A stretch of DNA of 52,330 bases from an uncultured Granulosicoccaceae bacterium. GTDB taxonomy: Bacteria > Pseudomonadota > Gammaproteobacteria > Granulosicoccales > Granulosicoccaceae. This document shows, piece after piece, positions 1 to 52,330 of this stretch. How positions within the stretch are numbered: position 1 is the first letter of the stretch; each line of letters starts with the position of its first letter. The notes below the pieces were generated by a model. The model made no database searches, was not told the DNA's origin, and was given only the letters and a program-made list of their open reading frames with translations. A program made the translations under genes and the position numbers. The stretch covers positions 1 to 52,330 of the forward strand of contig CALLLY010000306.1 of the NCBI GenBank assembly GCA_938008205.1. Reading direction: 5' to 3'.

Positions 1-770
1 GTAAACACATAAGGGTCGAGTGCAGCCTGATCCAGCAACTCGGTTTTACCAAGCATCTTTGCACGTTGCTGCACCAGATTTAGAGACAACAATTCCGTCA
101 CCACATCCTGACCGGCAGCAGCCTCGCTGACGGCTCCAAGCGTCTCAACCTGCAGGTAAGTATCGAACGCTGTTCCAACAGCACTTCTCAGCGTTCGCGG
201 ACCGAGCACCGGTAAAACTATATAAGGCCCTTCGGGTACTCCCCACACCCCAAAGGTCTGACCGAAGTCCTCGTTGTTTTTTTCAATGTCGAGCTTTGAT
301 GCAACATCAATCACGCCACCCAGTCCGGCTATAGTATTGATCGCTAGTCTCGAGGAATCATTCCATGCCTGATCCAGCTTGCCTTGCAATACAGAGTTAG
401 TCACTACACCGACATCACCCAGGTTATTGAAGAAATTACTAACTCCGGTCTGCACAATCTCAGGCGTATACTGACGGTAGTTGCTGGCAATAGGCTGCAG
501 TGCTTTTTCATCGAGCGCACGATTAAAACGGAACATCATGCGATTGTACTTTTCAAACGGATCCGCAGGATCACTCGCAACAGCGTCAACATCAGATTGA
601 CTGTTTTCATCGAATGTCGATCCCACGACTTCCAGTACCGTTTGCGTCACCGCCTGAGTAGCCGCACCAAATAACGAATCAAAATAGGAGGAAGTTTCGT
701 TGGTGTTTGCCAACGCTGGTGAAACTGAAGCAGCACTGAACAGCAGCAGTGATAAACACAAATGTTTCAT
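1..770 (-). CDS. mlaA: MlaA/VacJ family lipoprotein (partial; C-terminus lies beyond the window edge)
   Basis: Absent from the ORF track because it runs off the edge. My minus-strand translation from ATG (complement of 768-770) gives the signal-like MKHLCLSLLLFSAASVSPALA. It continues DPFEKYNRMMFRFNRALDEKALQPIASNY, FFNNLGDV, INTIAGLGGVIDVA and EDFGQTFGVWGVPEGPYIVLPVLGPRTLR, the conserved MlaA core. No stop occurs before position 1. Confidence 0.8.
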   Translation of the reverse strand, partial: MKHLCLSLLLFSAASVSPALANTNETSSYFDSLFGAATQAVTQTVLEVVGSTFDENSQSDVDAVASDPADPFEKYNRMMFRFNRALDEKALQPIASNYRQYTPEIVQTGVSNFFNNLGDVGVVTNSVLQGKLDQAWNDSSRLAINTIAGLGGVIDVASKLDIEKNNEDFGQTFGVWGVPEGPYIVLPVLGPRTLRSAVGTAFDTYLQVETLGAVSEAAAGQDVVTELLSLNLVQQRAKMLGKTELLDQAALDPYVF

Positions 771-1038
771 AAGACCGTCTTGCAATACCTTTGTCACTAC
801 ATAGTATGAATGGTCCACCGTGAATACAAGTCGGACCAGAACTCATACCATGGATATAACAATTGTTTGAGCCTGTTTAAAAGCGGCACGTTAAAATATG
901 TGAACACACACCTTAACGGCACGGACACCGTGAATGTGGAAGGATTAGGCTTCATCAGTGCCTGGCACTCCTGATTTGCTGCCCGTCGGCGTCAGCGGAT
1001 ATACTCCTTTCACATTTTCCTCAAGTAGCAGAATATCG

Positions 1039-1626
1039 GTGGAACTAAGCAGTTCGATTCAGGCGTTTGTACTTCACTTCGGTGAAATGGGCAGTCGCTG
1101 GGGCATCAACCGGACGGTCGGGCAAATTTATGCCCTGCTCTATTTAAGCGACAAACCGCTCAATGCAGAGGAAATCACCGACACACTGGGCGTGTCTAGA
1201 AGTAACGTCAGCATGGGACTGAAAGAGCTGCAATCGTGGAGGCTGGTGCGCTCGCAGCACCTGCCCGGTGATCGAAAAGACTACTTTTCAACACCCGAAG
1301 ACATCATGGAGATCGCGCTTACCCTGGTCGAAGAGAGGCGAAAACGTGAACTGGACCCAACCCTGACCCTGCTGCGCCAGACCCTGATGGAACCTGCAAC
1401 AGACAACGCAGAAAAGCACGCCCACGAACGCATGCAGCAAATGTGCGATCTGATGGAACAGGTTTCTGACTGGTCTCACGATTTACAAAAGCTCAATCCA
1501 AAAGAACTACAACGACTCCTGACACTGGGCAGTGCCGTACCAAAGCTACTGCAAATGAAAGATAAGCTCTCAGTTATCGGGGGCAAAGACAAGCGCAAAC
1601 GACCGACCGATGGTACTGTTGACTGA
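1039..1626 (+). CDS. GbsR/MarR-family winged-helix transcriptional regulator
   Basis: ORF 958..1626. FGEMGSRWGINRTVGQIYALLYLSDKPLNAEEITDTLGVSRSNVSMGLKELQSWRLV ... ERRKRELDPTLTLL is the typical GbsR-type HTH core. The in-frame GTG at 1039 gives a family-typical N-terminus; the true start is uncertain (958-1039). Confidence 0.8.
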   Translation: MELSSSIQAFVLHFGEMGSRWGINRTVGQIYALLYLSDKPLNAEEITDTLGVSRSNVSMGLKELQSWRLVRSQHLPGDRKDYFSTPEDIMEIALTLVEERRKRELDPTLTLLRQTLMEPATDNAEKHAHERMQQMCDLMEQVSDWSHDLQKLNPKELQRLLTLGSAVPKLLQMKDKLSVIGGKDKRKRPTDGTVD

Positions 1627-1629
1627 TCG

Positions 1630-1845
1630 GTGATGGCATCGAATAAAAACAAGGGGACCGGTTTTGTCAATGTGATGAAAAGCGCATTTTCAGCAGCCCT
1701 TGGCATCCAGTCCAGTGCCAATCGCGAGCGCGATTTTCAACACGGCAAGCCTGTTCACTTTATTGTCGCCGGCATTATAGTGACACTACTGTTTATCACC
1801 GCTGTCGCAATGATGGTCAAGTTCATGATTGCGTCGAGTACCTGA
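1630..1845 (+). CDS. DUF2970-like small membrane protein
   Basis: 71 aa. SAFSAALGIQSSANRERDF followed by one TM helix (HFIVAGIIVTLLFITAVAMMV) matches the DUF2970 pattern. It starts (GTG 1630 / ATG 1633) 4 nt after the regulator stop, so the two are probably co-transcribed. Confidence 0.65.
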   Translation: MMASNKNKGTGFVNVMKSAFSAALGIQSSANRERDFQHGKPVHFIVAGIIVTLLFITAVAMMVKFMIASST

Positions 1846-1969
1846 CACTCAGTCAAAAACTCGGCGACCGGCGCCTCTGCGGATCCGCTTTTAATCCTGA
1901 AAACGTCAGCATTTCGTCATATGAAGCAGCGTGTAACAGCACAATAAAGAAAAGTTTCGCTGAACCGTT

Positions 1970-3088
1970 ATGACGTGGAAGAGTGTCTTAACTACTTTCA
2001 CTAATCGGTTGAAATGTATGCGTTTACTTTCCATTGGTCTATTGGGACTATTGCTTGCTGCAGTGTACTGGGTCGGTGCGACCGTCTATTCGGAGCGAAT
2101 AGAGCAAGACATCACAGAGCGGTCCACCGCTGCGTTATCTGAGTATTCCAACGACGTTACGGTGTCCGTGGATGGACGTGATGTCACTATTGCAGGCGCC
2201 GTATCTTCAGAGAGCGAGCGTGAGCAGGTCAAGAGCGTGGCGAATGCAGTGTGGGGTGTTCGTAAAACTGCCGACACGATCACAATCGCGGAAGAAGTCA
2301 TCCCCGGTTTTAATTTCGACGCAGACTACGACAATCAGAAGCTACACATGTCAGGAACCGTGGACGGTGAACACACTGTTGCAATGATTAACAACATTCA
2401 TAAGGCTCTGCCACCCAGTACGTTAATCAGTACCGGCGCGATCGGCACGGGTGCTGCACAACTAATTCGCAGCCCTGAAAAAGTTGAAACCGGAATTGCA
2501 GCGCTTACTCAGCTCAATCGTGGTGATCTGAAAATCACCGACGAAGACTTCATCCTTAACGGTGTTGTCAGCGACGAGGCCAGACGAGAAGCGATCGAAA
2601 GATTAATAGCAACCCGCTCAGAAGCATTAAAACCATTAGATGTGCAGTTGAACATTGATATCGATCCATACACAACCATTACGCAAGCCTGTCGAGATGC
2701 TATGAAAACAGCAACTCACGGCAACGTACTGAACTATAAAGTCGACTACTCCAACATCGAGAGCCGCTATACGGCTCAGTTGAATGCAGTTGCCAGCGTG
2801 ATTAACGGTGTATGCGCCGGCCAGGTTACCCATGTACTTGTAGAGAGCCATGCAGACGTCACCGGTGGTGAAGGATACAACCAGGGGCTTAGTGAGCGAA
2901 GAGCTTCCACGGTACACGATTACCTGATCGGTAAGGGCGTGCCGGAACATCAGATTACCGCTTTCGGATACGGTGAATTCCGCCCGATCGCTACCAACGA
3001 AACGGTTGAAGGTAGAGCACAGAATCGACGTACCGAGATTCATTTCTCTACTGATCCACTAAATCTTTCATCAAATTCAGAAGAATAA
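1970..3088 (+). CDS. OmpA-family peptidoglycan-binding protein with N-terminal membrane anchor and BON-like domain
   Basis: N-terminal TM (LLSIGLLGLLLAAVYWVGA). BON-like VSVDGRDVTIAGAVSSESEREQVKSVANAVWGVRKTAD. C-terminal OmpA_C motif GYNQGLSERRASTVHDYLIGKGVPEHQITAFGYGEFRPIATNETVEGRAQNRRTEIHF. Confidence 0.85.
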   Translation: MTWKSVLTTFTNRLKCMRLLSIGLLGLLLAAVYWVGATVYSERIEQDITERSTAALSEYSNDVTVSVDGRDVTIAGAVSSESEREQVKSVANAVWGVRKTADTITIAEEVIPGFNFDADYDNQKLHMSGTVDGEHTVAMINNIHKALPPSTLISTGAIGTGAAQLIRSPEKVETGIAALTQLNRGDLKITDEDFILNGVVSDEARREAIERLIATRSEALKPLDVQLNIDIDPYTTITQACRDAMKTATHGNVLNYKVDYSNIESRYTAQLNAVASVINGVCAGQVTHVLVESHADVTGGEGYNQGLSERRASTVHDYLIGKGVPEHQITAFGYGEFRPIATNETVEGRAQNRRTEIHFSTDPLNLSSNSEE

Positions 3089-3112
3089 AACACCTCCAAC
3101 GGAGTAACCGAA

Positions 3113-5029
3113 ATGGTCTACCTCATTACCCAGTTGCTGTTGTTACTCGCGATAGCTTCACTTCTCAGTGCAGCGATCGGCTGGTTGTGTCGGCGTTTTT
3201 TTACCGAACAAGCTCATCAAAACGAGCTCGACGATCACAAGCGTGCTAATCGCCGGTATCTCAACGAACTGGACGACTTGCGGCGCGAACTGACTGATCG
3301 CAATACACAGGTTGCCGGTTTGAATTCAAAGCTTCACTACAACAACGAAGCGATTCAAAGGGCAGAGCAGGAACGCGAGAATCTGCTGCAGGACATTGAT
3401 GATTTACGTGCGCTGGAAAACCAGCTGCGAGCGGTGGAAGATGATCGCGCCGACATAGATCACCAGTTGGCGGCAACATCAGCCGAGCTGGACCGGGCTC
3501 GTCAGGCACACGCCGACAATATTGCCGATCTGCAAAATGCTATCGCCGAGAAGGAGCAAAACCTGCTCAATGCCGAACAGGCCAATCGGGAGCTCGACAG
3601 GCAACTGGGCATAAATGCGGGTAATGCCGATCAGAAGGAACAACAGCTCAATGCTGCTCTCGCCGCAGCCTCCGATAAAGAAAAACAGCTTCGCGAAGCG
3701 CAAAACGCTAATAAGCAAAAAGATCAGCTGCTGAATAGCGCCAATGCTGCACAAGCAGAGAAAGAAAACCAGCTCAGAGAAGCCGCTGTAAGAGCTGCCG
3801 AAAGCGAAGAAAAACTGCGTGCTGCCGAGCGTGTTAACGCTAACCTTGAAGACATTATCAAAAGTCTGAATAACGACATCAAGGCAAAAACGGCAGAGCG
3901 GGAAAATGCTGCTCAACAACATGCAGCACTAAGTGCAGAGCTTGCTAAACTACAACAAAAACTGGCACAAACAGAGCAAACCGACAACGCTCGAATTGCT
4001 GAACTTGAGAATGCTCTGCGCGGAAAGACCGATCACCTGGCCAGCGCCAGACAGAGTATCGCGGCTGGTGAAGAAAAGCTTAACGCACTGAATGATCAGC
4101 TCGCAGATCGTTCGCAGCAACGAGATAAACTCGAACGCCTGGCCGAAGACCAGCAAAAAGAAATACAGGCACTGCAACGCGACATCAATAAGGCGCAGCA
4201 GGAAACTGCCGATTCAAAGATCGCTGCACAAGAGTCGGTTGCGGGCTTACAAAACGAACTCGACAAGCAGAAAGCCGTTACCGAAAACCATCGTGGTGAG
4301 GCTGCCAATCTATCTCGCGAAAAAGGAGACCTGAAGCGTGAAATCGATGGATTGAAAGCCGAATTAAAAGACACCAGAAACGCTGGCGAAGCCAAAATGG
4401 CAAACGTTGCTGAACAACTCAAGCATCAGCAACAAGCGACTACCAGCTCGCAGTCCGCGGCGGCAGCACTTGAAAAGCAACTGGCTGAATTAAAAAACCA
4501 AAGTGCCAGAGACAAAGATGCAGCAGACAAGCAAATGAGTGCGCTGCGTCAGAGTGAAAGAGAAGCAACTCAGCTTGCCGGCCAGGTCGATAACGCTAAA
4601 GACCGGATTGCAGAGCTTGAATCACAAATCGCTAACGGACGCTCTGGAGCAACTGCACAGGAAAAGGAACTTAAAGACAAACTCAGTCAGCAGGCCAACG
4701 CGCTTAATGCCAAAGACACTGAACTGCGGGCGGCAATTTCTCGTTCCATGGAACTGGAAGACTCTGTAGCAGCATTTCGGTCCAATGAGGCAGAGCTCAA
4801 AGCCCTCATTGAGCAACTGAAAGCGCAACTGGCAGAAGAACGCAAACTGGCAGGGTTTAACCTTTTGTCGCGCATCAAAGAACTTGAGGCTATGCTCGAC
4901 GCAGAACGTCGCAAGGCTGATGAGATGCAATCAACCTCTGACATTGGCAAAGTAAAGTGGACCGCCAAGTCTACCGTACACAGCAGAGCTGCTAATTCTT
5001 CGAGCGTCTATCGCAAGAAGACGGGATAA
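3113..5029 (+). CDS. Membrane-anchored long coiled-coil protein (function unknown)
   Basis: 638 aa with a single N-terminal TM (VYLITQLLLLLAIASLLSAAIGWLCRRFF). About 600 aa of Q/E/A/K/L-rich heptad-like sequence follows, with internal repeats (EKEQNLLNAEQANREL, QKEQQLNAAL, DKEKQLREAQ, EKENQLREAA). A GGAG lies 8 nt before the ATG, 24 nt after the OmpA stop. Confidence 0.7.
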   Translation: MVYLITQLLLLLAIASLLSAAIGWLCRRFFTEQAHQNELDDHKRANRRYLNELDDLRRELTDRNTQVAGLNSKLHYNNEAIQRAEQERENLLQDIDDLRALENQLRAVEDDRADIDHQLAATSAELDRARQAHADNIADLQNAIAEKEQNLLNAEQANRELDRQLGINAGNADQKEQQLNAALAAASDKEKQLREAQNANKQKDQLLNSANAAQAEKENQLREAAVRAAESEEKLRAAERVNANLEDIIKSLNNDIKAKTAERENAAQQHAALSAELAKLQQKLAQTEQTDNARIAELENALRGKTDHLASARQSIAAGEEKLNALNDQLADRSQQRDKLERLAEDQQKEIQALQRDINKAQQETADSKIAAQESVAGLQNELDKQKAVTENHRGEAANLSREKGDLKREIDGLKAELKDTRNAGEAKMANVAEQLKHQQQATTSSQSAAAALEKQLAELKNQSARDKDAADKQMSALRQSEREATQLAGQVDNAKDRIAELESQIANGRSGATAQEKELKDKLSQQANALNAKDTELRAAISRSMELEDSVAAFRSNEAELKALIEQLKAQLAEERKLAGFNLLSRIKELEAMLDAERRKADEMQSTSDIGKVKWTAKSTVHSRAANSSSVYRKKTG

Positions 5030-5112
5030 CACCGCCGCCTGAGAGGCTTGGCTCTAATTGAGCTGATGTCCGTGGTGCATCCGCTGCATCCGTACAGGTG
5101 ATACATAGTTGG

Positions 5113-5144
5113 ATAAAACGCCGCTGTTAAGCGGCGTTTTTTTA
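5113..5144. terminator. Bidirectional rho-independent terminator
   Basis: AACGCCGCT (5117-5125) / loop GTTA / AGCGGCGTT (5130-5138), flanked by an A-run upstream and a T-run downstream. It sits between convergent genes ending at 5029 and 5146. Confidence 0.75.
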
Positions 5145-5145
5145 T

Positions 5146-5502
5146 TTACTTGATTTTTCTCAACGCACGATGAAGTTGCTCTGCGCCCGCTACCATCTGC
5201 TGTTTTCCCCGATCGCTGTAATTGCCCGCAGGCACCGGCGCCAGCTGCCAGGTCTTCCATTCTTCTTGTTTGTCATCAGTGCAGGACGGTTCTTCGTCGG
5301 TACTGACTGAAATGGCCTTTTGCATTTTCCTGTACTGATCAACGTTAGTCAGTTGCTTGTGTTTTAACCGCTCCAGGAAGGTGTTGTTCACAATGTATCC
5401 CTTGTATTGAGTGCAGGCAGATTGTAAGCGATTGGCCATAATCGCATATTGATTCATTGCAAACAGCCCGACGCCATTTACGCCGAATGTGCAACACACC
5501 AC
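5146..5502 (-). CDS. Hypothetical protein
   Basis: 118-aa ORF ending right at the terminator, with no motif I recognise. The more likely start is the ATG at complement 5457 (MNQYAIMANRL...). Confidence 0.4.
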   Translation of the reverse strand: MVCCTFGVNGVGLFAMNQYAIMANRLQSACTQYKGYIVNNTFLERLKHKQLTNVDQYRKMQKAISVSTDEEPSCTDDKQEEWKTWQLAPVPAGNYSDRGKQQMVAGAEQLHRALRKIK

Positions 5503-5634
5503 ATTTCGACTGATAATTGTGAACCTGGTTGCAACAGCGATTGATTTACCCGGTTCGATGTGCCAACACAGTCAAGACAAAAACTGATTTAAATAAGTAA
5601 CCTGTCGCGCTCGACTCGTTCAGTGGTTCAGCGC

Positions 5635-6249
5635 ATGAAATACGCAACATTTCTGGCAGCAGGCTTTGCAGCCGTATTCCACCTTAATGCAGATGCAGCG
5701 CCCGGGGAGTGCGAACAGTTACCGCCACTACGCGACAGTGGGCACTATTTTGATCACAATGATATTCAGCCCATGCAGGCGCAGAACATTATCAAAATCG
5801 AGCGCTTTGCCAAAGCGCTGGAAGGCCGATGGCGTGGTACCGGAACTATTATCGATTGTGTTGAAAGAGAGCGGCAGGCAGTCAAAAACCATAGAGAGTT
5901 CGATTTTATCGGAGAGACAATCGAATTTAACAACGGTGCACTTGAGCTCAAACGCGAACAAACCATTATTGATTTGAAAACCGTGCAGCTGGAAAAAATA
6001 CCACTTACCCCTGCAATTTACGACAACCCCGAATTACAGCGCTGGCATACGCTGGAGTTTGAAAATGACTCCACAATGATCTACTCGCAAAAGTATCGTC
6101 GCGCTACCGCCTACGGACTCAATCAGTTTGTGCACGAGATTAAAAAAGTGACACTTAAAGATGGCGTACTACAAATAGACCAGAAGAAATTCATCAACGG
6201 GGCTTTTGCATACCAGTCGGGTACAACACTGACACGCTTGCCGGGTTAG
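5635..6249 (+). CDS. Hypothetical secreted protein
   Basis: ORF 5623..6249. The internal ATG at 5635 gives MKYATFLAAGFAAVFHLNADA, a plausible Sec signal peptide. No recognised family. Confidence 0.55.
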   Translation: MKYATFLAAGFAAVFHLNADAAPGECEQLPPLRDSGHYFDHNDIQPMQAQNIIKIERFAKALEGRWRGTGTIIDCVERERQAVKNHREFDFIGETIEFNNGALELKREQTIIDLKTVQLEKIPLTPAIYDNPELQRWHTLEFENDSTMIYSQKYRRATAYGLNQFVHEIKKVTLKDGVLQIDQKKFINGAFAYQSGTTLTRLPG

Positions 6250-6297
6250 CTTACCCGCTACAGCGTTAGTGCGCAGCGGCTGAATCGTATTTGAGGG

Positions 6298-7053
6298 CTA
6301 GTTTTCCGGTGAGATGAGCTCTGAGCGAAGTATGTAGCCTGTACGCCCGGAGCCATCGTTAGCCGCAACCTGCGCCCAGACACCCGTGGTATCAAACAAC
6401 GTGACGGTTTGTTCGCCACTGATGGTGACGATCTGCCGCGCACCGAACTCAGGGGATTCGCGAAGAATCGCTGACTCGCTTTTCAACGAGTACACCGGCA
6501 GTACTTTGGGTTCAGATCGCGTTTCGACTGGCTCCACACTGGCAACACGTTGAGTTGGCGACGCCTGGACCTGACTAATAACCTGCGCCGGAACTTCACG
6601 ACTTAATTCTGCTTTCTCATAGCTCTTGGGGGAGGAGGCGGCCTGCGGCAGTTCATCCTGCTCATCAGACGCCAACGATTTAGCTGTGACAACCGTGCCG
6701 GTCGCCCGCTCGGCAGCTTCACCCTGAGCCACGATCTCAGTGCGCTCAACATCGCGACGCGCACGATCTTGCTTGAGGCTGTAGAGGTTAAAAATCCGAC
6801 GAGCACGTTGCTCACCCTCATAATCCTGCTGCTGAACTATCTGCTCAGGTGTCATGGCCGGCTGACTCCCACGAATCAGAATCACTGCCAGGCAAAGTAA
6901 TGCAACAACCACAGCGATACCCTGCACCACGGTTTTACCGGCAGACTCCTTCTGTCGACGTGGTGCTTCAGCCATATCTTCATTGCTGACATCACCGGAG
7001 TAAAATCGGTCGTTAGACTCAGCCACTCGTTTGAACCTTGCTATGTGTACCAA
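6298..7053 (-). CDS. Membrane-anchored SH3b-domain protein
   Basis: One TM (VVQGIAVVVALLCLAVILI), a charged low-complexity linker, then a C-terminal bacterial SH3-like segment (SAILRESPEFGARQIVTISGEQTVTLFDTTGVWAQVAANDGSGRTGYILRSELI). The start is either TTG 7053 or ATG 6975. Confidence 0.6.
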   Translation of the reverse strand: MVHIARFKRVAESNDRFYSGDVSNEDMAEAPRRQKESAGKTVVQGIAVVVALLCLAVILIRGSQPAMTPEQIVQQQDYEGEQRARRIFNLYSLKQDRARRDVERTEIVAQGEAAERATGTVVTAKSLASDEQDELPQAASSPKSYEKAELSREVPAQVISQVQASPTQRVASVEPVETRSEPKVLPVYSLKSESAILRESPEFGARQIVTISGEQTVTLFDTTGVWAQVAANDGSGRTGYILRSELISPEN

Positions 7054-7077
7054 CCACGCTATTGTACCTTGTCAACG

Positions 7078-7091
7078 TTTCAATATTGAAA
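7078..7091. promoter_or_regulatory. 14-bp perfect palindrome TTTCAATATTGAAA (possible operator)
   Basis: Read directly. Lies in the 365-bp divergent intergenic region between the SH3 gene and the Crp-like gene. Shares the 9-mer TTCAATATT / AATATTGAA with the argG-gltA palindrome at 25307-25328. Confidence 0.25.
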
Positions 7092-7417
7092 TTATTTGTT
7101 TATTTTTAGTTACTTGGCTGATGAAGGACAGTAGGCACAACATGCGCTGTCCGAGGTGCGTTTTTAGCACCAAATGTCGTGCCGTACAGTGAAATTATGT
7201 CTCAATGAGATCAGAATTCAGCATCGCTTGTTTTCGAATCCACCGCCGTCACCATCGACTATTGTCGACAATCGTTCGACTGACTGAAGCTGAATCCTGG
7301 TACTTCGTAAAACTGTCGCTGCCAAACTGCCGATAGTGATGGTAATTTTGGTACACTAATCACATGGAGCTGTCGCTTCCTAGGGCATGGGAATGAACAG
7401 AGTTAGGAGCGCACCAC

Positions 7418-8080
7418 GTGCCTGAATTAACAGATTTGTTAAAGGAAGTGCCGACGTTTTCCGAGCTCGACGCGGACGCACTCGAGTCACTGGCCGGCAA
7501 ATCACGTCGCCATACCTTCAAAAAAAATACTGTGATAATGCCTGAAGGCGAACCGGGTGAGTGTCTCTACATTATCGAATCCGGCAGCGTAAAGGTGTTC
7601 GTAGGCGATGAAGACGGACGGGAGCTGGTTCTGTATCAGGAGGGTCCAGGCACCTGCATCGGTGACATTTCACTTCTGGACGACGCCCCTCGCTCCGCTT
7701 CTGTGATCACCCTTGAGAAAACAGTCGCCTGGTCATTATCGAAGCAGGATTTTCTTGCCTGCATCGAACAGAACCCGCAGATGTCCCTGAAAATTATCCG
7801 AACATTGACCCGCCGTCTAAGAGATGCCACCGGCGGTATTCGCAGCCTGGCGCTGGATAACGTCTACCGCCGACTTGCAGACAAATTGATTGAACTGGCC
7901 GTTGAAGAAGAAGGCGAACTGGCTCTCGAGAAACGCTATTCGCAACAGGACCTGGGCAACATGATTGGCGCTTCCAGAGAAATGGTCGGCAAGGTGATAT
8001 CAGAACTCGTCAATGGCGAATACATTGAAATGCGGGATAAAAGAATTCATATCCTGAAAAATCTGCCACGCAATTGGTAA
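7418..8080 (+). CDS. Crp/Fnr-family transcriptional regulator (cNMP-binding domain + C-terminal HTH)
   Basis: cNMP-binding beta-roll (GEPGECLYIIESGSVKVFVGDEDGRELVLYQEGPGTCIGDISLLDDAPRSASV). C-terminal HTH (SQQDLGNMIGASREMVGKVISEL). AGGAG lies 8 nt upstream of the GTG start. Confidence 0.85.
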   Translation: MPELTDLLKEVPTFSELDADALESLAGKSRRHTFKKNTVIMPEGEPGECLYIIESGSVKVFVGDEDGRELVLYQEGPGTCIGDISLLDDAPRSASVITLEKTVAWSLSKQDFLACIEQNPQMSLKIIRTLTRRLRDATGGIRSLALDNVYRRLADKLIELAVEEEGELALEKRYSQQDLGNMIGASREMVGKVISELVNGEYIEMRDKRIHILKNLPRNW

Positions 8081-8093
8081 TCCCCAAAGCGAA

Positions 8094-9197
8094 GTGAACA
8101 ACGCAACAACACCTTCATCCTTTGATGACATATTTCTCAATGACATTCCACTGATCGATGTTAGAGCGCCTTGCGAATTTCAACGAGGCGCTTTTCCAAC
8201 CTCGGTTAACTTACCTATTTTAAACGACAAAGAGCGACAGCTGGTTGGTACCTGTTATAAACAGAAAGGACCACAGAGCGCAGAAGAACTCGGGCACGCC
8301 CTACTAGCCGGTGAGAAACGTCAGGCTCGAATTGCCAGTTGGGGTGAGTTTGCAAAACAAAATCCACAAGCCTATCTCTACTGCTTCAGAGGCGGAAAAC
8401 GCTCGAACATCACGCAACAGTGGCTGCACGAACACGAGATCAGCCTGCCATTAGTTGAAGGCGGCTACAAAGCCTTGCGAAACCACCTGATTGAGATACT
8501 GGAAAATTACTCACGCTCATTACCGCTAATTTTGCTTAGCGGTAAAACCGGAAGCGGAAAAACATTATTACTGCCACACTTGCCGCACCATATAGATCTA
8601 GAAAAGCTGGCCAACCACCGTGGCTCAAGTTTCGGTGCGGTGCTGACTCCTCAACCCACCAATATCAATTTCGAAAATGGCCTGGCAATAGACATGCTAA
8701 AAGTTGCCCAACGCAATCCACAAAGGGTATTCATTGAAGACGAAGGCACTTTAATTGGGCGCATCTCGGTACCGGAGCCGCTGAGAAACCAGATGTTAAA
8801 GCTTCCCGCCGTTTTGCTCACGGCAAACATTCAAAAACGAGTCGAGGTATCTGAAAAGGATTACATTAGCGACTTACTGAGAGCTTATCGAACCACACAT
8901 GGAATAGATATCGGCTTACAGCGTTTTATAGAGCACCACAAAACAGCTCTGCTAAAAATAAAAAAGCGATTTGGATCTGACAACAGTAATCGTAGCCTGA
9001 AAATGTTTGATGCTGGTGTCAAACACTTAATACAGAGCAACGATACCTCAGGTTTTCACCCTTACATCGAACACTTGCTAACGCAATACTATGATCCAAT
9101 GTACGAGTATCAGTTTAAAAGTAAAAATCGAACGGTAGTTTTTTCCGGTAACGCTGATGAAGTACTACAATGGTGTAAAGAATATTGTCCAGACTAG
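8094..9197 (+). CDS. mnmH: tRNA 2-selenouridine synthase
   Basis: Collinear with E. coli YbbB/SelU as I recall it. Rhodanese part (IDVRAPCEFQRGAFPTSVNLP, YCFRGGKRSN, PLVEGGYKALR), P-loop (LSGKTGSGKT), ANHRGSSFG and C-terminal YYDPMYEYQ. Confidence 0.85.
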   Translation: MNNATTPSSFDDIFLNDIPLIDVRAPCEFQRGAFPTSVNLPILNDKERQLVGTCYKQKGPQSAEELGHALLAGEKRQARIASWGEFAKQNPQAYLYCFRGGKRSNITQQWLHEHEISLPLVEGGYKALRNHLIEILENYSRSLPLILLSGKTGSGKTLLLPHLPHHIDLEKLANHRGSSFGAVLTPQPTNINFENGLAIDMLKVAQRNPQRVFIEDEGTLIGRISVPEPLRNQMLKLPAVLLTANIQKRVEVSEKDYISDLLRAYRTTHGIDIGLQRFIEHHKTALLKIKKRFGSDNSNRSLKMFDAGVKHLIQSNDTSGFHPYIEHLLTQYYDPMYEYQFKSKNRTVVFSGNADEVLQWCKEYCPD

Positions 9198-9464
9198 CTG
9201 ACACTCGAACCTCTGATTCTTGCTGTTGATACAGTATTCTTCTGAAAAACTGAATTTCCTTGACTAGCTTCAATCAGGTAGCAATCAGCTACCTGATGGG
9301 CTGCGCCATGACTTCATCGACACATTATTCGTAGCGAATACACGCTATTGCCGCGATAGCTAAAGCTTGCCTATATTTTTTGGCAGGATATCGAAACCAG
9401 CTTTGTTAATCGTTCATGAACTCAAGGCCACCCTCAGCACATTTCACAAAACAGGAAATCAGTC

Positions 9465-9665
9465 ATGAAAACATCAAACATCACCACCGGTGCAGCCAAC
9501 CAATCACCCGCAATAAAGGCACACGTGAAAGCACAGTCTTCTAAAACAACCACCGGTGCTGCAAATCAGCCACCTTCAGTGCAGCAGCATATCAAAAAAT
9601 CAAACACCACAACCGGTGCAGCTAACCAGTCACCAAGTGTTAAAAAACATCTGCAGCAAAGCTAA
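9465..9665 (+). CDS. 66-aa basic micro-protein with three TTGAANQ(S/P)P-x4-H repeats (candidate precursor peptide)
   Basis: AGGAA lies 7 nt upstream of the ATG. Three repeats: ITTGAANQSPAIKAHVK / TTTGAANQPPSVQQHIK / TTTGAANQSPSVKKHLQ. The core TTGAANQ is encoded acc acc ggt gca gcc aac caa / acc acc ggt gct gca aat cag / aca acc ggt gca gct aac cag, differing only at synonymous third positions. This argues for selection on the peptide. Confidence 0.6.
   Translation: MKTSNITTGAANQSPAIKAHVKAQSSKTTTGAANQPPSVQQHIKKSNTTTGAANQSPSVKKHLQQS
9483..9656 (+). repeat. Three tandem peptide-level repeats (22- and 20-codon period) inside the micro-protein gene
   Basis: The core motif starts at residues 7, 29 and 49. 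See the codon comparison in the CDS entry. Confidence 0.8.
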
Positions 9666-9695
9666 CCAAACCTTTCAAGAAAAGAGAAACCGAGT

Positions 9696-10526
9696 ATGGG
9701 CGTAATTCAGGAAGAATACGAGTTAAGCGCTGCTATGGATCCAGCGGTACACCAGCCGCTGATTAGTTTCTATACAGTCTACCCGAACTCAGTACCTCCT
9801 ATGGCTGCCGATCGATCAGCGCTCGGCAGCATTCCCTCTCAGGCATACCAATACTGCGAAGCCGTAACTACCGCATCGGCCTTTGGCTGGTACGCGTTTC
9901 CAGCCTCATCATTCACACTAAGCTTTGACGGCGTAGATGTATACCTGCTTGAGGATCAACAAAAAAGAAAATTCTCTGCCCTACAACTTGACGGGATGGA
10001 TGAGTGGTGGAATGCACATTGTCCGGAACATCTTAAAGACATGGCACCTCCGTTTATCACTAACCTGGGTATCCCCGGTTATGTGCAGGTATGGTCGGGC
10101 TTGTTAATAGAGACCCGCAGGAACTGGAGCACACTTATCAGGCCCATTGCCAACACTCCAATGAGTAATCAGTATTTTTGTTTTGAAGGAATTGTTGAAA
10201 CCGACTCCTATTCCCCTGCACCCTTGTTTGTTAATCTTAAACTGCAGGTTACCGATACACCGATAGAATTCTCACATCTGGAACCACTTTTTCAGGTACA
10301 GCCGATTCATCGAAGCTGCTACAGTAAAAAAAGCCTTAACGACTTTGTTAGCACCAGAATTTCAAGTAAAGAATATATGACCGACTCTCATTGGCAGCGC
10401 TATGCGAATACAGTCCGACATATCGACCCACGTCAGGATGATCATAAAACCGGGCAATATGCCATCGACACTCGAAAACGCGGCAAAAGAAGCAATGATA
10501 ACAAGCAGGGCTGCCCTTACTTGTAG
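9696..10526 (+). CDS. Uncharacterised 276-aa protein, partner of the repeat micro-protein
   Basis: Starts 30 nt after the micro-protein stop on the same strand. No signal peptide or TM. The motif YQYCEAVTTASAFGWYAFPASSFTLSFDG reminds me of a DUF-type (possibly DUF6065 / cupin-like) family, but I cannot verify that. Basic C-terminal tail (RKRGKRSNDNKQG). Confidence 0.7.
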   Translation: MGVIQEEYELSAAMDPAVHQPLISFYTVYPNSVPPMAADRSALGSIPSQAYQYCEAVTTASAFGWYAFPASSFTLSFDGVDVYLLEDQQKRKFSALQLDGMDEWWNAHCPEHLKDMAPPFITNLGIPGYVQVWSGLLIETRRNWSTLIRPIANTPMSNQYFCFEGIVETDSYSPAPLFVNLKLQVTDTPIEFSHLEPLFQVQPIHRSCYSKKSLNDFVSTRISSKEYMTDSHWQRYANTVRHIDPRQDDHKTGQYAIDTRKRGKRSNDNKQGCPYL

Positions 10527-12193
10527 GGCACACCTGCACGCTCGAGCCTGTCGGCGATTTGTCTGCCGGTTCGATAAGCGGCATTGGGTGAGTGAGAAAG
10601 ATAACTGCTGGTGGTAAACAGAGGATCAGTTTTCATGAGATGCTGTACACTTTTCTGAGCCTGCTCAGTCTTTCCCAGGTCCATCTGTATCGCAACCAGT
10701 GTGCGCAAATTTGACGTATGTTGTGGATTGATTTCGAAAGCTTTATCGGCATGTAGCTCGGCGTTTTCGTAATCATCAATCGAGTAATAGGCTGCCGCAG
10801 CGCAGGTATGAAACATGTTTAATTGCGGATCGAAGGGGGACAAGCTCAGTGCTTTGTTCGCACACTTAATCGCCTCATAGCCCTGCCCTTTGTAAGACAA
10901 CACTGCCGCCTTATAGGCGTATGTCAGTGGTTCGTTGGGGTTGTATTTTTCCGCACGGTTATAAATATCCAGACCTTTTTCAGGGTTCCGATTAAGCTGT
11001 GTTTCAACCAGACCACTCACTGTCAGCGCCAGTGAGTTTCGAGGATCCGCCTGCAGTGCCTGATCGAGATAACGCTGTGCGACCGCTTTCTTTTCCTCGA
11101 CGCCGTTGTTCCACCCACCCTTACGATGCAGCTGCAAAATATACCAGTGGGCGAGCTGTGCATTAACAGTGGTATGTGAAGGATGCGAAAGCAATATTTG
11201 TTTTAACGCAGTTTTCGCACTGTTAAAGCCGGAGTCATATTCACTGTGCATGTTATAGATGCCGGCAACCAGCTTGGTATGCATGTTTAATGAATCAAGT
11301 GGTTCTATTTGAGCGCGTTTGACTTCCTGCGAAATAATTGATTCGCCGGTTCGATAAATTAGTTCATCTGTGAGATCGTCCTGCTCCTGGACCAGCACGT
11401 CGACAACACAGGATAATTCATCCGCCCAGATCACCTCGGAGCTCACACAATCTGCCAACTCGACCATCAGCCTGAGCTTACCGTTGCGACAAAGGTAGCT
11501 GCCCGACATGACATAATCGGTGCCCAGCAGATCTGCAATCTCTTTCAAACTGCAGTTGGCGTTTCGCAGCTGACTGGTACTAAGCCGCGAGATTACATTG
11601 AAGTGCGGAGATCGCGATAGGCCGGTTACCACACTGTTGGCGAGCACTTCCCCGATTACCGCCTCTTCGTCATCGCTCGCTCCATGATACTTAAACGGGA
11701 TGATCGCAATGGTCGGACTGGATTCGTCGGTTGCGCGTATCGGCCAGAGTCGCACACCAATACCGCTGGACTGATTAGCCGCGCTGTAACGAGTGATGTC
11801 AGACGCCTGTCCAGGAGGTCGGGAACACTGTGGCTCCTGCACCTGAAAGTTCGCAGGGCTGAGCGTTTGAAACGTGGCAATGTAGTTGCCGGCCGGTACA
11901 TCAATGCGGATCTGATCGCTTTTACCTGTACCGAGATAATATTTATCGAGCGCCCGGCGGGCATGCCTGGCGATATTGCGAACGTACGGATCACCCGGGT
12001 CAAAGCCGGCACCTTTACCAAACACTTCTACAGCAATGTTGTAAGAGCGAATTGTGTCCTGGCCGGACAATGTTTTAGACACCACATAGGTGAGGAATTT
12101 CTGCAGTCGCCTGGACTTATTAAACTCTGCGGAGGCGAGTAGTCGCTCAAGCTGTGAGTTGACCCTTTCACTCCACGTGATTGTTTCTGACAA
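10517..12193 (-). CDS. Winged-helix + TPR-repeat regulatory protein
   Basis: The N-terminal segment (LLASAEFNKSRRLQKFLTYVVSKTLSG..IRSYNIAVEVFGKGAGFDPGDPYVRNIARHARRALDKYY) is typical of DNA-binding-like N-domains fused to TPR modules. The middle has a TolB-N-like segment (IAIIPFKYHGASDDEEAVIGEVLANSVVTGLSRSPHFNVISR). The C-terminal half holds TPR-like repeats (YNRAEKYNPNEPLTYAYKAAVLSYKGQGYEAIKCANKALSLSP...). TTG start. Confidence 0.7.
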   Translation of the reverse strand: MSETITWSERVNSQLERLLASAEFNKSRRLQKFLTYVVSKTLSGQDTIRSYNIAVEVFGKGAGFDPGDPYVRNIARHARRALDKYYLGTGKSDQIRIDVPAGNYIATFQTLSPANFQVQEPQCSRPPGQASDITRYSAANQSSGIGVRLWPIRATDESSPTIAIIPFKYHGASDDEEAVIGEVLANSVVTGLSRSPHFNVISRLSTSQLRNANCSLKEIADLLGTDYVMSGSYLCRNGKLRLMVELADCVSSEVIWADELSCVVDVLVQEQDDLTDELIYRTGESIISQEVKRAQIEPLDSLNMHTKLVAGIYNMHSEYDSGFNSAKTALKQILLSHPSHTTVNAQLAHWYILQLHRKGGWNNGVEEKKAVAQRYLDQALQADPRNSLALTVSGLVETQLNRNPEKGLDIYNRAEKYNPNEPLTYAYKAAVLSYKGQGYEAIKCANKALSLSPFDPQLNMFHTCAAAAYYSIDDYENAELHADKAFEINPQHTSNLRTLVAIQMDLGKTEQAQKSVQHLMKTDPLFTTSSYLSHSPNAAYRTGRQIADRLERAGVPYK

Positions 12194-12440
12194 TCGGCTC
12201 TCCCACCCAGACTCTGAATACCGGCAGTCCGTTGCGCATTTATTTCCGTTTATGACTGCAGGAATTTAAATCCAGCCTTACAGTCTTTATTTTGTTCGGA
12301 GGGTTTAGCGGCAGCCAACGAATACGGTTTCTGTCAGTTTGCGCTCATCCCTGCCCTAACGCTACCACAGAAACTCACAACAGCAACCGCACCACAGCAC
12401 GTTTTGATACTTCGCAAACACCTGATGTGGCACCAGGAAT

Positions 12441-12517
12441 TGGCACGCCCGGAAGGATTCGAACCTCCGACCACCTGGTTCGAAGCCAGGTACTCTATCC
12501 AGCTGAGCTACGGGCGC
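12441..12517 (-). tRNA. tRNA-Arg (anticodon UCG)
   Basis: The reverse complement is GCGCCCGTAGCTCAGCTGGATAGAGTACCTGGCTTCGAACCAGGTGGTCGGAGGTTCGAATCCTTCCGGGCGTGCCA. It folds as a cloverleaf with anticodon stem CCTGG/CCAGG, loop CTTCGAA, a T-arm GGTTCGAATCC and an encoded CCA. It closely resembles E. coli tRNA-Arg. Confidence 0.9.
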
Positions 12518-12627
12518 TCTATTCGTGGTTGCACTGTATTGTAGATTGTCTGATCCCATAATGACAGATTATCTGTACGACGGTTCGTTAATACTGCAAT
12601 GCATCGCGAATAGTGATTGATCAACCT

Positions 12628-13467
12628 TCAGGTGCGCACAAGCTGCCGTTGGCTCCCCAGTCCGTCGATTTCCAGCGTGACAACATCGCCCTCTTTGAGG
12701 TACTGAGGTGGCTTCATGCCCATTCCAACACCCGGTGGTGTGCCGGTAGAGATAACATCACCGGCCTGCAAACTCATAAACCTCGACACATACGAGACCA
12801 GAAACGGCACCTGGTAAACCATTGTCGACGTAGACCCGTTCTGCCGCGACTCGCCGTTCACTTCGAGTTTCATGGACAGATCCTGCGGGTCGGCAATCTC
12901 GTCCCGGGTTACAAGCCATGGTCCCATGGGACCAAAGGTATCAGCTGACTTGCCTTTAACCCATTGGCCGGAGCGGTGAATTTGGAAATCCCGCTCGGAT
13001 ACATCGTTTACCACGCAATATCCGGCAATATGATCCCAGGCATTTGATTCATCAATATATTTACCATCCTTTCCGATCACGATCGCCAGCTCGACTTCCC
13101 AGTCCAGCGCTGTAGAGTCTCTGGGAATTTCAATGGCATCGTTCGGCCCGCTAATCGCGGACGTGGCTTTAAAAAACACCACGGGCTCCGGCGGCAAATC
13201 GAGACCGGATTCAGCAGCGTGATCAGAGTAGTTCAGACCAATGCAAACCATTTTGCCAACATTGCCGACGCAGGGGCCGATTCGCTCAGCCTGATCGATC
13301 AGGGGAAGTTGCGATAAATCCACAGCCCGGAGGGTTGCCAGTGACGCATCACCGATATTTGCTCCGTCAACATCATCGATGTGGGCAGATAAATCGCGAA
13401 TGTTGCCATCGGCGTCCAATGCTGCCGGTTTCTCTGAGCCTGCCGAACCTACACGTAATAATTTCAT
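12628..13467 (-). CDS. Fumarylacetoacetate hydrolase (FAH) family protein
   Basis: KMVCIGLNYSDHAAE, PVVFFKATSAISGP, LDWEVELAIVIGK, GYCVVNDVSERDFQ, KGKSADTFGPMGPWLVT and GDVISTGTPPGVG are characteristic FAH-fold motifs. Confidence 0.85.
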   Translation of the reverse strand: MKLLRVGSAGSEKPAALDADGNIRDLSAHIDDVDGANIGDASLATLRAVDLSQLPLIDQAERIGPCVGNVGKMVCIGLNYSDHAAESGLDLPPEPVVFFKATSAISGPNDAIEIPRDSTALDWEVELAIVIGKDGKYIDESNAWDHIAGYCVVNDVSERDFQIHRSGQWVKGKSADTFGPMGPWLVTRDEIADPQDLSMKLEVNGESRQNGSTSTMVYQVPFLVSYVSRFMSLQAGDVISTGTPPGVGMGMKPPQYLKEGDVVTLEIDGLGSQRQLVRT

Positions 13468-13588
13468 TGCCTGTTTTCCTTAGAGATCTGAGTAACTGCA
13501 TTCTACGGGGGTTGCCACCTGCCTGACTACTAACCCCACGGCAACACAATTAATTTCAAGGCTGGTTGCACACGGGCTGCAGGAATAA

Positions 13589-14374
<786 letters not shown>

Positions 14375-14433
14375 CTACCTTCCACAGGCTGTGTATCGAG
14401 ATAAACCGAATGCCGTCAACCTCCAGCAATCCA

Positions 14434-16032
14434 ATGACAAACGCTAAAAAATACGACTTTATCATTGTCGGTGCAGGTTCTGCCGGGTGCGTTGTGGCCA
14501 ACAGGTTATCAGAAAACCCGGCACATTCAGTACTGCTGCTTGAAGCTGGTCGAACCGATACCAATCCCTGGCTGCATGTACCGGTTGGTTATTTTAAAAC
14601 TATGCACAATCCCAGGTTCGACTGGTGCTACATGACCGACAAAGATCCGGGTATCGCCGATCGTCAGTTGCAGTGGCCACGCGGCAAAGTGCTGGGCGGC
14701 TCGAGCGCCATCAACGGCCTGCTATATGTGCGCGGACAACATGAAGACTACGACCGCTGGGCAGAGCTTGGTAACCGCGGCTGGGACTACGAAAGTGTTC
14801 TGCCATATTTTAAAAAATCAGAAGATCAGGCACGTGGTGAAAACAAGTTTCACGGCAGCGGCGGACCGCTGAAAGTATCCGACTTAAGATTGCGCAGACC
14901 AATCGCCGATCACTTTATCGCCGGTGCTTCGGAATGTCAGATTCCAATTAACGAAGACTACAACGGCGCAAAGCAGGAGGGCATTGGCTATTTCCAGCAA
15001 ACAGCCCATAACGGTTTTCGCTGGAGCACTGCCAAAGGATTTCTGCGCCCTGCCAAAAAGCGCAGCAACCTTACCGTAATCACCAATGCACACACTTGCC
15101 GGGTTTTATTTGACGGGCGTCGCGCCGTGGGTGTCGAGTACCTGAACAAAGGTCGAACTCAGGCCGCCACGGCCAACAAAGAAGTGGTGTTATCAGCCGG
15201 TGCGATCGGTTCGCCGCAGATATTGCAGTGTTCGGGGGTTGGCGATGGCCAACATCTGCAGTCACTCGATATCCCCGTGGTACACAACGCCCCGCAGGTT
15301 GGCAAAAACCTGCAGGATCATCTGCAAATCAGAGCAGTATACAAAACGCACGAACAAACACTTAACGATGAACTGAACAGTCTATGGAAGCGCATAAAGG
15401 TCGGTATGCAATACGCAGCGTTTAGAACCGGTCCGCTGACACTGGCTGCCAGTCAGGTCACTATCTTTACCAAGTCTTCTCCAGAGGTAGAACGCGCAGA
15501 CATTCAGTTCCACATGCAGCCGCTCAGCGCAGATAAGCCTGGAGAAGGTGTCCATGATTTTTCTGCTTTTACGGCCTCTGTCTGTCAACTACGACCCGAA
15601 AGCCGGGGCGAAATCAACATTAAGTCACCGGACGCGACACAGTATCCGTCTATTCAGCCGAACTATTTATCTACCGAACTCGACTTACGTACTGCCGTTA
15701 ACGGGTTAAAAGTGGCGAGAAAAATCGCTGCCGCACCCTCTTTGGCGCCACATATCATTGACGAGTATGTACCAGGCTATCAATACGAAACCGATGAACA
15801 GCTGGAACAGGCGGTACGACAATTCAGTCAAACCATCTACCACCCGGCCGGGACCTGCAAGATGGGTAACGATTCACAGGCTGTGGTAGATGATCAGCTG
15901 CGTGTTATCGGTGTAGAAAATCTGCGGGTTGTGGACGCTTCCATCATGCCGGAGATTGTATCGGGCAATACCAATGCACCAACGATTATGATTGCGGAAA
16001 AAGCATCAGATATGATTAAGGCGGACCACTAG
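14434..16032 (+). CDS. GMC-family FAD oxidoreductase (choline/alcohol dehydrogenase-like)
   Basis: [21 protein letters not shown] (FAD GxGxxG), [18 protein letters not shown], and C-terminal HPAGTCKMG...[11 protein letters not shown] 14410..16032, with ATG 14434 as the likely start. Confidence 0.85.
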
Positions 16033-16061
16033 CCAGAACCCAGGTAACAAGAGGCTGATTT

Positions 16062-16541
16062 CTAGATGATCTCCGGGGCCGTTACTTCACGTCCAACCAA
16101 TACGCAGTCATACGCTTCTGTTCGCCCCCCTTCGGTCACCAGATCAAAGGCCATTATGGTATTTGATGAAGTAATATTGCGAATCACAAACGGCGAGATA
16201 AAAGGTGAGGCAACTGAGATCGACTGATCAGCCATCGATCGATTCCAGAACACGTCACGAAAACGAGTCATTGCAGCGGTTCCATTTCGTGAAAAGAAAA
16301 CCTGGTCCTGGGTTACCAGCGTGTCAGCCGTGACGTTGCAAAACCATTGACGATCAGACTCGGTAAACAAAAATTCTGCAACGTCGAATGCGGGCGCGCT
16401 GCACTGTTCGGGATCATCCTGAACAGCATCGCTTTGCAGTAACTCCTGCGCCGGAGCTGACGCCATTGGCGAATCATCATCGCCACTACAGGCCGTGAGT
16501 GTCAGCAGTACCGCAGTAATGATAGAGAATCGGGAGATCAT
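16062..16541 (-). CDS. Hypothetical lipoprotein
   Basis: ORF 16062..16589. The internal ATG (complement 16541) gives MISRFSIITAVLLTLTACSGDDD, a signal peptide with lipobox L-T-A-C. No family recognised. Confidence 0.55.
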   Translation of the reverse strand: MISRFSIITAVLLTLTACSGDDDSPMASAPAQELLQSDAVQDDPEQCSAPAFDVAEFLFTESDRQWFCNVTADTLVTQDQVFFSRNGTAAMTRFRDVFWNRSMADQSISVASPFISPFVIRNITSSNTIMAFDLVTEGGRTEAYDCVLVGREVTAPEII

Positions 16542-16740
16542 GGGCTTACTCGCAGAAAATTTGCTCGCTCTCGAATAAGCGTAGTTCAACTAAACGCAGT
16601 TGCCCGGTTCTAACAGCCTTGGCTCAACAGAAGGGGCATGGGGTACAATAAATTTCTGCTGTAAATAATATCCCTGCGCGATATGCTCATCGCATTGAGA
16701 AGACTGAAAATCGGCCTTCTCCCACTACAGGACGGTACCC

Positions 16741-17019
16741 ATGGTGACATCTTTCATTTTGCTGCGCGCCAAACGAGGCAGCGTAAAATCACTTGCTGAA
16801 AATCTGGCAGAACGACCGGGTATCGCCGAGGTGTACTCAGTAAGCGGTAACTTCGACCTGGTCGCGATAGCAAGGGTGAAAGACAATGACGCACTGGCCG
16901 ACCTGGTAACCGGAGATCTGGCCGCAATCGAAGAAATCACCCACAGCGAAACCATGCTGGCATTCAGGGCTTTCTCAAGACACGATTTGCAATCGATGTT
17001 TTCTATTGGTACCAGTTAG
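16741..17019 (+). CDS. Stand-alone Lrp/AsnC ligand-binding (RAM) domain protein
   Basis: 92 aa. SFILLRAKRGSVKSLAENLAERPGIAEVYSVSGNFDLVAIARVKDNDALADLVTGDLAAIEEITHSETMLAF matches the AsnC-type effector-binding domain. No HTH is present. Confidence 0.75.
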   Translation: MVTSFILLRAKRGSVKSLAENLAERPGIAEVYSVSGNFDLVAIARVKDNDALADLVTGDLAAIEEITHSETMLAFRAFSRHDLQSMFSIGTS

Positions 17020-17241
17020 CGCACCACAGGTTTTACTGACTCCAACTATACTCATACATTGCATCGATGAACCGGGCCGCATTCTGTGGTCGTAGTGCCA
17101 TACAACCATCAGATTCCTGTCAGGCTCGAAAGCCATATTATCTGCACAATTGCGCAGGTTGGGATCTTCTATGATGATTTGATAAATCACATTTTCTGCA
17201 AGTAGCCAGTTCACGGTCACCAGCGACGGCTGAGAAGAATA

Positions 17242-18579
17242 ATGAGACTGCTGATAAAAATTTTACTACCCCTCGTGATTGTCGCCGCGTGCATTGCCGC
17301 TGCACTAACTATCGTCTCGAACCGACCGGAGCCACAAACGCGGCCACAGTTTAAATCCACCACCAGTATCGAGGCCACGCGTGTAAAAACATCGGATTTC
17401 CCTGTCATTCTGCGCACTCAGGGAACCGTAACCGCCGCCCGCCAGGGATCATTAGTGCCACAGGTGGCCGGGGCAATCACCCGCGTATCACCCAATTTCG
17501 TGGTAGGTGGTACATTCCGAGCCGGTGATGTGCTGGTTGAAATTGACCCGCGAGATTTCGAAATTGCGGTCACCTTGGCCGAGGCAACATTCGCACAGGC
17601 CAGAGCAACGTTGAGTGAAGAACAAGCAAGGGCCGACCAGGCGGCAGCAGACTGGAAGCGGCTTGGACGATCAGGCAAGCCCTCCGAGCTTACCGTGCGC
17701 AAACCGCAACTGGCCGCCGCCCGAGCGTCACTGGAAGGTGCCAGAGCGCAGGTGAATCGCGCCAAGCTCGATCTCGATCGCAGCAGAATCACCGCAAGCT
17801 ATGATGGTGTGGTAAGAGACAAGTTTGTTGATCTTGGACAGTATGTCAACAAAGGCACAACAATCGCGGAAATCTACTCTACCGAAGCGGCCGAAATTCG
17901 CTTGCCGTTGAATAGCCAGCAACTGGGGTTTGTGGATCTGAGCGCTTCACAACCCGCCAAAGTCACGTTATCTGCGACAGTCGCCGGTAAAAGGCAGGAA
18001 TGGCAGGCAACCCTCTCCAGAACTGATGGTGCAATCGATCCGGCCAACCGGCAACTCTATGCGATTGCCGAAGTTTCCAATCCGTTTCCGGTAGCCGCGG
18101 ATCAGCCGCCACTTAGAATCGGGCAATTTGTACAGGCAGATGTCAGCGGCAAAACTCTCAAAGATGTTTTTGTCATTCCCCGCTCCGCATTGAGAGAAGA
18201 TCGCGAAGTGTTGATCGTCGATGAACTAAACACCCTGCAAACCCGCCCTGTTAACATTGTGTGGAAAGACGCACAGGTAGCGGTGATAGATCAGGGTCTG
18301 AATCAGGGTGATGTCCTGAATCTGACAGCGCTGGGGTCAGTGACCAACGGCACACGTGTCCGCGCAACCATAGACGGCAAAGCACCACCCACTGAACGAC
18401 CTGCTGGCCGGCCAGGCAATGGCAATGAAGACCAGAGTGCACGCCTTGCCAGGCTTAAACAACGTGTAGAATCGGGAGAAACATTACCACCACCAGTCGT
18501 ACAACGTTTCAAAGCTCGACTAGAAGCCGGTCAGCCGGTGCCAAAGTGGATGCAGGATTACCTGGCCAATAACCCGTAA
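17242..18579 (+). CDS. RND efflux periplasmic adaptor (membrane fusion protein)
   Basis: N-terminal anchor, then barrel-sandwich/hairpin signature (VSPNFVVGGTFRAGDVLVEIDPRDFEIAV...AQARATLSEEQARADQA...AQVNRAKLDLDRSRITASYDGVV). A ~75-aa charged C-terminal extension follows. Confidence 0.85.
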   Translation: MRLLIKILLPLVIVAACIAAALTIVSNRPEPQTRPQFKSTTSIEATRVKTSDFPVILRTQGTVTAARQGSLVPQVAGAITRVSPNFVVGGTFRAGDVLVEIDPRDFEIAVTLAEATFAQARATLSEEQARADQAAADWKRLGRSGKPSELTVRKPQLAAARASLEGARAQVNRAKLDLDRSRITASYDGVVRDKFVDLGQYVNKGTTIAEIYSTEAAEIRLPLNSQQLGFVDLSASQPAKVTLSATVAGKRQEWQATLSRTDGAIDPANRQLYAIAEVSNPFPVAADQPPLRIGQFVQADVSGKTLKDVFVIPRSALREDREVLIVDELNTLQTRPVNIVWKDAQVAVIDQGLNQGDVLNLTALGSVTNGTRVRATIDGKAPPTERPAGRPGNGNEDQSARLARLKQRVESGETLPPPVVQRFKARLEAGQPVPKWMQDYLANNP

Positions 18580-18592
18580 CAGGAGGTAAGCA

Positions 18593-21500
18593 ATGCACGC
18601 AATGATCGCATGGTTCACACGCAACAGCGTGGCTGCAAACCTATTGATGGCCGGCATTGTCGTCTGGGGCTTACATGCACTGTGGAATCGTATTCCGCTG
18701 GAAGTGTTCCCCTCGTTTGAACTGGACGTCGTTAATGTACGCGTGCCACTGCGAGGTGCGTCGCCCAGTGAGATCGAAGAGTCAATCACTATAAAAATCG
18801 AAGAAGCTGTGCAGGATGTGCAGGGAATAAAGTCTATTGGCTCTTCATCGGCAGAAGGGCTTGGCACAGTAAAAATAGACATAACCTCCAACGCCAATAT
18901 CGACAAAGTACTCGACGATGTAAAACAACGAGTCGACCAGATAAATACTTTTCCCGCCGATGCGGAAGCACCGGTTGTTTACATACCAGAGAGAAAACGC
19001 GAGGTCATCAGCGTTATCATTGCCGGGGAGCTGTCGGAAAAAGAACTTAGACAACTCGGTAGCCGGGTTCGCAATGAACTCGAATCATTGCCTAACGTCT
19101 CTCAAGTCAGCCTGTCAGGGATCAGAGATTTTGAGCTGGCCATTGAAATCAGTGAACAAACGCTACGCGAATACAACCTGACCTTTGGCGAAGTTGCCAA
19201 CGCGATTAAAACCTCTTCAGTGGATTTATCTGCAGGAGCGATTCGCACCGCCGGAGGCGAGGTGCTGATACGCACTTCAAATCAGGGTGAGAACGCGCTG
19301 GATTTCAGTGAAATAGTGGTAATAAAAAACAATGACGGCACTCGCGTCACGCTGGATGATCTGGCGACTATTAACGACAGTTTTGAGGAAAACGGACTCG
19401 AAAAACGCTATAACAGCCGAAGCAGTATTGAAATTGATGTTTACCGATCCGGTAATCAAAGCGCTATTACCGTCGCCCGGGAGGTGAAGGATTACCTGCA
19501 GGAAGCCCGCTACACAATGCCTGAAAACGTCACGCTGGGGTATTGGCGTGATCGTTCAAGAATCGTAAAGGCGCGTCTTGCAACGCTGAATAAAAGTGCC
19601 GTGCAAGGCGGAATACTGGTGATTGTTCTGCTGGCCCTGTTTCTTCGTCCGACCGTCGCTTTCTGGGTGTTTATTGGCGTGCCGGTGGCCTTTATGGGCG
19701 GACTTGCGTTAATGCCGGAGATTGGCGTGACGCTTAATCTCATCAGTCTATTTGCGTTTATTCTGGTACTCGGTATCGTGGTCGACGATGCAATTGTTAC
19801 CGGCGAAAATATCTACACACACATGCGGCGTAACCCCAACCGCACGCAGGCAGCAATCGAAGGTGCTCAGGAAGTTGCTATTCCTGTGACATTTGGTGTT
19901 CTAACGACGGTTGCCGCCTTTACCCCGCTACTGATGATTGAAGGTGTACGCGGAAAAATATTTGCGCAAATCCCGTTAATTGTTATTCCGGTGTTGCTGT
20001 TTTCTCTGATTGAAACAAAGCTGGTGTTACCGGCACACATGAAACATCTGAACTTCCATAAAGAAAAAAAACCAAACCTCTTCGCGCGCCTTCAACACAA
20101 AATTGCCGACGGTCTTGAATGGTGTATTAAAAAGTTCTATCAACCCGCGCTCGCTGCCTGTATGCGCCAGCGATACCTCACACTATCGGTCTTTGTTGGC
20201 GTCGCGATTATCGTGTTCAGCCTTGTCAGCGCAGGCCACGTACGATTTATATTTTTTCCGCGAATACAAAGTGAAGTTGCCAATGCGTCTTTAACAATGC
20301 CGATCGGCACGCCCTTTGAAGTCACGCAAAAACACATCAACAAAATAAACACCGCCGCCGTCGACCTGCAAAAGAAATATGTAGACGCCGAATCCGGTGA
20401 CAGCGTTATAGAAAACATTATGGCAACCGCCGGTGCGCAAGGCAGCACCAGCGGCCAGTCGCATGTCGGGCGTGTGATGTTTGAAATCACCCCACCGGAA
20501 GAACGCAGCTCTTCAGTGACCAGCAGCGAGCTGGTGCGTGAATGGCGTCGCATGATCGGAGACATTCCAGGTGCCAAGGAAATCAGTTACCGAGCCGAAA
20601 TCGGACGTGGCGGATCACCCATCAACATACAACTATCCGGTCAGAATTTTGATACGCTGCGCAGTGCTGCTACACAGGTAAAGGAAGCGCTCGCTACCTA
20701 CCCGGGTATTGAAGATATTACCGACAGCTTTGAAGGCGGCAAGCAGGAAATCAAACTAAAGATACGTCCGCAGGCACAAGCACTGGGCCTGACACTCGGC
20801 GATATGGCCGAACAGGTTCGGCAGGCATTTTTCGGCCTTGAAGTTCAGACTCTGCAACGAGACAGAGACGACGTTCGTGTGGTTGTGCGCTTGCCCGCAC
20901 AGGAGCGACAAACACTCGATAGCCTGCAGAACATGCGGATAAGAACACCCGATGGCAGTAGCGTGCCATTTTCTGAAGTCGCCGAAGCAACCATGGGCAG
21001 GGGCTTTGCCACGATTAAACGCGTCGACAGGAAGCGCACGGTTAACATCGAAGCCGATGCCGACAAGCAAACTGCAGATATTGAAGGCATTAAGCGTAAG
21101 CTGAACTCGCAACTGCCCGTGATACTTGAAGCCTACCCCGACCTCGACTACACGCTTGAAGGGGAATCGCGTGAACAGCGCGAGTCTTTCAGCAGTCTGA
21201 TTACCGGATTGATGTTTGTACTGACAGCGATATTTGCCTTGCTTGCGATTCCGCTCAGATCATACGGACAACCGTTTATGATTATGCTGGTCATTCCGTT
21301 CGGCGTCGTGGGTGCCATTCTGGGGCACGTCATCATGGGTATGAACCTGAGTATTATGAGCTACATGGGTATGCTTGCACTAACCGGCGTGGTAATAAAC
21401 GATAGCCTGGTGCTGGTTGATTACGTTAATAAACGCAGAGCAGAAGGAAATTCGTTATTCAACGCTGTCAGAATATCCGGCGTGGCACGGTTCAGGGCAA

Positions 21501-21775
21501 TTCTACTGACATCACTGACGACATTTTTCGGCTTGATGCCGCTAATATTTGAAAAGAGTACACAGGCGCAGTTCCTGATACCTATGGCAGTATCACTGGG
21601 TTTCGGAATTTTGTTTTCAACACTGGTTACACTGATATTGATACCCGTGAACTACCTGGTGTTTGAAGATATCAAAAAACTATTTATTCGAATCTTTGCT
21701 GCAATGATCAGTTTCTGGTCGGAACCTACAAAACAACCCGCTAAGCCCCGAGTTGAAGTGAGATCAGATTTCTAG
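18593..21775 (+). CDS. RND efflux transporter permease (AcrB/AcrD/AcrF family)
   Basis: 1060 aa. MIAWFTRNSVAANLLM N-terminus, two 6-TM bundles, LGIVVDDAIV and GVVINDSLVLVDY motifs. Starts 13 nt after the adaptor gene. Confidence 0.9.
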   Translation: MHAMIAWFTRNSVAANLLMAGIVVWGLHALWNRIPLEVFPSFELDVVNVRVPLRGASPSEIEESITIKIEEAVQDVQGIKSIGSSSAEGLGTVKIDITSNANIDKVLDDVKQRVDQINTFPADAEAPVVYIPERKREVISVIIAGELSEKELRQLGSRVRNELESLPNVSQVSLSGIRDFELAIEISEQTLREYNLTFGEVANAIKTSSVDLSAGAIRTAGGEVLIRTSNQGENALDFSEIVVIKNNDGTRVTLDDLATINDSFEENGLEKRYNSRSSIEIDVYRSGNQSAITVAREVKDYLQEARYTMPENVTLGYWRDRSRIVKARLATLNKSAVQGGILVIVLLALFLRPTVAFWVFIGVPVAFMGGLALMPEIGVTLNLISLFAFILVLGIVVDDAIVTGENIYTHMRRNPNRTQAAIEGAQEVAIPVTFGVLTTVAAFTPLLMIEGVRGKIFAQIPLIVIPVLLFSLIETKLVLPAHMKHLNFHKEKKPNLFARLQHKIADGLEWCIKKFYQPALAACMRQRYLTLSVFVGVAIIVFSLVSAGHVRFIFFPRIQSEVANASLTMPIGTPFEVTQKHINKINTAAVDLQKKYVDAESGDSVIENIMATAGAQGSTSGQSHVGRVMFEITPPEERSSSVTSSELVREWRRMIGDIPGAKEISYRAEIGRGGSPINIQLSGQNFDTLRSAATQVKEALATYPGIEDITDSFEGGKQEIKLKIRPQAQALGLTLGDMAEQVRQAFFGLEVQTLQRDRDDVRVVVRLPAQERQTLDSLQNMRIRTPDGSSVPFSEVAEATMGRGFATIKRVDRKRTVNIEADADKQTADIEGIKRKLNSQLPVILEAYPDLDYTLEGESREQRESFSSLITGLMFVLTAIFALLAIPLRSYGQPFMIMLVIPFGVVGAILGHVIMGMNLSIMSYMGMLALTGVVINDSLVLVDYVNKRRAEGNSLFNAVRISGVARFRAILLTSLTTFFGLMPLIFEKSTQAQFLIPMAVSLGFGILFSTLVTLILIPVNYLVFEDIKKLFIRIFAAMISFWSEPTKQPAKPRVEVRSDF

Positions 21776-21821
21776 CATTTTTAAGGGAATTTAACGCCCT
21801 CAGAGCTAGCGTAATAGATTT

Positions 21822-22550
21822 TCAAGATCCTGCTAGCCCGTTGATTAACTTCGTCACCTCCTCGGGTACCAGCTTTGTGGCAGGCCCGAATAAAGATCGA
21901 TCAAACTGTCCGGGGGTGTTGGACTCTTCAAGGTTGAGTTCTACCGTATAGGCAGCAGCACTGGCCGCCCGCTGCGCGAAACCGGCTGCCGGATAAACAT
22001 TGCCGGAAGTACCGATAGATATAAACAGATCACACGCCAGCAATGCGGTGTCAATACGGTCCATGTCAAACGGCATCTCTCCAAACCATACGATATGCGG
22101 TCTGAGCCTACCGGAATCACAGCGCTGACAGCGACTTTCAACCGTCAGATCCCAAGTACATTTTTCAACATCTCCGCAGGACAAGCACCGGCTTTTTAAT
22201 AATTCACCGTGCATATGAATCACGGATTGGCTGCCAGCCCGCTCGTGCAGGTTATCGATATTCTGCGTCACCAGAAGTACAGATCCGTCGAAAGCTGATT
22301 CCAGTTCAGCCAATGCTGTGTGCGCTGCGTTTGGCTTTATGTCATCCGCCAGCAATTGTTGTCGGCGGGCATTGTAAAATCGGTGTACCAACTGCGGGTC
22401 GCGCGCAAAACCCTCTGGCGTCGCGACCTCCTCTACTCGATGATTCTCCCACAAACCGTCGCTGGCGCGGAATGTCGGGATGCCTGACTCTGCAGAAATA
22501 CCTGCACCCGTCAGTATCACTACAGATGAATAACCGGACTCCCTGTTCAC
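21822..22550 (-). CDS. cobB: NAD-dependent protein deacylase (Sir2 family)
   Basis: VVILTGAGISAESGIPTFR, TQNIDNLHERAG, zinc ribbon CLSCG...CQRCDSG, and GTSGNVYPAA. 242 aa. Confidence 0.9.
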   Translation of the reverse strand: MNRESGYSSVVILTGAGISAESGIPTFRASDGLWENHRVEEVATPEGFARDPQLVHRFYNARRQQLLADDIKPNAAHTALAELESAFDGSVLLVTQNIDNLHERAGSQSVIHMHGELLKSRCLSCGDVEKCTWDLTVESRCQRCDSGRLRPHIVWFGEMPFDMDRIDTALLACDLFISIGTSGNVYPAAGFAQRAASAAAYTVELNLEESNTPGQFDRSLFGPATKLVPEEVTKLINGLAGS

Positions 22551-22606
22551 GGAACAGCAACCATTGGATCAACAGCCGCTCTTTACATCAAGCGCATTGC
22601 AGGGTT

Positions 22607-23404
22607 CTAGTACTTCATTGCGCCGGGAAGGCTTTGCGCAACTTGTCGCCACAGGTGATCAAGTGTCAGGTCCTTGTCTGGAGCAGATGGATGCTTGAGG
22701 TCTGCGCCATGTCGGATTCGATTCGAGACGCCGTTAGCAATGGCAGCAAGCAGCGAATTTCCTACGTAACGAACGCCATCTTCTTCGGCAGCCAGCATGG
22801 TGTTTTGATCGTCACTGCTGTACTCCTGCTGGAACACTCGCTGGCCACTGACGGTGTCATACACCTCAACACGAACCACATTGAGACGGACCGTATGCAA
22901 GCGGACGTCTTCGTAGTCATTTAAATCGAGGTTGCGCGGACCGGAACGAGGCTTTACCTCGGCAGGCAGCTCCACCACCTGGTCTATGGGGGCGATCATC
23001 GCCAGCATCAGATAACGTCGGCGCAACTGAGAAGCCCTGAGCTGATTGATTGCTCTGGAACTCAGCTCACCTTCCAGGCGATAACTGTTGATAAGCTCGG
23101 AAAATCCGTCACCGATACGGGCAGAGACATAACCGTAACTATCGATTTTGCCGCTGAGCCCCGGGTTATAGTGAAGAATGGCCGACGCGAGCTTGTCGGT
23201 ATAACGTAGCCGTTGATAGGCTTTGAGCGCAGACGACTCGCCGCTGTTAACGACAAACCCGACAGCCAGACCGTCTACAAAACCGGCCTCGGAGCCAGAC
23301 CCCAGTCCGATGCCCGGGTTGGTACCGCTATGCAGGGAATCGCGCGCGCAACCTGCGCTGAGCAGCAAGACCGCCACTAGGCCAAATGTTCTTATTTGAA
23401 GCAT
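22607..23404 (-). CDS. Hypothetical lipoprotein
   Basis: ORF 22607..23425. The internal ATG (complement 23404) gives MLQIRTFGLVAVLLLSAGCARD with lipobox L-S-A-G-C. No family recognised. Confidence 0.55.
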   Translation of the reverse strand: MLQIRTFGLVAVLLLSAGCARDSLHSGTNPGIGLGSGSEAGFVDGLAVGFVVNSGESSALKAYQRLRYTDKLASAILHYNPGLSGKIDSYGYVSARIGDGFSELINSYRLEGELSSRAINQLRASQLRRRYLMLAMIAPIDQVVELPAEVKPRSGPRNLDLNDYEDVRLHTVRLNVVRVEVYDTVSGQRVFQQEYSSDDQNTMLAAEEDGVRYVGNSLLAAIANGVSNRIRHGADLKHPSAPDKDLTLDHLWRQVAQSLPGAMKY

Positions 23405-23560
23405 GATGGTCCAAATTTGATACAAAGACCAAAAGATAGTCGATTTGCTCGACTAAAACCATCACGACTGTGTTAATTCTGTTGCCAGATGACCCGGCGA
23501 TGTTGATAGCTGCGAACCAATCAGCTCGGTTCGCAGAGGTAATTCAGAAGCAGACAGCGT

Positions 23561-23794
23561 TTACAGAGTGTCGTGTTTCAGGAATGAGTAGATCGGGCAG
23601 ATTCCAAAATAGACAGTTGCCAGCACCAGCAAACCGAGTACCAGCCAAAGCTTGGATCCGAATATGCCAACCAGTACCAAGGCACCACCCGCACCGAGGC
23701 GCACGTTTTTGTCGGTAGAACCAATGTTCTTCACCATTTCCGGCATCTTCTTGGCACCAGATTCCACTTTCTTAACGTTCGAGGATTCTTCCAT
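23561..23794 (-). CDS. DUF2892 (YgaP-like) small membrane protein
   Basis: NIGSTDKNVRLGAGGALVLVGIFG...LGLLVLATVYFGICPIYSFLK fits the N.G..D...R...G...G.CP.Y pattern of DUF2892. Confidence 0.65.
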   Translation of the reverse strand: MEESSNVKKVESGAKKMPEMVKNIGSTDKNVRLGAGGALVLVGIFGSKLWLVLGLLVLATVYFGICPIYSFLKHDTL

Positions 23795-23943
23795 CGTTAT
23801 GTCCTTGATTTAATTAGAGTGATCCACCGGAACTGCGATCCGGTCAACGTCGTATTCTATCGCGAAAAGTCCACTTGCAGTGAAGATTTGACGATTTTTT
23901 ATGGTTGACCGTAACGCTCCGGGGGATCGTCCTGTAGTTCGAA

Positions 23944-25152
23944 TCATCGCCTGCGTCGAGCAGCAATACGCATACGCAGCGCATTCAGCTTGATAAAGCC
24001 CTCAGCATCACTTTGATGGTAGGCACCTTCATCGTCCTCAAAAGTCGCAATTTTTTCATCGAACAAGGAATCGTCAGATTGTCGACCGGTGACACTAATG
24101 CCGCCTTTGTAGAGCTTGAGACGCACTGTTCCATTGACATATTGCTGCGAGTTATCGATCGCCGCCTGCAGCATCAGCCGCTCCGGGCTCCACCAATAAC
24201 CATTGTAAATAATGCTGGCGTAACGCGGCATTAACTCGTCTTTCAGGTGAGTCACCTCTCGATCGAGCGTTAGAGACTCCATCGCACGATGTGCCTTGAG
24301 CATGATGGTGCCACCGGGTGTTTCGTAACACCCTCTGGATTTCATACCGACATATCTATTTTCGACTATATCGTCGCGACCGATGCCGTGCTCACCACCA
24401 ATGCGGTTTAGCTCAGTGAGAACCTGCGCCGGCGTCATGGGGTTACCGTCCAGCGCGACAATGTCACCGGCTGCGAATGTCAGACTCAACTCACGCGGCT
24501 GGTCGGGCGCATCTTCCGGCGCGACTGTCCAGCGCCACATGTCGGGCTCGGCCTCTATCCAGGGGTCTTCAAGCTGGTCTCCCTCATAGGAGATATGCAG
24601 CAGATTCGCATCCATCGAATAAGGCGATTTACCTTCGCGTTTGCCCTCGATTGGAATTTGTCGCTCAGCTGCATAGGCAAGCAGTTTTTCACGCGAGTTC
24701 AGATCCCATTCGCGCCAGGGTGCGATCACTTTAACGTCTGGTGACAACGCATAGGCGCCCAGCTCAAAACGCACCTGATCATTGCCTTTGCCGGTCGCGC
24801 CGTGAGAAATGGCATCGGCTCCGGTTTGCTCAGCAATCTCGACCAGACGTTTGGCAATCAGTGGTCGGGCAATTGAAGTACCGAGCAAATATTCACCCTC
24901 GTAAATGGTATTGCAGCGCATCATCGGGTACACGAAGTCGCGTACGAACTCTTCTCGCAGGTCTTCGATAAAAATTTCCGAAACTCCGAGCATTTTGGCC
25001 TTTTCACGGGCCGGCTCCACCTCCTCTCCCTGACCAAGATCAGCGGTAAAAGTCACAACTTCACAGTCGTATTCGTCCTGCAACCAACGCAGAATTACCG
25101 AGGTATCCAATCCGCCCGAATAGGCGAGCACTACTTTTTTGACAGAGGCCAT
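23944..25152 (-). CDS. argG: Argininosuccinate synthase
   Basis: [19 protein letters not shown] (ATP PP-loop), [24 protein letters not shown]. The track ORF extends to 25251, but the ATG at complement 25152 gives the canonical N-terminus. Confidence 0.95.
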
Positions 25153-25306
25153 TAAATTATATTGATCCGTGAGATATCGGCCGGGATTAGCTCTGCAGGC
25201 ATCGCAGAGGTCGCCGGAGCGAAAAAAGAAGTCCGTAATTTTACACGGCAATGATATTCAGCAATAGTTGAACTGAAGCGCCGCTCGCCAAAGTATTAAT
25301 AAATGC

Positions 25307-25328
25307 AATATTGAATATATTCAATATT
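25307..25328. promoter_or_regulatory. 22-bp perfect palindrome AATATTGAATATATTCAATATT in the argG/gltA divergent promoter (candidate operator)
   Basis: Read directly. It lies 155 bp upstream of the argG ATG and 126 bp upstream of the gltA ATG. It contains TGAAT..ATTCA half-sites reminiscent of ARG boxes, but with a 2-nt spacer instead of the 4-nt spacer of the E. coli consensus. Confidence 0.35.
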
Positions 25329-25453
25329 TAGCAATACATGGCATATACTCTGCGGATTGTACCCTTTTTCAAAATTTTACCGATAACTCGGGGTGTGCCC
25401 GCCACCACCGGTGGCGACCACGGCAATCCTCTATGAGACCGGGATGCTCAATC

Positions 25454-26734
25454 ATGACAAATAAAAAAATAACGCTTACTGATTCGGATGGAAAATCCAG
25501 CGAGTTCGATGTGCTGCAAGGCACCCACGGACCAGGCTGTATTGCGATATCAGATCTCTACAAAAAAACCGGGCACTTCACTTACGATCCCGGCTACGGC
25601 GCTACTGGCAGTTGCAAGAGTGCCATTACTTTCATCAATGGCGAAGAAGGGATTCTGCTGCATCGCGGGTACCCGATTGAACAACTGGCAGAGAAAAGTT
25701 CGTACCTGGAAGTGTGCTATTTGTTGTTGAATGGCGAGTTACCCAACTCAAGTGAGTTTGACGATTTTAGCGACACCATAAAAACCCACACTATGGTGCA
25801 CGAAAACATTCGCGATTTTATTAACGGTTTTCGTTACGACGCACACCCCATGGCAATGCTGGTTGGTACGGTCGGGGCATTGTCGTCTTTCTATCACGAC
25901 TCCATAGATATCAATAATCCGGAGCACCGGGTCATTTCAGCGCACCGTTTGATCGCGAAACTGCCCACCATTGCATCGTACTGCTACAAACATCATCGCG
26001 GTCAACCGTTCATGTACCCGGATAACAGTGTCAGCTACGTCGAGAATTTTATGCAAATGATGTTTGCGGTGCCGGCGCAGGAGTACACCCATAACCCGGT
26101 TGCAGCAAAAGCACTGGAAGTGATGATGATTCTGCACGCCGACCATGAACAAAACGCCAGTACTTCAACGGTACGGCTGGCTGGCAGTTCCGGCGCTAAT
26201 CCGTTTGCGTCTATCGCGGCGGGCATTGCAAGCTTGTGGGGACCGGCACACGGCGGTGCGAACGAAGCCGTCATCAACATGCTGGAAAACATATACAACT
26301 CAGGCGAGACCATCGAAACAACCATCGCTCGCGCCAAAGACAAAAACGATCCTTTCCGCCTGATGGGATTTGGCCACAGGGTTTACAAAAACTTTGACCC
26401 TCGCGCCAAGATTATCGCCGGTCTGTGTCACGAGCTGCTCGATGATCTGGATGGTGACCAGCCGATGTTTAACCTGGCACTTGAACTGGAACAGGCGACG
26501 CTCGAAGACGACTACTTCCGCGAACGCAGGTTGTACCCGAACGTTGACTTTTACTCCGGCATTATCATGCGAGCGTTGAACATCCCTATGAATATGTTTA
26601 CCGTGATGTTTGCGATGGCACGCACAGTGGGCTGGATCTCCCACTGGCTCGAAATGCACAGTGATCCGGAATTCCGAATCGGGCGGCCGCGGCAGATCTA
26701 TACAGGCCACGCCAAGCGCGATTATCCATCCTGA
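25454..26734 (+). CDS. gltA: Citrate synthase (type II)
   Basis: [64 protein letters not shown] 25433..26734, with ATG 25454 (MTNKKITL...) as the likely start. Confidence 0.9.
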
Positions 26735-26781
26735 TCAGACTCTCCTGACCATGGGTCGATATGAGGCTCATCGCTGAACAG

Positions 26782-26811
26782 AAAACCAGGCAATTCGCCT
26801 GGTTTTTTTTT
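26782..26811 (+). terminator. Rho-independent terminator of gltA
   Basis: CCAGGC (26786-26791) / loop AATTC / GCCTGG (26797-26802), followed by a 9-nt T-run. Confidence 0.75.
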
Positions 26812-26985
26812 GCCTGCAATAACCCTCCACCACCAGTGGATAGGCATACAAAATTGCCAACGATATCCTGATTTGCTGAAAAACTGTGAATTTGTTCTAT
26901 TCTCAAGAGACTCGCTAATGCGGCGATAAGCCATCTATAACCAAAATAAACTTCTGGTCGACTAGAACCAGAAAAGACGGCACTC

Positions 26986-28323
26986 ATGTCACAACGGTTT
27001 ACCCAACTAGGACACTACTTCGCGGCAGTACTCACACTGCTGTGTCTGTGCGCCTCAAACACGTGGGCGCAGCAGTACGATAGCTTTCGACTGGTGGGTG
27101 ATCATCCGACAGAAGTATCGGGTTTTGTGACGTCAATCAGCCTTGATTCTGATACCGATCAGATTACGGTGAATTACCTGAACGTGGCCGGGGTCAGTTC
27201 GGTCTACAACGCCACACTTACCCCTTCCACGGCCATTCCGGCCAGCACGCCCGTTTTCATGCCGCCAGCCGGCTTCACCGAAACCTTGCCATCTTCACTC
27301 GATCTGGAACAAATTCACTTTTTAAGCGGCCGTCTTTCGAGCAGTGAAGATACACAGGCACCCGATCACTGGTTTCGCTTAACCCGATTCAACGATCAAT
27401 ACAGTGGCGTTTTTCGTATTGGCAATCGCATATACGCTATTGATCGATATTCTGCAGACCCAACGATTCTGGTGCGGCCGGCACAACCGAACAAGAATAA
27501 TTTTCTGCCCGGCAAGCGTGTGAAAATCAGTGCGATTATTGACGAGCAGTATTTGCAGGCTGATACCGTTGGCGACCAGCAAGGCATGGACAATCTGGGG
27601 CACTTGTTTGCGCTGGAGTCGATCAACGTGATGGACGGTCTGTTAACTGACAGCCTGGGTATCAGCATATTGCTTGAGCAGGTTATCTACCAGCCCGCAA
27701 GCGTTCTGACACTGCCATCACAACCGCACGACACGATCGCCGGGGCCAGCAATTGGTATGGCTCGAACGCTGACGCTTTCGGACTCACCGATAACCTCGC
27801 AACCCTTTTTTTTCGCGGCAGCCTGACAGAATCGGCCAATGATGGCAGCGCGCATCCTCAACTTGCCGCCACGAATGCAAACACCATCGTGCAGGGCAAC
27901 AGCGACAGCTATCAGTTCGCCACGACTCACTATTTCGGATCCCTCCTCGGGTTGATCAATGAACCCGGTACCTTGCAGGACTGGCAAAACAACGATGCGC
28001 TGGCGCTACCCAACGTCCATTGGAGTGAACGACAAAAAAACCTTGTCGAGCTTAATCCACCACCGGCAGAACTGACTCAACTCATCAGCTACGACGCACC
28101 GGTAGTTGCCGACCAACCCGAACAGCCTGTTAACGAAGTCGACAATCAACTGGTGATTGCTGAAAGCCCGGAGGGCGACGGCATTATCCGTGATGACGGG
28201 AGTGGTAACACTTCACCAGAAGATGCATCAGGGACTGGTTCATTTGCCAGTGTGGTTGAGGTACTGGCACTATTGATCATCCTTTGCTCGTACATTCGGG
28301 TTGGTCGAGTGCATGAACCATAG
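26986..28323 (+). CDS. Hypothetical secreted protein with C-terminal hydrophobic tail
   Basis: Signal-like N-terminus (YFAAVLTLLCLCASNTWAQQ) and no catalytic motif I can identify. C-terminus GTGSFASVVEVLALLIILCSYIRVGRVHEP (Gly/Ser, hydrophobic, basic). Confidence 0.55.
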   Translation: MSQRFTQLGHYFAAVLTLLCLCASNTWAQQYDSFRLVGDHPTEVSGFVTSISLDSDTDQITVNYLNVAGVSSVYNATLTPSTAIPASTPVFMPPAGFTETLPSSLDLEQIHFLSGRLSSSEDTQAPDHWFRLTRFNDQYSGVFRIGNRIYAIDRYSADPTILVRPAQPNKNNFLPGKRVKISAIIDEQYLQADTVGDQQGMDNLGHLFALESINVMDGLLTDSLGISILLEQVIYQPASVLTLPSQPHDTIAGASNWYGSNADAFGLTDNLATLFFRGSLTESANDGSAHPQLAATNANTIVQGNSDSYQFATTHYFGSLLGLINEPGTLQDWQNNDALALPNVHWSERQKNLVELNPPPAELTQLISYDAPVVADQPEQPVNEVDNQLVIAESPEGDGIIRDDGSGNTSPEDASGTGSFASVVEVLALLIILCSYIRVGRVHEP

Positions 28324-29185
28324 TCTGGAAAACGATGAACTACGCATTGTTGTAAACGAACTTGGCGCAGAACTGCAGTCAATTACCTCAGTAGGTTCGG
28401 GAGAGGAATATCTCTGGCAGGGTGATCCTGATGTCTGGTCAGGCCGATCACCACTGTTGTTCCCGATTGTCGGTTCATTGAAAGATTCCCTGCTAAAGCA
28501 CAACGCAGATACTTACCCTTTACCTCGCCATGGTCTCGCTCGAACTGCAAAGTTCGAAAAAGTGAAGTCAGACAACCACCAGATAGAATTCGAGCTTCGC
28601 AGTAACGCCGATACGCTTGCAGTCTTCCCGTGGCAGTTCTCGCTTAGTGTTTGCTACACGTTACAAAACAACCGCGTTGCAATTGAATATCGAGTGCAGT
28701 CGCATGACGATAAACTGATGCGTTTTGCCATCGGTGCTCATCCGGCGTTTCGATTGCCGCTGGGTCAAACGTCGATAGACGGGTTTGCGATAGCGTTTAA
28801 CGCGGACACACAACTCACCAGATACCCGCTTGAGAAGTCCGGCCTGTTGTCGAGCAGCGGACAGAACTATCCGCTAAATGATCAGCAAATCGGCTTAACC
28901 AACACACTTTTTAATGACGATGCACTGGTATTTAAAAACATAACATCGTCTTGTCTGTCTCTTGTGCACAATGACAAAGATCGCCTGCGGGTACACACAG
29001 GAGGTGCACCGGATTTAGGCATCTGGGCCAAACCCGGCGCAGCTTTTGTTTGCATTGAACCATGGTTTGGATATAGCGACGATACCGACGCAAGCGGACA
29101 ATGGGCTGACAAACCTGCACTGCTGTCGTTGAACAAAGACGAGTTGTTCACCTACCAATGGTCAATTGAAATAGTCGCTCAATAA
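28313..29185 (+). CDS. Aldose 1-epimerase (galactose mutarotase-like) family protein
   Basis: LENDELRIVVNELGAELQSI, YLWQGDPDVWSGRSPLLFPIVG, LPRHGLAR, GAHPAF, VCIEPW. The start ATG 28313 (or GTG 28301) overlaps the end of the preceding gene. Confidence 0.8.
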   Translation: MNHSLENDELRIVVNELGAELQSITSVGSGEEYLWQGDPDVWSGRSPLLFPIVGSLKDSLLKHNADTYPLPRHGLARTAKFEKVKSDNHQIEFELRSNADTLAVFPWQFSLSVCYTLQNNRVAIEYRVQSHDDKLMRFAIGAHPAFRLPLGQTSIDGFAIAFNADTQLTRYPLEKSGLLSSSGQNYPLNDQQIGLTNTLFNDDALVFKNITSSCLSLVHNDKDRLRVHTGGAPDLGIWAKPGAAFVCIEPWFGYSDDTDASGQWADKPALLSLNKDELFTYQWSIEIVAQ

Positions 29186-29208
29186 AGCAGAACAATTCTG
29201 CCAACCGA

Positions 29209-29880
29209 TCAGTCCGTGGGTGAAGATATATTGATGGTCAACGGGACCTGGGCACCGGTTGTGGGACCTGAATCATCGCCCGATGAAGAGGCACTTGCCA
29301 GCAAGCCCACGGCAAGCGCACCGAGCAATACATAGAGAAGTTTTGACTGACTACCGGACGACTCTTTCGGGGAAGTGGCAGCAGTGACAGCAGGCTGCAC
29401 CGGGGCAGGCACATCCAGATTGCGAACCAGAGGAAAGAACGGAAACCCTTTCAACACACGATTACCGCCGATGTCGGCGGCCTCGATGTAATACTCGATT
29501 CTGGTCTGGCCCAGCTGTGTCGGAATGATTGTTGTATATTGGTTTGAGGTCTGGGTGCTGCTCATCGGGGTTTGCTGGTACTGCGCATTAGCCCCTGAAC
29601 GATGGTAGAGATCGACGTACTCGATACCTTTATCGTCTATAACGAGCGCCGAGAATAACTGGGATTCACCGGCTACTCCCACCTCAAGCGCTTCATGATC
29701 TATCACTGGCGGATCTATATCCAGATCCGGATTCAGGTACTGTGCATGCGCCACAGAAAACTGTTGCAGTGCAAACAGCAACGCACAAAACCCTGCCAGG
29801 AAACGTTTAACCGATACCCGATGGCCGGTTGGAAGTTTGTTGTTGTTAATGGCAGGCCTCCCGCGACGATCTGACAACAC
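29209..29880 (-). CDS. Hypothetical exported/membrane protein downstream of the Ser/Thr kinase
   Basis: Signal-like FLAGFCALLFALQQFSVAHAQ and a second hydrophobic helix near the C-terminus (LLYVLLGALAVGLLA). GTG start, 80 nt after the kinase stop on the same strand. Confidence 0.5.
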   Translation of the reverse strand: MLSDRRGRPAINNNKLPTGHRVSVKRFLAGFCALLFALQQFSVAHAQYLNPDLDIDPPVIDHEALEVGVAGESQLFSALVIDDKGIEYVDLYHRSGANAQYQQTPMSSTQTSNQYTTIIPTQLGQTRIEYYIEAADIGGNRVLKGFPFFPLVRNLDVPAPVQPAVTAATSPKESSGSQSKLLYVLLGALAVGLLASASSSGDDSGPTTGAQVPLTINISSPTD

Positions 29881-29960
29881 ACTTTTTCGTCATGACGTTA
29901 TCACACAACTGCCATAGGATCAATGTGAACAGGTACTCAGCTGAGCGACTTATCAGTCAT

Positions 29961-32090
29961 TTACCACTGAATAGCTGACCAGCTGTACCGTTGTCTTTCA
30001 ATAGTCAAACTGGAATCACGATATGACGCTGAGGGGTAAACCACATCGCCGTTAGGCAACGCCATTTTCTCTATTCGCAGCACGGCAGTGACTCTTTTGG
30101 GATTGAGTTTAGCTTCGATATCCCTGACCCGCACAGTAATCTGGGTATAGCGATCAAACAACGTTTCGAACAGACGTGCCTTGGTGGAGTCGGGGGAGAT
30201 CAGCTCATTGATGGCAGCCAGATTTTTAACTTCGATAGCGCGCTTTAGCGCATTGAATTGTCCACGCGCATAACTGACCTCGTAGCTGGTTAACGGTTTT
30301 TGGGTAAATTCTTCAGCGGCCTCTACCCGGGTTGCCAGCACTGTCAGGTCAGCATCATTAATCTGCATCGCTTTCGCGCTCTCCAGCCATTTGCGGGCAC
30401 TGGCGACGTTATCATTTTGAAGCGCCAGTCTTGCGCTGCTGACAAACCGCTGATAATCACTGCGACGCTTTCGCTGCCGTTCATTGGCTTCGGCAACCCG
30501 ACGTTCCGTGTTGATACGGGTTTGCTCGCGTTGCTCACGTTGCAGCTCGAGAGTCCGCTGCTGTTCTTCACGCAGCTGTACTGCTTCACGAATACGACTT
30601 TCCAAAGCCTCTACGCGAGACTGCTTTGCACCATCGGACTTCAGCTGCGCCAGCTGTTGTCGCGCCTGGTTATATTGCCCGGAGTCGATCTGTTGTTCCG
30701 CTTCCGCAAACCGCGACTGGAAATCGGAGTCCCGACGAACTTCCTGCAGTTTACCCTGCAGTGGTTTCGCACGCTGCGGTTCGACCTCGGCATACTGGTT
30801 TATCAAATCTTCTGCGACCGAAAAGTTGCCATCAGACAAGCGTTCACTGATCGCTGCTTCAACGCGGCCATTAATACTCTGAAGCCGTTCAGTCGCGTGC
30901 TGGTTCTGAGGTTGAGCATCCAGTACCTTCAAATACAACGGGCGCGCATCGCCCAGGTAATCGCCATCATCGAAAGCTTTGTCAGCACTCGCAACCAGCT
31001 GGTTGTATTCGTCCTGCCTGGCCTGCTCCTGCAAGTACTGATATCCAGCCGCGGCAAGTACTGCGATCAACGGAATTGCCAGAATAGCCAGCCAGCGTTT
31101 TTTTCGCGCTGGCTTTTTCTCCGCTGATTTAGTTTTTTTTGCCGCTCTTCTTGCTGCGAGAACCGGAGAGGTGCCTGCTGGGCCTTTGGATCGCAACGTC
31201 GACGGTTGCAACGCGTCGCGCCATTGATCCAGACTTTGCGGCCGGTCGTCAACTTTGAACTGCAGCGCCCAGTCGATCGCTTCCAAAAACGCATCACTGT
31301 ATCTGCCGTGCCCGATCTCGGTGGCGGCAACCAGAGGGTCCGGTGACTTCTTAACCAGTGCCGCGAGTCGACTGACCGCACTGACCGGTGTTTCTCCACT
31401 GATGGCGAAATACAGTGTCGCCCCCAGCGAGTAGATGTCAGTCCATGGGCCCACGGTCAGACTGGCGCCCTCCTGGTACTGCTCCAGCGGTGTATAACCG
31501 ACCGATACAAACGACGTGTGCCGGGCATCACCGTCAGCCACTCGCGTTGCACCAAAATCCAGCAATACCGGACTGCCGTCGTTGCGGATAATCAGATTGA
31601 CTGGTTTGATGTCTCTATGAATAAAACCATACTGGTGCACCTGTTCGAGTCCATCAATGATGCTCAGCATTAGATTTTTAAGAATGAGCTCATCAGCACC
31701 GCCCGCTTTACTGACTGCTTCTTTAAAACGTTCCCCTTCCTCATATTCCATGACCAGGTAAGCAGTGTTATTTGCTTCGAAAACCGCCATGACACGAACA
31801 ATATTCGGATGGCGGAATTTAACCAGCGTGCGCGCTTCAGTTAAAAAACGCTGCAGCCCCTCTTGATACTGGGTTTGAGATTCCTCAGATACCGGCCACA
31901 ACGATTTATCCGCTCTGCGTTGAACCAGAGACGCTGGCAGATATTCTTTGATTGCCACGCGGTGATCAAGATTGTTGTCGGTGGCCAGATAGGTAATGCC
32001 GAACCCGCCACGCCCGAGTACACGATCAACGCGATACCACTGGATCGTCTGACCCTCGGTAAGTGCCTGGTGCGTATCTGGAGCGGTCAT
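29961..32090 (-). CDS. Transmembrane Ser/Thr protein kinase with extracytoplasmic coiled-coil/TPR-like region
   Basis: Hanks kinase motifs: LGRGGFGITY, VAIKEY, HRDIKPVNLI, DFG, GYTPLEQ. A basic linker and a TM (WLAILAIPLIAVLAAAGY) follow, then ~350 aa rich in Q/E/R coiled-coil. Confidence 0.85.
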   Translation of the reverse strand: MTAPDTHQALTEGQTIQWYRVDRVLGRGGFGITYLATDNNLDHRVAIKEYLPASLVQRRADKSLWPVSEESQTQYQEGLQRFLTEARTLVKFRHPNIVRVMAVFEANNTAYLVMEYEEGERFKEAVSKAGGADELILKNLMLSIIDGLEQVHQYGFIHRDIKPVNLIIRNDGSPVLLDFGATRVADGDARHTSFVSVGYTPLEQYQEGASLTVGPWTDIYSLGATLYFAISGETPVSAVSRLAALVKKSPDPLVAATEIGHGRYSDAFLEAIDWALQFKVDDRPQSLDQWRDALQPSTLRSKGPAGTSPVLAARRAAKKTKSAEKKPARKKRWLAILAIPLIAVLAAAGYQYLQEQARQDEYNQLVASADKAFDDGDYLGDARPLYLKVLDAQPQNQHATERLQSINGRVEAAISERLSDGNFSVAEDLINQYAEVEPQRAKPLQGKLQEVRRDSDFQSRFAEAEQQIDSGQYNQARQQLAQLKSDGAKQSRVEALESRIREAVQLREEQQRTLELQREQREQTRINTERRVAEANERQRKRRSDYQRFVSSARLALQNDNVASARKWLESAKAMQINDADLTVLATRVEAAEEFTQKPLTSYEVSYARGQFNALKRAIEVKNLAAINELISPDSTKARLFETLFDRYTQITVRVRDIEAKLNPKRVTAVLRIEKMALPNGDVVYPSASYRDSSLTIERQRYSWSAIQW

Positions 32091-32386
32091 TCGGTGGGCG
32101 GAAAATCAGTAGGAACAATCTTCGCCACTATAGGCAAAAAACACACTAGATGCGGGATAAATGAGCGCATTGTTATTGAACTTAACCTGAAAACTTCCCA
32201 ATTCGCAACGAAACCTGTTTCCAGCTGGCGGTAAATAACTGCAAACAGTGTTTTACGCTTCGCCTCAGGTAGGTCATAGTGTATCTAAAAGTTATAAAAT
32301 TACGCACACCGGATGTAGTGTTCTAAAATCAACGGAACACTCGACTATTCAAACCATCTTCTTTTACTGCCTTGAGTGAGGGGCCA

Positions 32387-33184
32387 ATGGATTTATTTAC
32401 TCTGGACAACCTGATCACCCTGTTCCTGCTGATTTTACTGCAGGCGGTGCTGGGTTTCGACAATCTGCTGTACATATCGCTCGAGTCGAAACGAGCACCT
32501 GTTGAAAAACAGGCACAGGTCCGTAAATGGGGCATCGGCATTGCAGTTGCCCTGCGCCTCGTTCTGCTGGTACTACTGGTACAACTTGTCGAAAAATTTC
32601 AAAGCTCTGTTTTCGCCGCTAAATGGGAAGGAATTCTGGAGTTCGACTTCAACCTGCACGCTATTATCGTGTTGTTCGGCGGAATATTTATCATCTACAC
32701 GGCGATGAAAGAAATTCTGCATATGATGTCGCTGGAAGAGCACGATGCCACCGAAAAGCGACGAAGCTCGGCTGCCATGGTGATCGTCTGGATTGTCATG
32801 ATGAACCTTGTGTTTTCTTTCGACTCGATACTCAGCGCGATGGCGCTGACTAAAGTGATTCCAGTGATGGCTGTCGCTATCATCGCAAGTGGCATAATGA
32901 TGATTGTTCTGGCGGATCGAGTATCAGACTTTTTGCAGAAGAACAGAATGTACGAAGTACTGGGTCTGTTCATCCTGTTTGTCGTCGGTATTATGCTGAT
33001 TTCTGAGGGCGGTCACCTGGCGCATATGAAAATACTGGGCACTGAAGTACAGCAGATGACCAAAGCAACTTTCTACTTTGTGATTGTTGTGATGGCGCTT
33101 TCAGATGTGGTTCAAAGCCGCTACCAGCGCAAGATTCTACGGGAGAAAAAAGCAATCCACGACGCGCAGCAAAGCCAGCCGTAG
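32387..33184 (+). CDS. TerC-family integral membrane protein
   Basis: LILLQAVLGFDNLLYISLE plus a second FSFDSILSAMAL half-motif, and multiple TM helices. ORF 32372..33184, with ATG 32387 as the likely start. Confidence 0.8.
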   Translation: MDLFTLDNLITLFLLILLQAVLGFDNLLYISLESKRAPVEKQAQVRKWGIGIAVALRLVLLVLLVQLVEKFQSSVFAAKWEGILEFDFNLHAIIVLFGGIFIIYTAMKEILHMMSLEEHDATEKRRSSAAMVIVWIVMMNLVFSFDSILSAMALTKVIPVMAVAIIASGIMMIVLADRVSDFLQKNRMYEVLGLFILFVVGIMLISEGGHLAHMKILGTEVQQMTKATFYFVIVVMALSDVVQSRYQRKILREKKAIHDAQQSQP

Positions 33185-33261
33185 CTGCCCTGCAGGCACC
33201 ATAATAGTACTGCGGGTTGCCCGACGGTCTCAGACTCCGGGTAACCCGCAAAACAACAGAC

Positions 33262-36200
33262 TTACGGTCCTAACGTGTACCCGAGTGTTCGATCCGCCTG
33301 CGCCGCATTGCGGTTTAGCGCCTCGTCAGGATAGTGATCCACCCCGATTCCACCATAGGGCGTATTGACTGCACGCAGGTAAATTCGCATGTCCTGCGGA
33401 TTACCTAGCAATGCTCGGGACACTGCCAGTTCTCCGATATCTCCGGCAACCACCACATCAGTTGCGCCATCGGTCACCCAACTCCAGTTTGTGCCTGCTC
33501 CGGTGTAACGATGCACATCGTCGCTCTCAATCAGGATGTCAGCACCGAGTGGATACTCCCCGACAAAACCACGAAAGCCGGTGTCGGGATTATTGTCAGT
33601 GTCGATGTAAATACCATGACCCCAACTCAGCTGAAAAGCACCGTCGTTACGGTAGGCCACGTAAACCCGGGTATCGTCGTGAGCAACCCACACTTCGCGC
33701 CAATCGAGCGGATTATTGGGCCCGGTGACATCATCCGGGTCCAGCCCGAAAGACGCAACACCACTCCAGTCATTGATTAATCCATCAATCGACATACTGG
33801 ACACCGGGTTACTGACCAGACCATTGGCTGCAGTTCCCACAGTAATTGTTACCGTTGCCACCTCACTTTCCAGCAATCCGTCACTGGCAACAAACTGAAA
33901 ACTGTCCAGTCCTGAAAACTCCGCGGCCGGCGTATACACAAAGCTTTGTGCACTGCCAGTCAGGCCGCCATTCACCGGTTGCTGCACAATCCGGTACGTC
34001 AACGACTGCTGGTCCGGGTCCACTGCACTGAGGCTGATACTCAAAGCCTGAGCAAATGCAGTGGACAATGTCTGGCCATTAGCAACAGGAGGCCGGTTGA
34101 TCGATGCCGGTGGCAATATCTCAATCGATACCTGCGCGGGCTGACTGTCGACAATGCCATCACTGACGACAAAGGTGAAAACGTCGACGCCGGTTGCCTC
34201 GTTAAACGGCACATAAGTGAATGCTGGTGCGTCGCCTTGCAAGCTGCCCTTGGCGGGCGCATCCAGCAACCGATAAGTTAATGGTTGTGCATCAACATCA
34301 TTGCCACTAAGGACAACACTCAATGCGGTTTGATACGATGTCGTGAGGCTCTGATTATTAGCAGCCGGCGGCGTGTTGGTTGCGGTGCCCTGCTCCACCT
34401 CAATTGCCACTGCTGCGGCGGCACTGTCATCAGAACCGTCGCTGACTTTGAAAGTAAAACTGTCGGCACCGCTAAAACCGATAGTCGGGGTGTAAGTCAG
34501 ATCAGGTGGTGTGCCGGTTAAGCTACCGTGCTGCGGTTCAGACACTATCGCGTACTCAAGAACACTGCCCTCCACATCCCTGCCAGTCAACGTAATCGGT
34601 AAACGCGTATCCACTGCTGTGCGCAACGATTGAGCAATCGCCAGTGGCATACTGTTAACCTGCGGCGCAGCAACAACATTAATGGTAATAGAGGTTGTAT
34701 TGCTATCGAGTTCGCCATCATTAACCACAAACTTTAAGGTTTCAACACCGACAAAATCTGTCCCTGGCTGATAGGAGATCATCGGAGGCTGTCCGGAGAT
34801 TTCTCCGTGTTGTGCTGCACCAACAAGTCGATAAGTCAGTGCGTCTGCATTAATGTCTGTGCCAGTTAACAGCAATTCAACTTTGGTATTACTGCTGATA
34901 TTTATCTGCTGTGCGTTACCCGCTGGCGCAATATTAACGATATTGTTGTTTGGGTTAACTGAATAGCTGAATTTTCTTTTCTTTAACAAAGCAGCTGGAT
35001 CGGCTAGCTTATCAGGATAAAGATCAACCGCGTTACCACCAGTCGCGGCGCTGTCACCATAAAACAGTAAATCAATATTGACAGGATTACCTATCAGATT
35101 TCGCGGGACCGCGATCTCAACACCCTGGCTGCTAACAGCCGATTGCACACTTTGCACATATTCCCACGACCATTGGTTCTGAGCCACGGCGGTGTATTTA
35201 AAAACACTATCGCCTTCCACCACATAATCCGCCCCTATAACAAACTCACCGGAGAAACCGTGGAAACCTGTGGTACTGTCAGTATCACTATCGATATAGA
35301 TTGAGTGCCCCCAGGTTATACCGAATGGTTCAAACTGGTTATAGGCAATATAAAAATTACTGTCGTCGTGGCCCATCCATGCCTGTTTCCAGTCGATAGT
35401 ATTATTGTCACCGGTAATATCGTCGGGGTCAGTACCAAAATCCTGCAGTGCAACCCATTCAGCGACATCACCATCTATTGAAACACTGGTCACTGCGTTG
35501 GAAACAGTTCCACCATCAGTCACAGGCTGTGTACCGACATCGAATATTACCTTTTCTACTGCGCTGGTTTTAGCCCCATCGCTAACCGTAAATTGCAACT
35601 CGTCAACCCCGGAAAAACCATTATCCGGTATGTAAATCAGACCCGGGGGTGTACCGGAAATATTGCCATTCAACGGTGCTGTAGTGATCTGATAACTTAA
35701 CACCTGGTTTTCATTGTCACTACCGCTTAGTACAAACGGTAACGGTTGTTCGGTCAGCGCTTCGAGAACCTGCCGGTTAGCGATCGGTGCACTGTTTGCG
35801 GGTCGTGGAAACTCTACATTTAGAGTGACGCTGGCAACTGCGCTTTCGAGTGCTCCGTCACTTGCACTGAATGCGAAAGAATCTACTCCGCTAAAACCGT
35901 TATTAGATATATATTTCAGCTGAGGTGGATTACCTGACAACGTGCCGTTTAGCGGTTGCGTGGTTACTCGATACTGCAAGGTATCATCATCTGCATCGGT
36001 AGCGAACAACGTTACATCAGTTTCCAGCAAAGATTCTGTGTTTATTACTTGTGCATTGGCCACAGGCGCTGTGTTTATCGGCGTAATGGCGCTGAGGGAA
36101 ACAACATGTGATCCCATACTTGCAAATTTTAGTATCAACACACCCTGCTGCTCTACAAAAGAGTCTGCACCAGATACAGAGACGTTGTTATACATAGCCG

Positions 36201-38115
36201 GGCTTAACGTGACCTCGACCTCGCCTTCTCCTTCGAAGGTAAAGTCCAGTTCATTGCCATCCCCCGTCACACTGATCAGGCGTGCCCGCATCGGCAATGC
36301 GCTAACCCGTGTCACCGTATCAGCTGTTTCACCCAAACGGATTTTGTAGGTACCACCGCTATCTGCCACAAACACTTGCTGGTCATCGTAGGCATACCAG
36401 CTTTCGACATTTTTAATTTTTTGATCATTGCGTACCGCCAGTGCCAGCTGACCTACTCGCTGTGAATCTACAGTGACATCAATAGTGTTACCGGCGCCAA
36501 CGACAAGACTAGTGGACTGAAAAGCACGAATTCGATCGTGCAAATCCACCAATGTGGTAAATTCCGCTCCTTTCTCATAGGCATGTGCAAGGGTGTCAGT
36601 AAACATTGATTTACTGTAGCGACCATTGGCAGTCTGTGTCGTCGGACCGTAGTCGTGCCATAACCAATGCAGTACCGGGGTTTCAGCATGAGTGAGAAGA
36701 TGATCGATCTCATCACTCCAGATGGCAGTGGCCTGTTGCGGTGAATAATCCAGATAGTCAATCAGGGTAAAGTCCGGCGCCATGTTTAAGCTGAAGTAGA
36801 GCATGTCGTGTTGTGGCTCGAGAAAGCCGATAGCATTCTGGTAACCACTGCCAACATTACCCGAGCGTCCACTGAAGTAGCTGAACCATTTGTTAAGTTC
36901 CTCAACGACAGCTAATGATTCTGCGTTACCCGGCACAGCACCGCCCACTACCGGTACGCCAATCTGTGAACCGATTTCGTTTTTGCTTTGGTTAAATTCA
37001 AACTCCAGTTGAGCGGCGCTTAACTGACTGGTGTGATGAGGATGAGTCCACGAATGAGTTCCGATTTCGCTACCCAGTGCAATGTAGTCCCGGTACAAAG
37101 GCCCTGAAACACCCCAGTCAGTAAATTGTCCGGCAATCGGATCGTTACCGATATCAATGTAATAAGAGCCTACGAAGTTATAGTCGCGTTTCCAGTCAGT
37201 GATGATATCCAGTAGCGGAATTTCTGTTTCCGGCAGCGATGCGGCAATCATTGCCTGGTCCATATCATTGCGGGCGATAAAAACACTGTCATTTCTCGAC
37301 AACTGCAATGACACCGGAGCCGTGTCACCGTAAACCGCCCAGCGTAAAACACTCCAAAGCAGATTGTTATCTGCCATCACCTGTTCATTGGCAAAGTGGA
37401 TCACCGGACCATTGCGTTCAATAATCTGCCCACCTGGAAACGTCTGTCCCTGGGCTGTCACCGTAGTCAGTGGCGTGGACGTTTCCCCGTCTACTGCGTT
37501 GAAACCGGCAAACCAGATCTGCTCATACGACACCAGTTCCTCACCCGGGGTATAGTCACGGGTAGCTGGATGATCAGTCGTTGCAATAGACACTGTGGCA
37601 GGGACACCAGACTGATAGCTCGAGACAGTCACACCCAACAGTTCACGCGACAATTCAGCCGCATCGGGGTAAGACTGACCATTGGGTCTGAAAGCCATGA
37701 ATTCCCCGGAAGTAATAAGAGAGACCCCGGCACTCTGCGCCTGCATTAACGCGCTACGAATTGTCTGGCGCTGATTAGTTTGCACGAACGAAAAAGCCGG
37801 CAGTAACACAACATCGTATTTCAACAGCGAATCTGCGATGAGCAGGTCTTCTTCACTGAGTAAATCAAACGGCACACCTGCCATGGTTGCCTGGTGCTGC
37901 ATCGCGGCAAACAGCTGGTTGTAGGCAAACGGATCGTAAAAATTCTCCTTGGAGGTTTGAGAATGAACAATACCGATTCGTCGATCTTCACTGGGTATAG
38001 TAACCAGAGCCGCGCCGGTCTGCTGACCTGACGAGGCAATTTGTCCGCTGTCGCTACAACCCGTCAGGGTCAAAAACACCCCGAGCAGAAGCGCCCATTT
38101 ACTGATTAAAGTCAT
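33262..38115 (-). CDS. 1617-aa surface lipoprotein: N-terminal domain + CE4-like polysaccharide deacetylase + six tandem ~93-aa Ig-like repeats + two copies of a ~185-aa module
   Basis: Lipobox LTLTGCSD. NodB-like motifs ARNDMDQ, GTHSWTHPHH and LHWLWHDYG. Ig-like repeats carry the consensus P.AN.Q......(L/V)..L.G.D.D...L.Y.......G.L.G.....Y.P...F.G.D.F.F...DG. Domain borders were counted by hand and sum exactly to 1617 aa. Confidence 0.85.
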   Translation of the reverse strand: MTLISKWALLLGVFLTLTGCSDSGQIASSGQQTGAALVTIPSEDRRIGIVHSQTSKENFYDPFAYNQLFAAMQHQATMAGVPFDLLSEEDLLIADSLLKYDVVLLPAFSFVQTNQRQTIRSALMQAQSAGVSLITSGEFMAFRPNGQSYPDAAELSRELLGVTVSSYQSGVPATVSIATTDHPATRDYTPGEELVSYEQIWFAGFNAVDGETSTPLTTVTAQGQTFPGGQIIERNGPVIHFANEQVMADNNLLWSVLRWAVYGDTAPVSLQLSRNDSVFIARNDMDQAMIAASLPETEIPLLDIITDWKRDYNFVGSYYIDIGNDPIAGQFTDWGVSGPLYRDYIALGSEIGTHSWTHPHHTSQLSAAQLEFEFNQSKNEIGSQIGVPVVGGAVPGNAESLAVVEELNKWFSYFSGRSGNVGSGYQNAIGFLEPQHDMLYFSLNMAPDFTLIDYLDYSPQQATAIWSDEIDHLLTHAETPVLHWLWHDYGPTTQTANGRYSKSMFTDTLAHAYEKGAEFTTLVDLHDRIRAFQSTSLVVGAGNTIDVTVDSQRVGQLALAVRNDQKIKNVESWYAYDDQQVFVADSGGTYKIRLGETADTVTRVSALPMRARLISVTGDGNELDFTFEGEGEVEVTLSPAMYNNVSVSGADSFVEQQGVLILKFASMGSHVVSLSAITPINTAPVANAQVINTESLLETDVTLFATDADDDTLQYRVTTQPLNGTLSGNPPQLKYISNNGFSGVDSFAFSASDGALESAVASVTLNVEFPRPANSAPIANRQVLEALTEQPLPFVLSGSDNENQVLSYQITTAPLNGNISGTPPGLIYIPDNGFSGVDELQFTVSDGAKTSAVEKVIFDVGTQPVTDGGTVSNAVTSVSIDGDVAEWVALQDFGTDPDDITGDNNTIDWKQAWMGHDDSNFYIAYNQFEPFGITWGHSIYIDSDTDSTTGFHGFSGEFVIGADYVVEGDSVFKYTAVAQNQWSWEYVQSVQSAVSSQGVEIAVPRNLIGNPVNIDLLFYGDSAATGGNAVDLYPDKLADPAALLKKRKFSYSVNPNNNIVNIAPAGNAQQINISSNTKVELLLTGTDINADALTYRLVGAAQHGEISGQPPMISYQPGTDFVGVETLKFVVNDGELDSNTTSITINVVAAPQVNSMPLAIAQSLRTAVDTRLPITLTGRDVEGSVLEYAIVSEPQHGSLTGTPPDLTYTPTIGFSGADSFTFKVSDGSDDSAAAAVAIEVEQGTATNTPPAANNQSLTTSYQTALSVVLSGNDVDAQPLTYRLLDAPAKGSLQGDAPAFTYVPFNEATGVDVFTFVVSDGIVDSQPAQVSIEILPPASINRPPVANGQTLSTAFAQALSISLSAVDPDQQSLTYRIVQQPVNGGLTGSAQSFVYTPAAEFSGLDSFQFVASDGLLESEVATVTITVGTAANGLVSNPVSSMSIDGLINDWSGVASFGLDPDDVTGPNNPLDWREVWVAHDDTRVYVAYRNDGAFQLSWGHGIYIDTDNNPDTGFRGFVGEYPLGADILIESDDVHRYTGAGTNWSWVTDGATDVVVAGDIGELAVSRALLGNPQDMRIYLRAVNTPYGGIGVDHYPDEALNRNAAQADRTLGYTLGP
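33265..33819 (-). repeat. Copy 2 of the ~185-aa module (SIDG..W...FG.DPDD.TG.NN.DW...W..HD...Y.AY...WGH.IYID.D...TGF.GF.GE...GAD)
   Basis: Residues 1433-1617 align by eye with residues 870-1061 along their whole length. Possibly a carbohydrate-binding or DOMON-like beta-sandwich (inference). Confidence 0.7.
33820..34932 (-). repeat. Four tandem ~93-aa Ig-like repeats (residues 1062-1432)
   Basis: Units of 94, 93, 93 and 91 aa share LTYR/LEYA ... G.L.G ... (Y/F).P...F.G.D.F.F.V.DG. Confidence 0.8.
34933..35508 (-). repeat. Copy 1 of the ~185-aa module (residues 870-1061)
   Basis: TVSNAVTSVSIDGDVAEWVALQDFGTDPDDITGDNNTIDWKQAWMGHDDSNFYIAYNQ...WGHSIYIDSDTDSTTGFHGFSGEFVIGADYVVEGD. The codon position was verified against the DNA at 35506-35508. 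Confidence 0.7.
35509..36069 (-). repeat. Two tandem ~93-aa Ig-like repeats (residues 683-869)
   Basis: APVANAQVIN...VTLNV and APIANRQVLE...VIFDV have the same consensus as the four-unit array. Confidence 0.8.
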
Positions 38116-38378
38116 GCCAGTCCAAAAGTTAAAACCCTGTATGACTAAAACGGCGAATATCCCACCAGCTTAATGGGAACAGCAACCTAGTTTCAGACAA
38201 TTCTGAAACGAACACGTAAATTCACCTCTGCCATAAAAAAGAAGTAAACATCGCCACCACATAAAGACCAATGTCACCGACAAGTGATTGAAAAAAATTG
38301 ATAACTTATCTACAGATTGACCGATTCAGGCCAATAACCCTGCTAACTTGGTTCCGTCTGAAGTCAAAGGATCACGCT

Positions 38379-38858
38379 ATGAGGCATTCCGTGCTCAAGT
38401 ATTCGAAACTCCTGTTTGTTGTTATGGCACTCATGCTGAGTCTGCAGCTGCCAGCGCACGCTGCTGAAATGGTTGATATCAACCGAGCAGACGCCGAAAC
38501 CATGATCGCCAACTGGAAGGGGATAGGCGAGAAAAAGGCCCGCGCAATTATCAGCTACCGCAAAAAAAATGGTCCATTCAAAAGCATTGATGATCTGTTG
38601 AATGTAAAGGGCATTGGTGAGGGGCTGATAAAAAAGAACAAACGTTATATGTCAGTCAAGGGCGGTGCGCGTTCAACAGCGGTCGCGACCACGAAAAAAA
38701 GCACCAAAAAAACGAAATCCAGTAAGACCAAAGATGCAAAGAAATCGACCGGGAAATCAACTGGAAAATCGACTTCTAAAAAACCTGCCAGGAAAGACAA
38801 CAGTAAGAAAAGCACCAAGAAAAAGCCTAAAAAGCCGGTAAAACCAAAGACCTCTTAA
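38379..38858 (+). CDS. comEA: ComEA-family helix-hairpin-helix DNA-binding protein with Lys-rich C-terminal tail
   Basis: Signal peptide (LLFVVMALMLSLQLPAHA). HhH core VDINRADAETMIANWKGIGEKKARAIISYRKKNGPFKSIDDLLNVKGIGEGLIKKN. A 65-aa K/S/T-rich tail follows. ORF 38298..38858, with ATG 38379 as the likely start. Confidence 0.8.
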   Translation: MRHSVLKYSKLLFVVMALMLSLQLPAHAAEMVDINRADAETMIANWKGIGEKKARAIISYRKKNGPFKSIDDLLNVKGIGEGLIKKNKRYMSVKGGARSTAVATTKKSTKKTKSSKTKDAKKSTGKSTGKSTSKKPARKDNSKKSTKKKPKKPVKPKTS

Positions 38859-38886
38859 TATCCGGTAATAGCGTTCTGAATTCGTT

Positions 38887-38910
38887 AGCCCGGCATTCTG
38901 CAGCCGGGCT
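38887..38910. terminator. Stem-loop between convergent comEA and recQ (weak terminator candidate)
   Basis: AGCCCGGC / loop ATTCTGCA / GCCGGGCT, an 8-bp GC-rich stem. There is no U-tract on either side, so intrinsic termination is uncertain. Confidence 0.4.
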
Positions 38911-38912
38911 GC

Positions 38913-41087
38913 TTACCCGGACGCCTCCAGTTCGTATTCCACACCGGACTGCACCAGTCGTATGGCCTCGATGGAATAAACGCCACTGAATTGCTCATGC
39001 AGTGCCATTGCAGAACCCGTGCTATCGTCCAGCAACGCCAACAACTCTCCTTCAATTTCTGCAATCTGATCCTCTGTCAGATCAAGACCTATCGTATTCA
39101 GTGCAGTTTCCTTATCAATCTCTCCTCGCCTAACCAATTGTCTTAGAGCGCTGTGACAAGCAGCATCGGTCGACTTGAGTTCATCAGCTAACCGTTCAAC
39201 TCCGATCACACCATTACTAATCAGCTCAAGCATTGTTTTAGGTTCTATTTTGTCACTCGCCTGTGCAGTTGGTTCGCTAACGTCGTTGATGGCTGCCAGA
39301 AAAATCTGGCCATACTTTTCCAGTTTTGCAGCACCTACACCGGATATTCTCGCCATAGCCTCCAGTGTTGCAGGTCTCTTTTCCATCATTTCCATCAATG
39401 TTGCATCGTGGAAAATCACATACGCTGGAATGCTTTGTTCAGTGGCAATTTTTAAACGGGTTTCACGAAGCTTTTCCCACAGCGCATTATCCCCGGCTGA
39501 CACATTGATCGATGCTTTAGCTTTACGGCTTCTTTTGCGTTCGGTCTTTTTTTCCTCCACCCGGAACAATACCTGTTCCTCACCCTTGAGAACCGGCCTT
39601 GCCGCTTCGGTTAGTCGCAAGCCTCCCTTACTGTCGAGGTCTGTCGTCACCAGTGAGCGGGCAATCATTTGCCGAAACACACTGCGCCAGGTTGTGGCTT
39701 CAGTATCCGCCCCAATACCAAACACGGACAACTGATCATGCCCAAACCGTCTGATTCGATCGTCCTGTTTACCTTGCAGCACATCAATCAGATAGTTAGT
39801 GCCAAAGCGTTGTCCGGTACGATAAACCGCAGACAGCGCTTTGCGTGTCACATCCGTGGCATCCCAGGTTTCCGGCGGCGAAAAGCAATTGTCACAGTTG
39901 CCACAGGGCTGCGATAAAGCCTCACCAAAATACCCCAACAGGGTTTTGCGTCGGCACTCGGTAGATTCACACAAGCCCGCCATCGCAGTCAGCTTATGCC
40001 GCTCCAGCTGCACCACACTTGCCGACGCCTCTGATTGATTTAACCACTGCTGGAACATGATGCTGTCCTGCAGTCCGTAAACCATCCAGGCGGTTGCCGG
40101 CAGACCATCGCGACCTGCGCGCCCGGTTTCCTGATAGTAGGACTCAATACTGCGCGGCATATCAAGATGCGCTACAAACCTCACATCAGGTTTGTCTATC
40201 CCCATTCCAAACGCCACGGTTGCCACGACGATAACGTTCTCTTCAATAATAAATCGCGATAGATTTTTCTTGCGATCTTCACTGGACATACCCGCGTGAT
40301 ACGGCACAGCATTTAAACTCTGATCACACAGGTACGCCGCTGTTTGCTCGGTTTTGTTTCGCGACAAACAGTACACAATACCGGCGGCTTCAGGATGCTC
40401 ATTGTGGATAAACTGCATCAGCTGGCGGCGCGGGTTATCTTTGAGTTCAATCCGGTACTGAATATTCGGCCGGTCGAAGCTACTGATAAATTCCTGTGCC
40501 TGCGTGAGTCTCAGGTGGTTCTTGATATCACGGCGAGTATTTTCATCAGCAGTCGCCGTCAGTGCGATTCTTGGCACCTGCGGGAACTGATCAACCAGCC
40601 TCGAAAGCCCGGTGTACTCGGGTCGGAAATCGTGCCCCCACTGCGACACACAATGCGCTTCGTCGATAGCAAAAAGGGCAATATCGAGCTGGTTAATCAA
40701 CGCCATACCGGAATCAGTCAGCAAACGTTCCGGAGCGAGATATAGCAGATCAAGCTCACCTGCAATTGCCTGCTGCTGTACCTCAGCCTGTTTGGATGAC
40801 GACAATGTCGAATTGAGAAACTCGGCACGTATGCCGTTTTGCTGCAGATGCTGTACCTGATCCTGCATTAACGCGATCAACGGAGACACAACAACGCCAA
40901 CCCCCGGCCTTAGCAAAGACGGAATCTGGTAACACAGACTTTTGCCACCACCCGTCGGCATCAGAACCAGCGCGTTATCGTTGTTTATCAGGGTGTGAAT
41001 GATCTCCAGTTGCTGGCCACGAAAATCCTCGTACCCAAAATTCTGACGTAAACAATTGGTAACGTATTCAACTTCGCTTTTCAACAT
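38913..41087 (-). CDS. recQ: ATP-dependent DNA helicase RecQ (with extra C-terminal domain)
   Basis: FGYEDFRGQQLEII, LMPTGGGKSLCYQIP, DEAHCVSQWGHDFRPEY, VATVAFGMGIDKPDVRFV, YYQETGRAGRDG, Zn-binding CRRK...CGNCDNC, and HRDC (ATEQSIPAYVIFHDATLMEMMEKRP). The ATG at complement 41087 (MLKSEVEY...) gives a canonical N-terminus; the track ORF extends to 41171. Confidence 0.9.
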   Translation of the reverse strand: MLKSEVEYVTNCLRQNFGYEDFRGQQLEIIHTLINNDNALVLMPTGGGKSLCYQIPSLLRPGVGVVVSPLIALMQDQVQHLQQNGIRAEFLNSTLSSSKQAEVQQQAIAGELDLLYLAPERLLTDSGMALINQLDIALFAIDEAHCVSQWGHDFRPEYTGLSRLVDQFPQVPRIALTATADENTRRDIKNHLRLTQAQEFISSFDRPNIQYRIELKDNPRRQLMQFIHNEHPEAAGIVYCLSRNKTEQTAAYLCDQSLNAVPYHAGMSSEDRKKNLSRFIIEENVIVVATVAFGMGIDKPDVRFVAHLDMPRSIESYYQETGRAGRDGLPATAWMVYGLQDSIMFQQWLNQSEASASVVQLERHKLTAMAGLCESTECRRKTLLGYFGEALSQPCGNCDNCFSPPETWDATDVTRKALSAVYRTGQRFGTNYLIDVLQGKQDDRIRRFGHDQLSVFGIGADTEATTWRSVFRQMIARSLVTTDLDSKGGLRLTEAARPVLKGEEQVLFRVEEKKTERKRSRKAKASINVSAGDNALWEKLRETRLKIATEQSIPAYVIFHDATLMEMMEKRPATLEAMARISGVGAAKLEKYGQIFLAAINDVSEPTAQASDKIEPKTMLELISNGVIGVERLADELKSTDAACHSALRQLVRRGEIDKETALNTIGLDLTEDQIAEIEGELLALLDDSTGSAMALHEQFSGVYSIEAIRLVQSGVEYELEASG

Positions 41088-41212
41088 CTTCTGACTCAAG
41101 TTACTAGTTACCCCACCGTTAACGGGCCATCGCCGAAATGCCATTGTAGCCGTCGCACACGACGACTTCACACAATTCCATCAGGCGAGCATTTTGACAA
41201 AGGCCCGTATAG

Positions 41213-42913
41213 ATGAGACTTACCAATCGCCTGTACAGAACAATCGTACTGAGTGTCTGCACATCGCTTGTAGTTGCCTGCGGTGGTGCCGAAAAAGACG
41301 GATTCTCTGCTCCAGGCATTGATTCGGGCAGCGCCAGCACATCGCATGTCGAAAGTTCCAGTGCGACATTACCGCAGCTGGCAGCAGCGTTAGAGGAACC
41401 ACTCAACGACGATTTCGACGCCATCCGGTTTTTACATCGCACTTCGTTCGGCCCCACTGAAGAGACTATCGAGGCACTAAAGAAAAGCGGCTACGCCGGA
41501 TATATCGAAGCACAAATGCAGATCGCGCCAACATTTCTGCTACCTGTGACAAGGCAACGCAGCGAACCAAGATGGCTGGAGCACATTAACAGCTGGATGA
41601 AAAACAGCGTTAACGCACCGGATCAGTTAAGACAAAGAGTCGCCTACGCGTTGTCGCAGTTTTTTGTTGTGTCCGGTGAAGGCGAACTGGGCCAGCACCC
41701 CAATGCACTGGCGAACTACTACGATATTCTCACCGCTAACAGCTTCGGTAATTTCCGCGATTTACTGGAGCAGGTAACGCTCAGCCCGGTAATGGGTAAC
41801 TACCTCAGTATGAAGGGAAACAGAAAGCCGGATCCCGAAAGTCAAATACGGCCCGACGAAAACTACGCCCGGGAACTGCTGCAGCTGTTTTCGATTGGCC
41901 TGGTAGAGCTAAACATCGACGGCACAGTAGTGGTAGACAACAACAATATCCCACGCCCGACCTACAACCAGGAAACTGTTGAAAACTTTGCACGCATATT
42001 CACCGGCTGGCACTTTAAAGATGTCGATGACTGGGACTATCCGTCGGTGGAGGACTGGTTCAGCCCGATGCAGGCCTATCCGGACAGACACGACACCGGT
42101 GAAAAAACTCTGCTCAATGGTCTGATTGTGCCGGCTGGACAAACTGCCGAGCAGGATTTGCAGTCTGCACTGGATAATATATTCAACCACCCGAACGTCG
42201 CACCTTTCGTTAGCACGCATCTCATCAAACAGCTGATTACCAGTAACCCGACACCAGCCTATATCGCGCGCGTTGCCGCTGTGTTTAACCGAGATCATAA
42301 CGGTCAGCGCGGTAACCTCGCCTCGGTGGTAGCGGCCATACTTCTGGACGAAGAAGCGCTCAACGGCTTCCATCAGAACAGTGAGCAGTTCGGCAAACTC
42401 AGAGAGCCACTCATTCGACTGATCTCACTGTGGAGAGCTTTCGACGGCAATCCGGATCATCCTCAGTTCGACTACTCGTGGATTGGAAACCGGCTGGCAC
42501 AGGCGCCCGTTCAGTCGCCTTCAGTGTTCAATTTTTTCTCGTCGGATTTTAGTCAACCGGGAATCATTCGCGATACCGGTCTGTTGTCACCGGAATTTCA
42601 GATCCATAACGAAAGCTCTATGGTATCGATTACCAACACACTGCTGGCACACTCAGTCTGGCGAAATAACCTGTCTGATGCCGACCCAGGGATGGCACCG
42701 GTGAACATTTCAAAACTGATGACACTCGATGGTGATACAAGCGCACAATTGAATTACCTGAGCCGATTGATACTGGGTAAACCCATGAGTGAGGGACTGA
42801 AAAAACAATCCCTTTATCTGATTAACGAACGCCATAATGCCAATGCACAAATACGTGCAGAAGACCTGTTGTTTCTATTTGTCAGTTCACCAGAAGCTGC
42901 AGTACAGAGATAG
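41213..42913 (+). CDS. DUF1800-family protein (lipoprotein signal)
   Basis: N-terminus MRLTNRLYRTIVLSVCTSLVVACGG (lipobox). Body motifs (FLHRTSFGP, LRQRVAYALSQFFVVS, MGNYLSMKGN, NENYARELLQLFSIG, FTGW, HD.GEKT) match what I recall of DUF1800. It is immediately followed by its usual DUF1501 partner. Confidence 0.75.
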   Translation: MRLTNRLYRTIVLSVCTSLVVACGGAEKDGFSAPGIDSGSASTSHVESSSATLPQLAAALEEPLNDDFDAIRFLHRTSFGPTEETIEALKKSGYAGYIEAQMQIAPTFLLPVTRQRSEPRWLEHINSWMKNSVNAPDQLRQRVAYALSQFFVVSGEGELGQHPNALANYYDILTANSFGNFRDLLEQVTLSPVMGNYLSMKGNRKPDPESQIRPDENYARELLQLFSIGLVELNIDGTVVVDNNNIPRPTYNQETVENFARIFTGWHFKDVDDWDYPSVEDWFSPMQAYPDRHDTGEKTLLNGLIVPAGQTAEQDLQSALDNIFNHPNVAPFVSTHLIKQLITSNPTPAYIARVAAVFNRDHNGQRGNLASVVAAILLDEEALNGFHQNSEQFGKLREPLIRLISLWRAFDGNPDHPQFDYSWIGNRLAQAPVQSPSVFNFFSSDFSQPGIIRDTGLLSPEFQIHNESSMVSITNTLLAHSVWRNNLSDADPGMAPVNISKLMTLDGDTSAQLNYLSRLILGKPMSEGLKKQSLYLINERHNANAQIRAEDLLFLFVSSPEAAVQR

Positions 42914-42918
42914 ATCTT

Positions 42919-44286
42919 ATGAATACCTATAATCGTCGAAACCTACTGAAACTCGGCTGCCAGACTATTGTTGGTGCAGGTTTGCTAAGCAGCACCGCTG
43001 CACGAATTGCAAATGCACAATCAGCAGCCCAGTCGGCGGCGCATTACCGCGCACTGGTTTGTATTAATCTCGACGGTGGTAACGATGGTTTTAACATGCT
43101 GGTGCCACGTACCGGCGCAGCCTATAGCGAGTACAAGGACAGTCGCAGACACCTTGCGGTTGGCGCCGCAGATTTGATCGGGCTGTCGCCATCCACCGCC
43201 AATACGACACCGGTTGGTCTCAACCCTTATATGCAGCAGCTCAAGCCGCTGTTCGACCAGGGACACGTTGCTTTTCAGGCGAACGTTGGCACCATGATCG
43301 AACCGACCACGCCCGATGATGTACGCAACGAAAGTGTGCGCCTGCCAGAACAGTTGTTCTCGCATCACGATCAGGCCCGACAGTGGCAGAAACTTGATCA
43401 CTACCACAGCTGGAATAGTGGCTGGGGAGCACGCGCTGCCGATATTTTTGCTTCACAACAAGCCTATCCGAATCTCGCCGCAATCAGCCTGGTAGGAAGC
43501 AACGAATGGCAGGCCGGCGGTGAACAGGCTGCATTCACCATCAGCAGCGAGGGCGTATCGTCCTACGCAGGCATGGACGATATGTCTGAAGGCAGCTGGC
43601 AAATGCCACGCAGACAGGCATTTATTGAGCTACTGAATCATCAGTACCAGAACGTATTTGAACGTTCCTATGCAGAAATGCAATCACGTGCCCTGGTGTT
43701 GTCAACTAATGTGGGCGCAGCACTTTCACGTCTCGGTGAGTTGCAGACTCCGGTACCAAAAGACAATCGCCTGGCCCAACAACTCGCTATGGTTGCCAAA
43801 CTCATTGCGATAAAAGATGAGTTCAGAATGACGCGGCAATTGTTCTACGTTAACCTCAGCGGTTTTGATACACACGATGATCAACTGCGTGTGCAGCCTT
43901 ACCTGTATTCGCAGGTGGCCGATGCACTGGCTTTCTTTCATCAGGCACTGACTGAAATCGATCAACTTAACAATGTAACCAGCTTTACCACTTCAGATTT
44001 TGGCCGCAGTGTATCCGGCAATGGCGATGGCACCGATCACGGCTGGGGTAACCACCACATTGTGATGGGTGGTGCGGTTCAGGGCACCGATGTGTACGGC
44101 ACCATGCCCAGAGTGACAGTAGATGGCCCGGACGACTATCGCAACGGCAGAATAGTACCGACTACCGCAGTCAGCCAGTATGCCGCAACACACCTGAGAT
44201 GGTTGGGATTGTCCGAAGCGGACATCGACAATCTTTTACCGTCGCTTAAAAACTTCAATAAGCGCGACCTCGGCTTCTATGGCTAA
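42919..44286 (+). CDS. DUF1501-family protein (Tat signal, sulfatase/phosphatase-like fold)
   Basis: Twin-arginine-like N-terminus (NRRNLLKLGCQTIVGAGLL). Motifs GGNDGFNMLVP, SGFDTHDDQ and DFGR....NG.GTDHGWG are typical of DUF1501. Confidence 0.8.
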   Translation: MNTYNRRNLLKLGCQTIVGAGLLSSTAARIANAQSAAQSAAHYRALVCINLDGGNDGFNMLVPRTGAAYSEYKDSRRHLAVGAADLIGLSPSTANTTPVGLNPYMQQLKPLFDQGHVAFQANVGTMIEPTTPDDVRNESVRLPEQLFSHHDQARQWQKLDHYHSWNSGWGARAADIFASQQAYPNLAAISLVGSNEWQAGGEQAAFTISSEGVSSYAGMDDMSEGSWQMPRRQAFIELLNHQYQNVFERSYAEMQSRALVLSTNVGAALSRLGELQTPVPKDNRLAQQLAMVAKLIAIKDEFRMTRQLFYVNLSGFDTHDDQLRVQPYLYSQVADALAFFHQALTEIDQLNNVTSFTTSDFGRSVSGNGDGTDHGWGNHHIVMGGAVQGTDVYGTMPRVTVDGPDDYRNGRIVPTTAVSQYAATHLRWLGLSEADIDNLLPSLKNFNKRDLGFYG

Positions 44287-44301
44287 TCACGTGTACACTG
44301 A

Positions 44302-46107
44302 TCAGGAATCCGCTTCGCTTTGCTGCATATCCCATAGCTTGCGATAAAGCCCGTCCTGCTTTAGCAGCGTTTGATGCGACCCTGTTTCCACTATCCGGCC
44401 GTCATCCAACACAACTATCTTATCGGCATCGATGATTGTTGATAGACGATGCGCAATCACTAGCGTGGTGGCATTTTTCGACACAGTGTTCAATGCGGAT
44501 AGAATGGCCTGTTCCGAGCGACTGTCGAGGCTCGATGTCGCTTCATCGAATATAATAATACGTGGTGCTTTAAGTATGACTCTGGAAATTGCCAGACGTT
44601 GCTTTTCACCACCGGATAGTTTCAAACCGCGCTCGCCGACAACGGTATCAAGCCCTTCCGGCAATCTGGATAGCAATGTAGAAAGATCAGCACTACTGGC
44701 GGCGGCAGTAATTTCCTGATCGGTCGCTTCGGGTTTGGCATAGCCGATGTTATAGCGGATGGAGTCGTTAAACAGTACGGTGTCCTGAGGGACTATACCA
44801 ATCGCTTTGCGCAGACTCTGTTGGGTGCAATTGGCAATAGACTGACCGTCTATGGTTATCTCACCATCAGTGACCTCATAAAAGCGAAACAACAGTCGCA
44901 CAAGCGTCGACTTACCCGAACCGGACGGACCGACCACCGCGACCTTTTGCCCCGCTCCTATAGACAGACTGACATCTTTCAAAATAGGCCGATTGCTATC
45001 GTAATAAAAGCCTACGTTATTAAAGGTAACATCGCCACGTGACACCGACAGTTCAGCCCCACTGTCGGTATCGACTATCTCGGGCGTCTTCTCCAGCAGT
45101 TTTATAACGAGGTCCATATCTGCAAGCGCGTATTGCAAAGAGCGATAAACTGAACCAAGAATGCTTAACGGTATAAATAGCTGCAACATCATGGCGTTGA
45201 TAAGCACCAGATCACCAATCGTTATTTCACCTGCTGCAACAGATTTGGCCGCAAGTATCATAATAATAGTCACCCCGACGGTGACAATTGCGCCCTGCCC
45301 GAAATTAAGCACAGACAAACTGATCTGTGTTTTCTGACCAGCCTCGCCCCAGAGTTTCAGCTGTTCATTGTAATTTCGTACTTCCATCTCTTCATTGTTG
45401 AAGTACTTTACTGTCTCGTAGTTGAGCAAACTATCAACCGCACGGCCATTGGCAGCACTGTCGTACTTGTTCATGTCGTGACGAAAACTCATTCTCCATT
45501 TGCTCATCGACAAGGTAAACGCAACGTATACCAACACAGTAATCACGATAACGACCATTAATATAGAATCGTATCTATAAAGCAAAATACCACCGACCAG
45601 TAAAAACTCCGCTATCGTTGGCAGAATACTGAACACCAGTAAATTCAATACCGACGCCAAACTTCGAGTACCCCGTTCAAGATCGCGTGAAATACCACCG
45701 GTATTACGCTCCAGATGGAAACGCAGTGACAGTGTGTGCAGGTGAGCCAGTACGTCAACTGCCATCTGATGCATGGCACTGTATCGAACGCGTGAAAACA
45801 GAATGTCACGCAACTCACTGAACAGCCCACTGGCAAGTCGCAATGCACCATAACCAACCAGAAAGGCCAACGGGATTGCGACGACCAGATTAGACGTCAA
45901 CGCAGCGTCCGATTGCTGATCTAGAGAATCAATAATACCTTTCAATACCAGAGGCGTGCATACGGTGGCAAACTTGCCAAGCAACAGACAACACAATGCA
46001 ACACCCACGCGCTTGCCGTAGCGCCAGACGTACGGAGACAGTTTGGTCAGGTTTGAAAAATCATCGCGATCCTGATGCGGATTTTCATCTCGCGCAAAAC
46101 TACGCAT
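44302..46107 (-). CDS. ABC exporter, fused permease/ATPase, Atm1/ABCB7-like
   Basis: N-terminal LSPYVWRYGKRVGVALCCLLLGK followed by six TM helices. Walker A GPSGSGKST, signature LSGGEKQRLAISR, Walker B IIIFDEATSSLD. Confidence 0.85.
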   Translation of the reverse strand: MRSFARDENPHQDRDDFSNLTKLSPYVWRYGKRVGVALCCLLLGKFATVCTPLVLKGIIDSLDQQSDAALTSNLVVAIPLAFLVGYGALRLASGLFSELRDILFSRVRYSAMHQMAVDVLAHLHTLSLRFHLERNTGGISRDLERGTRSLASVLNLLVFSILPTIAEFLLVGGILLYRYDSILMVVIVITVLVYVAFTLSMSKWRMSFRHDMNKYDSAANGRAVDSLLNYETVKYFNNEEMEVRNYNEQLKLWGEAGQKTQISLSVLNFGQGAIVTVGVTIIMILAAKSVAAGEITIGDLVLINAMMLQLFIPLSILGSVYRSLQYALADMDLVIKLLEKTPEIVDTDSGAELSVSRGDVTFNNVGFYYDSNRPILKDVSLSIGAGQKVAVVGPSGSGKSTLVRLLFRFYEVTDGEITIDGQSIANCTQQSLRKAIGIVPQDTVLFNDSIRYNIGYAKPEATDQEITAAASSADLSTLLSRLPEGLDTVVGERGLKLSGGEKQRLAISRVILKAPRIIIFDEATSSLDSRSEQAILSALNTVSKNATTLVIAHRLSTIIDADKIVVLDDGRIVETGSHQTLLKQDGLYRKLWDMQQSEADS

Positions 46108-46233
46108 GGGAAGTAATGAAGGTGATAGGCAAGTGCTGTGGACTCATATGGGCAGTTAGCAAGATTACTATAGCAAGCAGCGCGCAGGTTCAGTACAGTT
46201 TCAGACATCCGATACAACACAGATCCACTACGA

Positions 46234-47175
46234 ATGGCAAAAATCAGCTTCTACTCAGTCGATGATCATAGCAATCAGGCGGTCGAGCTCTTTAAAAAAC
46301 AACTTCCCGAACACTCTATTCATCCCTGGCCCCTCATTAACTGCAAGCCTGAAGAGCTGGACTACGCCATCTGCTGGCAACCTCCCGAGAACTTTTTTGA
46401 TGGTGCAACCAATTTGAAATCAGTGTTGTCGATGGCAGCGGGCGTTGATCACTTATTACAACACCCCGGACTTCCGGCCAAAGTCCCGTTGATCAGGTTA
46501 TGCGATGCAGGTATGGGGCAGAAGATTGCTGAATACGTGCACTTCGGCGTGTTGCGAGCTCATCGAAATTTCGACTTGTATCGCACCCAGCAAGATCGCC
46601 GGGAGTGGCGTGCTCAGCCAGACATTGACGCAGGCAACTATCATGTCGGCGTGATGGGCTTCGGGGTCATTGGTCAGGTCGTCGCTAACCACCTGTATAG
46701 CGCCGGCTATCATGTTAGCGCATGGAAACGCAGCCCGGTCACCGAGAGCTATCCATTCGAAATTTTTACCCGGGATCGAAAAGCATTTTTAGATAATCTG
46801 GATGTGCTGGTCTGTGTACTGCCGTTGACCGATGAAACCAGAAACATGATCGATGCGGACTTGCTATCGGCTCTTCCCGCAGGCGCGCATTTTATCAACG
46901 TGGGCAGAGGCAGCCAGGTTGTGGAAAGCGATTTGTTACACGCACTTGATAAAAATCATCTGAGAAGCGCGCTGCTGGATGTTTGCGTAGAGGAGCCACT
47001 ACCTGCAGATCACAAACTATGGATGCACCCCAACGTCATCCTGACTCCACACGTTGCAGGCCCTACTCAGCTGCAATTATCTGTCGATCAGATAGTGCAA
47101 TCTATTCAGGCGATAGAGAGTGGAAAGGCCCCCGAGTTGCTAGCGGGCGCTGTGAACAACACAGCGGGCTATTAA
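46234..47175 (+). CDS. D-2-hydroxyacid dehydrogenase, glyoxylate/hydroxypyruvate reductase A-like
   Basis: Collinear by eye with E. coli GhrA: DYAICWQPP, AAGVDHLL, VGVMGFGVIGQVVA (NAD GxGxxG), NVGRGSQVVESDLLHAL, LDVCVEEPLP, TPHVAG, and the ending ...GY. Confidence 0.8.
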   Translation: MAKISFYSVDDHSNQAVELFKKQLPEHSIHPWPLINCKPEELDYAICWQPPENFFDGATNLKSVLSMAAGVDHLLQHPGLPAKVPLIRLCDAGMGQKIAEYVHFGVLRAHRNFDLYRTQQDRREWRAQPDIDAGNYHVGVMGFGVIGQVVANHLYSAGYHVSAWKRSPVTESYPFEIFTRDRKAFLDNLDVLVCVLPLTDETRNMIDADLLSALPAGAHFINVGRGSQVVESDLLHALDKNHLRSALLDVCVEEPLPADHKLWMHPNVILTPHVAGPTQLQLSVDQIVQSIQAIESGKAPELLAGAVNNTAGY

Positions 47176-47206
47176 CAAAAAAAACGCGACACCGAGATGT
47201 CGCGTT
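47175..47206 (-). terminator. Rho-independent terminator of aqpZ
   Basis: AACGCGACA (47183-47191) / loop CCGAGA / TGTCGCGTT (47198-47206). Read on the minus strand, the stem is followed by an 8-nt U-run (A-run 47175-47182 on the plus strand). Confidence 0.7.
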
Positions 47207-47237
47207 CTCAAACTTCAACTATTACTGCAGAGTGTTA

Positions 47238-48140
47238 CTAGTAACGCTCGTCACGATAGTCGCGGTAGTCTTCTCTGTAGTCACCACGGTCACGGTATTC
47301 AGCACGCTCACCACGGTATTCACCACGATCCCGATACTCAGGCTCGCGAACTTCAACTCTTTCACGTGGAGCCGGAGCTGCCGCTTCTGCAGGAGCTGCA
47401 CCTGATACGATCAGGCGATAAATGATCGCGCCCAGTACGGCACCAACGATTGGCGCAATCCAGAAAACTGGAAGCTGGGTCACCGCTACACCACCGGCTT
47501 CGGCATCACCGAACAACTTGGAAACCAGTGCCGGACCAGTACTTCTGGCTGGATTAACAGAAGTGTTAGAAACAGGAATAGAGATCAGGTGAATCAGGGT
47601 TAAACCAAGACCAATAGCGATAGGAGCAAAGCCTGCAGGTGCACGCTCGTCAGTAGCGCCCATGATGATGATCAGGAAGAATGCTGTCATGATAACTTCC
47701 ATGACGATTACTGCTTCCATGCTGAACTTGCCTGGAGAGGCATCACCATAACCGTTAGACGCCAAAGTTGGCACGGCACCGGCGTTCAATGAATCAACCG
47801 CTGCACCTGCATTAGTCACGAACCACTGCAGAACGAAAGCCGCAGCAATTGCACCCAGCACCTGGAACACGATGTAAGGGATCAGATGACCAAAGCCAAA
47901 ACGACCACCCACCCACAAACCGATAGAAACTGCCGGATTGAAGTGACCACCAGAAACGTGACCGACGGCATAAGCCATAGTCATAACGGTAAGACCAAAG
48001 GCCAGTGATACACCGACCAGACCAATATTTATACCGATATCCCCGGCAAAAGTAGCTGCGAAAATCGCACTACCACAGCCCCCTAGCACAAGCCAGAATG
48101 TGCCGAAAAATTCGGCAAGGTACTTATTATGAAAATGCAT
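47238..48140 (-). CDS. aqpZ: Aquaporin Z with a 55-aa Arg/Asp/Glu/Tyr-rich C-terminal extension
   Basis: MIP fold with both NPA boxes ([12 protein letters not shown] and [13 protein letters not shown]) and the AqpZ-type loop [11 protein letters not shown]. After the last TM (...IIYRLIV) comes [55 protein letters not shown]. Confidence 0.9.
47241..47405 (-). repeat. Low-complexity coding repeat (YRD/YRE units) forming the AqpZ tail
   Basis: Eight Tyr residues, each embedded in (E/D)YR(D/G/E). Visible on the plus strand as reiterated cacgat/cacggt/gtagtc units. Confidence 0.75.
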
Positions 48141-48533
48141 GTAAATTTCCTTTGTTGATTGAGTGAAGCACTATATTTATTATTTTATTCACGATTACCG
48201 GGGAAACACGGACAGCGTTTCCAAAAAGCCGAACCGGCTTCTCCGGATCTCCTGTATTCTCGCAGCAGCATAATAGCCAGCGTGAGATCAAACTCCAATA
48301 CGGTTCCGTAAACCTTTGTAAATGCGCAGCCCGCACCGGCACCTGATCGCTGATATTGTGACAGATTTTAAGCAAACCGAGGTAAATTCGGGGTGTTAAC
48401 GACACAATTGTTAAATTTCGCAGCTGACTGCCTGCCTCATTCGCTATACTCGCCCCGACATCTACGCTGATCGCGTACTACTAAATACCCCCGATACCCT
48501 GTCCACGTTAGCGTAATTCACGCGGAGACTGAT

Positions 48534-49427
48534 TTGTCCAGACTAGAGATCTACCAATCACTTTGGGCGATGGATCCCGGTAGAGGAAGCCATCCCGCCG
48601 TCAGCAATGAAGAAGCGTTTGCCATGGTCAGAGACGCCGGATTTGCAGGCATGGCCATCAATCTGGGTGCCGCAGACATCGATACCGCCTACAAAACCCT
48701 GCCATTGTTTCGGCAAAATGAGCTGGGCTGCGTTATCAATGCATTTCCGGCAAGCATGGAAGATATGCTGCCAGTGCTGAAAATGGCGCGCGAATTTAAC
48801 GCTGTTGCGGTAAATGTTATTGCACAGGTTATCCCCAGTAGCGTCGATGAAGCATCGCTGATGGTGCAGGACTGGATTGAAGAAGCAGAAAAGGAAGAGG
48901 TAACTATTGAATTTGAAACCCACCGCAACTCTATTACTAATGATCTAAATTTCACCACTCAACTTCTCGATGCCGTGCCAGACATGCGTCTGAGCGTGGA
49001 CTTGTCTCACTACGTTGTCGATCGCGAATTCTCATTGCCGCTGGGTGAAGAAGAACAGCAAATGATCGACACAATCCTTAAACGCGCCGATGCATACCAG
49101 GGTCGGGTGGCCTCAGCGCAGCAAATCCAGTTGCAGCTGGAATTTCCGCAACACCAGCAATGGGTAGTGCAATTTCTTGATTGGTGGGAAACCGGCTTTC
49201 GTCACTGGCGTAAACGCGCCTCAGATAAAGACACCCTGATATTCCAAACCGAGCTGGCACCACCCGAATATGCCATGACTGACGCAGAGGGCATGGAAAT
49301 GTCCGACCGCTGGCAGGAATCCTTAATCATGAAAAGCTGGGTCGAAGACATCTGGTCGCGGCTGAGCAAAGAAGAAGCAGAACAAGCGGTTCAGCGAAAA
49401 GAACCTGTCAGCGAATCTACCGACTAG
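48534..49427 (+). CDS. Hypothetical protein, possibly xylose-isomerase-like TIM barrel
   Basis: 297-aa ORF with a TTG start. The overall alternating pattern and the segments AGFAGMAINLG, VTIEFETHRNSITN and RLSVDLSHY resemble AP-endonuclease-2 / sugar-phosphate-isomerase TIM barrels. The call is weak. Confidence 0.45.
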   Translation: MSRLEIYQSLWAMDPGRGSHPAVSNEEAFAMVRDAGFAGMAINLGAADIDTAYKTLPLFRQNELGCVINAFPASMEDMLPVLKMAREFNAVAVNVIAQVIPSSVDEASLMVQDWIEEAEKEEVTIEFETHRNSITNDLNFTTQLLDAVPDMRLSVDLSHYVVDREFSLPLGEEEQQMIDTILKRADAYQGRVASAQQIQLQLEFPQHQQWVVQFLDWWETGFRHWRKRASDKDTLIFQTELAPPEYAMTDAEGMEMSDRWQESLIMKSWVEDIWSRLSKEEAEQAVQRKEPVSESTD

Positions 49428-49467
49428 CTCTTTTCACAGGTACAGGAAATCAACCGTCACAAACCCA

Positions 49468-50193
49468 TTGTCGACCCATATACCTGTTGTTTATCGGGAT
49501 GACCGCCTGACAGTAGTGATAAAACCTGCCGGGTTGCTGGTACATCGCACTCAGCTGGATGCTCATGAACACCGCAATCTGGTTGATCAGTTAGCCAGCC
49601 AGCTGGGTCAGCGAGTTTTTCCGGTACATCGACTGGATAAGCCCACTTCCGGACTGTTGCTGCTGGCGCTGGATGCCGAGTGTGCAAAAGCATTAACCAG
49701 TCAGTTCGAGCAACGCCTTGTCAGTAAGACCTACCGGGCCGTGGTGCGCGGATACACACTGGATACCGGCTGCATCGACTATGCGATCGGTGACAAAGAT
49801 GCCAGACACAGGCGACGCTCACCGGCACTGACTCACTATCAAACGCTTGCGAATATAGAACTGCCCTACCGCCTTGATCGATACCCGACCACACGCTATA
49901 GCCTGATCGAAGTGAAACCGGTTACGGGTCGCCGCCACCAGATTCGACAACATATGAAACACATACACCATCCACTGATTGGAGATACCAGCTATGGCAA
50001 AGCCATACACAATCAGTTTTTTGCCACTCAGTATGACTGCAGGCGGCTGCTGCTACACGCTACTGCGCTTAGCTTTACTCATCCGATCAGTATGCAAAAG
50101 ATCACGCTACAGGCACCGGTAACAAACAACGCCGGAGACGATGGACAATTTGAGCGCGTATTAAACGACCATCGGTGGCAACCGATAGTTTAG
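49468..50193 (+). CDS. truC: tRNA pseudouridine(65) synthase
   Basis: Collinear with E. coli TruC: VVYRDDRLTVVIKPAGLLVHR, VHRLDKPTSGLLLLA (catalytic Asp), RYPTTRYSLIEVKPVTGRRHQIRQHMKHIHHPLIGDTSYG, and LLLHATALSFTHP. TTG start. Confidence 0.85.
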   Translation: MSTHIPVVYRDDRLTVVIKPAGLLVHRTQLDAHEHRNLVDQLASQLGQRVFPVHRLDKPTSGLLLLALDAECAKALTSQFEQRLVSKTYRAVVRGYTLDTGCIDYAIGDKDARHRRRSPALTHYQTLANIELPYRLDRYPTTRYSLIEVKPVTGRRHQIRQHMKHIHHPLIGDTSYGKAIHNQFFATQYDCRRLLLHATALSFTHPISMQKITLQAPVTNNAGDDGQFERVLNDHRWQPIV

Positions 50194-50244
50194 GAACGTA
50201 AGGTCCCCGCCATACTTCACAGGCGGGAACCTCTGTCAAAGATA

Positions 50245-51855
50245 TTAACGATGAATGGATACCCGTTTGGTTTTGCGTCGGAAAATACCCGCCAGTGACA
50301 AACACAACAGCGCGAGTAATCCGGGGTCAACCGGTCCGCTTTTATCAGACAGCACACAACCACCATCAAGACCCGTGCGCACGATCGCATTGTTAACGAT
50401 ATTTACTGCAGTTTCATCGATATCGAGATAGGCGGGATTTCCATCGCCATCGGCATCGGCTTCACCCTCTGCACGATCGGCAATACCGTCACCGTCGCTA
50501 TCGATATCCAGAAAGTTCGGTACACCGTCACCATCGGTATCTACCACGCCTTCCACTGAGTCCGGAATGCCATCGGCATCGCTATCCAGGTCAAGGAAAT
50601 TAGGCAAGCCATCCGCATCGGCATCGGCGTTAGTTTCAGTGGCGTCAGGAATACCGTCCCCGTCACTGTCATCGTCGAGGAAATTGCCTCTGCCATCACC
50701 GTCAGGATCATCCTGACCTTCTACCGAATCCGGTATACCGTCGTTGTCAGAATCGGGTTCATTAGTCGAATCAGACGTCGACGTATCGGGATCTACAAAA
50801 TTTGGTATGAAATCGCCATCGATATCACCATCACCTTCCAGTTGATCAGACACGCCGTCGCCATCACTGTCGGGGTCCAGGTAGTTGGGGATACCGTCAT
50901 TGTCTGTATCACCATCACCTTCTATTGAATCAGCGATGGTATCGTTATCGTCGTCAGGATCGATATAGTCCGGGATTCCATCACCATCTGAGTCACGGAA
51001 GCTGCTTCCGTCTGCGGGATCTGTTCCCTCGACAACTTCGACTGCATCCGGGACGCCATCATTATCGCCATCGGCCTGTGTGTCCGTTTCGGTCGCATCC
51101 TGAAAAGACGCGGTTCCATCGCCATCAGGATCAAACAGCGACTGAACCTTATTGTCGTCGTTTCCAATCAGCTCGTTGAAATCATCGTCATCAAGGTATG
51201 CTGGTATACCATCGCAATCGCGATCATAGTAAGGGTACACACCCGCTTCTGAAAGGTTGCCTATACCGTCACCATCGGCATCACCATCGTTGATATCCGG
51301 AATGCCATCTCCGTCGGTATCCAGAAAAGAGGTTGCTGAGGATTCGTCGGTGCCCTCTGCTATCTCGATGCTGTCATGGACAGTATCGCCATCCGAATCA
51401 ACCTCATGATTATGTGCAGCGTCCTGAAAGGCGGCCGTATTGTTGTTGTCAGGATCAAACTGTGGTTGAACCCGACCATCGGCATTTACAATATTCGGAT
51501 CGTTGTCATCGTCGTCCAGATAAACCGGCACACCATCCATATCTGCGTCGAGATAAGGTTCGCGACCATACTCCAGTTCGTCGAATACGCTGTCACCATC
51601 GGAATCTCTATCGAGGTAATCAGGAATCGTATCACCGTCACTATCGAGGTAATTGGTTGCCTGATCGGGGTCAGTACCTTCCGCAATCTCAACCTGATCG
51701 GGAACACCGTCACCGTCTTTGTCTGTCATCGCCAGTGCAGCGCCTGACGCTGTCAGGCAAAGTAGCGTACCCAGCAGCAATGCGCTGCAAGCAGGCTTTC
51801 GTGCAAAGATCGAAGTTTCAATCTCGCTTGAGAGGAGATGTTTTGTGAAAACCAT
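50245..51855 (-). CDS. Secreted thrombospondin-type-3-like calcium-binding repeat protein with C-terminal sorting-like tail
   Basis: The ATG at complement 51855 gives MVFTKHL...LLLGTLLCLTASGAALA (signal). About 450 aa of D.D.DG(I/V)PD..(E/D) repeats follow. C-terminus: TGLDGGCVLSDKSGPVDPGLLALLCLSLAGIFRRKTKRVSIHR. The upstream part of the track ORF (to 51984) overlaps the preceding gene and is probably not translated. Confidence 0.8.
   Translation of the reverse strand: MVFTKHLLSSEIETSIFARKPACSALLLGTLLCLTASGAALAMTDKDGDGVPDQVEIAEGTDPDQATNYLDSDGDTIPDYLDRDSDGDSVFDELEYGREPYLDADMDGVPVYLDDDDNDPNIVNADGRVQPQFDPDNNNTAAFQDAAHNHEVDSDGDTVHDSIEIAEGTDESSATSFLDTDGDGIPDINDGDADGDGIGNLSEAGVYPYYDRDCDGIPAYLDDDDFNELIGNDDNKVQSLFDPDGDGTASFQDATETDTQADGDNDGVPDAVEVVEGTDPADGSSFRDSDGDGIPDYIDPDDDNDTIADSIEGDGDTDNDGIPNYLDPDSDGDGVSDQLEGDGDIDGDFIPNFVDPDTSTSDSTNEPDSDNDGIPDSVEGQDDPDGDGRGNFLDDDSDGDGIPDATETNADADADGLPNFLDLDSDADGIPDSVEGVVDTDGDGVPNFLDIDSDGDGIADRAEGEADADGDGNPAYLDIDETAVNIVNNAIVRTGLDGGCVLSDKSGPVDPGLLALLCLSLAGIFRRKTKRVSIHR
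50420..51720 (-). repeat. Array of Asp-rich Ca-binding (TSP3-like) coding repeats
   Basis: Reiterated DSDGDGIPD, DTDNDGIPN, DADGDGIGN, DGDGVPD and similar units. Approximate borders. Confidence 0.75.
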
Positions 51856-51880
51856 GTGCAATCCAACTAAAATTTTTTGT

Positions 51881-52330
51881 TTAACACCATCTTCGCCGGG
51901 TGATACCCAGCAGAGCAGCCCCCAGCAGCAACAGCAAGCTCCAGTCAATCTGCAGACCAATTCGCTGTATTGAGCAACCACCACCCAGTGTACCGGTACC
52001 CGTATTCAGTAACGCACCGGCTACCGGGTCAAATTCATAGACCTTGCTAATGCTATTCAACTGTGGCGTACCAGCGATCAGGTCCAGCAGTCCATCACCG
52101 TCAGCATCCACATCGAAAGCATCTACTATTCCATCTGCGTCCGCATCTTCACCGAAAGTGTGGTCGGTATCATATAAATCATCGATAAAATCACCATCGA
52201 CATCGGAACCATTGGTGTAAAACTGATCGACACTATCTGCAATACCGTTGTTATTGTGATCACGGAAGTCATCGAGCCTGCCATCACTATCGGTGTCTGT
52301 CCCACCGGATTCGATAAGATCGCTGCGGGT
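51881..52330 (-). CDS. Asp-rich calcium-binding repeat protein, C-terminal part (N-terminus beyond window), same sorting-like tail
   Basis: My translation is in frame from 52330: TRSDLIESGGTDTDSDGRLDDFRDHNNNGIADSVDQFYTNGSDVDGDFIDDLYDTDHTFGEDADADGIVDAFDVDADGDGLLDLIAG...NTGTGTLGGGCSIQRIGLQIDWSLLLLLGAALLGITRRRWC*. The track lists only the last 76 aa. Confidence 0.7.
   Translation of the reverse strand, partial: TRSDLIESGGTDTDSDGRLDDFRDHNNNGIADSVDQFYTNGSDVDGDFIDDLYDTDHTFGEDADADGIVDAFDVDADGDGLLDLIAGTPQLNSISKVYEFDPVAGALLNTGTGTLGGGCSIQRIGLQIDWSLLLLLGAALLGITRRRWC

Follow-up and report, generated by a model that had tools for sequence, protein, structure and literature searches.

A small open reading frame (ORF) encoding tandem peptide repeats is coupled to a gene of the DUF6065 family in the window, the whole stretch of 52,330 nucleotides analyzed here, and dozens of Proteobacteria besides this one show the same pairing, often together with an exporter and a sensor-regulator, so that it has the appearance of a peptide-processing cassette not previously described. 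The best reading of the cassette, to which we assign about an even chance, is a RiPP-like combination of a precursor with its maturase, in which covalent modification, and hence the designation 'RiPP', has the status of a hypothesis. The coupling of peptide and DUF6065 is near-universal in related loci, with one in-frame fusion, and DUF6065 is regarded as a putative enzyme. Neither the peptide nor its pairing with DUF6065 occurs in any paper or curated family that was found; literature searches returned no paper on DUF6065 or PF19541, and none on a dUTPase-like fold together with a RiPP or precursor peptide. Coordinates are collected in Table 1.

Table 1. Features of the peptide-DUF6065 pair and its surroundings in the window
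Feature	Position	Strand	Remarks
Crp/Fnr-family cyclic-nucleotide-binding factor	7418..8080	+	cNMP_binding and HTH_Crp_2 domains
Conserved upstream block	9226..9297	+	contains TTGATACAGTATTCTTCTGAAAA; alignment with L004, L005 and L006
TTGACT within the upstream block	9260-9265		
Perfect 10-bp inverted repeat in the upstream block	9273-9282 / 9288-9297		
Shine-Dalgarno-like AGGAA	9453-9457	+	7 nt 5' of the small-ORF ATG
Small ORF, 66 aa	9465..9665	+	ATG start; three tandem 17-aa units; MKTSNITTGAANQSPAIKAHVKAQSSKTTTGAANQPPSVQQHIKKSNTTTGAANQSPSVKKHLQQS
Repeat unit 1 of the small ORF	9480-9530		ITTGAANQSPAIKAHVK
Repeat unit 2 of the small ORF	9546-9596		TTTGAANQPPSVQQHIK
Repeat unit 3 of the small ORF	9606-9656		TTTGAANQSPSVKKHLQ
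DUF6065-family protein, 276 aa	9696..10526	+	Pfam PF19541; predicted dUTPase-like beta fold; candidate peptide-processing or peptide-binding partner
Convergent TPR regulator, 558 aa	10517..12193	-	overlaps the 3' end of the DUF6065 gene by 10 nt
tRNA-Arg(TCG)	12441-12517	-	

The product of the small ORF follows the pattern 3x TTGAANQ[S/P]P-x4-H and its start codon is preceded by an AGGAA site, both as the preliminary description had stated, and an AGGAG or AGGAA is kept at the same position in the three closely related loci L004-L006. In agreement with the composition first reported, the peptide is free of Asp, Glu, Cys, Phe, Trp and Tyr, and no hydrophobic signal-like stretch was seen in it on inspection by eye. 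Compared pairwise, the three TTGAANQ[S/P]P cores show 4-5 synonymous and 0-1 non-synonymous codon differences. Relative to its orthologue in L004, with which it shares 68% nucleotide identity, the small ORF has 16 identical, 29 synonymous and 21 non-synonymous codons, and this comparison identifies it as coding rather than as a chance ORF. In locus L019, the same peptide unit occurs nine times, each time specified by a different DNA sequence; the codon differences, summed over unit pairs, amount to 199 synonymous and 0 non-synonymous. Judged by these counts, it is the peptide, rather than the repeated DNA, that is under selection in the repeat ORFs, as had been proposed from the three cores of the window. 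Translation of the small ORF, as predicted from sequence, is backed indirectly by the synonymous excess, the ribosome-binding site and the presence of such an ORF in nearly all related loci. Searches of NCBIfam and Pfam with eight diverse repeat peptides gave only sub-threshold, composition-driven matches, and the small-ORF peptide found only chance-level matches in PHROGs (E 0.3-0.8).

For the coupling, 75 non-redundant related loci were assessed, all of them having 300 nt or more of DNA upstream of the DUF6065 gene. A tandem-repeat ORF lies on the same strand just 5' of that gene in 74 of them, as expected if a short repeat ORF of variable copy number accompanies the homologues; the one exception, L036, carries DUF6065 and a major facilitator (MFS) gene without the repeat ORF. 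In the window, the 276-aa ORF begins 30 nt past the stop codon of the small ORF, on the same strand, as originally described, and in the same frame. The paired loci are distributed over Alpha-, Beta- and Gammaproteobacteria, and the pairing is also present in IMG/VR contigs. Repeat copy number varies from 1 to about 15, with ORF lengths up to 270 aa, and the units share the form h-[K/R]-h-G-x-G-x(2-3)-P-x-h-K-x-H, in which a hypervariable position comes after G-x-G. Conservation across the family is confined to the first Gly of the unit and, to a lesser degree, its Pro; Asn, Gln, His, Lys and Thr, initially named as possible sites of modification, are not conserved. A variant on a Rhizobium plasmid does not keep the Gly of the unit, and the pairing is retained there at 33% enzyme identity. 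A crude 4-mer repeat score had a high background (28%) in GC-rich loci and was therefore replaced by a motif model of the repeat unit built from 10 seed units, which detected at least two units in 34/75 upstream windows versus 1/774 control windows.

Further arrangements tie the two genes together. On the chromosome of Polaromonas aquatica 36b22 (NZ_CP192467.1, cassette at 2519877-2528641), peptide, DUF6065 and MFS genes are separated by gaps of only 3-4 nt, and two cassettes are adjacent, the second of them without its own MFS. On one contig, locus L085, a single repeat unit and DUF6065 are joined in one reading frame (natural fusion P0148). A transporter gene lies 3' of DUF6065 on the same strand in 33 loci (16 MFS and 17 EamA); in the window, tblastn found no MFS or EamA cassette transporter (E <= 1). 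The 3' transporters of many loci and the natural peptide-enzyme fusion both fit a precursor with a dedicated processing protein.

These arrangements bear on another view, in which the small ORF encodes no substrate but acts as a regulatory leader peptide or an upstream ORF, controlling the expression of DUF6065 through its own translation. Its location immediately 5' and its shortness in the window would suit such a role, and the repeated Gly/Pro motifs might slow ribosomes; nevertheless, this explanation is very improbable, given repeat ORFs that reach 270 aa and about 15 units, selection strictly at the amino-acid level in every unit, and the in-frame fusion to DUF6065. Moreover, searches detected neither a terminator or attenuator nor any Rfam element, and those of the 5' region revealed no structured RNA or riboswitch. 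What this region does contain is a conserved block (Table 1), whose motif is restricted to the close relatives L004-L006 and which may represent a promoter or operator of the peptide-DUF6065 unit.

The 276-aa protein, which contains YCEAVTTASAFGWYAFP, matches Pfam DUF6065 (PF19541) over residues 132-212 with 29.2 bits against a gathering threshold of 26.6 (E 8e-7), and the preliminary description was thus right to suggest this family. In all, 274 homologues were found, and a separate search gave 814 clusters at 50% identity; PF19541 is precomputed for most of the homologues, and some bear the name 'DUF6065 family protein'. Nine residues are invariant among 42 family members, namely D39, C54, W65, N153, E168, D170, N180, R260 and R262. 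No His is invariant in this set, which argues against a classical Cys-His protease, and an H-x-D/E...H triad is absent.

The AlphaFold (AF2) model of the protein has a pLDDT of 90.3, and the best 50 Foldseek matches of this model in the PDB are all trimeric dUTPases, dUTPase-Stl complexes among them (best E 2e-5). Its beta-strand core superposes on these enzymes with TM scores of 0.7-0.79, normalized to the dUTPase, while in BFVD the top matches are uncharacterized phage proteins, followed by dUTPases. The predicted fold of DUF6065 is accordingly dUTPase-like. At the level of sequence, the protein has no match to the Pfam dUTPase domain, the family profile found nothing among PDB sequences at E <= 10, and hhalign of the family with Escherichia coli Dut returned a probability of 0.3%; a homology search seeded with Dut gave near-identical enterobacterial sequences only and was unusable for a profile. 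As no sequence-level link to dUTPases exists, nucleotide binding by DUF6065 is suggested from the fold only. PADLOC gave no match for the peptide, DUF6065 or the TPR regulator, PHROGs gave none for DUF6065 at E <= 1, and a defense or phage origin of the cassette, lacking matches in both, was dropped.

The fold also speaks to the type of enzyme first envisaged. The preliminary description had suggested a cupin-like motif, with a double-stranded beta-helix to be looked for, and had considered hydroxylation of the repeats; on this account, the 276-aa protein would be a cupin or 2-oxoglutarate-type oxygenase acting on their Asn, Gln, His, Pro or Lys. Apart from that suggestion, only the richness in beta-strands favors it. 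Structure prediction followed by Foldseek revealed neither a cupin, which is missing from the best 50 matches in both PDB and BFVD, nor a His triad, and the Asn, Gln, Lys and His of the window units are not conserved family-wide. With no His invariant in DUF6065, hydroxylase-type chemistry is without basis, and the oxygenase, largely refuted by the modeled fold, is hardly credible.

It is also conceivable, if unlikely, that DUF6065 is a non-enzymatic binding partner, with the repeat protein as a multivalent ligand, scaffold or inhibitor, and that transporter and regulator are unrelated neighbors or deal with a small molecule that DUF6065 handles. Binding of other proteins, in some cases for signaling, is a non-catalytic role known of the dUTPase fold, as in herpesviral dUTPase-related proteins and the dUTPases in complex with Stl. 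The presence of dUTPase-Stl complexes among the Foldseek matches is in line with binding of this kind, as is the result that sequence searches against dUTPases gave no verified catalytic motif. In the AF2 model of the natural fusion P0148, moreover, the repeat unit is disordered (pLDDT below 50) and therefore no docking is predicted. Yet the many invariant polar residues (D39, C54, N153, E168, D170, N180, R260 and R262) are of the kind found in active sites, the changing copy number and the hypervariable residue within the unit are more like those of substrates than of a fixed partner, and the operon is tightly coupled to exporters.

The neighbors of the pair in the window encode MarR, OmpA/BON, SH3, Crp, SelU, the TPR regulator, FAA hydrolase, SDR and GMC oxidoreductase proteins, beside the tRNA-Arg gene already noted; in other loci, the only conserved neighbors are regulators and MFS/EamA transporters. 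The 558-aa regulator had been described as a convergent wHTH-TPR protein; its convergent orientation and TPR repeats stand, whereas the wHTH label lacks Pfam support. According to Pfam, an N-terminal domain of ~115 aa, which itself has no match, is followed by a weak TolB_N-like region (residues 153-252) and C-terminal TPR repeats. The N-terminus is possibly wHTH-like, judged by eye from its resemblance to OmpR/ToxR-type winged helices, and the C-terminal region resembles HilA/EilA. This C-terminal module lies beside DUF6065 in 43 of 81 loci, and the N-terminus identifies six more loci as BTAD-type (about 49 in all); the N-termini joined to it are wHTH-like (9 loci), class III cyclase (28) or BTAD (6). 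Crp-type proteins occur within 5 kb of DUF6065 in 17/81 loci, and in five of these the Crp-type and cyclase-TPR proteins are fused to each other. The Crp/Fnr factor of the window is tentatively a second regulator of the cassette, tentatively because selU stands between them. Identity of the cassette with the cyaD1-clr-smc02178/smc02177 module of Sinorhizobium meliloti was rejected, as the gene products differ: SMc02178 carries a signal peptide and resides in the periplasm, while a FecR domain is present in SMc02177 (PMC5498481).

The regulators raise the possibility of an RRNPP-like loop, a special case of the precursor-maturase reading in which the product is given a particular role. Units matured by DUF6065 and exported would be sensed by the TPR module of the neighboring regulator, which would act on transcription either directly (wHTH/BTAD) or via cAMP/cGMP and a Crp-type factor. 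As in Rap-Phr, PlcR-PapR and NprR-NprX, a small peptide gene stands beside a TPR regulator with DNA-binding or signaling output, and the TPR receptors of the Rap, NprR and PlcR systems bind short peptides. In addition, the TPR module is constant and the output domain swapped, Crp-type proteins are adjacent or fused in those 17 loci, and transporters adjoin. However, unlike RRNPP pro-peptides, the cassette peptide shows no apparent signal sequence, an importer of the Opp type for peptides was not found nearby, roughly 40% of loci have no regulator within 5 kb of DUF6065, and the TPR protein is built as a wHTH-like, cyclase or BTAD domain, then TolB_N-like, then TPR. The additional DUF6065 and the proteobacterial host set the cassette apart as well; RRNPP systems are not known from Proteobacteria. 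On balance, we consider such a loop improbable.

Returning to precursor and maturase, the small ORF and the DUF6065 gene would form one functional unit, composed of a ribosomal multi-unit peptide and a dedicated protein acting on it. DUF6065 would recognize each unit of ~11-20 aa by its core h-[K/R]-h-G-x-G-x2-3-P, probably bind it in the form of an extended strand leading into a Gly/Pro turn, and subsequently modify or cleave it. The product would exit via the MFS or EamA transporter, which is encoded directly 3' in most lineages and absent from the window. Expression would be controlled by the TPR sensor-regulator, which in the window has a possibly DNA-binding N-terminus and in other lineages would make cAMP or cGMP for a Crp-type factor. 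For the chemistry, the least certain part of this scheme, our guess is either a nucleotide-dependent step (transfer of a nucleotidyl group, or processing driven by NTP) or cleavage of the unit at its conserved Gly via the invariant Cys54; these are favored because of the dUTPase-like fold, the invariant acidic G-I-V-E-T-D strand and the Arg-rich C-terminal tail. A bolder proposal, which we hold only tentatively and consider doubtful, is that a new class of proteobacterial ribosomal peptide products or signals is founded on the enzyme DUF6065, which would also be the first peptide-modifying or -processing enzyme of the dUTPase fold. Its substrates would be tandem h-[K/R]-h-G-x-G...P units, which it might nucleotidylate or else cleave or cyclize in a Gly-directed manner, with MFS/EamA export and with TPR-sensor and cyclic-nucleotide/Crp wiring that would result in peptide autoinduction.

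If the pairing does represent peptide maturation, it would constitute a new RiPP-like family, with an undescribed type of precursor made of 1 to about 15 tandem Gly/Pro-turn units and a maturase fold not known from peptide chemistry. A function would thereby be assigned to Pfam DUF6065, and the catalytic or ligand repertoire of the dUTPase fold would be widened. The family is widespread: among about 186,000 species-level genomes, no fewer than 454 encode a relative, and others occur in metagenomes from the environment and in some viral contigs. Given its ties to TPR-cyclase and Crp regulators, the cassette could reveal a peptide-linked cyclic-nucleotide signaling route in Gram-negative bacteria. 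It is directly testable, since complete cassettes are carried by cultured hosts, namely Polaromonas aquatica 36b22, Hydrogenophaga intermedia S1, Variovorax paradoxus ISL-3, Bradyrhizobium jicamae and Rhizobium sp. WSM4643.

With the trimeric dUTPase and dCTP deaminase superfamily (PF00692, PF22769), the DUF6065 model shares its beta-strand core, and by manual mapping the G-I-V-E-T-D strand, an Arg-Pro loop and a Gln strand appear to follow the order of dUTPase motifs II, III and IV. Unlike dUTPases, to which it has no sequence-level similarity, DUF6065 is about twice as long, carries an N-terminal extension with the invariant D39, C54 and W65, and has an Arg/Lys-rich helix in place of the Gly-rich motif V. 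Another comparison concerns NCBIfam TIGR04510, 'putative peptide modification system cyclase' (814 aa), by name and length a large cyclase tied to a putative peptide-modification cassette, on which no paper was found. The regulator of the window matches it only faintly (14 bits against a cut-off of 400, over residues 217-287, which fall in or close to the TolB_N-like region) and the cyclase-type neighbors in L020 and L049 do not match at E <= 0.001; TIGR04510 is therefore a different family, alike only in architecture.

Multi-core RiPPs, such as cyanobactin PatE, multi-core graspetides, fungal dikaritins (for example UstA) and borosins, resemble the cassette in their tandem near-identical units, variable copy number and hypervariable position, and in having a dedicated adjacent gene in the same operon, with an exporter and a pathway regulator nearby. 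Core and enzyme are fused in borosins, and precursor and enzyme occasionally are here. In contrast to these pathways, the peptide is paired with DUF6065, whose predicted fold is dUTPase-like, and such a partner is not known from RiPP pathways. Domain searches near the pair found neither an RRE domain or a peptidase nor an enzyme of any known RiPP class. ATP-grasp, YcaO, radical-SAM, LanM, subtilisin-like protease, methyltransferase and DUF3328 proteins are all absent nearby. A graspetide or cyanobactin assignment does not apply, as no ATP-grasp, PatA/PatG-type protease or heterocyclase is found among the neighbors and the window peptide has no Asp/Glu; whereas known cross-linking chemistries need Cys or Asp/Glu, the peptide has no Cys either.

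Microcin C (mccABC) and pantocin A (paaPABC) differ in that MccB and PaaA are ThiF/E1-like adenylating enzymes, unlike DUF6065, and in that their precursors are single-copy; the cassette, for its part, has no recognizable immunity gene. Common to both systems and the cassette are a ribosomal peptide of small size, a low number of tailoring genes and an exporter of the MFS type (MccC, PaaC). Moreover, microcin C is a peptide-nucleotide conjugate, which would suit a nucleotide-binding fold; for DUF6065, nucleotide use is proposed from the predicted fold only.

The repeat-peptide ORF and the DUF6065 gene behind it belong to an undescribed, widely distributed gene cassette. In a scan with one genome per species, 454 loci encoding DUF6065 relatives were found and 80 retrieved. 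The closest of these (50–74% identity) are Granulosicoccaceae MAGs, which makes this family the probable origin of the window; the remainder belong to Polaromonas, Hydrogenophaga, Variovorax, Rhodoferax, Ramlibacter, Casimicrobiaceae, Sulfurifustis, Bradyrhizobium, Bosea, Roseomonas, Nisaea and further taxa. The preliminary description had asked whether a short repeat ORF of variable copy number accompanies such homologues, and in almost all loci with upstream sequence a tandem-repeat ORF does lie directly 5' of the DUF6065 gene on the same strand. Three loci seemingly devoid of it have the ORF cut by a contig end, and the only locus with no repeat ORF within 4 kb, that of Hydrogenophaga sp. 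5NK40-0174 (L036, 3219-5879; Crp, DUF6065 and MFS genes), may have its peptide gene elsewhere or have lost it. Of the 75 upstream windows, 34 contained at least two units according to a motif model derived from ten seed units, as against a single one among 774 control windows taken from these loci; this single match may be the second cassette of the Polaromonas aquatica locus. The remaining loci carry more divergent repeat types seen by eye. On a Rhizobium plasmid the pairing is kept although enzyme identity is down to 33%, and it also occurs in some IMG/VR contigs, one with 11-aa units. DUF6065 relatives occur on fourteen putatively viral IMG/VR contigs (L086-L099), with repeat ORFs 5' in some (L093, L094, L098). 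Moreover, in a metagenomic Logan contig (SRR29176001; L085 136-1077, protein P0148), a single unit (..VGRIRFGAAAAKPP..), a linker of ~35 aa and DUF6065 are fused in frame behind promoter-like AT-rich DNA, with a convergent BTAD-type regulator gene downstream; this fusion is Rosetta-stone evidence for a joint function of peptide and DUF6065. The original observation is real, and much stronger than could be known from the window alone.

Across the family, the number of units per ORF ranges from 1 to about 15, and the iterated unit profile (286 units) has K-V-x-h-G-x-G-x-I-S-P-x-V-K-x-H-L as its consensus. Virtually every aligned unit contains the first Gly; Pro is found in some 80% of units, and His in some 90% of those long enough to reach its position. 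The position after G-x-G is hypervariable. Close relatives encode 3x TGAANQSPxVKKH, Polaromonas 10-13x VQMGxGxISPxVKAHLxKK and alphaproteobacteria 7-11x KVRLGGMAPSLKPA, with 2x AMGFANQPTAVKKHIQK, 4x TAMGAIHKPAALKKHLL and 2x VRYGSGNAPRVVR as further examples. On the Rhizobium sp. WSM4643 plasmid NZ_CP104041.1 (L084 6691-8861), a 'DUF6065 family protein' is preceded by the 83-aa hypothetical protein WP_170279615.1, an acidic variant (3x D-x-G-x-VHIANKSPAFD) without Gly at the usual position. The downstream MFS frame of this strain is broken by stop codons; in strain SRDI969 an MFS gene is annotated beside the match.

The three 9-codon cores of the window differ pairwise by 4–5 synonymous and 0–1 non-synonymous codons, and an alignment with the orthologue of L004, the closest genome locus (68% nucleotide identity), shows 16 unchanged codons beside 29 synonymous and 21 non-synonymous differences. 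The small ORF is therefore a real coding sequence selected at the peptide level, in agreement with the earlier proposal that the peptide, not the DNA repeat, is under selection. At another locus (L019), nine units of identical peptide are encoded by nine different DNAs, with 199 synonymous versus 0 non-synonymous differences summed over unit pairs. The alternative that the small ORF is a leader peptide or attenuator is contradicted by repeat-ORF lengths of up to 270 aa, by selection that acts strictly on the amino acids of each unit, and by the in-frame fusion to DUF6065; neither a terminator nor an Rfam element was found between the small ORF and the DUF6065 gene.

The 276-aa protein matches DUF6065 with 29.2 bits against a Pfam gathering score of 26.6, and no family of NCBIfam, PADLOC or PHROG could be assigned to it. 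In a set of 5.8 billion proteins 274 homologues were detectable, and an exhaustive search gave 814 clusters at 50% identity. Its AlphaFold2 model (42 homologues) is confident (pLDDT 90.3, pTM 0.83). The best 50 Foldseek matches in the PDB are all trimeric dUTPases (best E 2e-5; TM 0.7–0.79 normalised to the dUTPase), and in BFVD uncharacterised phage proteins of 200–290 aa come first and dUTPases next. Three of these, A0A6J5MPI8, A0A6J7WVY4 and A0A6J5NHY4, are uncharacterised Caudovirales proteins closer to the model than any dUTPase. Because of these matches, the predicted fold is dUTPase-like rather than cupin, so that the earlier suggestion of a DUF6065/cupin-like protein was right about the family and wrong about the fold; the proposed cupin-type hydroxylase is refuted by the fold and the missing metal triad. 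The relationship is at the fold level only, as a profile search of PDB sequences found nothing, nor did hhalign against E. coli Dut: the score makes the protein a DUF6065 member and its fold is that of dUTPases, but the sequence motifs that define dUTPases are lacking.

Invariant in the family are D39, C54, W65, N153, E168, D170, N180, R260 and R262, with no invariant His. Mapped manually by secondary-structure order, R149-P may correspond to dUTPase motif II, G165-I-V-E-T-D170 to motif III (GxIDxDY) and E196...Q200 to motif IV. With its dUTPase-like fold, an acidic strand that is invariant and a C-terminal tail rich in Arg, DUF6065 might perform a nucleotide-dependent step. Alternatively, the invariant Cys54 and the invariant Gly of the unit, in its h-[K/R]-h-G-G context, suggest possible cleavage or cyclisation, an idea weakened by the lack of an invariant His. 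In a rival, less likely reading, DUF6065 would be a non-catalytic binder. An AlphaFold2 model of the natural fusion P0148 left the unit disordered (pLDDT below 50), with no confident docking. In a single rare case from the representative search, P0240 (452 aa), an HD-like DUF6817 is fused N-terminally to a DUF6065 domain of divergent sequence, possibly a weak hint of nucleotide- or phosphohydrolase-related chemistry.

Features of the cassette and its surroundings in the window
Feature	Position	Strand	Remark
Crp/Fnr-type cNMP-binding regulator	7418-8080		selU between gene and cassette
SelU-type tRNA 2-selenouridine synthase	8094-9197	+	rhodanese + P-loop; AAA_SelU in the orthologue of locus L001
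Perfect 10-bp inverted repeat ATCAGGTAGC / GCTACCTGAT	9273-9297		5-nt spacer; just past TTGACT (9260-9265, conserved)
AGGAA, RBS-like	7 nt ahead of small-ORF ATG	+	sequence
Repeat-peptide ORF, 66 aa, MKTSNITTGAANQSPAIKAHVKAQSSKTTTGAANQPPSVQQHIKKSNTTTGAANQSPSVKKHLQQS	9465-9665	+	ORF reading
DUF6065 gene, 276 aa	9696-10526	+	start 30 nt past small-ORF stop codon
TPR protein, 558 aa, convergent	10517-12193	-	10-nt overlap with 3' end of 276-aa ORF
tRNA-Arg(TCG)	12441-12517	-	

Upstream of the small ORF, a block kept in the closest relatives (9226-9297) contains TTGACT and the inverted repeat, which is itself only partially conserved and might serve as an operator or as the stem of the selU terminator. 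About 160 nt (about 9293-9452) are missing from the orthologous intergenic regions of the related loci L004-L006, and the sole sigma-70-like match of the scan (9348-9377) falls within this segment. The order Crp-family gene, selU, cassette is syntenic in Granulosicoccaceae loci only. The other window neighbours (MarR, OmpA/BON, SH3, SelU, FAA hydrolase, SDR and GMC oxidoreductase) include no known peptide-tailoring enzyme, and no homologue of the cassette transporters was found in the window.

To survey recurrent neighbours, every ORF lying within 5 kb was clustered, and Pfam and NCBIfam scans and domain-wise BLAST were then run. A transporter lies 3' of DUF6065 on the same strand, of the MFS type in 16 loci and EamA/DMT in 17 more. 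The complete chromosome of Polaromonas aquatica 36b22 (NZ_CP192467.1; L022 1024-4753), a cultured strain well suited to experiments, carries two adjacent cassettes, the first of peptide (4 units), DUF6065 and MFS with gaps of 3–4 nt, the second of peptide (10 units) and DUF6065. A TPR protein is found near DUF6065 in 43 of 81 loci when identified through its C-terminal module, and 6 further loci, of the BTAD type, were recognised by the N-terminus only. This constant module, a weak TolB_N-like region with TPR, resembles the C-terminal part of HilA/EilA; the N-terminus is wHTH-like without assigned family in 9 Granulosicoccaceae loci, including the window, and elsewhere a class III adenylate/guanylate cyclase (28 loci) or BTAD/SARP (6). 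Crp/Fnr-type cNMP-binding regulators occur in 17 loci, fused to the cyclase-TPR protein in five. In six Burkholderiales loci, mostly Polaromonas (L020, L022, L023, L027, L028, L033), a Phe-4-hydroxylase-like, biopterin-dependent aromatic amino-acid hydroxylase gene lies 3' of the cassette on the opposite strand (e.g., L022 5011-5925, -), and a GGYS-repeat protein is encoded near the cassette in seven Comamonadaceae loci, upstream in six.

In the most economical reading, to which we give roughly an even chance, peptide, DUF6065, exporter and TPR regulator are organised like a gene cluster for a RiPP-like product or a peptide signal. A ribosomal multi-unit peptide would be acted on, unit by unit, by its dedicated DUF6065 protein, and in most lineages the cassette would include an exporter. 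A TPR-based sensor-regulator would drive transcription, either directly or via a cyclic nucleotide together with a Crp-type factor. An autoinduction loop in which the TPR domain senses the peptide would refine this model without contradicting it. The RiPP-like interpretation proposed initially is plausible and holds in part, through the conserved repeat-ORF pairing, but its cupin/hydroxylase component is wrong. On this reading the cassette would process a ribosomal peptide, and both the fold of its enzyme and the type of its precursor would be new.

Within the library searched, no paper mentions DUF6065 or PF19541, and none places a dUTPase-like protein in a pathway for peptides. The cyclase-Clr-smc02178 module of S. 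meliloti was checked as a known equivalent and is unrelated, and the window regulator resembles TIGR04510 ('putative peptide modification system cyclase') only faintly (14 bits versus a 400-bit cut-off). The cassette would work like a multi-core RiPP cluster, but membership failed for every named class tested; its genes include no ATP-grasp, YcaO, radical-SAM, lanthionine synthetase, PatA/G protease or RRE protein. The invariant Gly context of the units bears a superficial likeness to LxGG or double-glycine sites. Microcin C, a peptide-nucleotide product with an MFS exporter, provides a precedent for that combination.
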